DNA of 42,020 nucleotides from a virus. This document shows, piece by piece, positions 1 to 42,020 of the stretch. Where the stretch lies: IMG/VR virus record IMGVR_UViG_3300045988_133592, positions 1-42,020 of that record, one strand, 5' to 3'. Each line of letters starts with the position of its first letter. The first letter of the stretch is position 1. Made by a program: the position numbers and the translations under genes. The notes under the pieces were generated by a model. The model was not told the DNA's origin. It worked only from the letters and a program-made list of their open reading frames with translations, and did not search any database.

Positions 1-55
1 AACCCAACCGCCGGACAGGCGATTGAAAATATTGAGCGCGAAGAGCGCAGGAAAC
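1..55. repeat. Terminal redundancy identical to 41966-42020. This is an assembly overlap of a circular contig.
   Basis: Exact 55-nt identity between the two window ends seen directly. 55 is a typical maximum k-mer overlap. Confidence 0.85.
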
Positions 56-123
56 TAAAAGATAAAAAACCGCCGGAAAACCGGCAGAAGGGAAAAGACC
101 ATGACCATCAACTCAAGGAATAA
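1..123 (+). CDS. C-terminal part of a small wrap-around ORF. It starts at 41918 and continues across the circular junction. The full product is about 56 aa.
   Basis: Frame 1 is open from window start to the TAA at 121-123. It joins the ATG at 41917-41919 when the 55-bp terminal overlap is collapsed. AAAGGTGAAG RBS upstream of the start. Confidence 0.4.
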   Translation, partial: NPTAGQAIENIEREERRKLKDKKPPENRQKGKDHDHQLKE

Positions 124-430
124 GGGGAAGCGCGGCGAGCTGGAGTTTGCGAAGCTCTGCCAGAAGCAGGGCTACACAGACAGCCGGCGTGGGCAGCAGT
201 ACAGCGGCATCGAAGGCGAGGACATCGTGGGTCTTCCGGGGATTCATGTGGAAGTCAAGCGCGTGGAGTCCCTGAACATTGAAAAAGCCCTGCAGCAGGC
301 CATCCGGGATGCCGGCGACTTGATCCCCATTGTGGCCCACCGTAAAAACCGGGAGGACTGGAAGATCACCATGCCGGCATCCTTCTGGTTTGAGCTTTAC
401 AAAGCCTGGGAGGAGAAACAAAATGACTGA
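101..430 (+). CDS. Holliday junction resolvase, archaeal Hjc-type PD-(D/E)XK nuclease
   Basis: 109 aa. N-terminal NKGKRGELEFAK motif and a GEDIV...IHVEVKR (D...E-x-K) catalytic motif typical of phage Hjc-like resolvases. Confidence 0.65.
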   Translation: MTINSRNKGKRGELEFAKLCQKQGYTDSRRGQQYSGIEGEDIVGLPGIHVEVKRVESLNIEKALQQAIRDAGDLIPIVAHRKNREDWKITMPASFWFELYKAWEEKQND

Positions 431-668
431 AAACCAGCAAAAATTTGCGTTGTATATCGAAAGAGCCTTTGCTGACAAGATGGTAACGGTAATGGTCGCA
501 CCAAAACGGATGGCCATTGTGGAATCTTTGCAGATTGGAGTCCAGCCAAGGGGGAAACGCATTAAGCAGTTCGCAATGGCGGTTCCAAAGCGTGAAAAAG
601 ATTATCCAGAGGCAGTTAATAAACTGAGGAAGTGGATTAACAGTGAGTACAAAGCGGTGATCGCATGA
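423..668 (+). CDS. hypothetical small protein (81 aa)
   Basis: ATG at 423 overlaps the upstream stop (ATGA). The upstream part of the listed 330-668 ORF is out-of-frame overlap with the resolvase. Sequence is basic and helical. Confidence 0.45.
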   Translation: MTENQQKFALYIERAFADKMVTVMVAPKRMAIVESLQIGVQPRGKRIKQFAMAVPKREKDYPEAVNKLRKWINSEYKAVIA

Positions 669-901
669 TGAAGCCAAAACGCTGTGAAGGCTGCGGCGCC
701 CTCTTTGATCCCAAAGCCGGGAACCAGCGTTACTGTGGGCCCGCATGTTACCGGTTAGCCAGAGAGCGTCAAAAGCTGGAAGCAGCAAAACCAAGAGAAA
801 AGCGGATGGCCATACCGGAGATTGAGGCAGCGGCCAGAAAACACGGTTTAACTTACGGGCAATTTACTGCCAGAATGAGAATGGAGGACATGAGTGACTG
901 A
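665..901 (+). CDS. small zinc-ribbon protein
   Basis: CEGCG...CGPAC Cys4 motif. Start overlaps the previous stop (ATGATGA). Confidence 0.45.
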   Translation: MMKPKRCEGCGALFDPKAGNQRYCGPACYRLARERQKLEAAKPREKRMAIPEIEAAARKHGLTYGQFTARMRMEDMSD

Positions 902-1334
902 AAAAGAGCGAAAAACCATTGAATGGTTACAAGAGTATGCTGGTATTGATGAACGGATCGATCGGCTGGAAGATGAGGTTGAACGGCTGCGAACAAGACT
1001 TGAAGGTGTCAGCGCCCAGGTGATCGACGGGATGCCGAAAGCCCATGACCGGAAAAAAGGGCCGGAGAAGCTGATTCTTGAGCTTGAGAAGCTGGACACT
1101 GAACTGACAACCGAGATCCTCAACCTGAGAAAAAAGCGTCTGGATATTCTGGAAGCCGTGAACAGCATTCAGGAACCCAGGCTTCAGGTGTTGATCGAGT
1201 ACCGTTATATTGACTTTAAGCACTGGGAGGAAATCTGCCACGATTTACACTATTCCTGGGACACGGTACATCGCTGGCATCGTGAAGCTATCCGAAAAAT
1301 AAAAGTTCGTACACAATCGTACACAGATCTATGA
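894..1334 (+). CDS. late-gene transcriptional activator, sigma-70 region-4-like (ArpU/RinA/DUF1492-type)
   Basis: C-terminal EYRYI...W..I...L..S..TVHRWHREAIRKI HTH resembling sigma r4. Lies upstream of terS as in many Firmicute phages. Coiled-coil N-terminal half. Confidence 0.55.
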   Translation: MTEKERKTIEWLQEYAGIDERIDRLEDEVERLRTRLEGVSAQVIDGMPKAHDRKKGPEKLILELEKLDTELTTEILNLRKKRLDILEAVNSIQEPRLQVLIEYRYIDFKHWEEICHDLHYSWDTVHRWHREAIRKIKVRTQSYTDL

Positions 1335-1387
1335 TATTATGTTAGTATGAGAATTTAAAAAGAGGCTACGGTTATGCAACGGAGGAA

Positions 1388-1567
1388 ATGGAAAATATGA
1401 AAGAAAAAATAGTAGTTGAAATTGATTCTGCTATGAGTTTGTGTGGAAATTGCCAATACAAAAACGAAAATGGTGCTTTTTGTGAGCTTTTTAAATACAG
1501 AATAGAGAGGGAAAACAATGGATTTAAAAGATGTGCGCAATGCTTGTGTTCTCGATCTATGTTGTAG
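1388..1567 (+). CDS. Cys-rich zinc-ribbon-like small protein (59 aa) in an AT-rich accessory cassette
   Basis: Not in the ORF track (<60 aa). GGAGGAA RBS 5 nt upstream of the ATG at 1388. CGNC...C...CAQC motif. Low GC. Confidence 0.4.
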   Translation: MENMKEKIVVEIDSAMSLCGNCQYKNENGAFCELFKYRIERENNGFKRCAQCLCSRSML

Positions 1568-1569
1568 GA

Positions 1570-1598
1570 TTGTTTTTTTATTATATCCATAGTATAAT
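1570..1598 (+). promoter_or_regulatory. sigma-70-like promoter (TTGTTT-17-TATAAT)
   Basis: -35 at 1570-1575, 17-nt spacer, TATAAT at 1593-1598, then the 1614 ORF. Confidence 0.4.
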
Positions 1599-1613
1599 AG
1601 CCAGAAAAAGACT

Positions 1614-2513
1614 ATGGAGAAATGTATGGTAAGTAGTGATAAAAAACGTTGTTTTGTTATTATGCCAATCAGCGATCACAAAAATTATTCCGAAGGACAC
1701 TTTACAAGAATTTACGAAGATCTGTTTAAACCTGCAATTGAAGAAGCTGGTTATGATTCGTATCGTGTCGACGAAGATAAGATTTATGATTCAATAATTG
1801 CAAAAATTTTTGAAAACATTCAAGAATGCGATATGTGTCTATGTGATCTAAGCAGTAGGAATCCCAATGTACTGTATGAATTAGGATTAAGGCAAGCGTA
1901 CGATAAACCGGTTGTGCTTGTTCAAGATGATCGAACAGAGACTATCTTTGACGTTGGTGGAATTAATACAGTATTTTATAAAAGCGGCAGATTATATGAT
2001 GAAGTTATAAGTGATCGGTCAAAAATAGTTGATGCAATAAGAGCGATGGAAGACGCAAAGGGGTCCCCATCCTTAGTAAAAGTTGTAAATGCACAAAAAG
2101 CTGTGATTGATAATTCTAAAGTCAGCACAGGTGATCAGAGCGAAGTGATGCTTTCAATAATTTTAAGAGAATTGAACGAAATTAAAAACCGAGACGAAAC
2201 TGTTCGTACATATAAGAGAGATGACGATTTCTTTCTTGAAAACAACAAAAGCAGTCGTACAACACTTCTAAATGCAATGAATGAATTTGAAGAATGTCTT
2301 AATGATTTAATGTTTAGAATTACACATGCAAAAATCTTGTCATCGAGAGAATTTATGGCATTAAGACGTCGTTACAGAGCGTTAGCAGATGAATATGAAG
2401 CTGCTAATGCAAAGGGCCCCTCAAAAGAACTATTTGAAATTAAATTGCGTGATATAGAGAATGAGTTAATTAAAGTAAAATCTTTGATGAAGGATAACTC
2501 TACTAAATATTAG
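1614..2513 (+). CDS. accessory-cassette protein with an N-terminal NDT/TIR/SLOG-clan Rossmannoid domain (nucleoside 2-deoxyribosyltransferase/DNPH1-like signature) and a C-terminal helical domain
   Basis: FVIMPIS beta-1 motif. CDLSSRNPNVLYELGLRQAYDKPVVLV motif: conserved Glu after beta-4, then KPVVL strand. C-terminal ~150 aa helical or coiled. Strongly AT-rich relative to flanks. Weak SD. Confidence 0.45.
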   Translation: MEKCMVSSDKKRCFVIMPISDHKNYSEGHFTRIYEDLFKPAIEEAGYDSYRVDEDKIYDSIIAKIFENIQECDMCLCDLSSRNPNVLYELGLRQAYDKPVVLVQDDRTETIFDVGGINTVFYKSGRLYDEVISDRSKIVDAIRAMEDAKGSPSLVKVVNAQKAVIDNSKVSTGDQSEVMLSIILRELNEIKNRDETVRTYKRDDDFFLENNKSSRTTLLNAMNEFEECLNDLMFRITHAKILSSREFMALRRRYRALADEYEAANAKGPSKELFEIKLRDIENELIKVKSLMKDNSTKY

Positions 2514-2562
2514 CTATACACTAACTATTATGTATGATTATGACTTAAATATTATTAAAGAA

Positions 2563-2590
2563 GGCGTCGGGAAACCGGTGTCTTTTTTCG
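2563..2590 (+). terminator. weak rho-independent terminator
   Basis: TCGGgaaaCCGG short stem followed by TGTCTTTTTTC. Confidence 0.3.
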
Positions 2591-2612
2591 TGCCAGAAAG
2601 TGAGGTGATCTT

Positions 2613-3071
2613 ATGGGCATGACCGAAAAACAAAAGCGATTCGCGGATGAATACTTAATCGACCTGAACGGAACAAGGGCCTATAAGGTCGCTTATCCGC
2701 GGGTGAAAAGCGATGCAACAGCAAAAGCAGCAGCGAGCAGATTGTTAACAAATGTTAACGTCAAAACATACATCGACGAACAGCTTGAGAAAATACACAA
2801 CGAAAAAACCGCCGACGCGCAGGAGGTGCTGGAATACCTGACCGCTGTCATGCGCAACGAACAGACCGAGGAGGTCGTGGTGGTTGAAGGAACCGGTGAC
2901 GGCTGCTCTGAAGCGCGCACAGTGGAGAAAGACACCAGCATTAAGGATCGGGTCAAGGCCGCAGAGCTGATCGGCAAGCGTTATAGCCTCTTTACCGACA
3001 AGGTCGAGCACGGCGGCGACATTGGGGGTGTGGTGATTGTCAATGACATCCCAAAACCAGACACCGGTTAA
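2613..3071 (+). CDS. terS: terminase small subunit (Terminase_2 family)
   Basis: KQKRFADEYL...NGTRAYKVAYP N-terminal signature. GAGGTGA RBS. Immediately upstream of terL. Confidence 0.85.
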   Translation: MGMTEKQKRFADEYLIDLNGTRAYKVAYPRVKSDATAKAAASRLLTNVNVKTYIDEQLEKIHNEKTADAQEVLEYLTAVMRNEQTEEVVVVEGTGDGCSEARTVEKDTSIKDRVKAAELIGKRYSLFTDKVEHGGDIGGVVIVNDIPKPDTG

Positions 3072-4329
3072 ACTGACATCCCTGGTCGCGCCCTCTTTTC
3101 ACGAGCTGCACTGGGATATTTTAGAGCACAAGCACACGCATTACAAACTGGCCGGGGGCCGCGGATCGACAAAGTCCTCGTTTATCAGCCTGGAAATCAT
3201 TCTGGGAATGATGCAGGACCCGGAGGCGAACGCCATTGCGATGCGGAAAGTTGGTCGTTTTCTGGAAGAATCGGTTTTCGAGCAGCTGCGGTGGGCCATT
3301 GAGGTATTGGGCGTTTCCGACAAATGGAAAGTCCGGTTCTCGCCGCTGGGGCTATCCTACATCCCGTTTGGGAATAAGATCATTTTTCGTGGCGCCGATG
3401 ATCCTCAAAAGATTAAATCCGTAAAGATCAAAAACGGCTATTTTAAATACATTTGGTTTGAAGAACGCTCCGAGTTTGACGGACCAGAGGAAGAAAGAAC
3501 CATCCTGCAGTCCCTGATGCGCGGCGGTACCGACTATTATGTCTTTTATTCCTGGAACCCGCCCAAAAGCATCAATAGCTGGGTGAATCAGGACGTCCTT
3601 CTGGAGCGGCCCGACACCATTGTGAGCCATACAGATTACCGGACCGTCCCGAGGGATTGGCTTGGTGAACAATTTTTCATCGAGGCCGAGCATCTGCGGG
3701 ACACAAAGCCAAAAGCCTACGAACACGAATATTTAGGCGTAGCCACCGGCACCGGCGGAGCCGTCTTTGAGAATGTCACCGTTCGAGCCATTACCGATGA
3801 AGAGCTGTCACGCTTTGACCGGATTAAAAACGGTCTGGACTTTGGCTATGGCGCAGACCCACTCGCCTATATCAAAATGCACTACAACAAGACGCGAAAA
3901 CGTCTTTTTTTATTTGGTGAAATCTACGCCATAAAACTGGGGAATACCAAAGCTGCCCGGGAGATCCGCAAGCTAAACCCACTCAATCATTACATAACAG
4001 CCGATTCAGAAGAGCCACGCGCCATTGCAGCACTCAATGAACTGGGGCTCCGTGTCATTGGCGCGAAGAAAGGCCCGGGGTCTGTAGATTATGGGATGGA
4101 GTTCCTGTCCGATGAGCTGGAGGAGATTGTCATTGACCCGAAGCGCTGCCCCAATGCCGCCCGAGAGTTTACCAGCTATGAGCTGGAGCAGGATAAAGAC
4201 GGAAATTTCAAGGGCAGCTACCCAGACAAGAACAACCATACCATTGACGCTGTGCGGTACGGGCTGGAGGACGCCATGACCAGAAGAAAAGCGAAGATTA
4301 AAAATAAAGCCCGCGCCGGGCTGCGTTAA
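3037..4329 (+). CDS. terL: terminase large subunit, PBSX/Terminase_3 family
   Basis: YKLAGGRGSTKS Walker A variant typical of PBSX-type TerL. C-terminal nuclease-domain acidic residues. 430 aa. Confidence 0.9.
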   Translation: MSMTSQNQTPVKLTSLVAPSFHELHWDILEHKHTHYKLAGGRGSTKSSFISLEIILGMMQDPEANAIAMRKVGRFLEESVFEQLRWAIEVLGVSDKWKVRFSPLGLSYIPFGNKIIFRGADDPQKIKSVKIKNGYFKYIWFEERSEFDGPEEERTILQSLMRGGTDYYVFYSWNPPKSINSWVNQDVLLERPDTIVSHTDYRTVPRDWLGEQFFIEAEHLRDTKPKAYEHEYLGVATGTGGAVFENVTVRAITDEELSRFDRIKNGLDFGYGADPLAYIKMHYNKTRKRLFLFGEIYAIKLGNTKAAREIRKLNPLNHYITADSEEPRAIAALNELGLRVIGAKKGPGSVDYGMEFLSDELEEIVIDPKRCPNAAREFTSYELEQDKDGNFKGSYPDKNNHTIDAVRYGLEDAMTRRKAKIKNKARAGLR

Positions 4330-4341
4330 GGAAGTGATATT

Positions 4342-5745
4342 ATGCAGATATTTACCATGCCCGCAGAAAAATTTGACGAACAAAACATTGATAAGCAGGC
4401 CATCCGGCATCTGATCCTCAAGCACCGATCCGGCATTGAGCGCCTGCAGAAGCTGGAGAACTACTATGAGGGCAGGCATCAGATACTGAGCGATATTGAC
4501 CGCGAGAATAAACTGGTCTGCAATCATGCCAAAGATATTGCAGACACGGCCAGCGCCTACTTTATTGGCAATCCAGTATCCTACAAAGCCGAGGCGGACG
4601 TCACGAAGCTGACAGAAGCACTGGAAAGCGCAGGATCGGATGAAGCCGACGGGGACAATGGCCTGGACCTGTCCATCTATGGCCGGGCCTATGAATACAT
4701 CTATGCCAAAGAAGGCGAGACAGCGCTTCAGATCAAAAACCTCAGCCCTAAAAATACTTTCATGGTTTACGATGACAGCATTGAGCAGAGTGAGCTCTTT
4801 GCTGTTTATTATTATGCAAAAGTCGATTCTACCGACAAAACCAACACCGTATACGTGGCGACTGTTGTGACCCGAAATTTTAAATACATCATGGATATTC
4901 AGGACATTGAGGGCCCACAGGCGTTGACAGAAGACGCAAAGCCCCATTTTATGGACGCAGTCCCCATCATCGAATACCGCAATAATAAGCTGGGCATTGG
5001 AGACTATGAGCTGCAAATCCCCTTGATTGATGCCTACAACGCGCTCATGAGCGATCGTATCACCGACAAGGAACAGTTTATTGACGCGATCCTTGCCTTG
5101 TACGGCGCCCTGCTTTCAGATGAGGATGACGAAAAAGAGGGCGATGGAAAGGGAACCGAGGCAGCCAGAAAGCGGCTGAATCAGGAAAAGCTGCTTGAAT
5201 TGCCCGCTGATGCAAAAGCGGAATATCTCACCCGCACCTTTGACGAGGCCGGCGTTGAAATCCTGAAGAAAGCCATTGAGCAGGATATCCACAAATTCAG
5301 CCATATTCCATGCATGACAGACGAGAATTTCGGCGGGAACGTCTCCGGGGTGGCCATGGAGTTTAAGCTGCTGGGCATGGAGAACATTACAAAGATCAAG
5401 ACCCGGTACTACAAAAAAGGCCTCCGGAAGCGGCTTCGTATTTTTGCGAACTTCCTCGGTAAAAAGGCCGTTTCAATTGATGTTTCAGGTGTTTCGCCGG
5501 TTTTTACACGGGCGATGCCTAAAAACTTACTGGAGATCAGCCAATACGTGGCGAACCTCTGGGGTAAGGTCAGTAAAAAGACGCTGCTGTCCCAGGTACC
5601 CTTTGTCGATGATCCCGATGAAGAGCTTAAAGCTGTGCAGCAGGAAGAAAAAGAGAACCTACAAAAGCAAAAAGAAATCTTCGGCAATGCGCCAAACACC
5701 CCACCAGACATAGAGGATAAGGACGAGGAAGATGGCGAAGCATAG
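4342..5745 (+). CDS. portal protein, SPP1 gp6-like
   Basis: 467 aa. Order after terL. SPP1-type portal-like N-terminal region. Acidic C-terminus (DIEDKDEEDGEA). Confidence 0.8.
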   Translation: MQIFTMPAEKFDEQNIDKQAIRHLILKHRSGIERLQKLENYYEGRHQILSDIDRENKLVCNHAKDIADTASAYFIGNPVSYKAEADVTKLTEALESAGSDEADGDNGLDLSIYGRAYEYIYAKEGETALQIKNLSPKNTFMVYDDSIEQSELFAVYYYAKVDSTDKTNTVYVATVVTRNFKYIMDIQDIEGPQALTEDAKPHFMDAVPIIEYRNNKLGIGDYELQIPLIDAYNALMSDRITDKEQFIDAILALYGALLSDEDDEKEGDGKGTEAARKRLNQEKLLELPADAKAEYLTRTFDEAGVEILKKAIEQDIHKFSHIPCMTDENFGGNVSGVAMEFKLLGMENITKIKTRYYKKGLRKRLRIFANFLGKKAVSIDVSGVSPVFTRAMPKNLLEISQYVANLWGKVSKKTLLSQVPFVDDPDEELKAVQQEEKENLQKQKEIFGNAPNTPPDIEDKDEEDGEA

Positions 5746-7273
5746 GCTTTCCTACTGGGAGCGGCGGCAAGTTCAGAACATGTACTATTACATGGAAAAG
5801 GCTGAGGCCGCCGCCGATCAGATCGCGAAGCTGTACCAAAAGGCTTCCGGATACATCAGCCATCAGGCAGACGCAATTTTCGATAAATATCAGACAAAGC
5901 ACCGTCTGACTGAAGCAGAAGCTTATCAGCTGATCAATCAACTTCAAGATAGAACTTCCCTGGATGAATTGCTTCAAAAGCTCCGAAATGGCGAGGATCA
6001 TCAGAAAGAATTACTTGCAAAGCTGGAAGCGCCAGCCTATCAGGCCCGCCTTGAACGCCTGAAGCAGCTGCAAAACCAGATTGACCAGATCATGACCGAG
6101 GTATATGATCAGGAAAAACAGAAAAACCGCAGCCAATATGTAGACCTTGGCAATGAAGCCTACTACCGGGGCATCTTTGATCTACAGCAGCAGGCAGAGG
6201 CAGCCTTTGAGTTTTCCTACATTTCCGCCAAGCAGATCGAGGCAGCTATTAACCGAAAATGGTCTGGAAAAAACTATTCCGAACGCATCTGGAAAAATAC
6301 CCGGCTGTTAGCGCAGGAACTGAAGCAGGAGCTGCTCATCAACTTGGTCACTGGCCGCACAAACCGGGAAGTGGCCGAGATCATACAAAATAAGTTCGGT
6401 AAAGGAGCCAGCAAAGCAAGGCGCCTCGTCCGAACCGAGAGCAACTATCTGGCCACCGAGCTTAATTTTAAAGCCTACGAGGAATGCGGCGTCGAGAAAT
6501 ACCAGTACCTGGCAACTCTCGACTTGCGCACCTCTGAAATATGCCGGGGCCTGGACGGTAAACTGTTTCTGGTAAAGGACCGTAAGGCTGGCGTGAACTG
6601 CCCGCCAATGCACCCCTGGTGCCGGTCAACAACCATTTCAGTGGTGGATGAAGACCTGATTTCAAAAATGCAGCGCTCCGCCATCGACCCCGCCACGGGC
6701 AAACGCATCAAGGTGACACGCTCCATGACCTATGAACAATGGTACGACAAATACGTGAGGGGTAAGCCGGCAGTTGAACGGGAAGAAAAGAAATTGAAAA
6801 ATCGTTCAGCTGACCGTTCACAGCACCAAAAATACCGAAAGGTTCTTGCAGACGAAGTGCCTGAAAACCTGGATAAATTCCAGGAAATGAAGTATAATAA
6901 TAGTGAGCGCTGGACAGAACTTAAAGAGGCCTACCGAGATGTTAATTGGCAGCGTAAAGCGCTGAAAAATTATGCTTCTGGTTCTGAAAGGGCAGCGCCT
7001 TTCAATGGGCCGCCGAACAGCGTTTATGATAAATATAAAGACGGCCAGCTTGTACAGAGACGGTATTATGGCCGGACTGGAAAGCCAAGGCTTGATATTG
7101 ACGTATCGGATCATGGAAATGCTAAACGGCATCCCGTTGTGCCCCACAAACACGGGTGGCAGGAATTTGAGGATGGAAGTATCAAACGAAGCGATGCGCA
7201 TGACGTTTCCTTAAAGCTTGGTGACAGAATTGCCAATAAGGATATTTTGAGAGGAGGGAATAACAATGATTGA
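5732..7273 (+). CDS. minor head protein, Phage_Mu_F / SPP1 gp7 family, with a ~190-aa C-terminal extension
   Basis: MuF core with CPPMHPWCRST motif at about residues 190-320. Extension ends in YYGRTGKPRLDIDVSDHGNAKRHPVVPHKHGW. Confidence 0.8.
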   Translation: MAKHRLSYWERRQVQNMYYYMEKAEAAADQIAKLYQKASGYISHQADAIFDKYQTKHRLTEAEAYQLINQLQDRTSLDELLQKLRNGEDHQKELLAKLEAPAYQARLERLKQLQNQIDQIMTEVYDQEKQKNRSQYVDLGNEAYYRGIFDLQQQAEAAFEFSYISAKQIEAAINRKWSGKNYSERIWKNTRLLAQELKQELLINLVTGRTNREVAEIIQNKFGKGASKARRLVRTESNYLATELNFKAYEECGVEKYQYLATLDLRTSEICRGLDGKLFLVKDRKAGVNCPPMHPWCRSTTISVVDEDLISKMQRSAIDPATGKRIKVTRSMTYEQWYDKYVRGKPAVEREEKKLKNRSADRSQHQKYRKVLADEVPENLDKFQEMKYNNSERWTELKEAYRDVNWQRKALKNYASGSERAAPFNGPPNSVYDKYKDGQLVQRRYYGRTGKPRLDIDVSDHGNAKRHPVVPHKHGWQEFEDGSIKRSDAHDVSLKLGDRIANKDILRGGNNND

Positions 7274-7523
7274 TGGAAAAGATTTTGCAAGGCTTGAAAG
7301 TCTTCAGGAATTAATCTGGGCAATTGACATCGGCCTTGATATTGAGTTTTATCTTTATGGCACCCGATACAATATTTCCACCAATGGAACCCCTTTCATC
7401 GCGATCTGTCCGGATGGCGATGGTATTTACTATCAGAATGCGCAAGATATGATCGAACATCATGCCGTCAATGGGAAATCCCTGAAAGATGTCTGGCAGG
7501 ATTTTGAAGTAATAGGAATGTAA
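7266..7523 (+). CDS. hypothetical small protein (85 aa). Possible immunity-like partner of the MuF extension.
   Basis: ATGATTGA overlap with the MuF stop. Small acidic protein. Confidence 0.4.
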   Translation: MIDGKDFARLESLQELIWAIDIGLDIEFYLYGTRYNISTNGTPFIAICPDGDGIYYQNAQDMIEHHAVNGKSLKDVWQDFEVIGM

Positions 7524-7533
7524 GGTAAAGTAA

Positions 7534-7707
7534 ATGGAAATGAAAGAATTCGATACGGTAATTCTGAAGGACGGACGCACAGCGAGTGTTATGGAAGTTT
7601 TTCCTGATGGTTCGCTGATCGTAGATGTAGGAAGTTCGCCGGCAGACTGGGAGACTTTGTATGATAAGACCATCCAGGATATCAAAGAGGTGGTTGAGAA
7701 TGGATAA
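7534..7707 (+). CDS. small beta-rich protein (57 aa), DUF4926-like
   Basis: Not in the ORF track. MEMKEFDTVILKDGRTASVMEVFPDGSLIVDV pattern resembles the DUF4926 KOW/SH3-like fold. Confidence 0.3.
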   Translation: MEMKEFDTVILKDGRTASVMEVFPDGSLIVDVGSSPADWETLYDKTIQDIKEVVENG

Positions 7708-7999
7708 CTTTCCCATCATCTACAAAATCCTAAAGGCTTTAGAAGCAGCCATGGACTTTGAGGCTTTCGATGTTTCTAAGATATCCCATGAGCGCCTTGG
7801 CATTTCCTATGAGCGCTGGGAAAAGATGCTTATTTCCCTTGATAAGCACGGCTACATTGATGGTGTTGCTTATGGCCAATGCTTTCCAGGACGAAACCTG
7901 ATGCTCGCACCGCCGATTCAGCCAATCATTACACTAAGAGGCCTGGAATATTTGGCAGAAATAGAATCAGGCATTAAGGAAACCATACCGGAATTATAA
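7700..7999 (+). CDS. YjcQ-family protein
   Basis: Internal ATG at 7700. MDNFPIIYKILKALE...YERWEKML..L..HGYIDGV matches the YjcQ pattern. Confidence 0.45.
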   Translation: MDNFPIIYKILKALEAAMDFEAFDVSKISHERLGISYERWEKMLISLDKHGYIDGVAYGQCFPGRNLMLAPPIQPIITLRGLEYLAEIESGIKETIPEL

Positions 8000-8002
8000 T
8001 CG

Positions 8003-8027
8003 CTGAATAAACTTCAGTGGTTTTTTT
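8003..8027 (+). terminator. rho-independent terminator
   Basis: CTGAAtaaacTTCAG stem followed by a T7 run. Confidence 0.45.
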
Positions 8028-8130
8028 ATACCCAAAATCAGGAAAGGTAGGTGAGAGACATGCTGTTAAAATGCGGTAAAGGCGGCAAAAAAGGCAGAGG
8101 GAAGTAGGGGGTGATCCGATATCTCCCGTA

Positions 8131-8156
8131 AGGCGCAGGGTAATGCGCCTTTTTTC
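8131..8156 (+). terminator. rho-independent terminator
   Basis: AGGCGCAgggtaaTGCGCCT followed by TTTTTTC. Confidence 0.6.
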
Positions 8157-8239
8157 ATGCTCCGAAACGAGGGTAAACTATGAATTTTGAGTGCAACGGT
8201 TTGGGCAGTGAATGAACCGGGGCAGAAAGAGGAACAACC

Positions 8240-8860
8240 ATGAAGTTAAATGAAAACACAATGATCCCTATGGAATTACAGCTTTTTGCGGAGGACGCCA
8301 CCGGCAATGAAGATGGCGGAGCAGCAGAAACAGCCGAAGACACCAACACCGATAACACCGAGGGACAACAACAAGAGGACCCTAAAACCTTTGATGATCT
8401 TTTAGGCAATAAAGAATATCAAGCTGAGTTTGACCGCCGTGTACAGAAAGCCCTGGAGACGCAGCGCTCTAAGTTAGAGGTGCTCTTTGATGAGAAGGCT
8501 ACCGAGGCAGAGAAGCTGGCTAAGATGTCCGAAAAGGAAAAGGCACAGTATCAACAGCAAAAGCAGGAAAAAGCCCTTGCAGAGCGTGAGAACGCCATTA
8601 CCCGCCGTGAGCTGGCAGCAGAGGCAAAGAACACCCTAGCTGAGAAAAAGCTGCCGGTCAGTCTGGCAGAGGTGCTTAACTATTCAAACGCCGATGCCTG
8701 CAAACAGTCCATTGAAGCCGTTGAAAAAGCTTTTAAGGAAGCCGTTGAGGCTTCTGTGGAAGAACGGCTTAAGGGCGACAAACCACCAAAGAAAGCCCCG
8801 TCACAGGACGATACAGACCTGGCGAAACAGGTTGAAAGCCTGATGATGGGAAAAGTATAA
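8240..8860 (+). CDS. capsid scaffolding protein
   Basis: ELQLFA N-terminal motif. Acidic, coiled-coil-rich, 206 aa. Immediately upstream of the major capsid gene. Confidence 0.7.
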   Translation: MKLNENTMIPMELQLFAEDATGNEDGGAAETAEDTNTDNTEGQQQEDPKTFDDLLGNKEYQAEFDRRVQKALETQRSKLEVLFDEKATEAEKLAKMSEKEKAQYQQQKQEKALAERENAITRRELAAEAKNTLAEKKLPVSLAEVLNYSNADACKQSIEAVEKAFKEAVEASVEERLKGDKPPKKAPSQDDTDLAKQVESLMMGKV

Positions 8861-8886
8861 ATATAAATTGAAAGGAAGCATAAATT

Positions 8887-9828
8887 ATGGCAATTAACAC
8901 ACTAGCAACAGCGACACTATTTCAGAACACACTGGATAAAGTCGCGATTCAGGACGCCGTGACCGGCTGGATGGACGCCAACGCCGGCCAGGTGATTTAC
9001 AATGGGGGCGCAGAAGTCAAGATTCCAAAAATGTCCGTACAGGGCATGGGGGACTATGACCGAGATACCGGTTATGTGCAGGGCGGGGTAACCCTCACCT
9101 ACGAAACCAGGACCATGACCCAGGACCGCGGCCGCAAGTTCCAGCTGGACCCCATGGATATCAACGAAAACAATTTTGTCACCACAGCGGCAGCCGTTAT
9201 GGGTGAGTTTCAGCGAATGCACGTGGTTCCGGAAATTGACGCCTACCGTATTTCCAAAATCGCATCTGAAACCATTACCGCCAACAAAGCGGGGATGATT
9301 GACTATGGCTACACTCCCGGCACAGCGAACACCTCCGCGTTGAGAAAAGTAAAAGAGGGCATTAAGGCCGTCCGTGAAGCCGGTTATAATGGCCCGTTGG
9401 TGATTCATGCGACACCGGGTTTCATCCTGGAACTGGAGATTGAGCTGGCCGGAAAGATTATGGCAGTCACCTTTTCCAAGGGCGGCATTAATACCCAGGT
9501 GCCCTCCATTGACGGCGTACCGATTATCGCGACGCCAGCCAACCGGATGTACTCTGCAATCACCATCAATGACGGCACCACCTCCGGACAGGAAGCGGGT
9601 GGCTACGCGAAAGGAACGCAGGCGCTTGATATTAACTTTGTGGTCCTGCCAACAGCGACTCCGATCGCCATCACCAAACAGGATATCATGCGCATCTTCG
9701 ACCCGACCATCAACCAGAGGCTCAACGCATGGCAGATGGATTACCGCCGTTTCCACGATATCTGGGTACTGGATAATAAGCTTGACTCCATCTACCTGAG
9801 CATTAAAGACGCCAAGCCGTCAGCCTGA
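8887..9828 (+). CDS. major capsid protein (SPP1 gp13-like)
   Basis: 313 aa following the scaffold. Good RBS. Position and size. Confidence 0.7.
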   Translation: MAINTLATATLFQNTLDKVAIQDAVTGWMDANAGQVIYNGGAEVKIPKMSVQGMGDYDRDTGYVQGGVTLTYETRTMTQDRGRKFQLDPMDINENNFVTTAAAVMGEFQRMHVVPEIDAYRISKIASETITANKAGMIDYGYTPGTANTSALRKVKEGIKAVREAGYNGPLVIHATPGFILELEIELAGKIMAVTFSKGGINTQVPSIDGVPIIATPANRMYSAITINDGTTSGQEAGGYAKGTQALDINFVVLPTATPIAITKQDIMRIFDPTINQRLNAWQMDYRRFHDIWVLDNKLDSIYLSIKDAKPSA

Positions 9829-9842
9829 TGGAGGGATAAGCC

Positions 9843-10082
9843 ATGAGACTGATTCGCAAAAACGTTGAGCGTGTCGCCGTTACAGAAGCCCAGATTGAAA
9901 AACTGAAAGCCTTGGGATTCCGGCCGATTGGCGGGGATACCGCAGAGATCGTTCAGGCGGCCGCAGACATCAATACAAAAACAGTGGCAGAACTGAAAGC
10001 CCTTGCCAAAGAAAAAGAAATTGAAGGTTACTCTAGTCTTACAAAAGAGGAGCTTCTGGCGGTTTTGAAGGACGTGGTTTAA
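9843..10082 (+). CDS. Rho termination factor N-terminal-domain-like small head protein
   Basis: VAELKALAKEKEIEGYSSLTKEELLAVL matches the Rho_N motif. Confidence 0.5.
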   Translation: MRLIRKNVERVAVTEAQIEKLKALGFRPIGGDTAEIVQAAADINTKTVAELKALAKEKEIEGYSSLTKEELLAVLKDVV

Positions 10083-10424
10083 GTGACGAATACCGACAAG
10101 ATTCAACTGTTGACGGGTGAAAGCAACAAGGATTTGATCACGCTTATCCTGGAAGATGCAGAATCTTTTGTATTAGCATATACCAATCGGTCCCGGCTAA
10201 TTCCCGAGCTTGAAAAAACCGTGCGGGATCTGGCTGTGATTGCCCTGAACCGCATGGGCACAGAGGGTGAAACAGGCCGAAGTGAGGGCGGTGAGAACTA
10301 CAGTTTTGACACTGCCCCAAAGGCCATCTATGATATTATGAACCGTTACCGGCTGGTTCGTGTAGGAGGGAGAACCTATGAGAATAAAACGCAGCCGTCT
10401 GAAATCGTACAGCCATCGGAGTAA
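10083..10424 (+). CDS. head-tail connector (gp6/gp15-like, Phage_connect_1)
   Basis: GTG start. LIPELEK...AVIALNRMGTEG motif. Position after the capsid. Confidence 0.55.
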   Translation: MTNTDKIQLLTGESNKDLITLILEDAESFVLAYTNRSRLIPELEKTVRDLAVIALNRMGTEGETGRSEGGENYSFDTAPKAIYDIMNRYRLVRVGGRTYENKTQPSEIVQPSE

Positions 10425-10752
10425 AAGCCTGCAAAAGGATAGCGAGGGCAACACCTACACTGATTATGGTGATGCGACTTCTTTTAAGGCGGAGCTCTGG
10501 CCGGGCGGCGGCAAGCTGCAGGCAGAGCTGTACGGTGAGCGTCTGTCGAATATCCGAAACCTGCGGCTTGAAGGCCCTTATACCATCACGACGGATTCAA
10601 AAGATGTGGTGCACTATGTTTTTGAGGACGGACCGGATATTGTGGAAGGGGACGGCCTTTGCCTGTATGTTGGCCCAGACCGCCCGCCGGATTACAAAAT
10701 TATCGCCGTGAAGCCCTACAAAATTTTGCGGTTGGAGGCGGAAAAGATATGA
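10378..10752 (+). CDS. head closure / head-tail joining protein (SPP1 gp16-like)
   Basis: AGGAGG RBS 8 nt upstream. Overlaps the previous gene. Size and order. Confidence 0.5.
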   Translation: MRIKRSRLKSYSHRSKSLQKDSEGNTYTDYGDATSFKAELWPGGGKLQAELYGERLSNIRNLRLEGPYTITTDSKDVVHYVFEDGPDIVEGDGLCLYVGPDRPPDYKIIAVKPYKILRLEAEKI

Positions 10753-11246
10753 TTCTGGGGGCGTTGGAGCTTGAAAAGAAGCTGAGGGCACTGTCTGAAA
10801 TGGATCTGCGGCAAGGCATTGAAAAAGGGATTTCCCTTGTCCAGGAGGATGCAAAGGCCAATTGCCCGGTGTACGACGGCGAACTGCGTGAAAGCATCTT
10901 TACAGAAGTAGAAAACAAAGACGCCAAGATTCGAGGAACCTGCTACACCAACAAACGGTATGCGCCTTATGTCGAGTTTGGCACCGGCCCCCGTGGTCAG
11001 GCCGATCATGACGGCATTTCTCCCGACGTTCCTGTTGCTTATACACAGACCCCTTGGTGGATCCATGAAAGCCAGATCGGGAGAGACATTGCCGAACACT
11101 ACGGCTTTTTCTATATCGACACCGATGAAGGCCGGTTTTACAAGTGCTACGGCCAGGCCGCCCAGCCTTTTATGTATCCCGCTTTAAAGAATAACGAAGA
11201 AGAAATTCTGAAAATAATAAAACGAACACTAAAGGAACAACTATGA
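10749..11246 (+). CDS. HK97 gp10-like tail component
   Basis: Internal ATG at 10749 (ATGA overlap). DGELRESIF motif typical of the gp10 family. The upstream part of the listed ORF is overlap. Confidence 0.55.
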   Translation: MILGALELEKKLRALSEMDLRQGIEKGISLVQEDAKANCPVYDGELRESIFTEVENKDAKIRGTCYTNKRYAPYVEFGTGPRGQADHDGISPDVPVAYTQTPWWIHESQIGRDIAEHYGFFYIDTDEGRFYKCYGQAAQPFMYPALKNNEEEILKIIKRTLKEQL

Positions 11247-11602
11247 AAAATGTAAAAGACCAGGTATACGCGGCGTTGGCCGCGGTTTTTGACCATGTGA
11301 CAGACCAGTATCCCCCAACTTGGGCGGATTTACCGGCGGTACAGTACACAGAGGAAGATAATAAGGTATTTGAAAGATCGGATAACAAAGAAGATAAGGC
11401 CTATGTGCGTTATCGAGTGGATATTTGGGACAGTCGGTCAACTTCAGAAGGCGCATTGAAGGCAGATGCCGCACTTTCGGCCTTGGGGCTGGTGCGTACT
11501 TTATGCCAGGACACCCCCGATCCATCGGGGCATAAACATAAAACAATGCGCTATGAAGGCATTATCGATATGGAATCCGAAATAGTCTACTGGCCGAATT
11601 AA
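11243..11602 (+). CDS. tail completion / tail-head joining protein (gp17-like)
   Basis: Order and size. ATGA overlap with the previous gene. Confidence 0.4.
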   Translation: MKNVKDQVYAALAAVFDHVTDQYPPTWADLPAVQYTEEDNKVFERSDNKEDKAYVRYRVDIWDSRSTSEGALKADAALSALGLVRTLCQDTPDPSGHKHKTMRYEGIIDMESEIVYWPN

Positions 11603-11625
11603 AATATAAAAAGGAGTGTGAAAAC

Positions 11626-12051
11626 ATGTTAGCAAATGGAGCAAAATTAGGGTTTAAGAAAAAAGGTGGCGCAACTTTTACGGATCTCCCTGGATTAAAG
11701 GAAATCCCTGATCTGGGTGTAGAGCCGGAAAAAGTAGAAAACACCGTGCTTACAGACGAAAACAAGCAGTATGAAAACGGGATCGGTGATCTAGGGGAAA
11801 TGAAATACAAATTTAAGTATGACAACACCAAAGCCGACAGCCCCTACCGGGTGATGCGTGCAGCGCAAATATCGGGCGAGGTGCTTTCCTTTCAAGAGAC
11901 CTTGAACGATGGCACCAAAACGGAATACGATGCCCAGGTATCCGTTAAACGTACCGGTGGTGGTGTCAATGCCGTCATGGAATTTGAATTGAATATGGCG
12001 ATTCAGAGCAATCTGACCTATACGGACCCAGAAGTGAAAACAGGAGTTTAA
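11626..12051 (+). CDS. major tail protein
   Basis: 141 aa directly upstream of the chaperone G/GT pair. Good RBS (AAAGGAG). Confidence 0.65.
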   Translation: MLANGAKLGFKKKGGATFTDLPGLKEIPDLGVEPEKVENTVLTDENKQYENGIGDLGEMKYKFKYDNTKADSPYRVMRAAQISGEVLSFQETLNDGTKTEYDAQVSVKRTGGGVNAVMEFELNMAIQSNLTYTDPEVKTGV

Positions 12052-12068
12052 AAAAGGAGCACTAAAAA

Positions 12069-12518
12069 ATGAGTGATTTATACGGATTAGATGAAGAAAT
12101 GCAGGAAGACAAGGTCGTTTCCATGGAAGATGGCAGAGAGGCCGTGAAGGCTAAGCGAAAGCCCTTCCATTATTGGGAGGTCGGCGGTAAAGAATACAAA
12201 TTAAAACTGACGACCCAGATGATCGGAAAGCTTGAAACCAAATACCGGACCAACATTCTAACGTTAGTGTCGGATAATGGGATTCCGCCGCTCTCGGTGA
12301 TGCTGACCGTGATACAGGCGGCCATTTCGCCCTGGGAGCATGGGGTTTCTTTTCAAGACGTCCAAAAGATTTATGACCAGTGGCTGGAAGGCGGCGGGAA
12401 CCAGATGGAGCTTTTTAGTAACATCATTATGCCAACCATGGCGGTATCTGGTTTTTTTACGCAAAAACAGGCAGAATCCATGATGGAAAGCTTGAAGTCC
12501 GTGGACGAGCTGCTGTAA
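12069..12518 (+). CDS. tail assembly chaperone (gpG-like)
   Basis: Position between the major tail gene and the tape measure gene. Contains the slippery site near its 3' end. Confidence 0.75.
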   Translation: MSDLYGLDEEMQEDKVVSMEDGREAVKAKRKPFHYWEVGGKEYKLKLTTQMIGKLETKYRTNILTLVSDNGIPPLSVMLTVIQAAISPWEHGVSFQDVQKIYDQWLEGGGNQMELFSNIIMPTMAVSGFFTQKQAESMMESLKSVDELL

Positions 12519-12907
12519 AAACACCAACTTTATTTTTACAGGCCATTGAAAAACTCTATCCAGACGCACTAGACTGCGGCATTGCGCCGGAAGCTTTCTG
12601 GAATTATTCCCCCATGGAGATTTTTGACTTAATGGAAAGCTTCAGACGCCGCGAACAGCAGCGGATTAAACAGAAAGTGCAGCATGACTTTATTATGGCA
12701 GAAGCGGCGGCCCGTTACACGGCAAAAATCGTAAATGGTGAGGGGGAACAACCGCGTGTCTGGGACTATTACCCCACACTGTTTAGCGCCGAAAAAGCCG
12801 CTTTTGAGCATGAAAAAGAAGTCGATGACCTGGAGACTTATAAAGCTAAACGCGCGGCTTATGTACAGGCCTTTAATGCACGAAGGGAGGAGGAAACCCA
12901 AAAATGA
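12069..12907 (+). CDS. tail assembly chaperone G-T fusion made by a programmed -1 frameshift at GGTTTTTTTAC (12450-12460)
   Basis: The -1 frame is open from 12422 to 12907 and ends ATGA-overlapping the tape measure start. The T7 run is read as T TTT TTT in the zero frame. Confidence 0.7.
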
Positions 12908-15900
12908 GCGATGTTTTAGAAAGATTACAGGTCGTGATCGAGGGGAACCTCACGTCCTATAAAAAGGTTTTAAAGGAAGCCGTTGCGGAAACTAAAAGCA
13001 AGACCGATGCCATTAACCGGGAGACTGAAAAAATAAAAAGCCCCTTGAGTGGTTTCGTGGATAACCAGGAACTGGGTAAAATCCAGAAAATTCAAAAAGC
13101 AATCCGGGATACCGTTGCGGCAGTAAAAAAACAAAGCGGGCTGCCCGAAACCAATCAAAACAGCATCGGCAACCGGTTAAAGGACTTTCAGGTCAAGGCA
13201 GGCATTAAAACCTATACGGATGAGTACAAACAGCTGGAAGTGGATGCCGAACGCTATAGCAAAGCCCTTGAGAAGCTGAATGCAAAGGAACGTGATTTAA
13301 GGGGCAGCGGTGCCAATGGACAGCTGTCTGATCAATACAATAAGGTTTGTGCCGCAATTGAAAAATCTGAAAAGGCCCTGGCCGCGCTCCAGAACCGTCA
13401 AAAAGCCCTTGAGTCTACCGGGAAAGCCGGAAAACCAACCGAGGCTTATGGTGCGCTGCAAAAGAAATACAATGCGGCACAGGGCAATTTAGGCGGCTTA
13501 AGGGAGACTGAAGCGAGCTGGAAAGAAATGGGGCTGCCGGAAACAGCGATTCCCAAAGGATTCCGGACTGAAATAGAAGCAGCTGAAAAAGAAGTTACTT
13601 CCCTAAAAGCGCAGATGGAAGATTTAAGGAACGCGGACGGCGCTTTTGTTCAAAGCCGGGAAATGCAGAACTTAGGTACCCGCATACAGGAAGCAAAGGA
13701 GAAATTAAGCCAATACCAGGCGGAACAGCAGCGCCTTGAAGCCTCGGGCGCCAATTTAGGAAGCCGGGAATGGCAGAGTCTACAGACCCAGATTGACCAG
13801 ACCCGACGACGCATGGAAAGCGCCAACCTCGCAATGCTGAAGTTGAAAAGCTCCGGCGCAGGCCTGAAGTTTGCCGGCCTTAAAAACGCCGCATCCAGTT
13901 TAACTCCCAAATTTAGTGCCATGAAAGCCGTCTTTTCAAAAGTCGTGCCGGCCATAAAAAAAGTGAGTGGCGCCTTTGGGGCGCTCTTGCAAAAAACTTT
14001 AAGTCTGATCCCCGGGGTTAAGCGGTTAACCAGCGGTATGAACGGCGCACACCGTAGCAGTCAACGGTTAGGTGGCGCCTTCCAGACGCTTGCCATAACG
14101 GCAAAATTTATGCTGGCCAGCTTCCTGATCATGGGGGCTATGAACGGCATGAAGGAGGGCTTCCAGAATTTAGCCCAATACAGTAATACTACCAATGCCA
14201 GTTTGTCGATGCTAATGTCCAGCTTAACTCAGCTCAAAAACAGCCTGGCAACAGCCTTTGCTCCCATTCTGAACGTCATTGCACCGATTTTAGACACGTT
14301 GCTCCAAAAGGTTTCCCAGGCGGTGACCGCGGTCGGGATGCTCATTGGCTTTTTAACCGGACAGGGGACCTTTACGCGGGCTAAAAAAGTGCAGCAGGAT
14401 TATGCCGCAAGCCTGGGTACGGCTGCCAAAGGGGCCGATAAAGCCGCCAAAGCCAACGAGAAGTTAAAGGCCTCGGTTCTTGGATTTGACCAGTTAAATA
14501 AGTTAGATGACCACAGCGAATCCGATGCCGGAGACAGCGGTGCCGGTGATGTGGGCGGTCTTTCGCCAGGCGATATGTTCGAGGAAGTTTCAATTCCTGA
14601 TAACATCAAGGCATTTGCGGAAAAATTAAAAGAAGCTTGGACAAATGCCGACTTTACCGAGATCGGCGCCATTGTGGGTGGTAAGTTAAATTCAGCGCTG
14701 GCCGGTATTCCATGGGATTCGATTAAGGAAACAACGTCCCGGATTGCGAAAAGCATTGCGACTTTTTTAAATGGGTTTATCGAAATAACCGACTGGGGCT
14801 TGGTGGGTGCGACCCTGGCTGAGGGACTCAACACCGCCATCCTGTTTTTAGGCACCTTCATTGAAAACTTCCACTGGAAGTCTTTAGGCGATGCCATTGC
14901 AAATGGGATAAACGGTTTTGTCTCGACCATTGACTGGGGCTATGCAGGCCGTATGCTGTCAAACGGCGTTAAAGGACTTTTGGATACTATTTTAGCCGCC
15001 GTAACCCAGACAGACTGGAGGAAGATCGGCGCATCGATTGGGACTTTTTTAAACAGTATCGATTGGTCAGGGATTATCACCAATGCACTCGTGACCCTTG
15101 CGAGCCTTCCGGTAGCGCTTTTAAACCTATTGTCCGGATTTTTACAAGAAACGGACTGGGGACAATTAGCAACAGATGTTGCAACGGGCATCGGAAACTT
15201 TTTTATGAGTTATGATTGGAAAGGGGCTTTTTTCAGTGTCGGTGAATTCATTGGGTCAGTTGTTGCTGGTGTTTTTGACATTGCAGAGGTCATTGGGGAA
15301 TCCATCGCCAACGCTGTGGAGGGTGCGAACCAGTACTTTGATGAGAAAATCAAAGAAGCTGGCGGCAATATTACAAGGGGGATGTGTGTTGGCATAAAGG
15401 ATGCTTTTGTTAACATCGGAACCTGGATTTACGATAACATTTTACAGCCGTTTATGGAAGGGTTCCAGAACGCTTTCGGTATTCACAGCCCATCTACGGT
15501 TATGGCAGAACAAGGAGGCTACATTATTTCTGGCCTTTTCCAGGGGCTACTAGATAATATTGGCGCTGTGATCACGTGGTTTGCCGATCTGCCCAACAAA
15601 GTCCGCGAAGCTTTAGGCAACGCGAAAGAGTGGCTGGTCGAAAAAGGCAAAAGCGCCATTGAAGGCATTCAAAACGGTTATGAAGCCGTTAAGGACAGTC
15701 AGTTTTTATCGAATGTTCGCCGAATGGGGTCAGAGGCCTTTTCGGCCATCGGCAATATCGCAGAAAGCGTAAGGCAAAAAGGTTCTGATATCGTAAATGG
15801 GATTAAGAATGGTTATGAAAGCAATAAAGGCCAGATCCAATCTGCGGTATCCAGTATTCCGAGCTTAATCTCTTCGGGTATTGGTAATCTTTGGAACATT

Positions 15901-16341
15901 GGCCGCGACGCAATCCGATCCTTTGCGGAAGGGTTCGGATCTATCCACATTCCAACACCGCACATTGATTGGAACTGGAGCAACTTTAAGGTTGGTAATA
16001 CGAGTTTTAGTGTGCCTCGGTTCAGCATTAACTGGTACGCCCAGGGCGGTTTCCCCGGGGCCGGCGAAATGTTTATCGCCCGTGAATCCGGGCCTGAACT
16101 TGTTGGTAAAATGGGCAACCGAAACGCGGTCGCGAACAATGGGCAGATCGTTGAAGGGATCAAGGGGGGCGTTAAAGAAGCCGTGATTGAGGCAATGATG
16201 CTTTTTACAGGTAACCAGGAACAAGGAGAACCACCGATTCTGGAATTTACCTGGAACTGTGATTCTGAAACACTCTATAAGATTGTACAGCGCGGCAAAG
16301 AAAAAGCTGGGCGGCGCTATGAAGTGGTTGCAAAACCATAG
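12904..16341 (+). CDS. tail tape measure protein
   Basis: 1145 aa. N-terminal coiled coil, central hydrophobic or Gly-rich segment. Position after G/GT. Confidence 0.85.
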   Translation: MSDVLERLQVVIEGNLTSYKKVLKEAVAETKSKTDAINRETEKIKSPLSGFVDNQELGKIQKIQKAIRDTVAAVKKQSGLPETNQNSIGNRLKDFQVKAGIKTYTDEYKQLEVDAERYSKALEKLNAKERDLRGSGANGQLSDQYNKVCAAIEKSEKALAALQNRQKALESTGKAGKPTEAYGALQKKYNAAQGNLGGLRETEASWKEMGLPETAIPKGFRTEIEAAEKEVTSLKAQMEDLRNADGAFVQSREMQNLGTRIQEAKEKLSQYQAEQQRLEASGANLGSREWQSLQTQIDQTRRRMESANLAMLKLKSSGAGLKFAGLKNAASSLTPKFSAMKAVFSKVVPAIKKVSGAFGALLQKTLSLIPGVKRLTSGMNGAHRSSQRLGGAFQTLAITAKFMLASFLIMGAMNGMKEGFQNLAQYSNTTNASLSMLMSSLTQLKNSLATAFAPILNVIAPILDTLLQKVSQAVTAVGMLIGFLTGQGTFTRAKKVQQDYAASLGTAAKGADKAAKANEKLKASVLGFDQLNKLDDHSESDAGDSGAGDVGGLSPGDMFEEVSIPDNIKAFAEKLKEAWTNADFTEIGAIVGGKLNSALAGIPWDSIKETTSRIAKSIATFLNGFIEITDWGLVGATLAEGLNTAILFLGTFIENFHWKSLGDAIANGINGFVSTIDWGYAGRMLSNGVKGLLDTILAAVTQTDWRKIGASIGTFLNSIDWSGIITNALVTLASLPVALLNLLSGFLQETDWGQLATDVATGIGNFFMSYDWKGAFFSVGEFIGSVVAGVFDIAEVIGESIANAVEGANQYFDEKIKEAGGNITRGMCVGIKDAFVNIGTWIYDNILQPFMEGFQNAFGIHSPSTVMAEQGGYIISGLFQGLLDNIGAVITWFADLPNKVREALGNAKEWLVEKGKSAIEGIQNGYEAVKDSQFLSNVRRMGSEAFSAIGNIAESVRQKGSDIVNGIKNGYESNKGQIQSAVSSIPSLISSGIGNLWNIGRDAIRSFAEGFGSIHIPTPHIDWNWSNFKVGNTSFSVPRFSINWYAQGGFPGAGEMFIARESGPELVGKMGNRNAVANNGQIVEGIKGGVKEAVIEAMMLFTGNQEQGEPPILEFTWNCDSETLYKIVQRGKEKAGRRYEVVAKP

Positions 16342-16357
16342 AAAGGAGAAAAAAGAC

Positions 16358-16714
16358 GTGGCAATGATTGAAGTGGACGGTCGCCCCATAAAAGACCCTT
16401 CAGGGTTTGAGTGGGGGCTGCAGGATGTTTCTGCGGCGGATGCGGGACGAACAGATGACATGCTGATGCACAAGAATCGCCTTGGACAGAAAAGAAAAAT
16501 TAAATTGTCTTGGAATAATCCGACACCGGAGGAAGCTGCGTCCATTCTCCAGGCATTTAATCCTGAGTATGTTTTTGTAACATATCCGGATAGCATGAGC
16601 GGCACCGATGAAACACGTGAGTTTACTGTCGGTGACCGTTCTGCACAGATGCGTAGCTGGGCAGCCAATTATAAACGCTATACTCAAGTCGTATTTAACA
16701 TCATAGAGAGGTGA
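16358..16714 (+). CDS. small tail component (distal-tail/Dit-like or minor tail protein)
   Basis: GTG at 16358, 9 nt after AAAGGAG. The listed ATG at 16259 lies inside the tape measure gene. Position after the tape measure. Confidence 0.4.
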   Translation: MAMIEVDGRPIKDPSGFEWGLQDVSAADAGRTDDMLMHKNRLGQKRKIKLSWNNPTPEEAASILQAFNPEYVFVTYPDSMSGTDETREFTVGDRSAQMRSWAANYKRYTQVVFNIIER

Positions 16715-19700
16715 CGGCAATGATCAACACCAGCAACGAATTTAAAGACGCATTGCAAAAAAACAACACTTGCATCGTGCGGGCAACGATCCAGCTTAAG
16801 AGCGGAAAGATCCTTAACATTGATGCATCCAACACTATGCAAAATGGTACAAAAATTGACGATAGCACCAGCAGTCCCGGATCATTTGATGTCGGGGCTG
16901 CGGTGATAAACAAGTTAACTCTGACACTGAATAATCACCATGATACTTTTTCAGATGATGATTTCACAGATGCCGTAATCACGGTATGGGTTGGAAAATT
17001 TCTTGACGGGCGCATCGAGTGGCTTAAAAAGGGTGTTTTTAACGCTGAAGATCCAAAGGCAAGCACGTCTATCTTAACAATCGAAGCTCTCGACAATATG
17101 GAGAAATTCGACCGCAGTTATGACGGAAAATTGACATTTCCAAGAACCTTACAGGCGATAGTGCAATACTGCTGCGACCAGTGCGGTGTTCTACTGTGTA
17201 CCACACGGTTCGACAATGACAGTTTTACCATAATGGCCAACCCTTTTTCCGATGAAGATAAAATGACATACCGTGAGATTTTGAGCTATTGTGCTCAAAT
17301 TGCGGGGTGCTACGCCCGGTGTAATACGGATGGACAGCTGGAATTGAAATGGTACCCACGAGCGATTTTTGATGCGGACAACTTGGATGGTGGCGGTTTC
17401 GATACAAATACGCCTACCTATTCCACTGGTGACACTGCCGACGGTGGAAACTTTACAGACTACAATTCCGGTAATGCGATTGATGGCGGGACTTTTACCA
17501 ATTGGCAGCAGGCCCATCACATTTACCGAACAAACGCCCTGGAGGTCTCTACAGATGACGTGGTTATTACAGGAATTCAGGTAACAGCCTCAGAGAAAAG
17601 GCAAGATAATGAAATCTTGGCTGGTGAAACCGTGCTATACGGGGCAGAGGGCTATGTAGTCACCGTTGAAAAAAATCCCTTTATTGAACATGGTCGTGCG
17701 AATGAAGTGGCTACATATTTAGGACAAAAAATTGTCGGAATGCGGTTTCGAAAAATGTCAGCCTCCTGTCTTGGAGATCCGTCGATTGAAGCTGGTGATG
17801 CTGCTTATATATCTGATAGAAAGGGCAATACCTACCACTGTTACATTACGAATCTAACCTATACCGTTAACGGCTTCGAGCAGATTTCAACCGATGCGGA
17901 AACACCTAGCCGGAACACAGCAAAGCGTTATTCAGAAATAACAAAAGCGATCATTGAGTCTGGCAAAAATACGGACATTAAGCTTTCGCAATATGACACT
18001 TATGTTGGGAAAATGAATGAGCTGGCCATGAACGCAATGGGGTATTATCAGACGATCACAGATCAGCCGGATGGCAGTAGAATTAGCTATATGCACGATA
18101 AACCAAAATTGACAGAAAGTATGCTTATCTACAAAATTTCAGCAGATGGTTTTTTCATGTCAAGGGACGGTGGCAAAACCTATACCCATGGCGTGGATAA
18201 AAATGGAAATGCCGTCATGAATGTGATCGCGGCAATTGGCATTGTTGCAGACTGGGTTAACACACGTGGACTTAAAGCTCAGGACAATGACGGTAAAACC
18301 ACTTTTGAAGTGGATGCAGCTACTGGACGTGTGAGCATTGACGCGGACCTCATAACAATTAAGAGCGAGAATGTCACAACCGAAAATGAAATGACCGCTG
18401 CGATTGAATCGTCGGCAGCAGGGCTAAAGCAAGAGTTTTCCACCGTGGTGAGTGGCGTCATTACTGGTAACAACAATATGTTGACTGGAACTGCGTTGAA
18501 AACAAACAAATACGTAACATACACAAGTACAGATGGCTCGACAGCGCTCATATCGCCAATAGATAGTCCAGCGGCCACTTCGGGTTGGACGATGCGTATA
18601 ACGATGCTTAATCCTGGAAAAGGATTGATAAGGTTTAGTAAAAATATTATACAGCTAAAAGCGGGGAAAACTTATACAATCTCCGCAATGATGGCGTGTG
18701 GTATACCATCGCTCAATGTAACTTTTGGAATGACATCTAGTAATGGCTCAAAGACAGTGGTACTAACAGAAAAATTTTTACAGTATGATCATACATTTAC
18801 CCCGTCCGTAAGCGATACAGGTACAAATTATGCCAAGTTTTTTATTCAAATGAATGAACCGCTGCCATCTACCGGCGGGATAGGAATAATTTTTGCGGAT
18901 ATAAAGCTAACAGAAAATGCAGCCCCCACGCCATGGGCGCCAAGCGCAGCCGATATATCCGATGAATTAGAGGTGTATAGCACCACCGCAGAAATCAATG
19001 CTAGTATTGAAAGTCGGGCAGCTAAACTGACAAAGGAGTTTAATACCAGGCTCGGTGAATACCCCACCACCATCGAAATGAACGGGGCCATAACCACCAA
19101 TGCAGCCGGTTTGACGGCTCAGTTTAACGCTAAATTGGGCAACTATTCCAACACGATGGAAATGCAGTCTGCCATACAGGCGAGTGCCAGTGGGCTTCAA
19201 GCGAACTTTACGCAGAAGCTGACGAATTATGCAACGGTTACCCAGATGAATACCTCAATTCTGGCGTCTGCAAATGGGATTAGCGCAACGATAAGCAGTC
19301 AGATCGCAAATGGTGTAGGAAAAATTCAAACAACAAAATTTGTGTTGGATCTAAACGGGCTGCTAATTAAAAACGGCGGCATAACGATTCAAAATAACGC
19401 CGGGGCCAAAGTGTTTTATGGCGACACAAGTGGTAACTTGGTCTATTCCGGCGTTCTGGAGCAGCGAAAAAATGGAAATCTTACACTGCGTGTTCGAAAT
19501 AATGTAATAGATTTTTATGCGCCACAGTATACGGATAATTTTGTTGGTTTCATCGGATCTATGGATAATGCGCAGGGCCAGCGGCAGGGGATTATTTTTG
19601 GACATGATGTAGGAGATGTACTTACTGTTTCAAGACGTGTAAGCGGTGGTTATGTAGCGCATATGGAATTTTCAGATTATGGCATAAGTGTTGGAGATGT

Positions 19701-20262
19701 AATGACCTTTAATGGTCAAGGACCATATATGCCAGATGTTCATGGACGTGGCGGATACACCTTAACCTTATATTCAAACCAAGATGTACAGTGCAGACAA
19801 GAAGCCAATTCGAGTATTATGATACCGGTCTGGGCGGCTTCGTTTAATCAAGGGTGCACCGAAACTCAAAAGCGCGGTATCAAGAAACTTGGAGAAGATC
19901 AAAGAGACCCCTATAGAATACTGGAAGAAACAGATTTTTATTCTTTTTACACACGCCATGATCTCCGGAGTGCCGTAAGGAGGAACATGCAAATAGAGGG
20001 AATTGCAAGGCAAACAAAATCCTTTGCCCCTGTTATTGGAGAAAATTATAACGTAAACGCAGACTTGGTTGCCTACAATACGGATACCGGGGAGCCGGAA
20101 GGCGTAAACGTCGCGAACATTGCGTGTATTGCCGCCGCCCATACAAAACAACTTAAGGCCGATGTTGACCTGGAAATAGGTTTACTTAAAAATTCAATAG
20201 ACAACTTACAAGAAGAAATGCAAAAACTAAAACAGCTAATTCAAGGAGGAATCCCCGCATGA
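16711..20262 (+). CDS. tail-associated protein (Tal) / minor structural protein with fibre-like repeats
   Basis: 1183 aa. N-terminal Tal-like region. Central ~28-aa degenerate repeats (..EM..AI...A.GL.A.F..KLGNY..). Helical C-terminal segment (VNVANIACIAAAHTKQLKADVDLEIGLL) resembles intramolecular chaperone domains. Confidence 0.6.
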   Translation: MTAMINTSNEFKDALQKNNTCIVRATIQLKSGKILNIDASNTMQNGTKIDDSTSSPGSFDVGAAVINKLTLTLNNHHDTFSDDDFTDAVITVWVGKFLDGRIEWLKKGVFNAEDPKASTSILTIEALDNMEKFDRSYDGKLTFPRTLQAIVQYCCDQCGVLLCTTRFDNDSFTIMANPFSDEDKMTYREILSYCAQIAGCYARCNTDGQLELKWYPRAIFDADNLDGGGFDTNTPTYSTGDTADGGNFTDYNSGNAIDGGTFTNWQQAHHIYRTNALEVSTDDVVITGIQVTASEKRQDNEILAGETVLYGAEGYVVTVEKNPFIEHGRANEVATYLGQKIVGMRFRKMSASCLGDPSIEAGDAAYISDRKGNTYHCYITNLTYTVNGFEQISTDAETPSRNTAKRYSEITKAIIESGKNTDIKLSQYDTYVGKMNELAMNAMGYYQTITDQPDGSRISYMHDKPKLTESMLIYKISADGFFMSRDGGKTYTHGVDKNGNAVMNVIAAIGIVADWVNTRGLKAQDNDGKTTFEVDAATGRVSIDADLITIKSENVTTENEMTAAIESSAAGLKQEFSTVVSGVITGNNNMLTGTALKTNKYVTYTSTDGSTALISPIDSPAATSGWTMRITMLNPGKGLIRFSKNIIQLKAGKTYTISAMMACGIPSLNVTFGMTSSNGSKTVVLTEKFLQYDHTFTPSVSDTGTNYAKFFIQMNEPLPSTGGIGIIFADIKLTENAAPTPWAPSAADISDELEVYSTTAEINASIESRAAKLTKEFNTRLGEYPTTIEMNGAITTNAAGLTAQFNAKLGNYSNTMEMQSAIQASASGLQANFTQKLTNYATVTQMNTSILASANGISATISSQIANGVGKIQTTKFVLDLNGLLIKNGGITIQNNAGAKVFYGDTSGNLVYSGVLEQRKNGNLTLRVRNNVIDFYAPQYTDNFVGFIGSMDNAQGQRQGIIFGHDVGDVLTVSRRVSGGYVAHMEFSDYGISVGDVMTFNGQGPYMPDVHGRGGYTLTLYSNQDVQCRQEANSSIMIPVWAASFNQGCTETQKRGIKKLGEDQRDPYRILEETDFYSFYTRHDLRSAVRRNMQIEGIARQTKSFAPVIGENYNVNADLVAYNTDTGEPEGVNVANIACIAAAHTKQLKADVDLEIGLLKNSIDNLQEEMQKLKQLIQGGIPA

Positions 20263-20513
20263 TTGGAAAAACAGCAGTAACCAGAAATTTTTATAACGAA
20301 TGTTGTATTGAACAAACGAAAGATGGACAGACAGTATACACCCCCATTGCGAGCTTTATAGCCGGAGTGCCTGATGGAGCAAAAGTAAGCACCAATGAAC
20401 AGGTACAGCCAATGGATTTAGAACTATTTCATGCGAATCAAGAAATAGTTGCTGCCGATCTGGATGCTTTTCGCAATGAAATAAAAGCTATTTTAAACAA
20501 AGAGGAAGTGTAA
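20259..20513 (+). CDS. hypothetical tail-module protein
   Basis: ATGA overlap with the upstream gene. 84 aa. Confidence 0.4.
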   Translation: MIGKTAVTRNFYNECCIEQTKDGQTVYTPIASFIAGVPDGAKVSTNEQVQPMDLELFHANQEIVAADLDAFRNEIKAILNKEEV

Positions 20514-20516
20514 ATA

Positions 20517-22799
20517 ATGGCCATTAAGATGCGGCGTGGCGCCGATGCGGATTTTCGTCCAGAAAAAATGCAGCCTGGAGAACTTGCTGTAACAGTAGAC
20601 GGTACACGAAAGGTTTATGCCGCGTTTGCCGCAGGTGACGTGAAAGAGCTGTCTTCAAAAGAAGATGTCGATAAAACCATTGCCAGTGGTCTACAGTCAC
20701 TTGAAACCAGCACTAATAACAAGCTTCAATCCCTTGAGAAAAAAGCCAGTAGTGCGGTCGATAAAATAAGCAGTGAAAATCAGCGGGTGCAGGAAGAACT
20801 TTCGCGGTATGAGTACTACACCAAGACCGAAAGCGATCTGAAATACACCGTTTCCCCGCGGAAAGAAGCGTCAAGCGCCAATGGAGAACTGAAACTAACC
20901 GATGCCGATGATGGGCTATCATATATAGAATTACAGGGGAATAGTGAACAGTATACTAATACGGCAAGTATTAATCTATTTGATATAGAATACCAAAGGT
21001 CTTTGGGATTAGATAGCACAGATAAATTTTTAAGAACGACCGGAGAAATAGATGTTTCTGGAAATTGGAGCTATAGCTACTATATTAAGGTGGCACCATC
21101 CAAAACGTATTCTTTTATAGGAGTACCAGCATCACCTGCGGCGGCTTTTGTATTTTATACTAAAGATAAGACATACATTAGCGGTATAACAACAAAAGAT
21201 GCCGTAATTGCAGGATTAAGAGCAGTAACAACGCCAAGTAATTGTGAATGGATACGTGTCTCTTATGTGTATAATAGTGAGCCATTTAAAATGTATTTAG
21301 GTCAACCACCATCACAAGGTGTTGTTGGTGCAGTAGATACACCAAGTCCTGATTATCCATCTGAAGTGCAAAGTGTTGGAGACATCCCAAAAGATATTAA
21401 TGGTGTGGAGATACGAAATTTATTCAATAATGATGCAGTATTTAAAAGTACAGATGGACAAGTATTTTCATATATAGAATTAGGAGATTTTACTGGTAAT
21501 GCTTCTTATACTATGTACAAGATGCCGGATAATCCAATGGAAGGATTATTTGTAAGATTATCAACAGATATAACAAAATGGAATACAGATGAAGTGGATG
21601 TCCAAATTATTGCAAATAATATATATTCACGAACTGTTGGATTACAATATTCCTTTAAACCGCCACGTGGGACAAAACTTTATTTAAAGGTGACACAAAC
21701 TACAGATAACACACCACTTAGAATACCAACAGATGAAGAATTAAAAAGTTTGTTTGATACAATGAAATTTATGGTTACACAAACCACAGAGGTCGACGAA
21801 TACCGCCCTTATATTGGAGAAAATAATGGCCTTGTAAAAATAGAAAGCCAAGGGAAGAACTGGTTTGAAGGTAAAGGTATAGTAGTTGGGAATATAAATG
21901 CAAGCGGAGCGCCATCGTATAATGCAAAGGTGTTGCGGACGGACTTTATAGAGTTAGATAGCAATAAACAATATGTATTTAATCCAGGAACATATACACC
22001 ATACATATATTTGTATGATATTAATAAGACTTTTATTAGGCCTGTTAATGGTGTATCAAAATTTAATTCAGAAAATGCTAATTATGTAATATTACAGTTT
22101 AATTCTAATCCGTCAGTAGAACAAACGCAGGCCGATATTGACAACATGAATAAGACACTACAATTAGAAGAAGGGACACAGGCAACAGAATACCAGCCAT
22201 ATCACCAACAAATTACATGGATACCGTTAAGGGAACCACTGCGGAAGATTGCGGATTACGCGGACAGTATTGATAAAGATGGAAATGTAATACAACAATC
22301 TTTATTAAGCGAGTATAACGGGAGTGAAGTATGGTATCTTGATACCCTTTATTACGATGGAGTGCCTTGGAATAGATATTATATAGCCATACAAGGTTTT
22401 GTGAAGTATTCCGATACAACCGTTGGACAAACCAGTTTAAATAACTTATTTAAGCTAGGAGAAAAAGGCCAGACATCTTTAGCTGCAAAGTTATATACAA
22501 TTACAAAAAGGACTAGTGACGGAAAATCAATTGTCTATTGTTCTCTAAATGGGACAGAAACAATAGATGAGTTTAAAGCATTATTACAGAAAGAAAGCAT
22601 GATTGTTTATTGTGTGTTAGAAAAACCAATCACCTATCAGATCCCCGCCGTCTACATCGAAACCTACGACCAGGAAACCAATGTAAGGTGCTTGAACAAA
22701 GTAAAACCATCCGATATGACACTGGACTATAAGATAGCCATGAGCAGTCTGATCAAGCGCCTGGAAGCCCTGGAAGAAAAGACCGTACAGGAGGTATAA
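20517..22799 (+). CDS. tail fibre / receptor-binding protein
   Basis: N-terminal MAIKMRRGADADF...PGELAVTVDGTRKVY motif typical of phage fibre N-termini. Central part markedly AT-rich. 760 aa. Confidence 0.6.
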   Translation: MAIKMRRGADADFRPEKMQPGELAVTVDGTRKVYAAFAAGDVKELSSKEDVDKTIASGLQSLETSTNNKLQSLEKKASSAVDKISSENQRVQEELSRYEYYTKTESDLKYTVSPRKEASSANGELKLTDADDGLSYIELQGNSEQYTNTASINLFDIEYQRSLGLDSTDKFLRTTGEIDVSGNWSYSYYIKVAPSKTYSFIGVPASPAAAFVFYTKDKTYISGITTKDAVIAGLRAVTTPSNCEWIRVSYVYNSEPFKMYLGQPPSQGVVGAVDTPSPDYPSEVQSVGDIPKDINGVEIRNLFNNDAVFKSTDGQVFSYIELGDFTGNASYTMYKMPDNPMEGLFVRLSTDITKWNTDEVDVQIIANNIYSRTVGLQYSFKPPRGTKLYLKVTQTTDNTPLRIPTDEELKSLFDTMKFMVTQTTEVDEYRPYIGENNGLVKIESQGKNWFEGKGIVVGNINASGAPSYNAKVLRTDFIELDSNKQYVFNPGTYTPYIYLYDINKTFIRPVNGVSKFNSENANYVILQFNSNPSVEQTQADIDNMNKTLQLEEGTQATEYQPYHQQITWIPLREPLRKIADYADSIDKDGNVIQQSLLSEYNGSEVWYLDTLYYDGVPWNRYYIAIQGFVKYSDTTVGQTSLNNLFKLGEKGQTSLAAKLYTITKRTSDGKSIVYCSLNGTETIDEFKALLQKESMIVYCVLEKPITYQIPAVYIETYDQETNVRCLNKVKPSDMTLDYKIAMSSLIKRLEALEEKTVQEV

Positions 22800-22803
22800 G
22801 AAA

Positions 22804-23280
22804 ATGTATGAAATTGTAAAATCCGTGATTGAGAGCGGCCGCTATGAGCTGGTCGACATGCTCAAAAAAATTGATACCCTTTGGGTGCAAAGCCAACTCA
22901 CCGAAGAACAGAAAAAAGAACTGGAAACACTGGCCCGGGATAAGGCCATACCGGAGAACAGCTATGCCGGACTACAGGAACAGATCAACAAGCTGTACCA
23001 GACGGTTTCGGAGGTAACCGCGGCCATTGCGGACATCACCGAACGTGTGACCATTCTAGAGGGCGGCGAACCACCAGCACCGCCAGAACCGGAGGAATGG
23101 CCCGAATACGTGCAGCCCACTGGGGCGCACAATGCCTATAACACCGGCGATAAGATTACCTATAACGGGCAGCACTATATCTGCAAGATGGACGGCTGTG
23201 TCTGGAATCCTTCCGATTACCCGGCAGGCTGGGAGCTGGCAACCGAACCAACAAAAGAAGAAAACACAGAGCAGCTGTAA
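22804..23280 (+). CDS. XkdX-like N-terminal domain fused to a CBM5/12 (ChtBD3) carbohydrate-binding domain
   Basis: MYEIVKSVIESGRYELV...LWVQSQLTEEQKKEL matches the XkdX pattern. C-terminal AYNTGDKITYNGQHYICKMDGCVWNPSDYPAGWE matches the ChtBD3 aromatic pattern. Confidence 0.5.
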   Translation: MYEIVKSVIESGRYELVDMLKKIDTLWVQSQLTEEQKKELETLARDKAIPENSYAGLQEQINKLYQTVSEVTAAIADITERVTILEGGEPPAPPEPEEWPEYVQPTGAHNAYNTGDKITYNGQHYICKMDGCVWNPSDYPAGWELATEPTKEENTEQL

Positions 23281-23310
23281 GGCTGTTTTTTTAGTGGAGG
23301 AAATGACACC

Positions 23311-23628
23311 ATGCCTTTTATCAACTTTTTCAGGCTGGCAGTGGAAATTGCTGCTGGCCTTGCTATTTTATGGAAATTTATGCAGCCGCTCAGAGACGCT
23401 GTAAAGGAACAGGCAAAACGAACCGAGCTCATGGAGGAGGGAATACAAAGCATTTTGCATGACCGGATCTATCAGGCGTGCACTTTTTATATCAAACGCG
23501 GCTGGGTAACCGTTTCGGATTTAAAGAATCTGGAGCACATGTTTGAGCCATACGAAGACATGGGCGGCAATGGAACAGCGAAAGAATTATACGAGCGGGT
23601 TAAAGACCTGCCCATTAGGGAGGAGTAA
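23311..23628 (+). CDS. membrane-anchored hypothetical protein in the lysis cassette
   Basis: N-terminal hydrophobic helix (FINFFRLAVEIAAGLAILW). RBS GGAGGAAATG. Confidence 0.35.
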   Translation: MPFINFFRLAVEIAAGLAILWKFMQPLRDAVKEQAKRTELMEEGIQSILHDRIYQACTFYIKRGWVTVSDLKNLEHMFEPYEDMGGNGTAKELYERVKDLPIREE

Positions 23629-23630
23629 AA

Positions 23631-23963
23631 ATGGACAAAATAAATTGGAAAGTACGGCTGCAAAGTAAAGAATTTTGGATGGCGGTCATCGCATTTGTGA
23701 TTCTAGTGGCACAGTATGTCTGCAAATGGTTTGGACTGGAATTTGATATTCCAGGCTTAAACGAGATTCTTTCTGCGATTCTGGGGCTTTTTGTGCTCCT
23801 GGGGATTGTGGTCGATCCAACGACACCAAAGACCACAGACAGCCAGGTGTCGCAGGAAAAGCGCAGTATTGACGAAAGCGCAGAGGAAGTGATTGCCAGA
23901 ACACTCAGCAATGACGATCTGGCCGAAATTTTAAGTCGAGTAACAACAAAGGAGAAAGAATAA
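23631..23963 (+). CDS. holin (Phage_holin_4_1 / SPP1-type)
   Basis: MDKINWKVRLQSKEFWMAVIAFVIL start. Two TM segments. DPTTPKTTDS motif. Confidence 0.8.
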   Translation: MDKINWKVRLQSKEFWMAVIAFVILVAQYVCKWFGLEFDIPGLNEILSAILGLFVLLGIVVDPTTPKTTDSQVSQEKRSIDESAEEVIARTLSNDDLAEILSRVTTKEKE

Positions 23964-24232
23964 TGAATAGTGAAAATTTTGAAAAAATATGTAAAGAAAT
24001 TGTTGTGGAATACTTTAATTCACATGCCGATAAGACGGATAACAAGCAGATTACAAATGAAGATGTCTTTATCGTATGGATGTGTAAGACTCTTCAAAAT
24101 AATAAAGCCCTTGTGAGTACGACCGTTTCGGACGGTATGTATTACGAGATTACACACAACGGCGATAAAGAAGAAACCTATGTGGATGTTTATAAGAAAT
24201 GGGAAAATTTTGTAGTTAAGGAGGACAAATAA
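23963..24232 (+). CDS. hypothetical protein between holin and endolysin
   Basis: AT-rich 89-aa ORF overlapping the holin stop (TAATG). Confidence 0.35.
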   Translation: MNSENFEKICKEIVVEYFNSHADKTDNKQITNEDVFIVWMCKTLQNNKALVSTTVSDGMYYEITHNGDKEETYVDVYKKWENFVVKEDK

Positions 24233-24233
24233 A

Positions 24234-24830
24234 ATGACGCTATGGAGTGATATAGCAATACAGCAGTTTTTGACTGCAATCGGGAAAGATTTAGGCCCGT
24301 CTGGGATTGATGGAGAACTTGGAGATAAAGGCTCAGACAGCTATTCAAGACGCGCAATTGCCAGCTTTCAGGGCGATTATGGACTGGATCAGGATACGAT
24401 TTGGGGTGAACAATGCCAGTGTAAAGCAAAAGAAATTTTAACAAATGGTATTCAGTTGACCACAAATTTCAATTCAAACGAACTGGGATGCGGCATCGCT
24501 GTGAGTGATGATGCGGGCGCTCCGCATGATGATGACTGCATGAACTGGCCGGATATGATCAACCTGACAGCGCTCAACTGCTTACAGGCTACACGCGACC
24601 GCATTGGGCCGATTCAAGTGACCAGTGGTGTACGTTGCAGAACTTACAACGACTGGCTGTCCGGCAGCAGCAGCGAGAGTAAGCACATGGCAGGCCGTGC
24701 ATTCGATTGTAATGCTATGGGAGCCGTGGGTTATGAAACACTGCTGCAAATTGGTTTGGAATGCGGTTTTACATGGGGATACGTGGGGAATGGTTACGTT
24801 CATCTGGAATATGATGGCCCCAGTTTTTAA
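24234..24830 (+). CDS. endolysin: peptidase M15 (VanY/L-Ala-D-Glu peptidase type) with an N-terminal PG_binding_1-like domain
   Basis: SKHMAGRAFD (H..G.A.D) and VHLEYD zinc-ligand motifs. N-terminal G..G..D...S..AI..FQ..YGLD peptidoglycan-binding pattern. Confidence 0.7.
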   Translation: MTLWSDIAIQQFLTAIGKDLGPSGIDGELGDKGSDSYSRRAIASFQGDYGLDQDTIWGEQCQCKAKEILTNGIQLTTNFNSNELGCGIAVSDDAGAPHDDDCMNWPDMINLTALNCLQATRDRIGPIQVTSGVRCRTYNDWLSGSSSESKHMAGRAFDCNAMGAVGYETLLQIGLECGFTWGYVGNGYVHLEYDGPSF

Positions 24831-24933
24831 GTAGTATTACGCAAGTTATAAGCGGTTTCTCGTGCAAATCTCGCGATAAAATGGCTTTAAATAGCCGATT
24901 TTTTTAATTTTCTCGTGCAAATCTCATGTATTC

Positions 24934-24960
24934 AGGCCGTCCTTTGGGGCGGCTGTTTTT
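24934..24960 (+). terminator. rho-independent terminator ending the late operon
   Basis: GCCGTCctttgGGGCGGC stem (one GU pair) followed by TGTTTTTTTT. Confidence 0.65.
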
Positions 24961-25067
24961 TTATATTTAAGGTATTTTTGTAATGAATCGGGTATAATAT
25001 AAATATGATCCCAGCGGGACAATGTTTATGTGTCAATGTTTTTTTGTAGAAAATAGGCAAAAAAATA

Positions 25068-25097
25068 TTGATAATTTGAGATCAAGAATGCTATAAT
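25068..25097 (+). promoter_or_regulatory. strong sigma-70 promoter for the antitoxin-like sRNA (TTGATA-18-TGcTATAAT)
   Basis: -35 at 25068-25073, extended -10 at 25089-25097. Confidence 0.6.
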
Positions 25098-25103
25098 GGG
25101 CAT

Positions 25104-25228
25104 AGACAAAAACATCACCTCCTTTCTAAGTGCTGTTGTTGTCACCATCCTCGGTCGTTTGTGAAGTGTACACGAGGCAGAAAAAAGCCCCTAAGGAAGT
25201 GCTAGTTCCAAAGGGGCTTGTTTATTAT
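25104..25228 (+). ncRNA. putative antitoxin sRNA of a par/Fst-like type I toxin-antitoxin (about 125 nt)
   Basis: Bounded by the promoter and the 25185-25219 terminator. Contains CACCTCCTTTCT (anti-SD, 25117-25128) and CGTTTGTGAAGTGTA (25157-25171). Both are exact repeats of 25335-25346 and 25310-25324, which are antisense to the toxin SD and start codon. Confidence 0.5.
25185..25219. terminator. bidirectional intrinsic terminator shared by the convergent sRNA and toxin mRNA
   Basis: AAGCCCCTaaGGAA-gtgctag-TTCCaaAGGGGCTT hairpin. A-run on the left and T-run on the right give a U-tract in both orientations. Confidence 0.6.
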
Positions 25229-25329
25229 CGGTTTGCTAAGTAATACAGCACAGCTGGGATTACTGCGCTTGCACATCTAAACGCTTCGATAATAAACTGT
25301 GCGATTTCCGCGTTTGTGAAGTGTATCAC
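25225..25329 (-). CDS. type I toxin-like peptide (34 aa): MIHFTNAEIAQFIIEAFRCASAVIPAVLYYLANR
   Basis: GTG start 8 nt downstream of a perfect GAAAGGAGGTGG SD on the minus strand. Hydrophobic or amphipathic with a basic C-terminus. The stop abuts the bidirectional terminator. Confidence 0.45.
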   Translation of the reverse strand: MIHFTNAEIAQFIIEAFRCASAVIPAVLYYLANR

Positions 25330-25403
25330 GTTCTCCACCTCCTTTCTTTGATGGAACGGAGGATCGCGGCAGAGTGGTCGAGCAGCGTACGACCAATAAT
25401 ATT

Positions 25404-25440
25404 ATAACATAGTATTAACAGAGAAATGAATAGAAAAATT
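25404..25440 (-). promoter_or_regulatory. minus-strand promoter for the toxin mRNA (extended -10 TGTTATAAT)
   Basis: Minus-strand reading TATGTTATAAT about 75 nt upstream of the toxin start. Weak -35. Confidence 0.35.
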
Positions 25441-25544
25441 TTTGTAATCAACGTCAACTTTATTAGAAGATAAAAAATGTAAGTTGCGAATAATCCGACA
25501 GACCTGCCCGAGCCAAACGGTCTATCAAGGGGGGGCGCCCCTTG

Positions 25545-25575
25545 CTTCGGTGAGGGGGTTTTTTATGTAAACTTT
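25545..25575 (+). terminator. rho-independent terminator (TTCG tetraloop)
   Basis: CCCCTTGC-TTCG-GTGAGGGG followed by GTTTTTTAT. Confidence 0.45.
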
Positions 25576-25631
25576 AGGAAACCGTAGTATCATTTTATTC
25601 GAGAGGAATCTTCTATAAGAAACTCTTTACT

Positions 25632-25672
25632 GGTAAGCCGCTGCCGACCTCCCTTGGTGGCGGCTGTTTTTT
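25632..25672 (+). terminator. rho-independent terminator similar to 24934-24960
   Basis: GCCGCTGCC-gacctccctt-GGTGGCGGC followed by TGTTTTTTATT. Shares the ccttgg(t/g)ggcggctgtttttt sequence with the earlier terminator. Confidence 0.5.
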
Positions 25673-26087
25673 ATTGAATCCTATAAAACAACATGATATA
25701 ATTTAGTTAGCACGGATGGATCTAAGCCTCCTTGCTCTATATGTACACTTCCCTGATCTAAAAATCCTTTGATCGGGGGATATTTTGATAATTTAAAGAG
25801 TTGGAGATATCCAATGTATGTTGGATGAAAAATCGCCTTTAACGAATTGGTTAAGGCGGTTTTTTGATTGTTTAAACCCCACTCAGCAGGGATATAAATA
25901 ATCTCGAACACACATACCTCTTACTTTTTAAAATACAAATTACCCTCCCCATTAACTTTTACTTTTTTAGAGCTCTCGATCTTTTGGATCGGGAGTTTTT
26001 TGTTTTTTTAAAAAATTTATGTGCGATTAATACAGTAAGATTCTGGGTATTGTATAATTGAAATCCATATAAAACGGAGGTGCTAAA

Positions 26088-27062
26088 ATGTGTACGGCAG
26101 CGACATACACAACAAAAGATCATTATTTTGGTCGTAATCTTGATTTGGAATTCTCCTATAATGAAACGGTAACAGTAACACCACGAAATTATCCGTTTCA
26201 GTTCAGAAAGGTAAAAGCACTGGAATCTCATTATGCTATGATTGGTATGGCCTTCGTTGTGGATAATTATCCGCTGTATTATGATGCCACCAACGAAAAG
26301 GGACTAAGCATGGCAGGATTGAATTTTCCAGAAAATGCGGACTATAAACAAGAAGCAGAGGGAAAAGATAATGTAACCCCATTCGAGTTTATTCCCTGGA
26401 TTTTAGGGCAGTGCGCTACCATCAAAGAGGTAAAAGAACTCCTTGGTAGGATTAATCTTATCAATATCAATTTTAGTGAAAAATTACCTCTTTCACCCTT
26501 GCATTGGATGATATCGGACCGGAACGAATCGATAACTGTGGAATCTGTAAAAGAGGGGATGAAAATATATGATAACCCTGTAGGAATTTTAACCAATAAC
26601 CCAACTTTTGATATTCAGATCTTCAACCTAAATAATTATGTGAACATCACCAGAGAAGTACCCGAAAATCGTTTTTCAAGCGCAATAGCTTTAGATGTTT
26701 ATAGCCGTGGTATGGGGGGGATTGGAATTCCTGGAGACCTTTCTTCGTCCTCTCGTTTTGTAAAAGCAGCATTTACTAAACTAAATTCCGTCTCTGGAAC
26801 TTCTGAATCTGAAAGCATTAGTCAGTTTTTTTACATACTTGGTTCAGTCAATCAAGAACGCGGATGTGTTCGTTTAGCCGAAGATACGTATGAAATAACT
26901 ATTTATAGCTCTTGTTGCAATGTTGATAAGGGAGTTTATTACTATAAAACTTACGAAAATAGCCAAATAACAGGCGTAGATATGCATAATGAAAACCTCG
27001 ACAATCAAAGTCTTGTCTCTTATCCATTAATTAAAGAGCAACAGATAAAAATACAAAACTAA
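26088..27062 (+). CDS. bsh: choloylglycine hydrolase family Ntn-hydrolase (bile salt hydrolase / penicillin V acylase)
   Basis: Begins MCTAATYTTKDHYFGRNLDLEFSYNETVTVTPRNY. Nucleophilic Cys2 and the canonical BSH/PVA N-terminal signature. 324 aa. AT-rich. GGAGGTG RBS. Extended -10-like TTGTATAAT promoter at about 26050-26061. Confidence 0.9.
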   Translation: MCTAATYTTKDHYFGRNLDLEFSYNETVTVTPRNYPFQFRKVKALESHYAMIGMAFVVDNYPLYYDATNEKGLSMAGLNFPENADYKQEAEGKDNVTPFEFIPWILGQCATIKEVKELLGRINLININFSEKLPLSPLHWMISDRNESITVESVKEGMKIYDNPVGILTNNPTFDIQIFNLNNYVNITREVPENRFSSAIALDVYSRGMGGIGIPGDLSSSSRFVKAAFTKLNSVSGTSESESISQFFYILGSVNQERGCVRLAEDTYEITIYSSCCNVDKGVYYYKTYENSQITGVDMHNENLDNQSLVSYPLIKEQQIKIQN

Positions 27063-27098
27063 AAACCGTATCAACAAAAATTTTTCATGATGTATTTT

Positions 27099-27134
27099 AG
27101 CCCCTGGTCGAATCGGGGGCTTTTATTGTTTTGG
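27099..27134 (+). terminator. rho-independent terminator after bsh
   Basis: AGCCCC-tggtcgaatc-GGGGCT followed by TTTTATTGTTTTGG. Confidence 0.55.
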
Positions 27135-27159
27135 TGTTTTCTTGTATGGAGGATAAAAA

Positions 27160-27317
27160 TGAAAATGGCACAAGAGTACAAAGGCTACTATTTGGATGTG
27201 TTCTACAAGGATGGGATTGTGAATGGCATTATCCAGCAGACACAGGAGCAGCTACAGGGGCTGACGGTTGAGGAAGTTGTTAGTGAGTTTAAAAAGAAGG
27301 TCAACTTAATCGATTAG
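27160..27317 (+). CDS. small hypothetical protein (52 aa), possibly a HicB/UPF0150-like fold
   Basis: GGAGGA RBS then MKMAQEYKGYYLDVFYKDGIVNG... The listed ORF's upstream part (27087-27159) spans the bsh terminator and is rejected. Confidence 0.35.
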
Positions 27318-27402
27318 TGAAAATAAAATTATTGAATACTTTTTAGTGCCTTTTAGCGTTTTTATGTGTTATACTGTATATGCACAAAATTTGAATAATT
27401 AT

Positions 27403-27655
27403 GTTGCCCCTCTTTTTGCCCCTTATAGAATTATAATAGGGATCACTAAAAAACAAACAATAACATTATATAGTGTTTTCTAAAATTAACAACACTATAT
27501 AATGTGAAAAATCACCAATAAAAGTAAAGACTGTGAATCCCGTCTTCCGCTCCATTTTAGTAAAGTAAGCGCCTGTAATCCAGCAACCAAGCGGATTACA
27601 GGCGCTTTTTATATCTAAAGCAAAGACGTTTTGCCCCCTTTTTTGCCCCTTATAG
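27403..27655. repeat. candidate attP / integrase arm-site region: two imperfect direct repeats (ttgcccc[tc]tttttgccccttatag) flanking a perfect 15-bp inverted repeat
   Basis: Direct repeats at 27403-27428 and 27630-27655. Inverted repeat ACATTATATAGTGTT / AACACTATATAATGT at 27463-27505. Immediately downstream of the int 3' end. Confidence 0.4.
27567..27607. terminator. strong 15-bp perfect hairpin terminator downstream of int
   Basis: AAGCGCCTGTAATCC-agcaaccaagc-GGATTACAGGCGCTT followed by TTTTA. Confidence 0.6.
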
Positions 27656-27694
27656 CTTTTTTTCTTTTTTTATGAGTGAGTGTATATTCTTTTT

Positions 27695-28834
27695 TTATTC
27701 ATTCGCTTTTTGAGCCTTTTCGTCTAAAATTTGGACATATTTGGACTGCTCTTCCAATGAAACGTGCGTGTAAATATTGGCTGTTGTGGCAATATCACTG
27801 TGCCCCAGTAAGGACTGAACCATTTTTATATCTTTCGTTTTTTCATAAAGCCGTGTGGCGTAGGTATCTCGGAAATCGTGGAGGTTGAGAGATTCTAATC
27901 CAATTTCTTTGGCGAAATCTATGAGAGCGCGGCCAACCGTTGTGGCAGCCAGGTAATTACCAAAATCATTAGGAAAAACTAAGTTAAGATTTTTGTACTT
28001 ATTGGAGAGTAAAAGACGTCTTTTGTTTTGCTCGACTTTATGCTGTTTTAACTTTTCGACAAGAAAACGAGGGATCGGTACCTGCCGGATGCTGTTTTCT
28101 GTCTTTGGGGGACCGATAGGCTGGTCTTTATTCCGCTGGTCATAAGTTTTGTTTACGTCGATGATTCCTTTTTCCAGATCGATGTCATCCCATGTTAATG
28201 CCATAATTTCACCGCGGCGAAGTCCGGAGTTTAGATCTGTCAAAATAAATACTTCCCATTTTGTTTCGGCGCAGGCCTTAATAAGCGCGTTTTCCATGTC
28301 GAGCGAGAGAGCTTGGCTGGCACGGCGGCTTTTTTCCTGTTTCTTTTTCGCTTCTGGAAGCACGATTGAACGCGAGAAGTCTATCAAAATCTTTCCTTGT
28401 GTAAAAGCATAGCGAATGCACGGATTAATGACGACGCTGAGGGTTTTGAGCGTCGGCTTACTGATGCCATCAGAGACCAGTTTACTGTAGTGCTCTTGAA
28501 TATCCAAGGCAGTTAAGTCTTTAAGTTGAATATTGGCAACAGGATAGGGAAGGACATACCTTTCAAAAAGCCCCTTATACTTTGTTTTGGTTGCCTGTTT
28601 TTTATTATTTAAATGGACATCATTGAGCCATTTTTCCATATAGTCTCCGAAATATGCCTTTTCCGATGTAACGCCACGATCCAGTTCATTTTTTAAACGG
28701 CGAATTTTGTCTTCGAGTTCTGTAACAGTTCGGCCATAGAGATCGCGTGGCGTCCTTAGATTTTTATGCCGAAGCCGGTAAAAATAATATATGGTGCCGT
28801 TTTTAATCTTTTTTCGATATTTAGTACGCGGCAT
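27695..28834 (-). CDS. int: tyrosine integrase
   Basis: Catalytic R...HDFRDTYATRL...LLGHSDIATTANIYTHV (R, HxxR, Y). Start taken at MPRTKY (28834) with AGGAGG 6 nt upstream. The listed N-terminal 23 aa are rejected. Confidence 0.9.
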   Translation of the reverse strand: MPRTKYRKKIKNGTIYYFYRLRHKNLRTPRDLYGRTVTELEDKIRRLKNELDRGVTSEKAYFGDYMEKWLNDVHLNNKKQATKTKYKGLFERYVLPYPVANIQLKDLTALDIQEHYSKLVSDGISKPTLKTLSVVINPCIRYAFTQGKILIDFSRSIVLPEAKKKQEKSRRASQALSLDMENALIKACAETKWEVFILTDLNSGLRRGEIMALTWDDIDLEKGIIDVNKTYDQRNKDQPIGPPKTENSIRQVPIPRFLVEKLKQHKVEQNKRRLLLSNKYKNLNLVFPNDFGNYLAATTVGRALIDFAKEIGLESLNLHDFRDTYATRLYEKTKDIKMVQSLLGHSDIATTANIYTHVSLEEQSKYVQILDEKAQKANE

Positions 28835-28866
28835 ATTGTACCTCCTTAATTTTGGGCATAAAAATG

Positions 28867-28889
28867 CCCGGTATATGGAAAATACCGGG
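28867..28889 (-). promoter_or_regulatory. hairpin plus U-tract immediately upstream of the int RBS (attenuator or partial terminator)
   Basis: CCCGGTAT-atggaaa-ATACCGGG. On the minus strand it is followed by CATTTTTAT and then the int RBS. Confidence 0.4.
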
Positions 28890-28942
28890 ATAATGTGGTA
28901 CAATAAGCTTGTTGAGTGGCTTAGTGTACCCGACTTACCCCG

Positions 28943-28985
28943 GGAATCTATGTCATCGCCTCTGTGTTGGTAGCACGGGGGCGTT
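28943..28985 (+). terminator. plus-strand intrinsic terminator antisense to the int region
   Basis: CGCCTCTGTG-ttggtag-CACGGGGGCG (two GU pairs) followed by TTTTTTATTT. Confidence 0.4.
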
Positions 28986-29151
28986 TTTTATTTATTGATT
29001 CAAACGAGTATAATTATCATAGGCAATCTGTTGCAAATGGTTATACAGGTTGGTTATGTCATATTTTTTTGGAAATTCAAATTTACGCGAATCCATACTC
29101 AATGAGTGTGCTTTGTGATATTATAATACCTCAATTGTATTTGTTGCGAAT

Positions 29152-29955
29152 TTAGTAAACATCAAACGATACGACTTGAGGATTGTCGGTAGTGCCTGTA
29201 ACTCTCGCCTCACAATTCAATTTCACATCCGCGTTAAAAGCGTTTGTTACCGTTGCTTCGGCTTTTAAATACCATGTATTTTCATCTTCTGGTTCTTCAG
29301 CGAGCTTCCCGATAACCCAGTGCAGCTTAAAACCGTAAGGATACAGGCTGCTACCATATCTCTCTACGGCCTCCCAAGCGTAAGCCGGATCCAGTTTAGA
29401 TTCTAAAGCGGCTTTAGCGGCGGCCGCGGCTTCATTGCTTGCAATATTTTCGGGAGTATTGACAACAAACTGAGCGGTTTTTTTGATATCGCTAATTGTT
29501 TTCGCTTTTGTTACAACCCATCCTGCCAGTTCATCATCTGTATATGTATCTATTACATCTGAAAAATCAAGGCCGCTTTGCTCATAAACATACGTGACAG
29601 AATAGCCATAGTCTTGGACTTTTGCCCTTGCGTCTAGTAGAGGACTTCCAGACAAGGATTCGATATCTGGCGACGCCGCAGTCGGCGAGGGGGCGGGATT
29701 TGATTTTGACTGATTTTGTGTTGTTTGCGCTGTTTGCGTTGGCTTAGGAGAGAATAAAGCGCCCAACCAAATGATCGAATAAATAGCAAGAACTATTGTT
29801 AATACAATTCTTGCTGTTTTTCCAAATTGCTTATTAACCCACATCATAATGAGCCCAGCAGGTGGTATAAAGATGATCAGTAAAATTACAAACCAATTCT
29901 TCTTGTAAAAAGGTGTTTTTTCAACACTACCGCCGTTGTTCATTTCTTCATTCAT
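29152..29955 (-). CDS. membrane protein between int and repressor. Candidate superinfection-exclusion or lysogenic-conversion protein.
   Basis: Two N-terminal TM helices, a Pro/Ser/Thr-rich linker and a C-terminal soluble domain. AGGAGGAAAAAGAA RBS. Own promoter (TTTTCA-17-TGTATAAT) at about 29975-30010 on the minus strand. This is the classic sie location. Confidence 0.5.
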   Translation of the reverse strand: MNEEMNNGGSVEKTPFYKKNWFVILLIIFIPPAGLIMMWVNKQFGKTARIVLTIVLAIYSIIWLGALFSPKPTQTAQTTQNQSKSNPAPSPTAASPDIESLSGSPLLDARAKVQDYGYSVTYVYEQSGLDFSDVIDTYTDDELAGWVVTKAKTISDIKKTAQFVVNTPENIASNEAAAAAKAALESKLDPAYAWEAVERYGSSLYPYGFKLHWVIGKLAEEPEDENTWYLKAEATVTNAFNADVKLNCEARVTGTTDNPQVVSFDVY

Positions 29956-30134
29956 TTCTTTTTCCTCCTAAAAATATAGATATTATCATTATACACTAAT
30001 AGAGGATGGATGAAAATGTTTTCTATAATTTTCCTAAAATTTTTCTGAGAACTACAACAAAATCACTTTCGCCTGTCACCAGAATATCATATTTAAGATT
30101 TAAAACTTCGAAATCACTCTATGCTTTTATCTTC

Positions 30135-30977
30135 CTACAATTCCACAAAACCTTCAATCTTCTTCCCAAGAACTTTCCCTTGAATCACAAACGTTGAGAA
30201 CTCACTGATCTGGATCGGTGCGTATTCGGGGTTGTGAGAGATCAGTTCATCGTCACCATACTCTTTTATGAAACATTCACCGTCCAGATAAAAAACACCG
30301 ATATCACCAATATTGAGGGTATTTGTATGTTGGATATAAACAGTGTCCCCATTGGAAATAGTAGGTTCCATAGAATCTCCAGCAACATTCATGGTGGTGT
30401 CTGCACCTTCCGGAAGTTCGTCCTCTGGGACTTCAATTGTGACCATTTCCGTGTTGTCGTTATACTGACCGCCGCCAGCACCGTAGGCCCCCTCAAAGTG
30501 GTTAATCTTAACCTTTTTGCAGTCTTTCTTTGGAATGGGCGGGGCGTTATTGGCGGTGCCGCCATGCCGGATTCTTTTGGCATAAAGTTCAAGCCGCTCT
30601 TCGGATTCTTCTTTGAGCGCTTGAAGTTCGGTTTCGTGCTGTTGATTGTATATAAGCTGCTCATACTCATATTCGAGTAACATATCAATTGCTCCCTTTG
30701 GCCTTTTTTCAAGTTTTCTATACTTTGTCAGAAAATCTTGTTCGGCAAGAGTAGTTGTGAATTCCATTGGCTTTGTGTCCATATCATCCTGATAAAGATA
30801 GTTTGCATCACATTTAAGAGCATCAAATAATTTGAATAAGATTTCTACTTTTGGGACACTAACCTCATTTTCATAGTTTGCTATTGATCCCTTTGTCACA
30901 CCAATTAGTTTGGCTAACTGTTCTTGGGTTAACCCTATATTTAAACGTCTTTCCTTAATTCGGCTACCTACACTCAT
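30135..30977 (-). CDS. CI-like repressor (XRE HTH plus LexA-like S24 peptidase)
   Basis: N-terminal IGLTQEQLAKLIGVTKGSIANYE HTH. C-terminal AGDSMEPTI...GDIGVF...IKEY S24 Ser/Lys dyad. Confidence 0.9.
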   Translation of the reverse strand: MSVGSRIKERRLNIGLTQEQLAKLIGVTKGSIANYENEVSVPKVEILFKLFDALKCDANYLYQDDMDTKPMEFTTTLAEQDFLTKYRKLEKRPKGAIDMLLEYEYEQLIYNQQHETELQALKEESEERLELYAKRIRHGGTANNAPPIPKKDCKKVKINHFEGAYGAGGGQYNDNTEMVTIEVPEDELPEGADTTMNVAGDSMEPTISNGDTVYIQHTNTLNIGDIGVFYLDGECFIKEYGDDELISHNPEYAPIQISEFSTFVIQGKVLGKKIEGFVEL

Positions 30978-31000
30978 TTAAAACTCCTCCTTAATATAGC

Positions 31001-31032
31001 ATTATAATATCAACGAAGTCTTGTTTTGTCAA
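31001..31032 (-). promoter_or_regulatory. leftward promoter for the repressor (TTGACA-17-TATTAT)
   Basis: Minus-strand -35 at plus 31027-31032, -10 at about 31003-31008. AGGAGG RBS at 30986-30991. Confidence 0.55.
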
Positions 31033-31123
31033 GAAAAAAGTATAAGAAATTTGAGAAAATACACTTGACTTCTCAAGAATATTGTTCTATAATTTTAAAG
31101 TATAAGATGCTTGAACAAAAAGT
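31020..31123. promoter_or_regulatory. three operator-like 14-mers CTTG-N6-CAAG (O1 31020-31033, O2 31064-31077, O3 31110-31123 imperfect) plus two AAGTATAAGA repeats
   Basis: O1 overlaps the leftward -35. O2 overlaps the rightward -35. O3 overlaps the cro RBS. Confidence 0.5.
31065..31093 (+). promoter_or_regulatory. rightward early promoter PR (TTGACT-17-TATAAT)
   Basis: -35 at 31065-31070, -10 at 31088-31093. Confidence 0.65.
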
Positions 31124-31136
31124 GAGGTGATCAAAA

Positions 31137-31346
31137 TTGGAACCGCAGGACATTATCGTATTTAACATCAAAAATATAATTAACCAGAAGGGTTTAAAGC
31201 AAAAAGCCGTTGCTGAACGATCAGGTTATAACGAGAAGGAATTTAGCCACATGTTGAATGGGAGAAAAATTATCAAAGGCGAAGACATTTTACCAATTGC
31301 AAATGCATTAGGTGTTGAGCCGAACGATATTTGTAAAAGACAATGA
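31137..31346 (+). CDS. Cro-like XRE-family HTH regulator
   Basis: TTG start after GAGGTGA. HTH KQKAVAERSGYNEKEFSHMLNG. Divergent from the repressor. Confidence 0.7.
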   Translation: MEPQDIIVFNIKNIINQKGLKQKAVAERSGYNEKEFSHMLNGRKIIKGEDILPIANALGVEPNDICKRQ

Positions 31347-31363
31347 AAGGAGGTAACTCAAAA

Positions 31364-31879
31364 ATGAATAACAACGTAAATATTAAAAACCTAAACGGAA
31401 CAACAGCGGTCAGCAGTCGTCAGATTGCTGAGGATTTTGAAAAAGAACACGGTAAAGTTATACGGGCGATTGAAAATATCCTAAATAGCGAACCAAGCCA
31501 AAATTGGCTTCGTTACTTCATCGCCTCAGAATACAAAGATTCCAAAGGCGAAATGCGAAAAGAGTATCTTTGCACCAGAGATGGCTTCTCGTTACTGGCG
31601 ATGGGTTTCACAGGCCCCAAGGCCATCGAATGGAAGCTAAAATACATCGAAGCCTTTAACATGATGGAGGCTGAGATGCGAAAAGCCCCGCTGACGGATC
31701 GGCCCGGTGAGATTGCAAAGTTGATCAACGCCTTATCCTCCGTGATGCAGAAGAACGATTCCGCCCCTGTGGATGTCGCCCGCAATGCACAGCTTATCTG
31801 TGAGCAGTATGGTATCCGGCTGATTGATGGCTTTGTGAGGGTTCCGAATTATGAGCAGATTGGGTTGTTGCAGGGGTAG
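31364..31879 (+). CDS. Rha-family phage regulatory protein (antirepressor-like)
   Basis: AAAGGAGG RBS then MNNNVNIKNLNGTTAVSSRQIAEDFEKEHGKVIRAIENI, the Phage_pRha N-terminal signature. Confidence 0.65.
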   Translation: MNNNVNIKNLNGTTAVSSRQIAEDFEKEHGKVIRAIENILNSEPSQNWLRYFIASEYKDSKGEMRKEYLCTRDGFSLLAMGFTGPKAIEWKLKYIEAFNMMEAEMRKAPLTDRPGEIAKLINALSSVMQKNDSAPVDVARNAQLICEQYGIRLIDGFVRVPNYEQIGLLQG

Positions 31880-31916
31880 AAATTGAAATCCCGACCAACC
31901 AGAGAGGAGATAGAAC

Positions 31917-32078
31917 ATGGAAATAACAATTAAAGGATCAGAAAAAGAAATTGCTGCCCTTGCAGTGGAATTACAAAAGCAGCAAATAGAAAATTTACCA
32001 ATGGATAAACAGACTATCGCCGATTCGGTTATAAAAAATGGAGTTTTACTTATCGATGGTCGGCGTCGTGAAGGTTAG
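31917..32078 (+). CDS. hypothetical small protein (53 aa)
   Basis: GAGAGGAGA RBS. Not in the ORF track. Its 3' end overlaps the convergent minus-strand gene. Confidence 0.35.
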   Translation: MEITIKGSEKEIAALAVELQKQQIENLPMDKQTIADSVIKNGVLLIDGRRREG

Positions 32079-32249
32079 GCGTCCACAATCTGGACAGACG
32101 TAAATATTTGCTGTGTAGCCAGCGATTGGGTTTATTTCGTTGGTAGCAGTGTCAACAGTTCCAATGAAGAACGCGTCCCCAAATGGGGGTTCCAATTTTT
32201 GGACATTCAACCCGCTACAATTTGGGCAAATGTGAGAAATTTTACTCAT
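32046..32249 (-). CDS. double zinc-ribbon protein (CPNC...CPDC)
   Basis: AAAGGAGGAA RBS 7 nt upstream on the minus strand. Opposite orientation to the surrounding early genes. Confidence 0.5.
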   Translation of the reverse strand: MSKISHICPNCSGLNVQKLEPPFGDAFFIGTVDTATNEINPIAGYTANIYVCPDCGRLTFTTPTIDK

Positions 32250-32358
32250 AAAAGAGTTCCTCCTTTCCTAGATTTCGATACGCCAATACCGATAAGGAAA
32301 GTATACCACATTCACAGCGAAACAAAAAGAAACTCAAATTTAGAAAGGAAAACAAAAA

Positions 32359-32574
32359 ATGATTGAAGAAAATAAACCTTTAGAAGAAAAAAATGAACGT
32401 TTGATGCTAAGTATCGATCAAACGGCTGAAATACTTGGTATAAGCATAAGTTTAATGTACCAACTATCTAGAACAGATGGATTTCCCGTTACCAAAATTG
32501 GCCGACGGAGTTTGATTAGTAAAAAGGCGCTTGAAGAATGGATTGACAAAAAATCTGGAACTGTTGTGCTTTAG
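32359..32574 (+). CDS. HTH_17/excisionase-family DNA-binding protein
   Basis: MLSIDQTAEILGISISLMYQLSRTDGFPVTKIGRRSLISKKALEEWI matches the Xis/MerR-like HTH pattern. Confidence 0.55.
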   Translation: MIEENKPLEEKNERLMLSIDQTAEILGISISLMYQLSRTDGFPVTKIGRRSLISKKALEEWIDKKSGTVVL

Positions 32575-32585
32575 GAGGAAGAACA

Positions 32586-32687
32586 ATGAACTTAAGTATC
32601 GCCGGCCTCCCCTTCGTCCTCCTCGGCATCGCTGTCTACGGTGGCATCTGCCTTGCAGTCCGGAAGGGGTGGCTATGGAAGGAATAA
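32586..32687 (+). CDS. small hydrophobic membrane peptide (33 aa)
   Basis: GGAGGAAGAACA-ATG. MNLSIAGLPFVLLGIAVYGGICLAVRKGWLWKE. Confidence 0.35.
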   Translation: MNLSIAGLPFVLLGIAVYGGICLAVRKGWLWKE

Positions 32688-32800
32688 TCTATATTTACTG
32701 GGCGGGGAGACTTGCGGAAACGACTGGATGGTTGACCGTGATCGGGTTGGTGTTGGCGCCGGTGGTGATTGAGATTTTTAAGGAGGTAAGCAGGAAATGA
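32675..32800 (+). CDS. second small hydrophobic peptide (41 aa)
   Basis: MEGIIYIYWAGRLAETTGWLTVIGLVLAPVVIEIF. Overlaps both the previous and the next gene. The listed longer 32531 start is rejected. Confidence 0.3.
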   Translation: MEGIIYIYWAGRLAETTGWLTVIGLVLAPVVIEIFKEVSRK

Positions 32801-33399
32801 CCAACAAAAACAAAATTATCCTCGACCTCTGCGGCGGAACCGGTTCGTGGTCAAAGCCTTATCGGGATGCCGGATATGATGTGCGGGTTATTACACTGCC
32901 GGAAACAGATGTTTTGACGTACGAGCCGCCGGAAAATGTTTATGGGATTTTAGCGGCACCGCCCTGTACACACTTTTCAATTGCATGTAACCGACTGTGG
33001 AAAGACAAAGACCAGGACGGCCGCACAATTGAAGGACTCACCGTATTAATCGCCTGTCTGCGGATTATCGCATACAGTAAGCCTACGTTCTGGGCGTTAG
33101 AAAACCCGGTCGGGAGAATGAAGCGCTTTCTCGGAAAAGAGCCGGATTATAAATTTTTGGCTTGTGATTTCGGCTGGCCGACAAAGAAAAAAACATATAT
33201 CTGGGGACGATTTGAAAAGCCCCAAAGACAGTACGTAAAATTAGAGAAAATTTATAAAGTGGAAGAAATTGATTATCTGGCGAAGGAACTATTCGTTGAG
33301 TTTCCGCATCTGGTGAAAACAGACCATTCGAAAAGAGCAGCGATAAGGAGTATTACGCCTCCGGGATTCGCACAAGCCTTTTTCGAAGCAAACCAATAA
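32797..33399 (+). CDS. compact DNA (cytosine-5) methyltransferase-like protein (200 aa)
   Basis: Motif I ILDLCGGTGSWS. Motif IV GILAAPPCTHFSIA (catalytic Cys). Motif VI WALENPVG. No recognisable TRD or motifs IX and X. Confidence 0.5.
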   Translation: MTNKNKIILDLCGGTGSWSKPYRDAGYDVRVITLPETDVLTYEPPENVYGILAAPPCTHFSIACNRLWKDKDQDGRTIEGLTVLIACLRIIAYSKPTFWALENPVGRMKRFLGKEPDYKFLACDFGWPTKKKTYIWGRFEKPQRQYVKLEKIYKVEEIDYLAKELFVEFPHLVKTDHSKRAAIRSITPPGFAQAFFEANQ

Positions 33400-33887
33400 A
33401 AAAGGTCCCAAAGCGATGCCACGCATTAGGGACCAGATGTAAATGTAAACTACGTGGTTATTGTACCACAGGAATGGAGAAAAAACAATGTTTAGCTACA
33501 CAGGTCTTCCGCCATAGCGAAAACACGCTGCGCCATATTATTCATTTTTAAGTCAAAGCCTGATCCGCGGGCTCAAAATGTGGAAATAAAAAATTAAATC
33601 GGTTTGTAAAGCTATTTATTAACAGTCCCGGGGAGCGTCGGGTAATCCGCTCACTTCAATTTAAGTCGTAATTTTGTTATTGTCTCATGGCAATCCCGGC
33701 ACGGCAGCGGGCGGTCTGCCTGAATCACTTTAATGGATTTTGAAAAAAACGGATGACAAGGCACTGTCACTCCGGCGTAGATATGTTTTAATTTTTATGA
33801 AAAAAGCCGGGTGACGTTACAGCGTCATCCCGGCAATCATGAAAAATATTCTATAAGTGAGTATATCACGATTGGAGTAAAAAGTAA

Positions 33888-34191
33888 ATGGACTTCCCAT
33901 ACGAAAAACAATGCAGCGTCTGCGGCATGATCTATGAGGACCACCAGCCCATTGAGCAGGAACCCTTTGTATGCCGATACTGCAGACAACAGCTTAAGGA
34001 AAAACACCATAAAAAAAAGAAATTCGATTCCAGATCGGGTGGACCTTCTCCGGGACATTAAGACCCTGTCCGCTTTAAAACGGCGTTTTCTGAGTCAGAA
34101 TTCCTGGGCAACCCAGGCCATCGAAGACGCCGTCTATGTCATGGAAAAAGAAATTGTGAGGTTAAAACATGATCAAAATCAACAAACTTGA
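33888..34191 (+). pseudogene. zinc-ribbon regulatory-type gene split by an A8 homopolymer frameshift (frame 0 33888-34061, frame +1 34018-34191)
   Basis: N-terminal CSVCG...CRYC in one frame. Convincing helical C-terminal half (LLRDIKTLSALKRRFLSQNSWATQAIEDAVYVMEKEIVRLK) in the +1 frame. The frames join at aaaaaaaa (34011-34018). Confidence 0.45.
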
Positions 34192-35488
34192 AATCGAAAA
34201 CGTCAAGCGCATCAAAGCCGTAAAGGTGGAGCCCACCAAAGACGGCCTGACCATCATCGGCGGGAAGAACAACCAGGGAAAGACCTCGGTACTCGACGCC
34301 ATTGCCTGGGCCCTGGGCGGGGAGAAGTACCGTCCGTCCAAGGCTGTCCGGGACGGGTCCGTCATCCCGCCGAACCTGCATGTCGTCCTGTCAAACGGGA
34401 TCGTCGTGGACCGCAAGGGCGTCAACAGCGCCCTGAAAGTCACCGACCCGGCAGGAAAGAAAGCCGGCCAACAGCTGCTCAACAGCTTTGTGGAACAGCT
34501 GGCCCTGGACCTCCCGCGGTTCATGGAAGCAAACGACAAAGAAAAGGCCGACACCCTGCTGCAGATCATCGGCGTGGAAGACCAGCTTCTGGAGCTGACC
34601 CACGAAGAAAACGAGATGTACAACCGGCGCCGGATGATCGGCCAGATTGCCGACCAGAAAAAGAAGTTTGCCAAAGAACAGCCCTATTTTCCCGACGCCC
34701 CCAAAGAACCCGTTTCCGCCAGCGACCTGATCAAAGCACAGCAGGAAATCCTGGCCAGAAACGGTGAGAACCAACGCAAACGGGACAGCCTGAAAGACAT
34801 CACCGACAGTAAAGAACGTCTTTGGAATAAGATGCTAATCATTGAGCAGAAAATCGCAGACCTTCAAAAACAACAGGAAGCGCTCCAGAAACAATACCAT
34901 CAAGCACGGGAAGATGAAGACATGGCCATGAAAACCGTTCAGGAGCTCCAGGACGAATCCACCAAGGAACTGGAACAGAACATTGCCAACATCGAAGAAA
35001 TCAACCGCAAAGTCCGGGCCAACCTGGACAAAGACAAGGCTGAGCAGGATGCCCTGGACTATGAAAACCAGTACCGGGAACTGACCGCCACCCTGGAGGA
35101 TACCAGGCAGAAAAAGACCGATCTGCTCAAAAACGCCGATCTGCCGCTGCCCGGCCTGTCCGTTGAGGACGGCAAGCTGACCTACAACGGTTATCCCTGG
35201 GACAACCTCTCCGGTTCCGATCAGCTCAAGGTGGCCACCGCCATTGTCCGGAAACTCAACCCCGAGTGCGGGTTTGTCCTCATTGACAAGCTGGAACAGA
35301 TGGACCTTGACAGCCTGAAAGCTTTTGGCGACTGGCTGAAACAGGAAGGGCTCCAGGCCATTGCCACCCGGGTCTCCACCGGCGAAGAGTGCAGCATCAT
35401 CATCGAAGACGGCTACGGCGGCGATCTTTCTCCTGAAAAAGAAACAGAACCGCCAAAAGAACAGAAATGGAAAGCAGGTGAGTTTTGA
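34169..35488 (+). CDS. SMC/RecF/SbcC-like AAA ATPase (AAA_23-type) of the recombination module
   Basis: N-terminal LEIENVKRIKAV...GGKNNQGKTSVLDAI Walker A. Long coiled coil. C-terminal FVLIDKLEQMD Walker B. Confidence 0.75.
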   Translation: MIKINKLEIENVKRIKAVKVEPTKDGLTIIGGKNNQGKTSVLDAIAWALGGEKYRPSKAVRDGSVIPPNLHVVLSNGIVVDRKGVNSALKVTDPAGKKAGQQLLNSFVEQLALDLPRFMEANDKEKADTLLQIIGVEDQLLELTHEENEMYNRRRMIGQIADQKKKFAKEQPYFPDAPKEPVSASDLIKAQQEILARNGENQRKRDSLKDITDSKERLWNKMLIIEQKIADLQKQQEALQKQYHQAREDEDMAMKTVQELQDESTKELEQNIANIEEINRKVRANLDKDKAEQDALDYENQYRELTATLEDTRQKKTDLLKNADLPLPGLSVEDGKLTYNGYPWDNLSGSDQLKVATAIVRKLNPECGFVLIDKLEQMDLDSLKAFGDWLKQEGLQAIATRVSTGEECSIIIEDGYGGDLSPEKETEPPKEQKWKAGEF

Positions 35489-36711
35489 TGGAAATCATCA
35501 CAGGAAAAATCCAGACCGCTAAAAAAGTGGCCGTGTATGGCCCCGAAGGCATTGGCAAGTCCACCTTCGCCGCCCAGTTTCCCGATCCCCTTTTTATCGA
35601 CACCGAGGGGAGTACCAACGACATGGACGTCAAGCGCCTGCAGCGGCCCAGCAGCTGGACCATGCTCATGGAACAGGTGAATTATGTCAAAAAAACGCCA
35701 GGGCTTTGCAAAACCCTGGTCCTCGACACCGCCGACTGGGCCGAGATGCTGTGCATGAACGAAGTCTGCGCGAAAGCCCAGAAAAAAGGCATCGAAGACT
35801 TTGGCTACGGCAAAGGCTATGTCTACTTATCCGAGGAATTCGGAAGACTTTTAAACCTTTTGGAAGAAATCGTGCGCTCCGGCATCCACGTGGTCTTAAA
35901 CGCCCACGCCTTGATCCGGAAGTTCGACCAGCCCGATGAGATGGGCTCCTATGACCGGTGGGAGTTAAAGCTGCAGAAGAAAACCGCCCCTCTGGTCAAG
36001 GAATGGGCCGATATGCTGCTCTTTGCCAACTACAAGGTCTATGTGGTCAACGTGGACGGCCAGGGCGCAGAAAAAGGCAAAAACAAAGCCTCTGGGGGCA
36101 AGCGCGTCATGTACACCAGCCATATGCCGAGCTGGGACGCCAAAAACCGCCAGGGCCTGCCCCCAGAACTGCCCTTTGAGTACGCCCAGATCGCCCATAT
36201 CATCGAGGGCGTAAAGACAGCGCCGGCTCAGGGACAGCAGAAAAATTTGCAGATGGCAACGGTTAAAACGCAGACCGAGACGCCAAACACACCACCAGAG
36301 AATCGATTGAGATACTGGTACAACAAAGAAACGGATACGGCATCTTATACGGCCGACGGCAGTCAACCAAGTGATCCCGCATTGAGTGAAGTCACCAAGG
36401 AAGAGTATGACGCGTTTATGCAGTATAAAGAAGCTCTGGAAGGAATTGAAACGTCCGCAATCGAAACCTTGGGCGATCCCGATTTCCATGAGATCCCCGA
36501 GACCGCCCCCGGCATCCCCAGAGCCCTGGCCGACCTGATGCAGGAAAACCAGGTAACCGAAGGGGAAATTCAGGCCGTTGTGGCCCTGAAAGGCTATTAC
36601 CCCAAAGACACCCCCATTGCCAACTACGAACCCGACTTTGTGAGTGGCGTTCTGGTCGGGGCATGGCCACAGGTATTTTCAATGATACAACAAACACGAA
36701 AAGGAGCGTAA
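35485..36711 (+). CDS. Sak4-like RecA-fold ATPase (AAA_24)
   Basis: KVAVYGPEGIGKSTFAAQ Walker A and LVLDTADWAE Walker B typical of AAA_24. Adjacent DUF669 gene. Confidence 0.75.
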   Translation: MMEIITGKIQTAKKVAVYGPEGIGKSTFAAQFPDPLFIDTEGSTNDMDVKRLQRPSSWTMLMEQVNYVKKTPGLCKTLVLDTADWAEMLCMNEVCAKAQKKGIEDFGYGKGYVYLSEEFGRLLNLLEEIVRSGIHVVLNAHALIRKFDQPDEMGSYDRWELKLQKKTAPLVKEWADMLLFANYKVYVVNVDGQGAEKGKNKASGGKRVMYTSHMPSWDAKNRQGLPPELPFEYAQIAHIIEGVKTAPAQGQQKNLQMATVKTQTETPNTPPENRLRYWYNKETDTASYTADGSQPSDPALSEVTKEEYDAFMQYKEALEGIETSAIETLGDPDFHEIPETAPGIPRALADLMQENQVTEGEIQAVVALKGYYPKDTPIANYEPDFVSGVLVGAWPQVFSMIQQTRKGA

Positions 36712-36714
36712 ACA

Positions 36715-37203
36715 ATGATTGATAATAACACACAAATGATGGAAGACAGAGAACTTGACTGGGACGATGAGATAGAGCACGACAGTCCCGATTTTATTCT
36801 ATTACCCGAAGGTGATTATGATTTTGAGGTCGTGGAAATGGAGCGCGGCCGCTATCAGGGAGGTGACAAAATCCCGCCCTGCAAGAAGGCGACCGTCCAC
36901 TTGAAAATCGAGACCCCGGATGGCATTAACATTATCAGGCATCCACTTTTTATGCACACCGCAACCGAAGGGCTGCTCTGCGCTTTCTTTATGGGGATCG
37001 GGCAGCGCAAAAAAGGCGAGAAGCTGCGCATGAACTGGCCGGCAGTGGTCGGTTCCCGCGGCCGGGCAAAGGTCGGCATCCGAAAATGGACCGATGACAA
37101 AGGCCAGGAACATGAGATGAATCAGATCAAGCGTTTCTATGAGCCCGAAGACCCGGCGCCCTTTGAAGCCAAACAGACCAGCTTCACCCCGGGGGCCTTC
37201 TGA
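36715..37203 (+). CDS. DUF669-family protein (Sak4 partner)
   Basis: Position between AAA_24 and the helicase. 162 aa. Size and order typical. Confidence 0.5.
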   Translation: MIDNNTQMMEDRELDWDDEIEHDSPDFILLPEGDYDFEVVEMERGRYQGGDKIPPCKKATVHLKIETPDGINIIRHPLFMHTATEGLLCAFFMGIGQRKKGEKLRMNWPAVVGSRGRAKVGIRKWTDDKGQEHEMNQIKRFYEPEDPAPFEAKQTSFTPGAF

Positions 37204-38783
37204 TGGAGCTGCGACCCTATCAGCAGGCATCCAAAGCTGCGGTCTTTAAAGAATGGGAACAGGGGCACCAGAAAACACTGCTGGTGCTCCCCACCGGCAC
37301 CGGCAAGACCATTGTCTTTTCCAAAATCATCGAAGACTGTGTCCGCCAGGGTGACCGTGCCCTGGTTTTAGCGCATCGCGGTGAGCTTTTGGATCAGGCC
37401 GCCGACAAGCTGCAGCAGTCCACAGGCCTTCACTGCGCCACCGAAAAAGCTGAGCAGACCTGTCTGGGCAGCTGGTTTCGCGTGGTGGTCGGCTCTGTCC
37501 AGACCCTCATGCAGAAAAAGCGCCTGCGGCAGTTTCCAAAGGACTATTTTCAGACCATCATCGTGGACGAAGCCCACCACTGCATTTCCGACAGCTACCA
37601 GAATGTTTTGAACTACTTTGATCAGGCCAAAGTCCTGGGCGTGACCGCCACCCCCGACCGCGGGGATATGCGCAACCTGGGCACCTGCTTTGAGTCTTTG
37701 GCCTACGAGTACACCCTGCCCAAAGCCATCAAAGAAGGCTACCTCAGCCCCATCAAGGCCATCACCATTCCCCTCAAACTGGACCTGTCCGCGGTCAGGC
37801 AGCAGGCCGGAGACTTCAAGGCCAGCGACCTGGGCACCGCGCTTGACCCGTATCTGGTTCAGATCGCCGCCGAGATGCAGAAAAACTGCGCAAATCGAAA
37901 GACCGTGGTTTTCCTGCCTCTGGTCAAAACCAGCCAGAAGTTCAGAGACATCTTAAACACCATGGGCTTTCAGGCCGCCGAGGTCAATGGCAGCAGCCAA
38001 GACCGGGCCGAAGTTTTAAAGGATTTTGAAGAGAACAAATATAACGTGCTCTGCAACAGCATGCTGTTAACCGAAGGCTGGGACTGCCCCTCCGTGGACT
38101 GCATTGTGGTCTTAAGGCCCACCAAGGTCCGCAGCCTGTACTGTCAGATGGTCGGGCGGGGAACAAGGCTCAGTCCCGGGAAAGACCATCTTTTATTGTT
38201 GGATTTTCTCTGGCATACCGAACGCCATGAGCTGTGCCATCCGGCCAACCTGATCTGCGAGAGCGAGGAAGTGGCCAAAAAGATGACCGAAAACATCGAA
38301 GCTGCCGGCGGGCCCGTGGACATCGAGGAAGCCGAAAAACAGGCCGCTGAGGACGTGGTGGCCCAAAGAGAGGAAGCCCTGGCAAAACAATTACAGGAAA
38401 TGAAAAAACGCAAGCGCAAGCTGGTGGACCCATTACAATTCGAGATGAGCATCCAGGCAGAAGATCTGGCGAGCTACAGTCCGTCCTTTGGCTGGGAGAT
38501 GGGGCCGCCGTCCGATAAACAGGTCAAAGCCCTTGAGAAACTGGGAATTTATCCGGATCAGATCGACAACGCTGGAAAGGCGGCTTTATTACTGGACCGT
38601 CTTAATAAACGCCGCGTTGAAGGTCTGACGACCCCGAAACAGATTCGTTTTTTGGAAGGCCGCGGTTTTGACCACGTCGGCGCCTGGAACTTTGACACCG
38701 CCAGACACCTCATTGACCGGATTGCCGCCAACGGCTGGCGCATTCCGCCGGAGATCGATCCGGCTACCTATAAAGGAGTATAA
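37203..38783 (+). CDS. SF2 DEAD/DEAH-box helicase
   Basis: LVLPTGTGKT (motif I), IIVDEAHH (motif II), TATPDR (motif III) and the HELICc region. Confidence 0.9.
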   Translation: MELRPYQQASKAAVFKEWEQGHQKTLLVLPTGTGKTIVFSKIIEDCVRQGDRALVLAHRGELLDQAADKLQQSTGLHCATEKAEQTCLGSWFRVVVGSVQTLMQKKRLRQFPKDYFQTIIVDEAHHCISDSYQNVLNYFDQAKVLGVTATPDRGDMRNLGTCFESLAYEYTLPKAIKEGYLSPIKAITIPLKLDLSAVRQQAGDFKASDLGTALDPYLVQIAAEMQKNCANRKTVVFLPLVKTSQKFRDILNTMGFQAAEVNGSSQDRAEVLKDFEENKYNVLCNSMLLTEGWDCPSVDCIVVLRPTKVRSLYCQMVGRGTRLSPGKDHLLLLDFLWHTERHELCHPANLICESEEVAKKMTENIEAAGGPVDIEEAEKQAAEDVVAQREEALAKQLQEMKKRKRKLVDPLQFEMSIQAEDLASYSPSFGWEMGPPSDKQVKALEKLGIYPDQIDNAGKAALLLDRLNKRRVEGLTTPKQIRFLEGRGFDHVGAWNFDTARHLIDRIAANGWRIPPEIDPATYKGV

Positions 38784-38786
38784 AGT

Positions 38787-39416
38787 ATGGAAAAACAGCC
38801 ACATATATTAATTGATTTGACTGGAGAGAGATTTGGCAATTTAACCGTTATTGAACGTGATATAAATAATGCGAAAAGTGGCAATGCCCGGTGGGTCTGT
38901 AAATGTGACTGTGGGAATAAGGTTACAGTTATAGGAAGTCACTTAAGATCAGGGCACACTAAAAGTTGTGGCTGCAAGAAGATTGGTAAAATCTCAAAAG
39001 GAAGATCAAAAGAAAGACTTTATAGAATTTGGACAAGAATGCATAAACGCTGCGAAAATAAAAAAGATGAGCACTACAAATGGTATGGAGCAAACGGAGT
39101 AAAAGTGTGTGAAGAATGGAGTGACTATGACATATTTAAGCAATGGGCCTTAGAGAATGGATATGCACAAGATTTGTCAATTGATCGGATAAATGTTCAT
39201 GGAAATTACTGCCCAGAAAACTGCCGTTGGACAACGATGAAAGAACAGGCCAATAATAAAACGAATAATCGAATTGTTTCCATCAAAGACCAAAAATATA
39301 CTGTCTCAGAATTAGCCGACAAGCTGCATATTCAACCATATACCATATATAACCAATTAAAGTTGGGTTGGGATATTGAAAAAATAGTAAGGAACGCTGG
39401 TACTAAAAATGAATGA
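38787..39416 (+). CDS. HNH-family homing endonuclease (zinc ribbon plus HNH_3-like core plus C-terminal HTH)
   Basis: CKCDCGN...SCGCKK. LSIDRINVHGNYCPENCRWTTMKEQANN. Markedly AT-rich. Inserted between the helicase and primase genes. Confidence 0.6.
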   Translation: MEKQPHILIDLTGERFGNLTVIERDINNAKSGNARWVCKCDCGNKVTVIGSHLRSGHTKSCGCKKIGKISKGRSKERLYRIWTRMHKRCENKKDEHYKWYGANGVKVCEEWSDYDIFKQWALENGYAQDLSIDRINVHGNYCPENCRWTTMKEQANNKTNNRIVSIKDQKYTVSELADKLHIQPYTIYNQLKLGWDIEKIVRNAGTKNE

Positions 39417-41607
39417 CATTAATTTACTGGAATTATTAAACTATATCGATCCATCCCGATTAACATACACAGAATGGACGACTGTCGGCATGGCGCTCAA
39501 GGAAGAGGGCTGCAGCGTCTCCGACTGGGAAGACTGGAGCCGGCGTGACCCCGCGAGGTATCACGCCGGGGAGTGTGAAAAGAAGTGGCACAGCTTCAAG
39601 GGCACCGGCACCCCGGTCACCGGGGGCACCATCGTGCAGCTGGCCAGAGAGCACGGCTGGTCCCCGGCCGTCTCCGGCCATGAGCTGGACTGGGACGATG
39701 AGATCAGCGATGACGAGCTGGTCATCGTGGATAAAAACTGGATGGAATCCCAGGAGATCACCGAACCCCAGGAATGGAATCCGGTCGCAGAACTGGTGCG
39801 TTACCTGAGCACCCTCTTTGAGTCCACCGAAAACGTGGGCTATGTGACCGAGAGCTGGGAGAAAGATGGCAAGTACCTGCCCTCAAAGGGCTGCTGGGAC
39901 CGGACCGCCGGAGAACTCATTGAGCAGCTCCAGAAGTGTAAAGGGGATATCGGCGCCGTGCTGGGGGATTACAAGCCCGAGGTGGGGGCCTGGATACGGT
40001 TTAACCCTCTGGATGGAAACGGCATTAAAAACGAAAATGTGACCGATTTCCGCTATGCCCTGGTGGAATCCGACAACATGGACATCGGCGCCCAGAACGC
40101 CATCATTCGCGAGCTGGAGCTGCCCGTGGCCTGCCTGGTCTACAGCGGCGGCAAAAGCGTCCACGCCATTGTGAGAATCGACGCTGGAGATTACAGCGAG
40201 TACCGCAAGCGCGTGGATTACCTGTATGACGTCTGTAAAAAGAACGGCCTGAAAATCGACAGCCAGAACCGGAACCCCTCAAGACTTTCAAGAATGCCCG
40301 GCATCATGCGGGGGCAGCACAAACAGTTCCTGATTGATACCAATATCGGGAAAGAATCCTGGGCCGAATGGCAGGAATGGATCGAGGGTGTCAACGACGA
40401 CCTTCCCGAGCCCGAGAGCATGGCCTCAGTCTGGGATCACCTCCCGGAGCTGTCCCCGCCGCTCATTGAGAACGTGCTGCGCATGGGCCACAAGCTTTTG
40501 CTGGCCGGGCCCTCCAAGGCCGGGAAGTCCTTTGCCCTGATCGAGCTGTGCATTGCCATCGCCGAGGGGAGGAAGTGGTTAGAGTGGCCCTGTAAAAAAG
40601 GCAAGGTGCTCTACGTCAACCTGGAGCTGGACCGGGCCAGCTGCCTGCACCGGTTCAAGGACGTGTACCAGGCCCTTGGCCTTAAACCTGAAAACCTGGC
40701 AAACATTGACATCTGGAACCTACGCGGCAAGTCCGTGCCCATGGACAAGCTGGCCCCGAAGCTCATCCGAAGAGCCGCCAAAAAGGACTACATCGCCGTG
40801 GTCATTGACCCCATCTACAAAGTCATCACCGGAGACGAAAACAGCGCAGACCAGATGGCTACCTTTTGCAATCAGTTTGACAAAATCTGTACCGAGCTGG
40901 GCACTGCCGTCATCTATTGCCACCACCATTCAAAAGGCAGCCAGGGCGGCAAGCGCGCCATGGACCGTGCCAGCGGGTCCGGCGTTTTTGCCAGAGACCC
41001 CGACGCCCTCCTGGACCTGATCGAACTGGAACTGAACGACAACATCCTCACCCAGGAACGCAATAAAGCCGCCTGTAAGGCCATTGAACGCTATCTGAAC
41101 AGCAATGCCGTTAACTGGGAAAAGGACGCCTCACAGGACGATCTGCTAAGCAAACGGGCCATGCAGGAGCTGGCCGAGATCCATCTGAGCCGGGCACAGT
41201 ACAAAGACCTTCAAAAGGTCATTGACGCAGCTGAGCAGAGCGTTGACCAGCTGACCGCCTGGCGGATTGACGGCACCCTCCGGGAGTTCCCGAAATTCCA
41301 GCCTGTGAACCTCTGGTTTGACTACCCGGTGCACCAGATCGACCCGACCGGCGCCCTGAAAGACATTGATCCCGAAGGGGACGCTCCGCCCTGGAAAAAG
41401 AATTTTTCAAAGAAAAAGACCCCGGAAGAGCGGAAGGAAGAAAAGCGCCAGGAGCTTGAAATTGCCTTTGAAGCCTGCAGCATCGAAGGCCGGATTACCA
41501 TCCAGTCTTTGTCTGAATTTCTCGGGGTGAGTGAAAAAACAACACGCAGGCGGGTGCAGGAGCACGGTGGATTTTGGATTGACAACAGCGAAGTCGGAAG
41601 GAAATAG
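39409..41607 (+). CDS. DNA primase-polymerase / replicative helicase-like protein (prim-pol plus AAA_25/RepA-like P-loop)
   Basis: VYSGGKSVHAIVRIDA prim-pol motif. LLAGPSKAGKSFALIELCIAIAEG Walker A. IDPIYKVITGDEN Walker B-like. 732 aa. Confidence 0.8.
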   Translation: MNDINLLELLNYIDPSRLTYTEWTTVGMALKEEGCSVSDWEDWSRRDPARYHAGECEKKWHSFKGTGTPVTGGTIVQLAREHGWSPAVSGHELDWDDEISDDELVIVDKNWMESQEITEPQEWNPVAELVRYLSTLFESTENVGYVTESWEKDGKYLPSKGCWDRTAGELIEQLQKCKGDIGAVLGDYKPEVGAWIRFNPLDGNGIKNENVTDFRYALVESDNMDIGAQNAIIRELELPVACLVYSGGKSVHAIVRIDAGDYSEYRKRVDYLYDVCKKNGLKIDSQNRNPSRLSRMPGIMRGQHKQFLIDTNIGKESWAEWQEWIEGVNDDLPEPESMASVWDHLPELSPPLIENVLRMGHKLLLAGPSKAGKSFALIELCIAIAEGRKWLEWPCKKGKVLYVNLELDRASCLHRFKDVYQALGLKPENLANIDIWNLRGKSVPMDKLAPKLIRRAAKKDYIAVVIDPIYKVITGDENSADQMATFCNQFDKICTELGTAVIYCHHHSKGSQGGKRAMDRASGSGVFARDPDALLDLIELELNDNILTQERNKAACKAIERYLNSNAVNWEKDASQDDLLSKRAMQELAEIHLSRAQYKDLQKVIDAAEQSVDQLTAWRIDGTLREFPKFQPVNLWFDYPVHQIDPTGALKDIDPEGDAPPWKKNFSKKKTPEERKEEKRQELEIAFEACSIEGRITIQSLSEFLGVSEKTTRRRVQEHGGFWIDNSEVGRK

Positions 41608-41870
41608 GCAGGGACAAACCGGAAATTTGTCCGTCCCTGTCCTTTGGACAAACACGAAAGGACAATTGTCCGAAAATCGGGACAAAGTCGAGAAAACACC
41701 GATAATTTCCCGGATAGGGACAAAGTCGGTAAAAATCCCTCTTTGTCCCAGGGACAGACAAACTATATATATTACATATATATACAGTGTCCCTGTCCCA
41801 ACAGGTCAGCGGGGGAAGTAAGGCGGGCTTAAGCACGGCCCGCCCTACTCCTTCCTCCCCTGTCCACTGA
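41608..41870. repeat. iteron cluster (GGGACAA/TTGTCCC in both orientations) plus AT-rich unwinding element. Putative origin of replication.
   Basis: GGGACAAAGTCG at 41679-41690 and 41717-41728. Perfect palindrome GGACAATTGTCC at 41660-41671. Further copies at 41611, 41627-41640, 41745-41760, 41790-41803 and 41862-41870. (AT)n-like TATATATATTACATATATATA at 41764-41785. GC hairpin at 41822-41846. Confidence 0.5.
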
Positions 41871-41916
41871 CAAAGAAGTTTTGACTGAAAAAAGGAAACT
41901 TTAGAAAGGTGAAGCG

Positions 41917-42020
41917 CATGAGCAAGACTATTTATAACGAGCATCGCTACACGGAAGGGTATATCAACCCAACCGCCGGACAGGCGATTGAAAATATTGA
42001 GCGCGAAGAGCGCAGGAAAC
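41917..42020 (+). CDS. N-terminal part of the small wrap-around ORF (continues at 1-123)
   Basis: AAAGGTGAAG RBS. MSKTIYNEHRYTEGYINPTAGQAIENIEREERRK... runs off the window end into the terminal repeat. Confidence 0.4.

What the first reader, a model, noticed from the sequence alone, without database searches (positions are those of the whole stretch)
1335..2612. AT-rich two-gene accessory cassette upstream of terS: a Zn-ribbon peptide plus an NDT/TIR/SLOG-clan Rossmannoid protein. Candidate nucleotide-targeting defence or counter-defence module.
The segment between the late regulator and terS is visibly much more AT-rich than both flanks. It carries its own promoter-like elements (1332-1340 and 1570-1598) and a weak terminator (2563-2590). 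The 299-aa protein has the FVIMP...NPNVxYExG...KPVVL signature shared by nucleoside 2-deoxyribosyltransferase/DNPH1-like N-glycosidases, LOG/SLOG and TIR-like enzymes. Members of this clan act as nucleotide- or NAD-degrading effectors in several defence systems, and this domain is fused to a ~150-aa helical domain of unknown function. A 59-aa Cys-rich protein is co-oriented immediately upstream. That this pair acts as a phage-borne superinfection defence or an anti-defence nucleotide scavenger is inference only, based on fold and location.
Basis: partly seen in the sequence, partly recalled or inferred. Interest (0 to 1): 0.75.

Follow-up and report, generated by a model that had tools for sequence, protein, structure and literature searches.

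The report
Phage-borne TIR/NDT-like enzyme with hypervariable tail
A temperate gut phage carries, in a cargo-swapping hotspot just before its DNA-packaging genes, a gene from a very large unnamed protein family that joins a strictly conserved nucleotide/NAD-cleaving-type enzyme domain to a hypervariable tail. This is the layout of recently described one-gene "suicide on infection" antiviral systems, but nothing about its function has been tested.

Summary
Bases 1350-2555 are the most AT-rich 1.2 kb of this 42-kb temperate phage (32.8% GC; flanks 50.5%; GC3 0.25-0.30 against about 0.6). The segment encodes a 56-aa five-Cys protein and a 295-aa protein.

The family is very large (9,438 50%-identity clusters at E<=1e-10), spans many phyla, and has no conserved partner gene. 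N-domains are all alike. C-tails fall into 147 unrelated classes among 254 sequences.

The regulator-terS gap is a true hotspot. Related phages have it empty or filled with other AT-rich cargo (PDC-S34, a 2TM effector domain, HicB).

The 1332-1340 promoter-like element and the 2563-2590 hairpin belong to the phage's late-operon leader, not the cassette. The Cys peptide accompanies only two cassette lineages.

Best reading (about 0.5): a prophage-expressed, stand-alone TIR-like N-glycosidase (NADase-type) abortive-infection protein with a variable sensor tail, analogous to Swarozyc/Evangelion. Function is inferred, not shown.

The parts
894..1334 (+). Putative late-gene transcriptional regulator (DUF1492 / phrog_36). 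It is the left border of the hotspot and is not part of the cassette.
   Evidence: Pfam DUF1492 E 2.2e-6 and phrog_36 'transcriptional regulator' E 3.8e-26. The same gene type lies about 260-290 nt upstream of the family gene in roughly 50 related viral loci.
1308..1340 (+). Putative late promoter of the phage backbone. It has two direct repeats CGTACACA (1308-1315 and 1318-1325) followed by an extended -10-like TGATATTAT (1332-1340).
   Evidence: Read from the sequence. Analogous layouts of 2-3 direct repeats plus a -10-like element sit at the 3' end of the regulator gene in other phages, including ones with an empty site. Function is inferred.
1397..1567 (+). Small five-Cys protein of 56 aa (alternative start 1388 gives 59 aa). 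Pattern: CxxC-9-C-16-CxxC. It has no promoter of its own, so it would be transcribed from the upstream (late) promoter.
   Evidence: ORF. The 56-aa start was called on identical contigs. It is 45% identical to the 57-aa protein upstream of the P0002 cassette, with all five Cys conserved and 12 of 25 identical residues using different codons. No other relatives were found in the 5.8-billion-cluster library (a word-seeded search, which could miss distant relatives), IMG/VR or JGI metagenomes. There are no Pfam, PHROG, NCBIfam or PADLOC hits. The AF2 model is unreliable.
1570..1598 (+). Cassette-internal sigma-70-like promoter for the large gene: TTGTTT (1570-1575), 17 nt, TATAAT (1593-1598).
   Evidence: Read from the sequence. 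It is conserved as ATTGTxTTT...CATAGTATAATA in the divergent L008/L011 cassettes. It fails the scan tool's 4-of-6 rule for the -35 hexamer. Activity has not been shown.
1626..2513 (+). 295-aa protein (299 aa if started at 1614). It has a TIR/NDT-like N-domain, a conserved helical linker and a hypervariable helical tail. Residue numbers below use the 299-aa frame.
   Evidence: ORF. 1,151 homologues were found. 21,369 cluster representatives score E<=1e-3 and 9,438 score E<=1e-10. phrog_3634 E 2e-30, function unknown.
1647..2057 (+). N-terminal Rossmannoid (flavodoxin-like) TIR/NDT-clan domain, residues 12-148. The predicted catalytic Glu89 is the codon at 1878-1880.
2166..2510 (+). Hypervariable C-terminal tail, about residues 185-299, predicted as helical hairpins or a coiled coil. 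Proposed sensor/assembly module.
   Evidence: AF2 predicts helices 172-210, 212-239, 244-264 and 271-298 at pLDDT about 60-80. Among 254 family tails, only 2.8% of pairs are BLAST-detectable and there are 147 unrelated classes. This tail is a singleton. By contrast 100% of N-domain pairs are detectable.
2560..2590 (+). Hairpin plus T-run about 22 nt before the terS start. It is a constant feature of the terS leader (phage backbone) and also serves as the terminator behind the cassette.
   Evidence: Fold energy -15.6 kcal/mol, z -2.75. A hairpin at the same position, with different stems, is present in related phages with and without cargo.
2613..3071 (+). Terminase small subunit. It is the right border of the hotspot.
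   Evidence: Pfam Terminase_2 E 8.7e-33. The family gene ends 58-100 nt before terS in most related viral loci where terS was detected.

Best explanation
The cassette is a 'moron': foreign cargo inserted into the leader of the phage's late operon, at a recombination hotspot between the late regulator and terS.

Its main gene encodes a stand-alone immune-type protein with three parts:
- an N-terminal TIR/NDT-clan N-glycosidase domain (catalytic Glu89), most likely an NADase of the Cap12/Pycsar-TIR type or a closely related nucleotide glycohydrolase;
- a conserved helical stalk;
- a hypervariable C-terminal tail.

Proposed mechanism (inferred, not shown). The gene is transcribed from its own constitutive promoter in the lysogen. 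The protein sits autoinhibited. The variable tail recognises a component of a superinfecting phage. Binding re-arranges or oligomerises the enzyme domains. NAD+ (or another nucleotide) is then destroyed, and the infected cell arrests or dies before the invader matures. This protects the lysogen population and with it the resident prophage.

The five-Cys 56-aa protein is a lineage-specific add-on, not a core component. Because it lacks its own promoter and lies directly behind the late promoter, it may modulate or switch off the effector during the prophage's own lytic cycle. That last point is speculative.
For: Shown:
- Foreign composition: the lowest-GC window of the genome. The same about 30% GC holds for family genes in 94 loci whatever the phage background.
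- True hotspot: phages with related terS have the site empty (L194-L196) or filled with other AT-rich cargo. These include PADLOC defence candidate PDC-S34 (E 5e-59), the CyanoTRADDas 2TM domain (E 1.3e-11) and a HicB antitoxin (E 2.8e-15).
- TIR/NDT-clan fold, with an enzyme-like invariant residue set (E89 and N85 in 352 of 352).
- Sequence-level affinity is strongest to immune TIR effectors: PADLOC CBASS TIR in 70 of 70 members (best E 4e-9) and Pfam CAP12-PCTIR_TIR in 67 of 70.
- A conserved enzyme core with an unrelated tail in almost every lineage: 147 tail classes among 254 sequences.
- Single-gene unit: no conserved neighbour in 77 genomic loci from many phyla. Neighbours include integrases, IS elements and several defence hits such as AbiL, AriA/B, an RT, a CBASS phospholipase and AbiEi.
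- Lysogeny-type placement in other temperate phages. In S. pyogenes 315.2 and S. mitis SM1 the gene has the integrase/repressor orientation inside the early region. In S. aureus phiSa2wa it is antisense within the replication module. In an E. coli prophage it lies next to a canonical TIR gene.
- Own promoter conserved between divergent cassettes.
- This phage is temperate: it has an integrase and a cI-type repressor, and an identical gene occurs on contigs up to 237 kb.

Precedent: single-gene TIR-like core plus helical stalk plus variable AUX domain acting as phage-protein-triggered NADases (Swarozyc, bioRxiv 10.64898/2026.05.01.722283; Evangelion, bioRxiv 10.64898/2026.06.25.731849).
Against: - There are no experimental data for any member found in the held literature.
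- No curated family or defence model is passed: Pfam NDT 22 bits against a cutoff of 28.8, Cap12 TIR 13.6 against 24.7, NCBIfam none, and PADLOC only a weak domain hit.
- The best structural match is MilB, a CMP/hmCMP hydrolase, and UniProt auto-annotation of a viral relative says the same. The substrate could therefore be a nucleotide rather than NAD+.
- In this phage the cassette lies downstream of the putative late promoter, so it would also be expressed during lytic growth. That is compatible with a phage-benefiting role.
- Defence-gene enrichment around genomic homologues is only modest and was not quantified against a background. Many neighbours are housekeeping genes.
- Promoter activity in the lysogen is not shown.
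- The C-tail model has only moderate confidence.
Confidence: 0.5

Rival explanations
1. Counter-defence or phage-benefiting enzyme. On this reading the protein is made during the phage's own lytic cycle from the late promoter. It would hydrolyse an immune signalling nucleotide (cADPR isomers, cyclic oligonucleotides) or scavenge and remodel the nucleotide pool, in the manner of MilB, BlsM or DNPH1.
Against: - The hypervariable tail on an invariant core is not expected for a metabolic or signal-degrading enzyme.
- The family is mostly chromosomal across many phyla, often with no phage genes nearby.
- In streptococcal and staphylococcal prophages the gene has the lysogeny orientation or is antisense to lytic genes.
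- It has its own conserved promoter.
- The site is dispensable: it is empty in related phages.
- No DNA-modification genes are linked to it.
Confidence: 0.17
2. Two-gene toxin-antitoxin or addiction module. The large protein would be a nucleotide-depleting toxin and the five-Cys peptide its antitoxin or regulator, stabilising the prophage or acting as a TA-type abortive-infection pair.
For: The pair has been co-inherited through deep divergence (45% and about 48% identity) and moved together into at least two phage backbones. The two genes are co-oriented and 58 nt apart. TA cargo (HicB) occupies the same hotspot in another phage.
Against: - The peptide is absent from all 80 viral and 77 genomic loci of the family examined, so the large protein does not need it.
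- Only two peptide clusters turned up in the searches.
- The two genes have separate transcription signals, with a promoter between them. This differs from typical autoregulated TA operons.
- The peptide's fold is unknown.
Confidence: 0.13
3. Non-catalytic nucleotide sensor or adaptor. The TIR/SLOG-like domain would bind a nucleotide ligand and the helical tail would act on another target, for example regulating lysis-lysogeny or packaging.
For: The TIR-DrHyd-SLOG clade includes non-catalytic sensors (PMC9503650). The gene sits next to the late regulator and terS.
Against: - The catalytic-type Glu and a full set of polar pocket residues are invariant in about 350 sequences.
- The site is empty or differently filled in related phages, so there is no core regulatory or packaging role.
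- Family members sit at many unrelated genomic positions.
Confidence: 0.07

Closest known systems
Swarozyc (KpSwz) and Evangelion (Eva01): DUF4062 TIR-like single-gene defence systems (bioRxiv 10.64898/2026.05.01.722283 and 10.64898/2026.06.25.731849)
   Same: - One gene.
- An N-terminal TIR-like alpha/beta core with a conserved N-terminal aromatic residue and a catalytic Glu about 75 residues later (F14...E89 here; F11...E87 in Eva01).
- A helical stalk followed by a highly diversified auxiliary C-terminal region.
- Carried on mobile elements, including prophages.
   Different: This protein is not DUF4062: no PF13271 hit in any of 70 members. Its motifs differ (CFVIMPIS and NPNVLYELG here, against the acidic-SYT and Q/W/E motifs there). 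Its sequence affinity is to Cap12-type TIR and NDT instead. NADase activity, trigger and defence phenotype are demonstrated for Swarozyc and Evangelion but are untested here.
CAP12/Pycsar-type TIR effectors (PF10137), for example TIR-STING of CBASS (PDB 9lmq)
   Different: All hits are below the curated threshold (13.6 bits against 24.7). There is no STING, SAVED or other cyclic-nucleotide sensor domain. No cyclase or any other conserved partner gene is present. The tail is hypervariable rather than a conserved ligand sensor.
NDT-superfamily N-glycosidases: MilB/BlsM (CMP/hmCMP hydrolases), DNPH1/Rcl and nucleoside 2-deoxyribosyltransferases (PF05014)
   Different: The Pfam score is below threshold (22 bits against 28.8). 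CFVIMPIS replaces the N-terminal nucleoside-binding motif of NDTs. There is an extra stalk-plus-tail of about 150 aa. The gene is mobile, AT-rich and single, rather than part of a biosynthetic or salvage operon.
Retron-Ec86 (Eco1) NDT-like effector (bioRxiv 10.1101/2023.08.16.553469)
   Same: It is a precedent for an NDT-like N-glycosidase domain used as an abortive-infection effector.
   Different: The retron effector works with a reverse transcriptase and msDNA. No RT or ncRNA is associated here.
SpbK of ICEBs1 (single TIR-domain abortive-infection protein; PMC11984713) and the phage-encoded TIR+SLATT pairs noted by Iyer et al. 2022 (PMC9503650)
   Same: These are TIR proteins carried on mobile elements or prophages, proposed or shown to limit superinfection by NAD+ depletion. 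Iyer et al. explicitly suggest kin-selected superinfection limitation for phage-borne TIRs.
   Different: They are canonical TIR families. The phages named by Iyer et al. (Javan281, SN10) are not among the 60 phage records that carry this family, and no SLATT partner is present here.

Membership tests
Nucleoside 2-deoxyribosyltransferase family (Pfam PF05014) | Profile match at or above the curated gathering score | tested here: not met
   22.0 bits against a cutoff of 28.8, E 1.9e-4, covering residues 53-110 only. 59 of 70 relatives give similarly weak hits.
Nucleoside 2-deoxyribosyltransferase family (Pfam PF05014) | Flavodoxin-like Rossmannoid fold with the nucleophile Glu after the central strand | tested here: met
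Nucleoside 2-deoxyribosyltransferase family (Pfam PF05014) | N-glycosidic bond cleavage or transfer on (deoxy)nucleosides or nucleotides | not testable with these tools
   Requires an enzyme assay.
CAP12/Pycsar TIR effectors (Pfam PF10137) | Profile match at or above the curated gathering score | tested here: not met
   13.6 bits against a cutoff of 24.7 for the window protein. The best E-value among 70 relatives is 2.8e-4. The PADLOC CBASS TIR effector model hits 70 of 70, best E 4e-9, and that library has no curated cutoff.
CAP12/Pycsar TIR effectors (Pfam PF10137) | Coupled to a cyclic-nucleotide sensor domain (STING or SAVED) and encoded with a cyclase (CBASS or Pycsar operon) | tested here: not met
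   There is no such domain in the protein. The neighbours are a regulator and terS. No conserved neighbour is seen in 77 genomic loci.
DUF4062 TIR-like NADases (Swarozyc/Evangelion; Pfam PF13271) | DUF4062 profile match with its Q/W/E and acidic-SYT motifs | tested here: not met
   PF13271 is not among the hits for the window protein at E<=1, nor in the family list for 70 relatives at E<=0.1.
DUF4062 TIR-like NADases (Swarozyc/Evangelion; Pfam PF13271) | Architecture: single gene with a TIR-like core, helical stalk and diversified auxiliary region, carried on mobile elements | tested here: met
   AF2 domains. The core is conserved and the tails fall into 147 classes among 254 sequences. The gene occurs in prophage and mobile-element contexts.
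DUF4062 TIR-like NADases (Swarozyc/Evangelion; Pfam PF13271) | Phage-protein-triggered NAD+ hydrolysis causing abortive infection | not testable with these tools
   Requires phage challenge, escaper mapping and NADase assays.
Phage 'moron' / accessory-gene hotspot cargo | Composition deviating from the host phage, and presence/absence or replacement polymorphism among related phages at the same site | tested here: met
   Lowest-GC window of the genome. The site is empty in L194-L196 and carries different AT-rich cargo in L178-L193.
Phage 'moron' / accessory-gene hotspot cargo | Own promoter and terminator | tested here: inconclusive
   An internal promoter-like element is conserved between divergent cassettes, but it fails the strict consensus scan and its activity is untested. 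The downstream hairpin belongs to the phage's terS leader.
Type II-like toxin-antitoxin pair (small ORF + large ORF) | Obligate co-occurrence of the two genes across the family | tested here: not met
   The small ORF is found only in the window lineage and the P0002 lineage. It is absent from the other 157 loci examined.
Thoeris (ThsB TIR + ThsA effector) | TIR gene adjacent to a ThsA-type effector (SIR2/SLOG or Macro) | tested here: not met
   No such neighbour is present in the window. There is no conserved neighbour in related loci and no PADLOC Thoeris hit.

The most novel reading that the evidence does not exclude
The family is a previously unnamed, very widespread single-gene immune family, distinct from DUF4062, Cap12 and ThsB. 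Its TIR/NDT-like core may attack a nucleotide other than NAD+, such as a (d)NMP or (d)NTP N-glycosidic bond. In this phage lineage it has acquired a late-promoter-driven five-Cys 'self-antidote' that switches the resident effector off when the prophage itself enters the lytic cycle. That would be a built-in solution to prophage autoimmunity.
Probability: 0.1. Interest if true: 0.8.

Novelty: new variant of a known kind. Interest (0 to 1): 0.6.

Why it matters
If the reading is right, this gene represents a very large unnamed protein family: 9,438 clusters at 50% identity score E<=1e-10, across many bacterial phyla and many temperate phages of gut, streptococcal, staphylococcal and enterobacterial hosts. 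No model in the copies of Pfam, NCBIfam, PHROGs (function) or PADLOC searched here covers it.

It would add a third sequence-distinct lineage to the emerging class of one-gene 'TIR-like enzyme plus variable sensor' abortive-infection systems, alongside canonical TIR proteins such as SpbK and the DUF4062 systems Swarozyc and Evangelion.

It would also identify the late-regulator/terS leader of Lachnospiraceae phages as a defence-cargo hotspot that can be mined systematically.

The extreme tail diversity (147 classes in 254 sequences) offers a natural library for studying how such sensors acquire new specificities.

For gut-microbiome phage biology and phage therapy, it would be one more prophage-borne barrier to superinfection.

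Tried and rejected
- Sequence search of the PDB with the protein and with a 70-sequence profile gave nothing significant (BlsM at E 0.07-0.16).
- NCBIfam gave no hit.
- PADLOC gave no system-level hit, only a weak CBASS TIR domain hit.
- DUF4062 membership was rejected.
- Small Cys protein. There were no family hits. Two searches of the 5.8-billion-cluster library found only the two known clusters. IMG/VR was searched by peptide patterns and by a degenerate DNA pattern, and JGI metagenomes by the same pattern, with nothing found. The AF2 model is unusable at pLDDT 43, so the Zn-ribbon fold is neither confirmed nor refuted.
- A Foldseek search against AFDB50 was not available.
- Rfam over 1100-2800 gave no RNA family.
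- A repeat search gave no flanking direct or inverted repeats that would indicate a transposon or integration cassette.
- A search for a conserved partner gene in 77 genomic loci found none.
- The idea that the gene has a packaging-related core function because it always abuts terS was rejected. Related phages have the site empty or carry unrelated cargo, and family members sit elsewhere in other phages.
- The idea that this is the phage TIR+SLATT family of Iyer et al. 2022 was rejected. Their example phages are not among the 60 phage records holding this family.
- Literature searches for an experimental characterisation of this family found none.
Full report
**What is there.** The window is a complete temperate phage genome, circularly permuted.
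- It has a tyrosine integrase (27695-28903, minus strand), a cI-type HTH/S24 repressor (30135-30977, minus strand), a Rha protein, a replication module at 34-42 kb, and a late module starting with terS at 2613.
- An identical copy of the 295-aa protein occurs on contigs up to 237 kb, so the phage also exists as an integrated prophage.

**The compositional claim is correct and strong.**
- Bases 1350-2555 have 32.8% GC, against 46.0% for the genome and 50.5% for both flanks.
- This is the lowest of 817 same-length windows.
- GC3 is 0.25-0.30, against 0.52-0.61 in the neighbouring genes.

**Genes and signals.**
- Two co-oriented ORFs are present. From the ribosome-binding sites, and as called on identical contigs, the real starts are probably 1397 (56 aa) and 1626 (295 aa).
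- The promoter-like element at 1570-1598 (TTGTTT-17-TATAAT) fails the strict scan. It is nevertheless conserved, as ATTGTxTTT...CATAGTATAATA, in a cassette whose coding DNA is only about 55% identical. It is therefore probably functional.
- The hairpin at 2560-2590 is real (-15.6 kcal/mol, z -2.75, T-run).
- Comparison with phages that have related terS but no cargo (L179, L194-L196) changes the picture. Both the 1332-1340 element and the hairpin about 22 nt before terS are features of the phage backbone. The 1332-1340 element is an extended -10 preceded by two CGTACACA repeats at the end of the regulator gene.
- The cargo is therefore inserted into the leader of the late operon.
- No flanking repeats and no Rfam RNA are present.

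**The site is a hotspot.**
- In 80 IMG/VR loci carrying relatives of the large gene, where the flanking genes were detected it usually lies about 260-270 nt after a DUF1492-type regulator and 58-100 nt before terS.
- The gene is always about 30% GC, in backgrounds that average about 41-45% GC. The same holds in an E. coli phage, at 34% against 49-55%.
- Conversely, phages with related terS have the site in different states:
  - empty (L194-L196);
  - filled with a PADLOC defence candidate, PDC-S34 (L192, E 5e-59);
  - filled with proteins carrying the CyanoTRADDas 2TM domain (L191, E 1.3e-11; L186 only a weak sub-threshold hit, E 0.005);
  - filled with a HicB antitoxin (L188, E 2.8e-15);
  - filled with several proteins of unknown function.
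- All of this alternative cargo is AT-rich.
- This excludes a core packaging role and places the cassette among conflict-type morons.

**The large protein: N-domain.**
- AlphaFold2 with a 70-sequence alignment gives a confident beta-alpha-beta domain for residues 12-148, followed by helices.
- At the sequence level no curated threshold is passed: NDT 22 bits against 28.8, Cap12-type TIR 13.6 against 24.7, NCBIfam none.
- Weak hits are nonetheless systematic. All 70 relatives hit the PADLOC CBASS 'TIR effector' model (best E 4e-9), 67 of 70 hit PF10137 and 59 of 70 hit PF05014. None hits DUF4062.
- Across 352 aligned relatives from phages and many bacterial phyla, Glu89 and Asn85 are invariant. 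Asp78, Asn83, Ser80, Gly91, Arg93, Phe112, Asp113, Tyr122, His29 and Arg51 are nearly so.
- This is the pattern of an active enzyme whose Glu sits where the NDT nucleophile and the TIR catalytic Glu sit.
- Whether the substrate is NAD+ (TIR-like) or a nucleotide (MilB/DNPH1-like) cannot be decided from sequence.

**The family.**
- A profile search of 1.84 billion cluster representatives finds 21,369 proteins at E<=1e-3, 9,438 at E<=1e-10 and 673 at E<=1e-30. Most of the listed hits are about 250-345 aa.
- Close relatives with the same motifs occur in Bacillota, Bacteroidota, Pseudomonadota, Acidobacteriota, Verrucomicrobiota, Planctomycetota and others.
- In 77 such loci there is no conserved neighbouring gene.
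- Neighbours are a mixture of housekeeping genes, integrases and IS elements, and some defence genes (AbiL, PARIS AriA/B, an RT, a CBASS phospholipase, AbiEi, Cas1). This suggests defence association but was not quantified against a background.
- The most telling feature is the contrast between the two halves of the protein. All N-domain pairs among 263 sequences are BLAST-detectable (median 52% identity). Only 2.8% of C-tail pairs are, and the tails fall into 147 unrelated classes among 254. The window's tail is a singleton.
- A short helical linker after the core is still conserved (consensus ...SxEDKxEIML...).

**Position in other temperate phages.** All of these are moron-like, lysogeny-compatible placements.
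- In S. pyogenes 315.2 the gene lies beyond int and the repressor, in their leftward orientation, inside the early region.
- S. mitis SM1 has the same arrangement.
- In S. aureus phiSa2wa it is antisense within the replication module.
- In phiEf11 it lies between the ArpU regulator and the genome end next to terS.
- In a lambdoid Klebsiella phage it lies between the replication and nin regions.
- In an E. coli prophage present in 24 of 5,426 complete genomes it sits next to a canonical TIR gene inside the replication module, and PGAP calls it 'hypothetical protein'.

**The small Cys protein.**
- It is a real gene. It is 45% identical to the 57-aa protein in the same position of the P0002 cassette, with all five Cys conserved. 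Twelve of 25 identical residues use different codons, and 1.9% of shuffles give such an ORF.
- The pair has moved together into at least two phage backbones.
- It is not a family component. It is absent from the other 157 loci examined, and only two clusters of it were found in the 5.8-billion-cluster library, IMG/VR and JGI metagenomes.
- Its fold could not be modelled.
- It has no promoter of its own and lies directly behind the putative late promoter, whereas the large gene has its own promoter. This suggests, but does not show, different timing of expression.

**Interpretation.**
- The evidence best fits a prophage-expressed, stand-alone TIR/NDT-like N-glycosidase with a variable sensor tail that aborts infection by superinfecting phages.
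- This is the architecture and logic experimentally established in 2026 for the DUF4062 systems. Swarozyc has a TIR-like core plus helical stalk plus AUX domain, forms an autoinhibited tetramer, and is a portal-activated NADase. Evangelion is the second example.
- The same logic was proposed on theoretical grounds for phage-borne TIR genes by Iyer et al. 2022.
- The present family fails the DUF4062, Cap12-TIR and NDT membership tests. It is therefore best described as a sequence-distinct new variant of this kind.
- Rival readings are a counter-defence or nucleotide-metabolic enzyme, a TA pair with the Cys peptide, and a non-catalytic sensor. They are less well supported, mainly because of the hypervariable tail on an invariant catalytic core, the chromosomal single-gene distribution, the lysogeny-type placements and the dispensability of the site.
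- None of this has been tested experimentally. I found no characterisation of any member in the held literature.

Noticed in passing
window 26088-27062 (+): A full-length choloylglycine/bile-salt hydrolase family gene (Pfam CBAH, E 1.6e-106). It lies between the endolysin (24234-24830) and the integrase (27695-28903, minus strand), which is the classic lysogenic-conversion position. It is in an AT-rich stretch (36.7% GC, GC3 0.31). A bile-salt hydrolase carried by a temperate gut phage could alter host bile tolerance or the bile-acid pool.
   Followed up: partly
window 1308-1340 and 2560-2590; L179, L194-L196, L178, L008, L192: Every phage of this group has the same late-leader layout, with or without cargo. 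Two or three direct repeats plus an extended -10-like element sit at the 3' end of the DUF1492 regulator gene. A hairpin plus T-run sits about 20-25 nt before the terS ATG. Stem sequences differ between phages. Hairpins are also shuffled: L178 has the window-type hairpin upstream of its cargo and the L008-upstream-type hairpin downstream. Why a terminator-like hairpin sits between a late promoter and terS is unexplained. Possibilities are antitermination, RNA processing, or an anchor for recombination.
   Followed up: partly
L178-L193 (the regulator-terS gap of phages with related terS): Other cargo occupies the same hotspot. It includes PADLOC candidate PDC-S34 (L192 2414-3415), CyanoTRADDas 2TM-domain proteins (L191 2837-3373 at E 1.3e-11; L186 1948-2394 only weakly, E 0.005, below threshold) and a HicB-like antitoxin with a 60-aa upstream ORF (L188 2764-3435). 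Several AT-rich ORFs of 146-266 aa have no family hit (L178, L180, L182, L183, L185, L193). These are candidates for further unknown conflict genes.
   Followed up: partly
window 29152-29955 (-): A 266-aa ORF lies between the integrase and the cI-type repressor and is co-oriented with them. It has no Pfam hit. This is another typical position for a prophage-expressed accessory or exclusion gene.
   Followed up: no
window 20517-22799 (+): This is the second AT-rich island of the genome (about 34-38% GC, GC3 0.30). It lies inside a 760-aa distal tail gene with no Pfam hit, probably a horizontally exchanged receptor-binding protein.
   Followed up: no
L205 7510-9918 (E. coli WP3-W18-ESBL-08 prophage); also L012: In an E. 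coli prophage found in 24 of 5,426 complete genomes, the family member (WP_001551510.1, 'hypothetical protein') lies three genes from a canonical 'TIR domain-containing protein' (WP_001551506.1). Both interrupt a DNA-polymerase/VRR-NUC/SNF2 replication module.
   Followed up: partly
L001 4911-6096 (Dorea phage DO134P1): In the cultured Dorea phage DO134P1, two further hypothetical genes and a tRNA-Met lie between the family gene and terS. The hotspot can therefore hold multi-gene cargo.
   Followed up: no
A1 alignment; P0004, P0007, P0030, P0052, P0060 and others: The commonest C-tail class (82 of 254 sequences) does not look like a coiled coil. It shows a recurring 'LKxGITxxEI...RxGxxL.V' pattern that suggests a small alpha/beta domain. 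It was not modelled.
   Followed up: no
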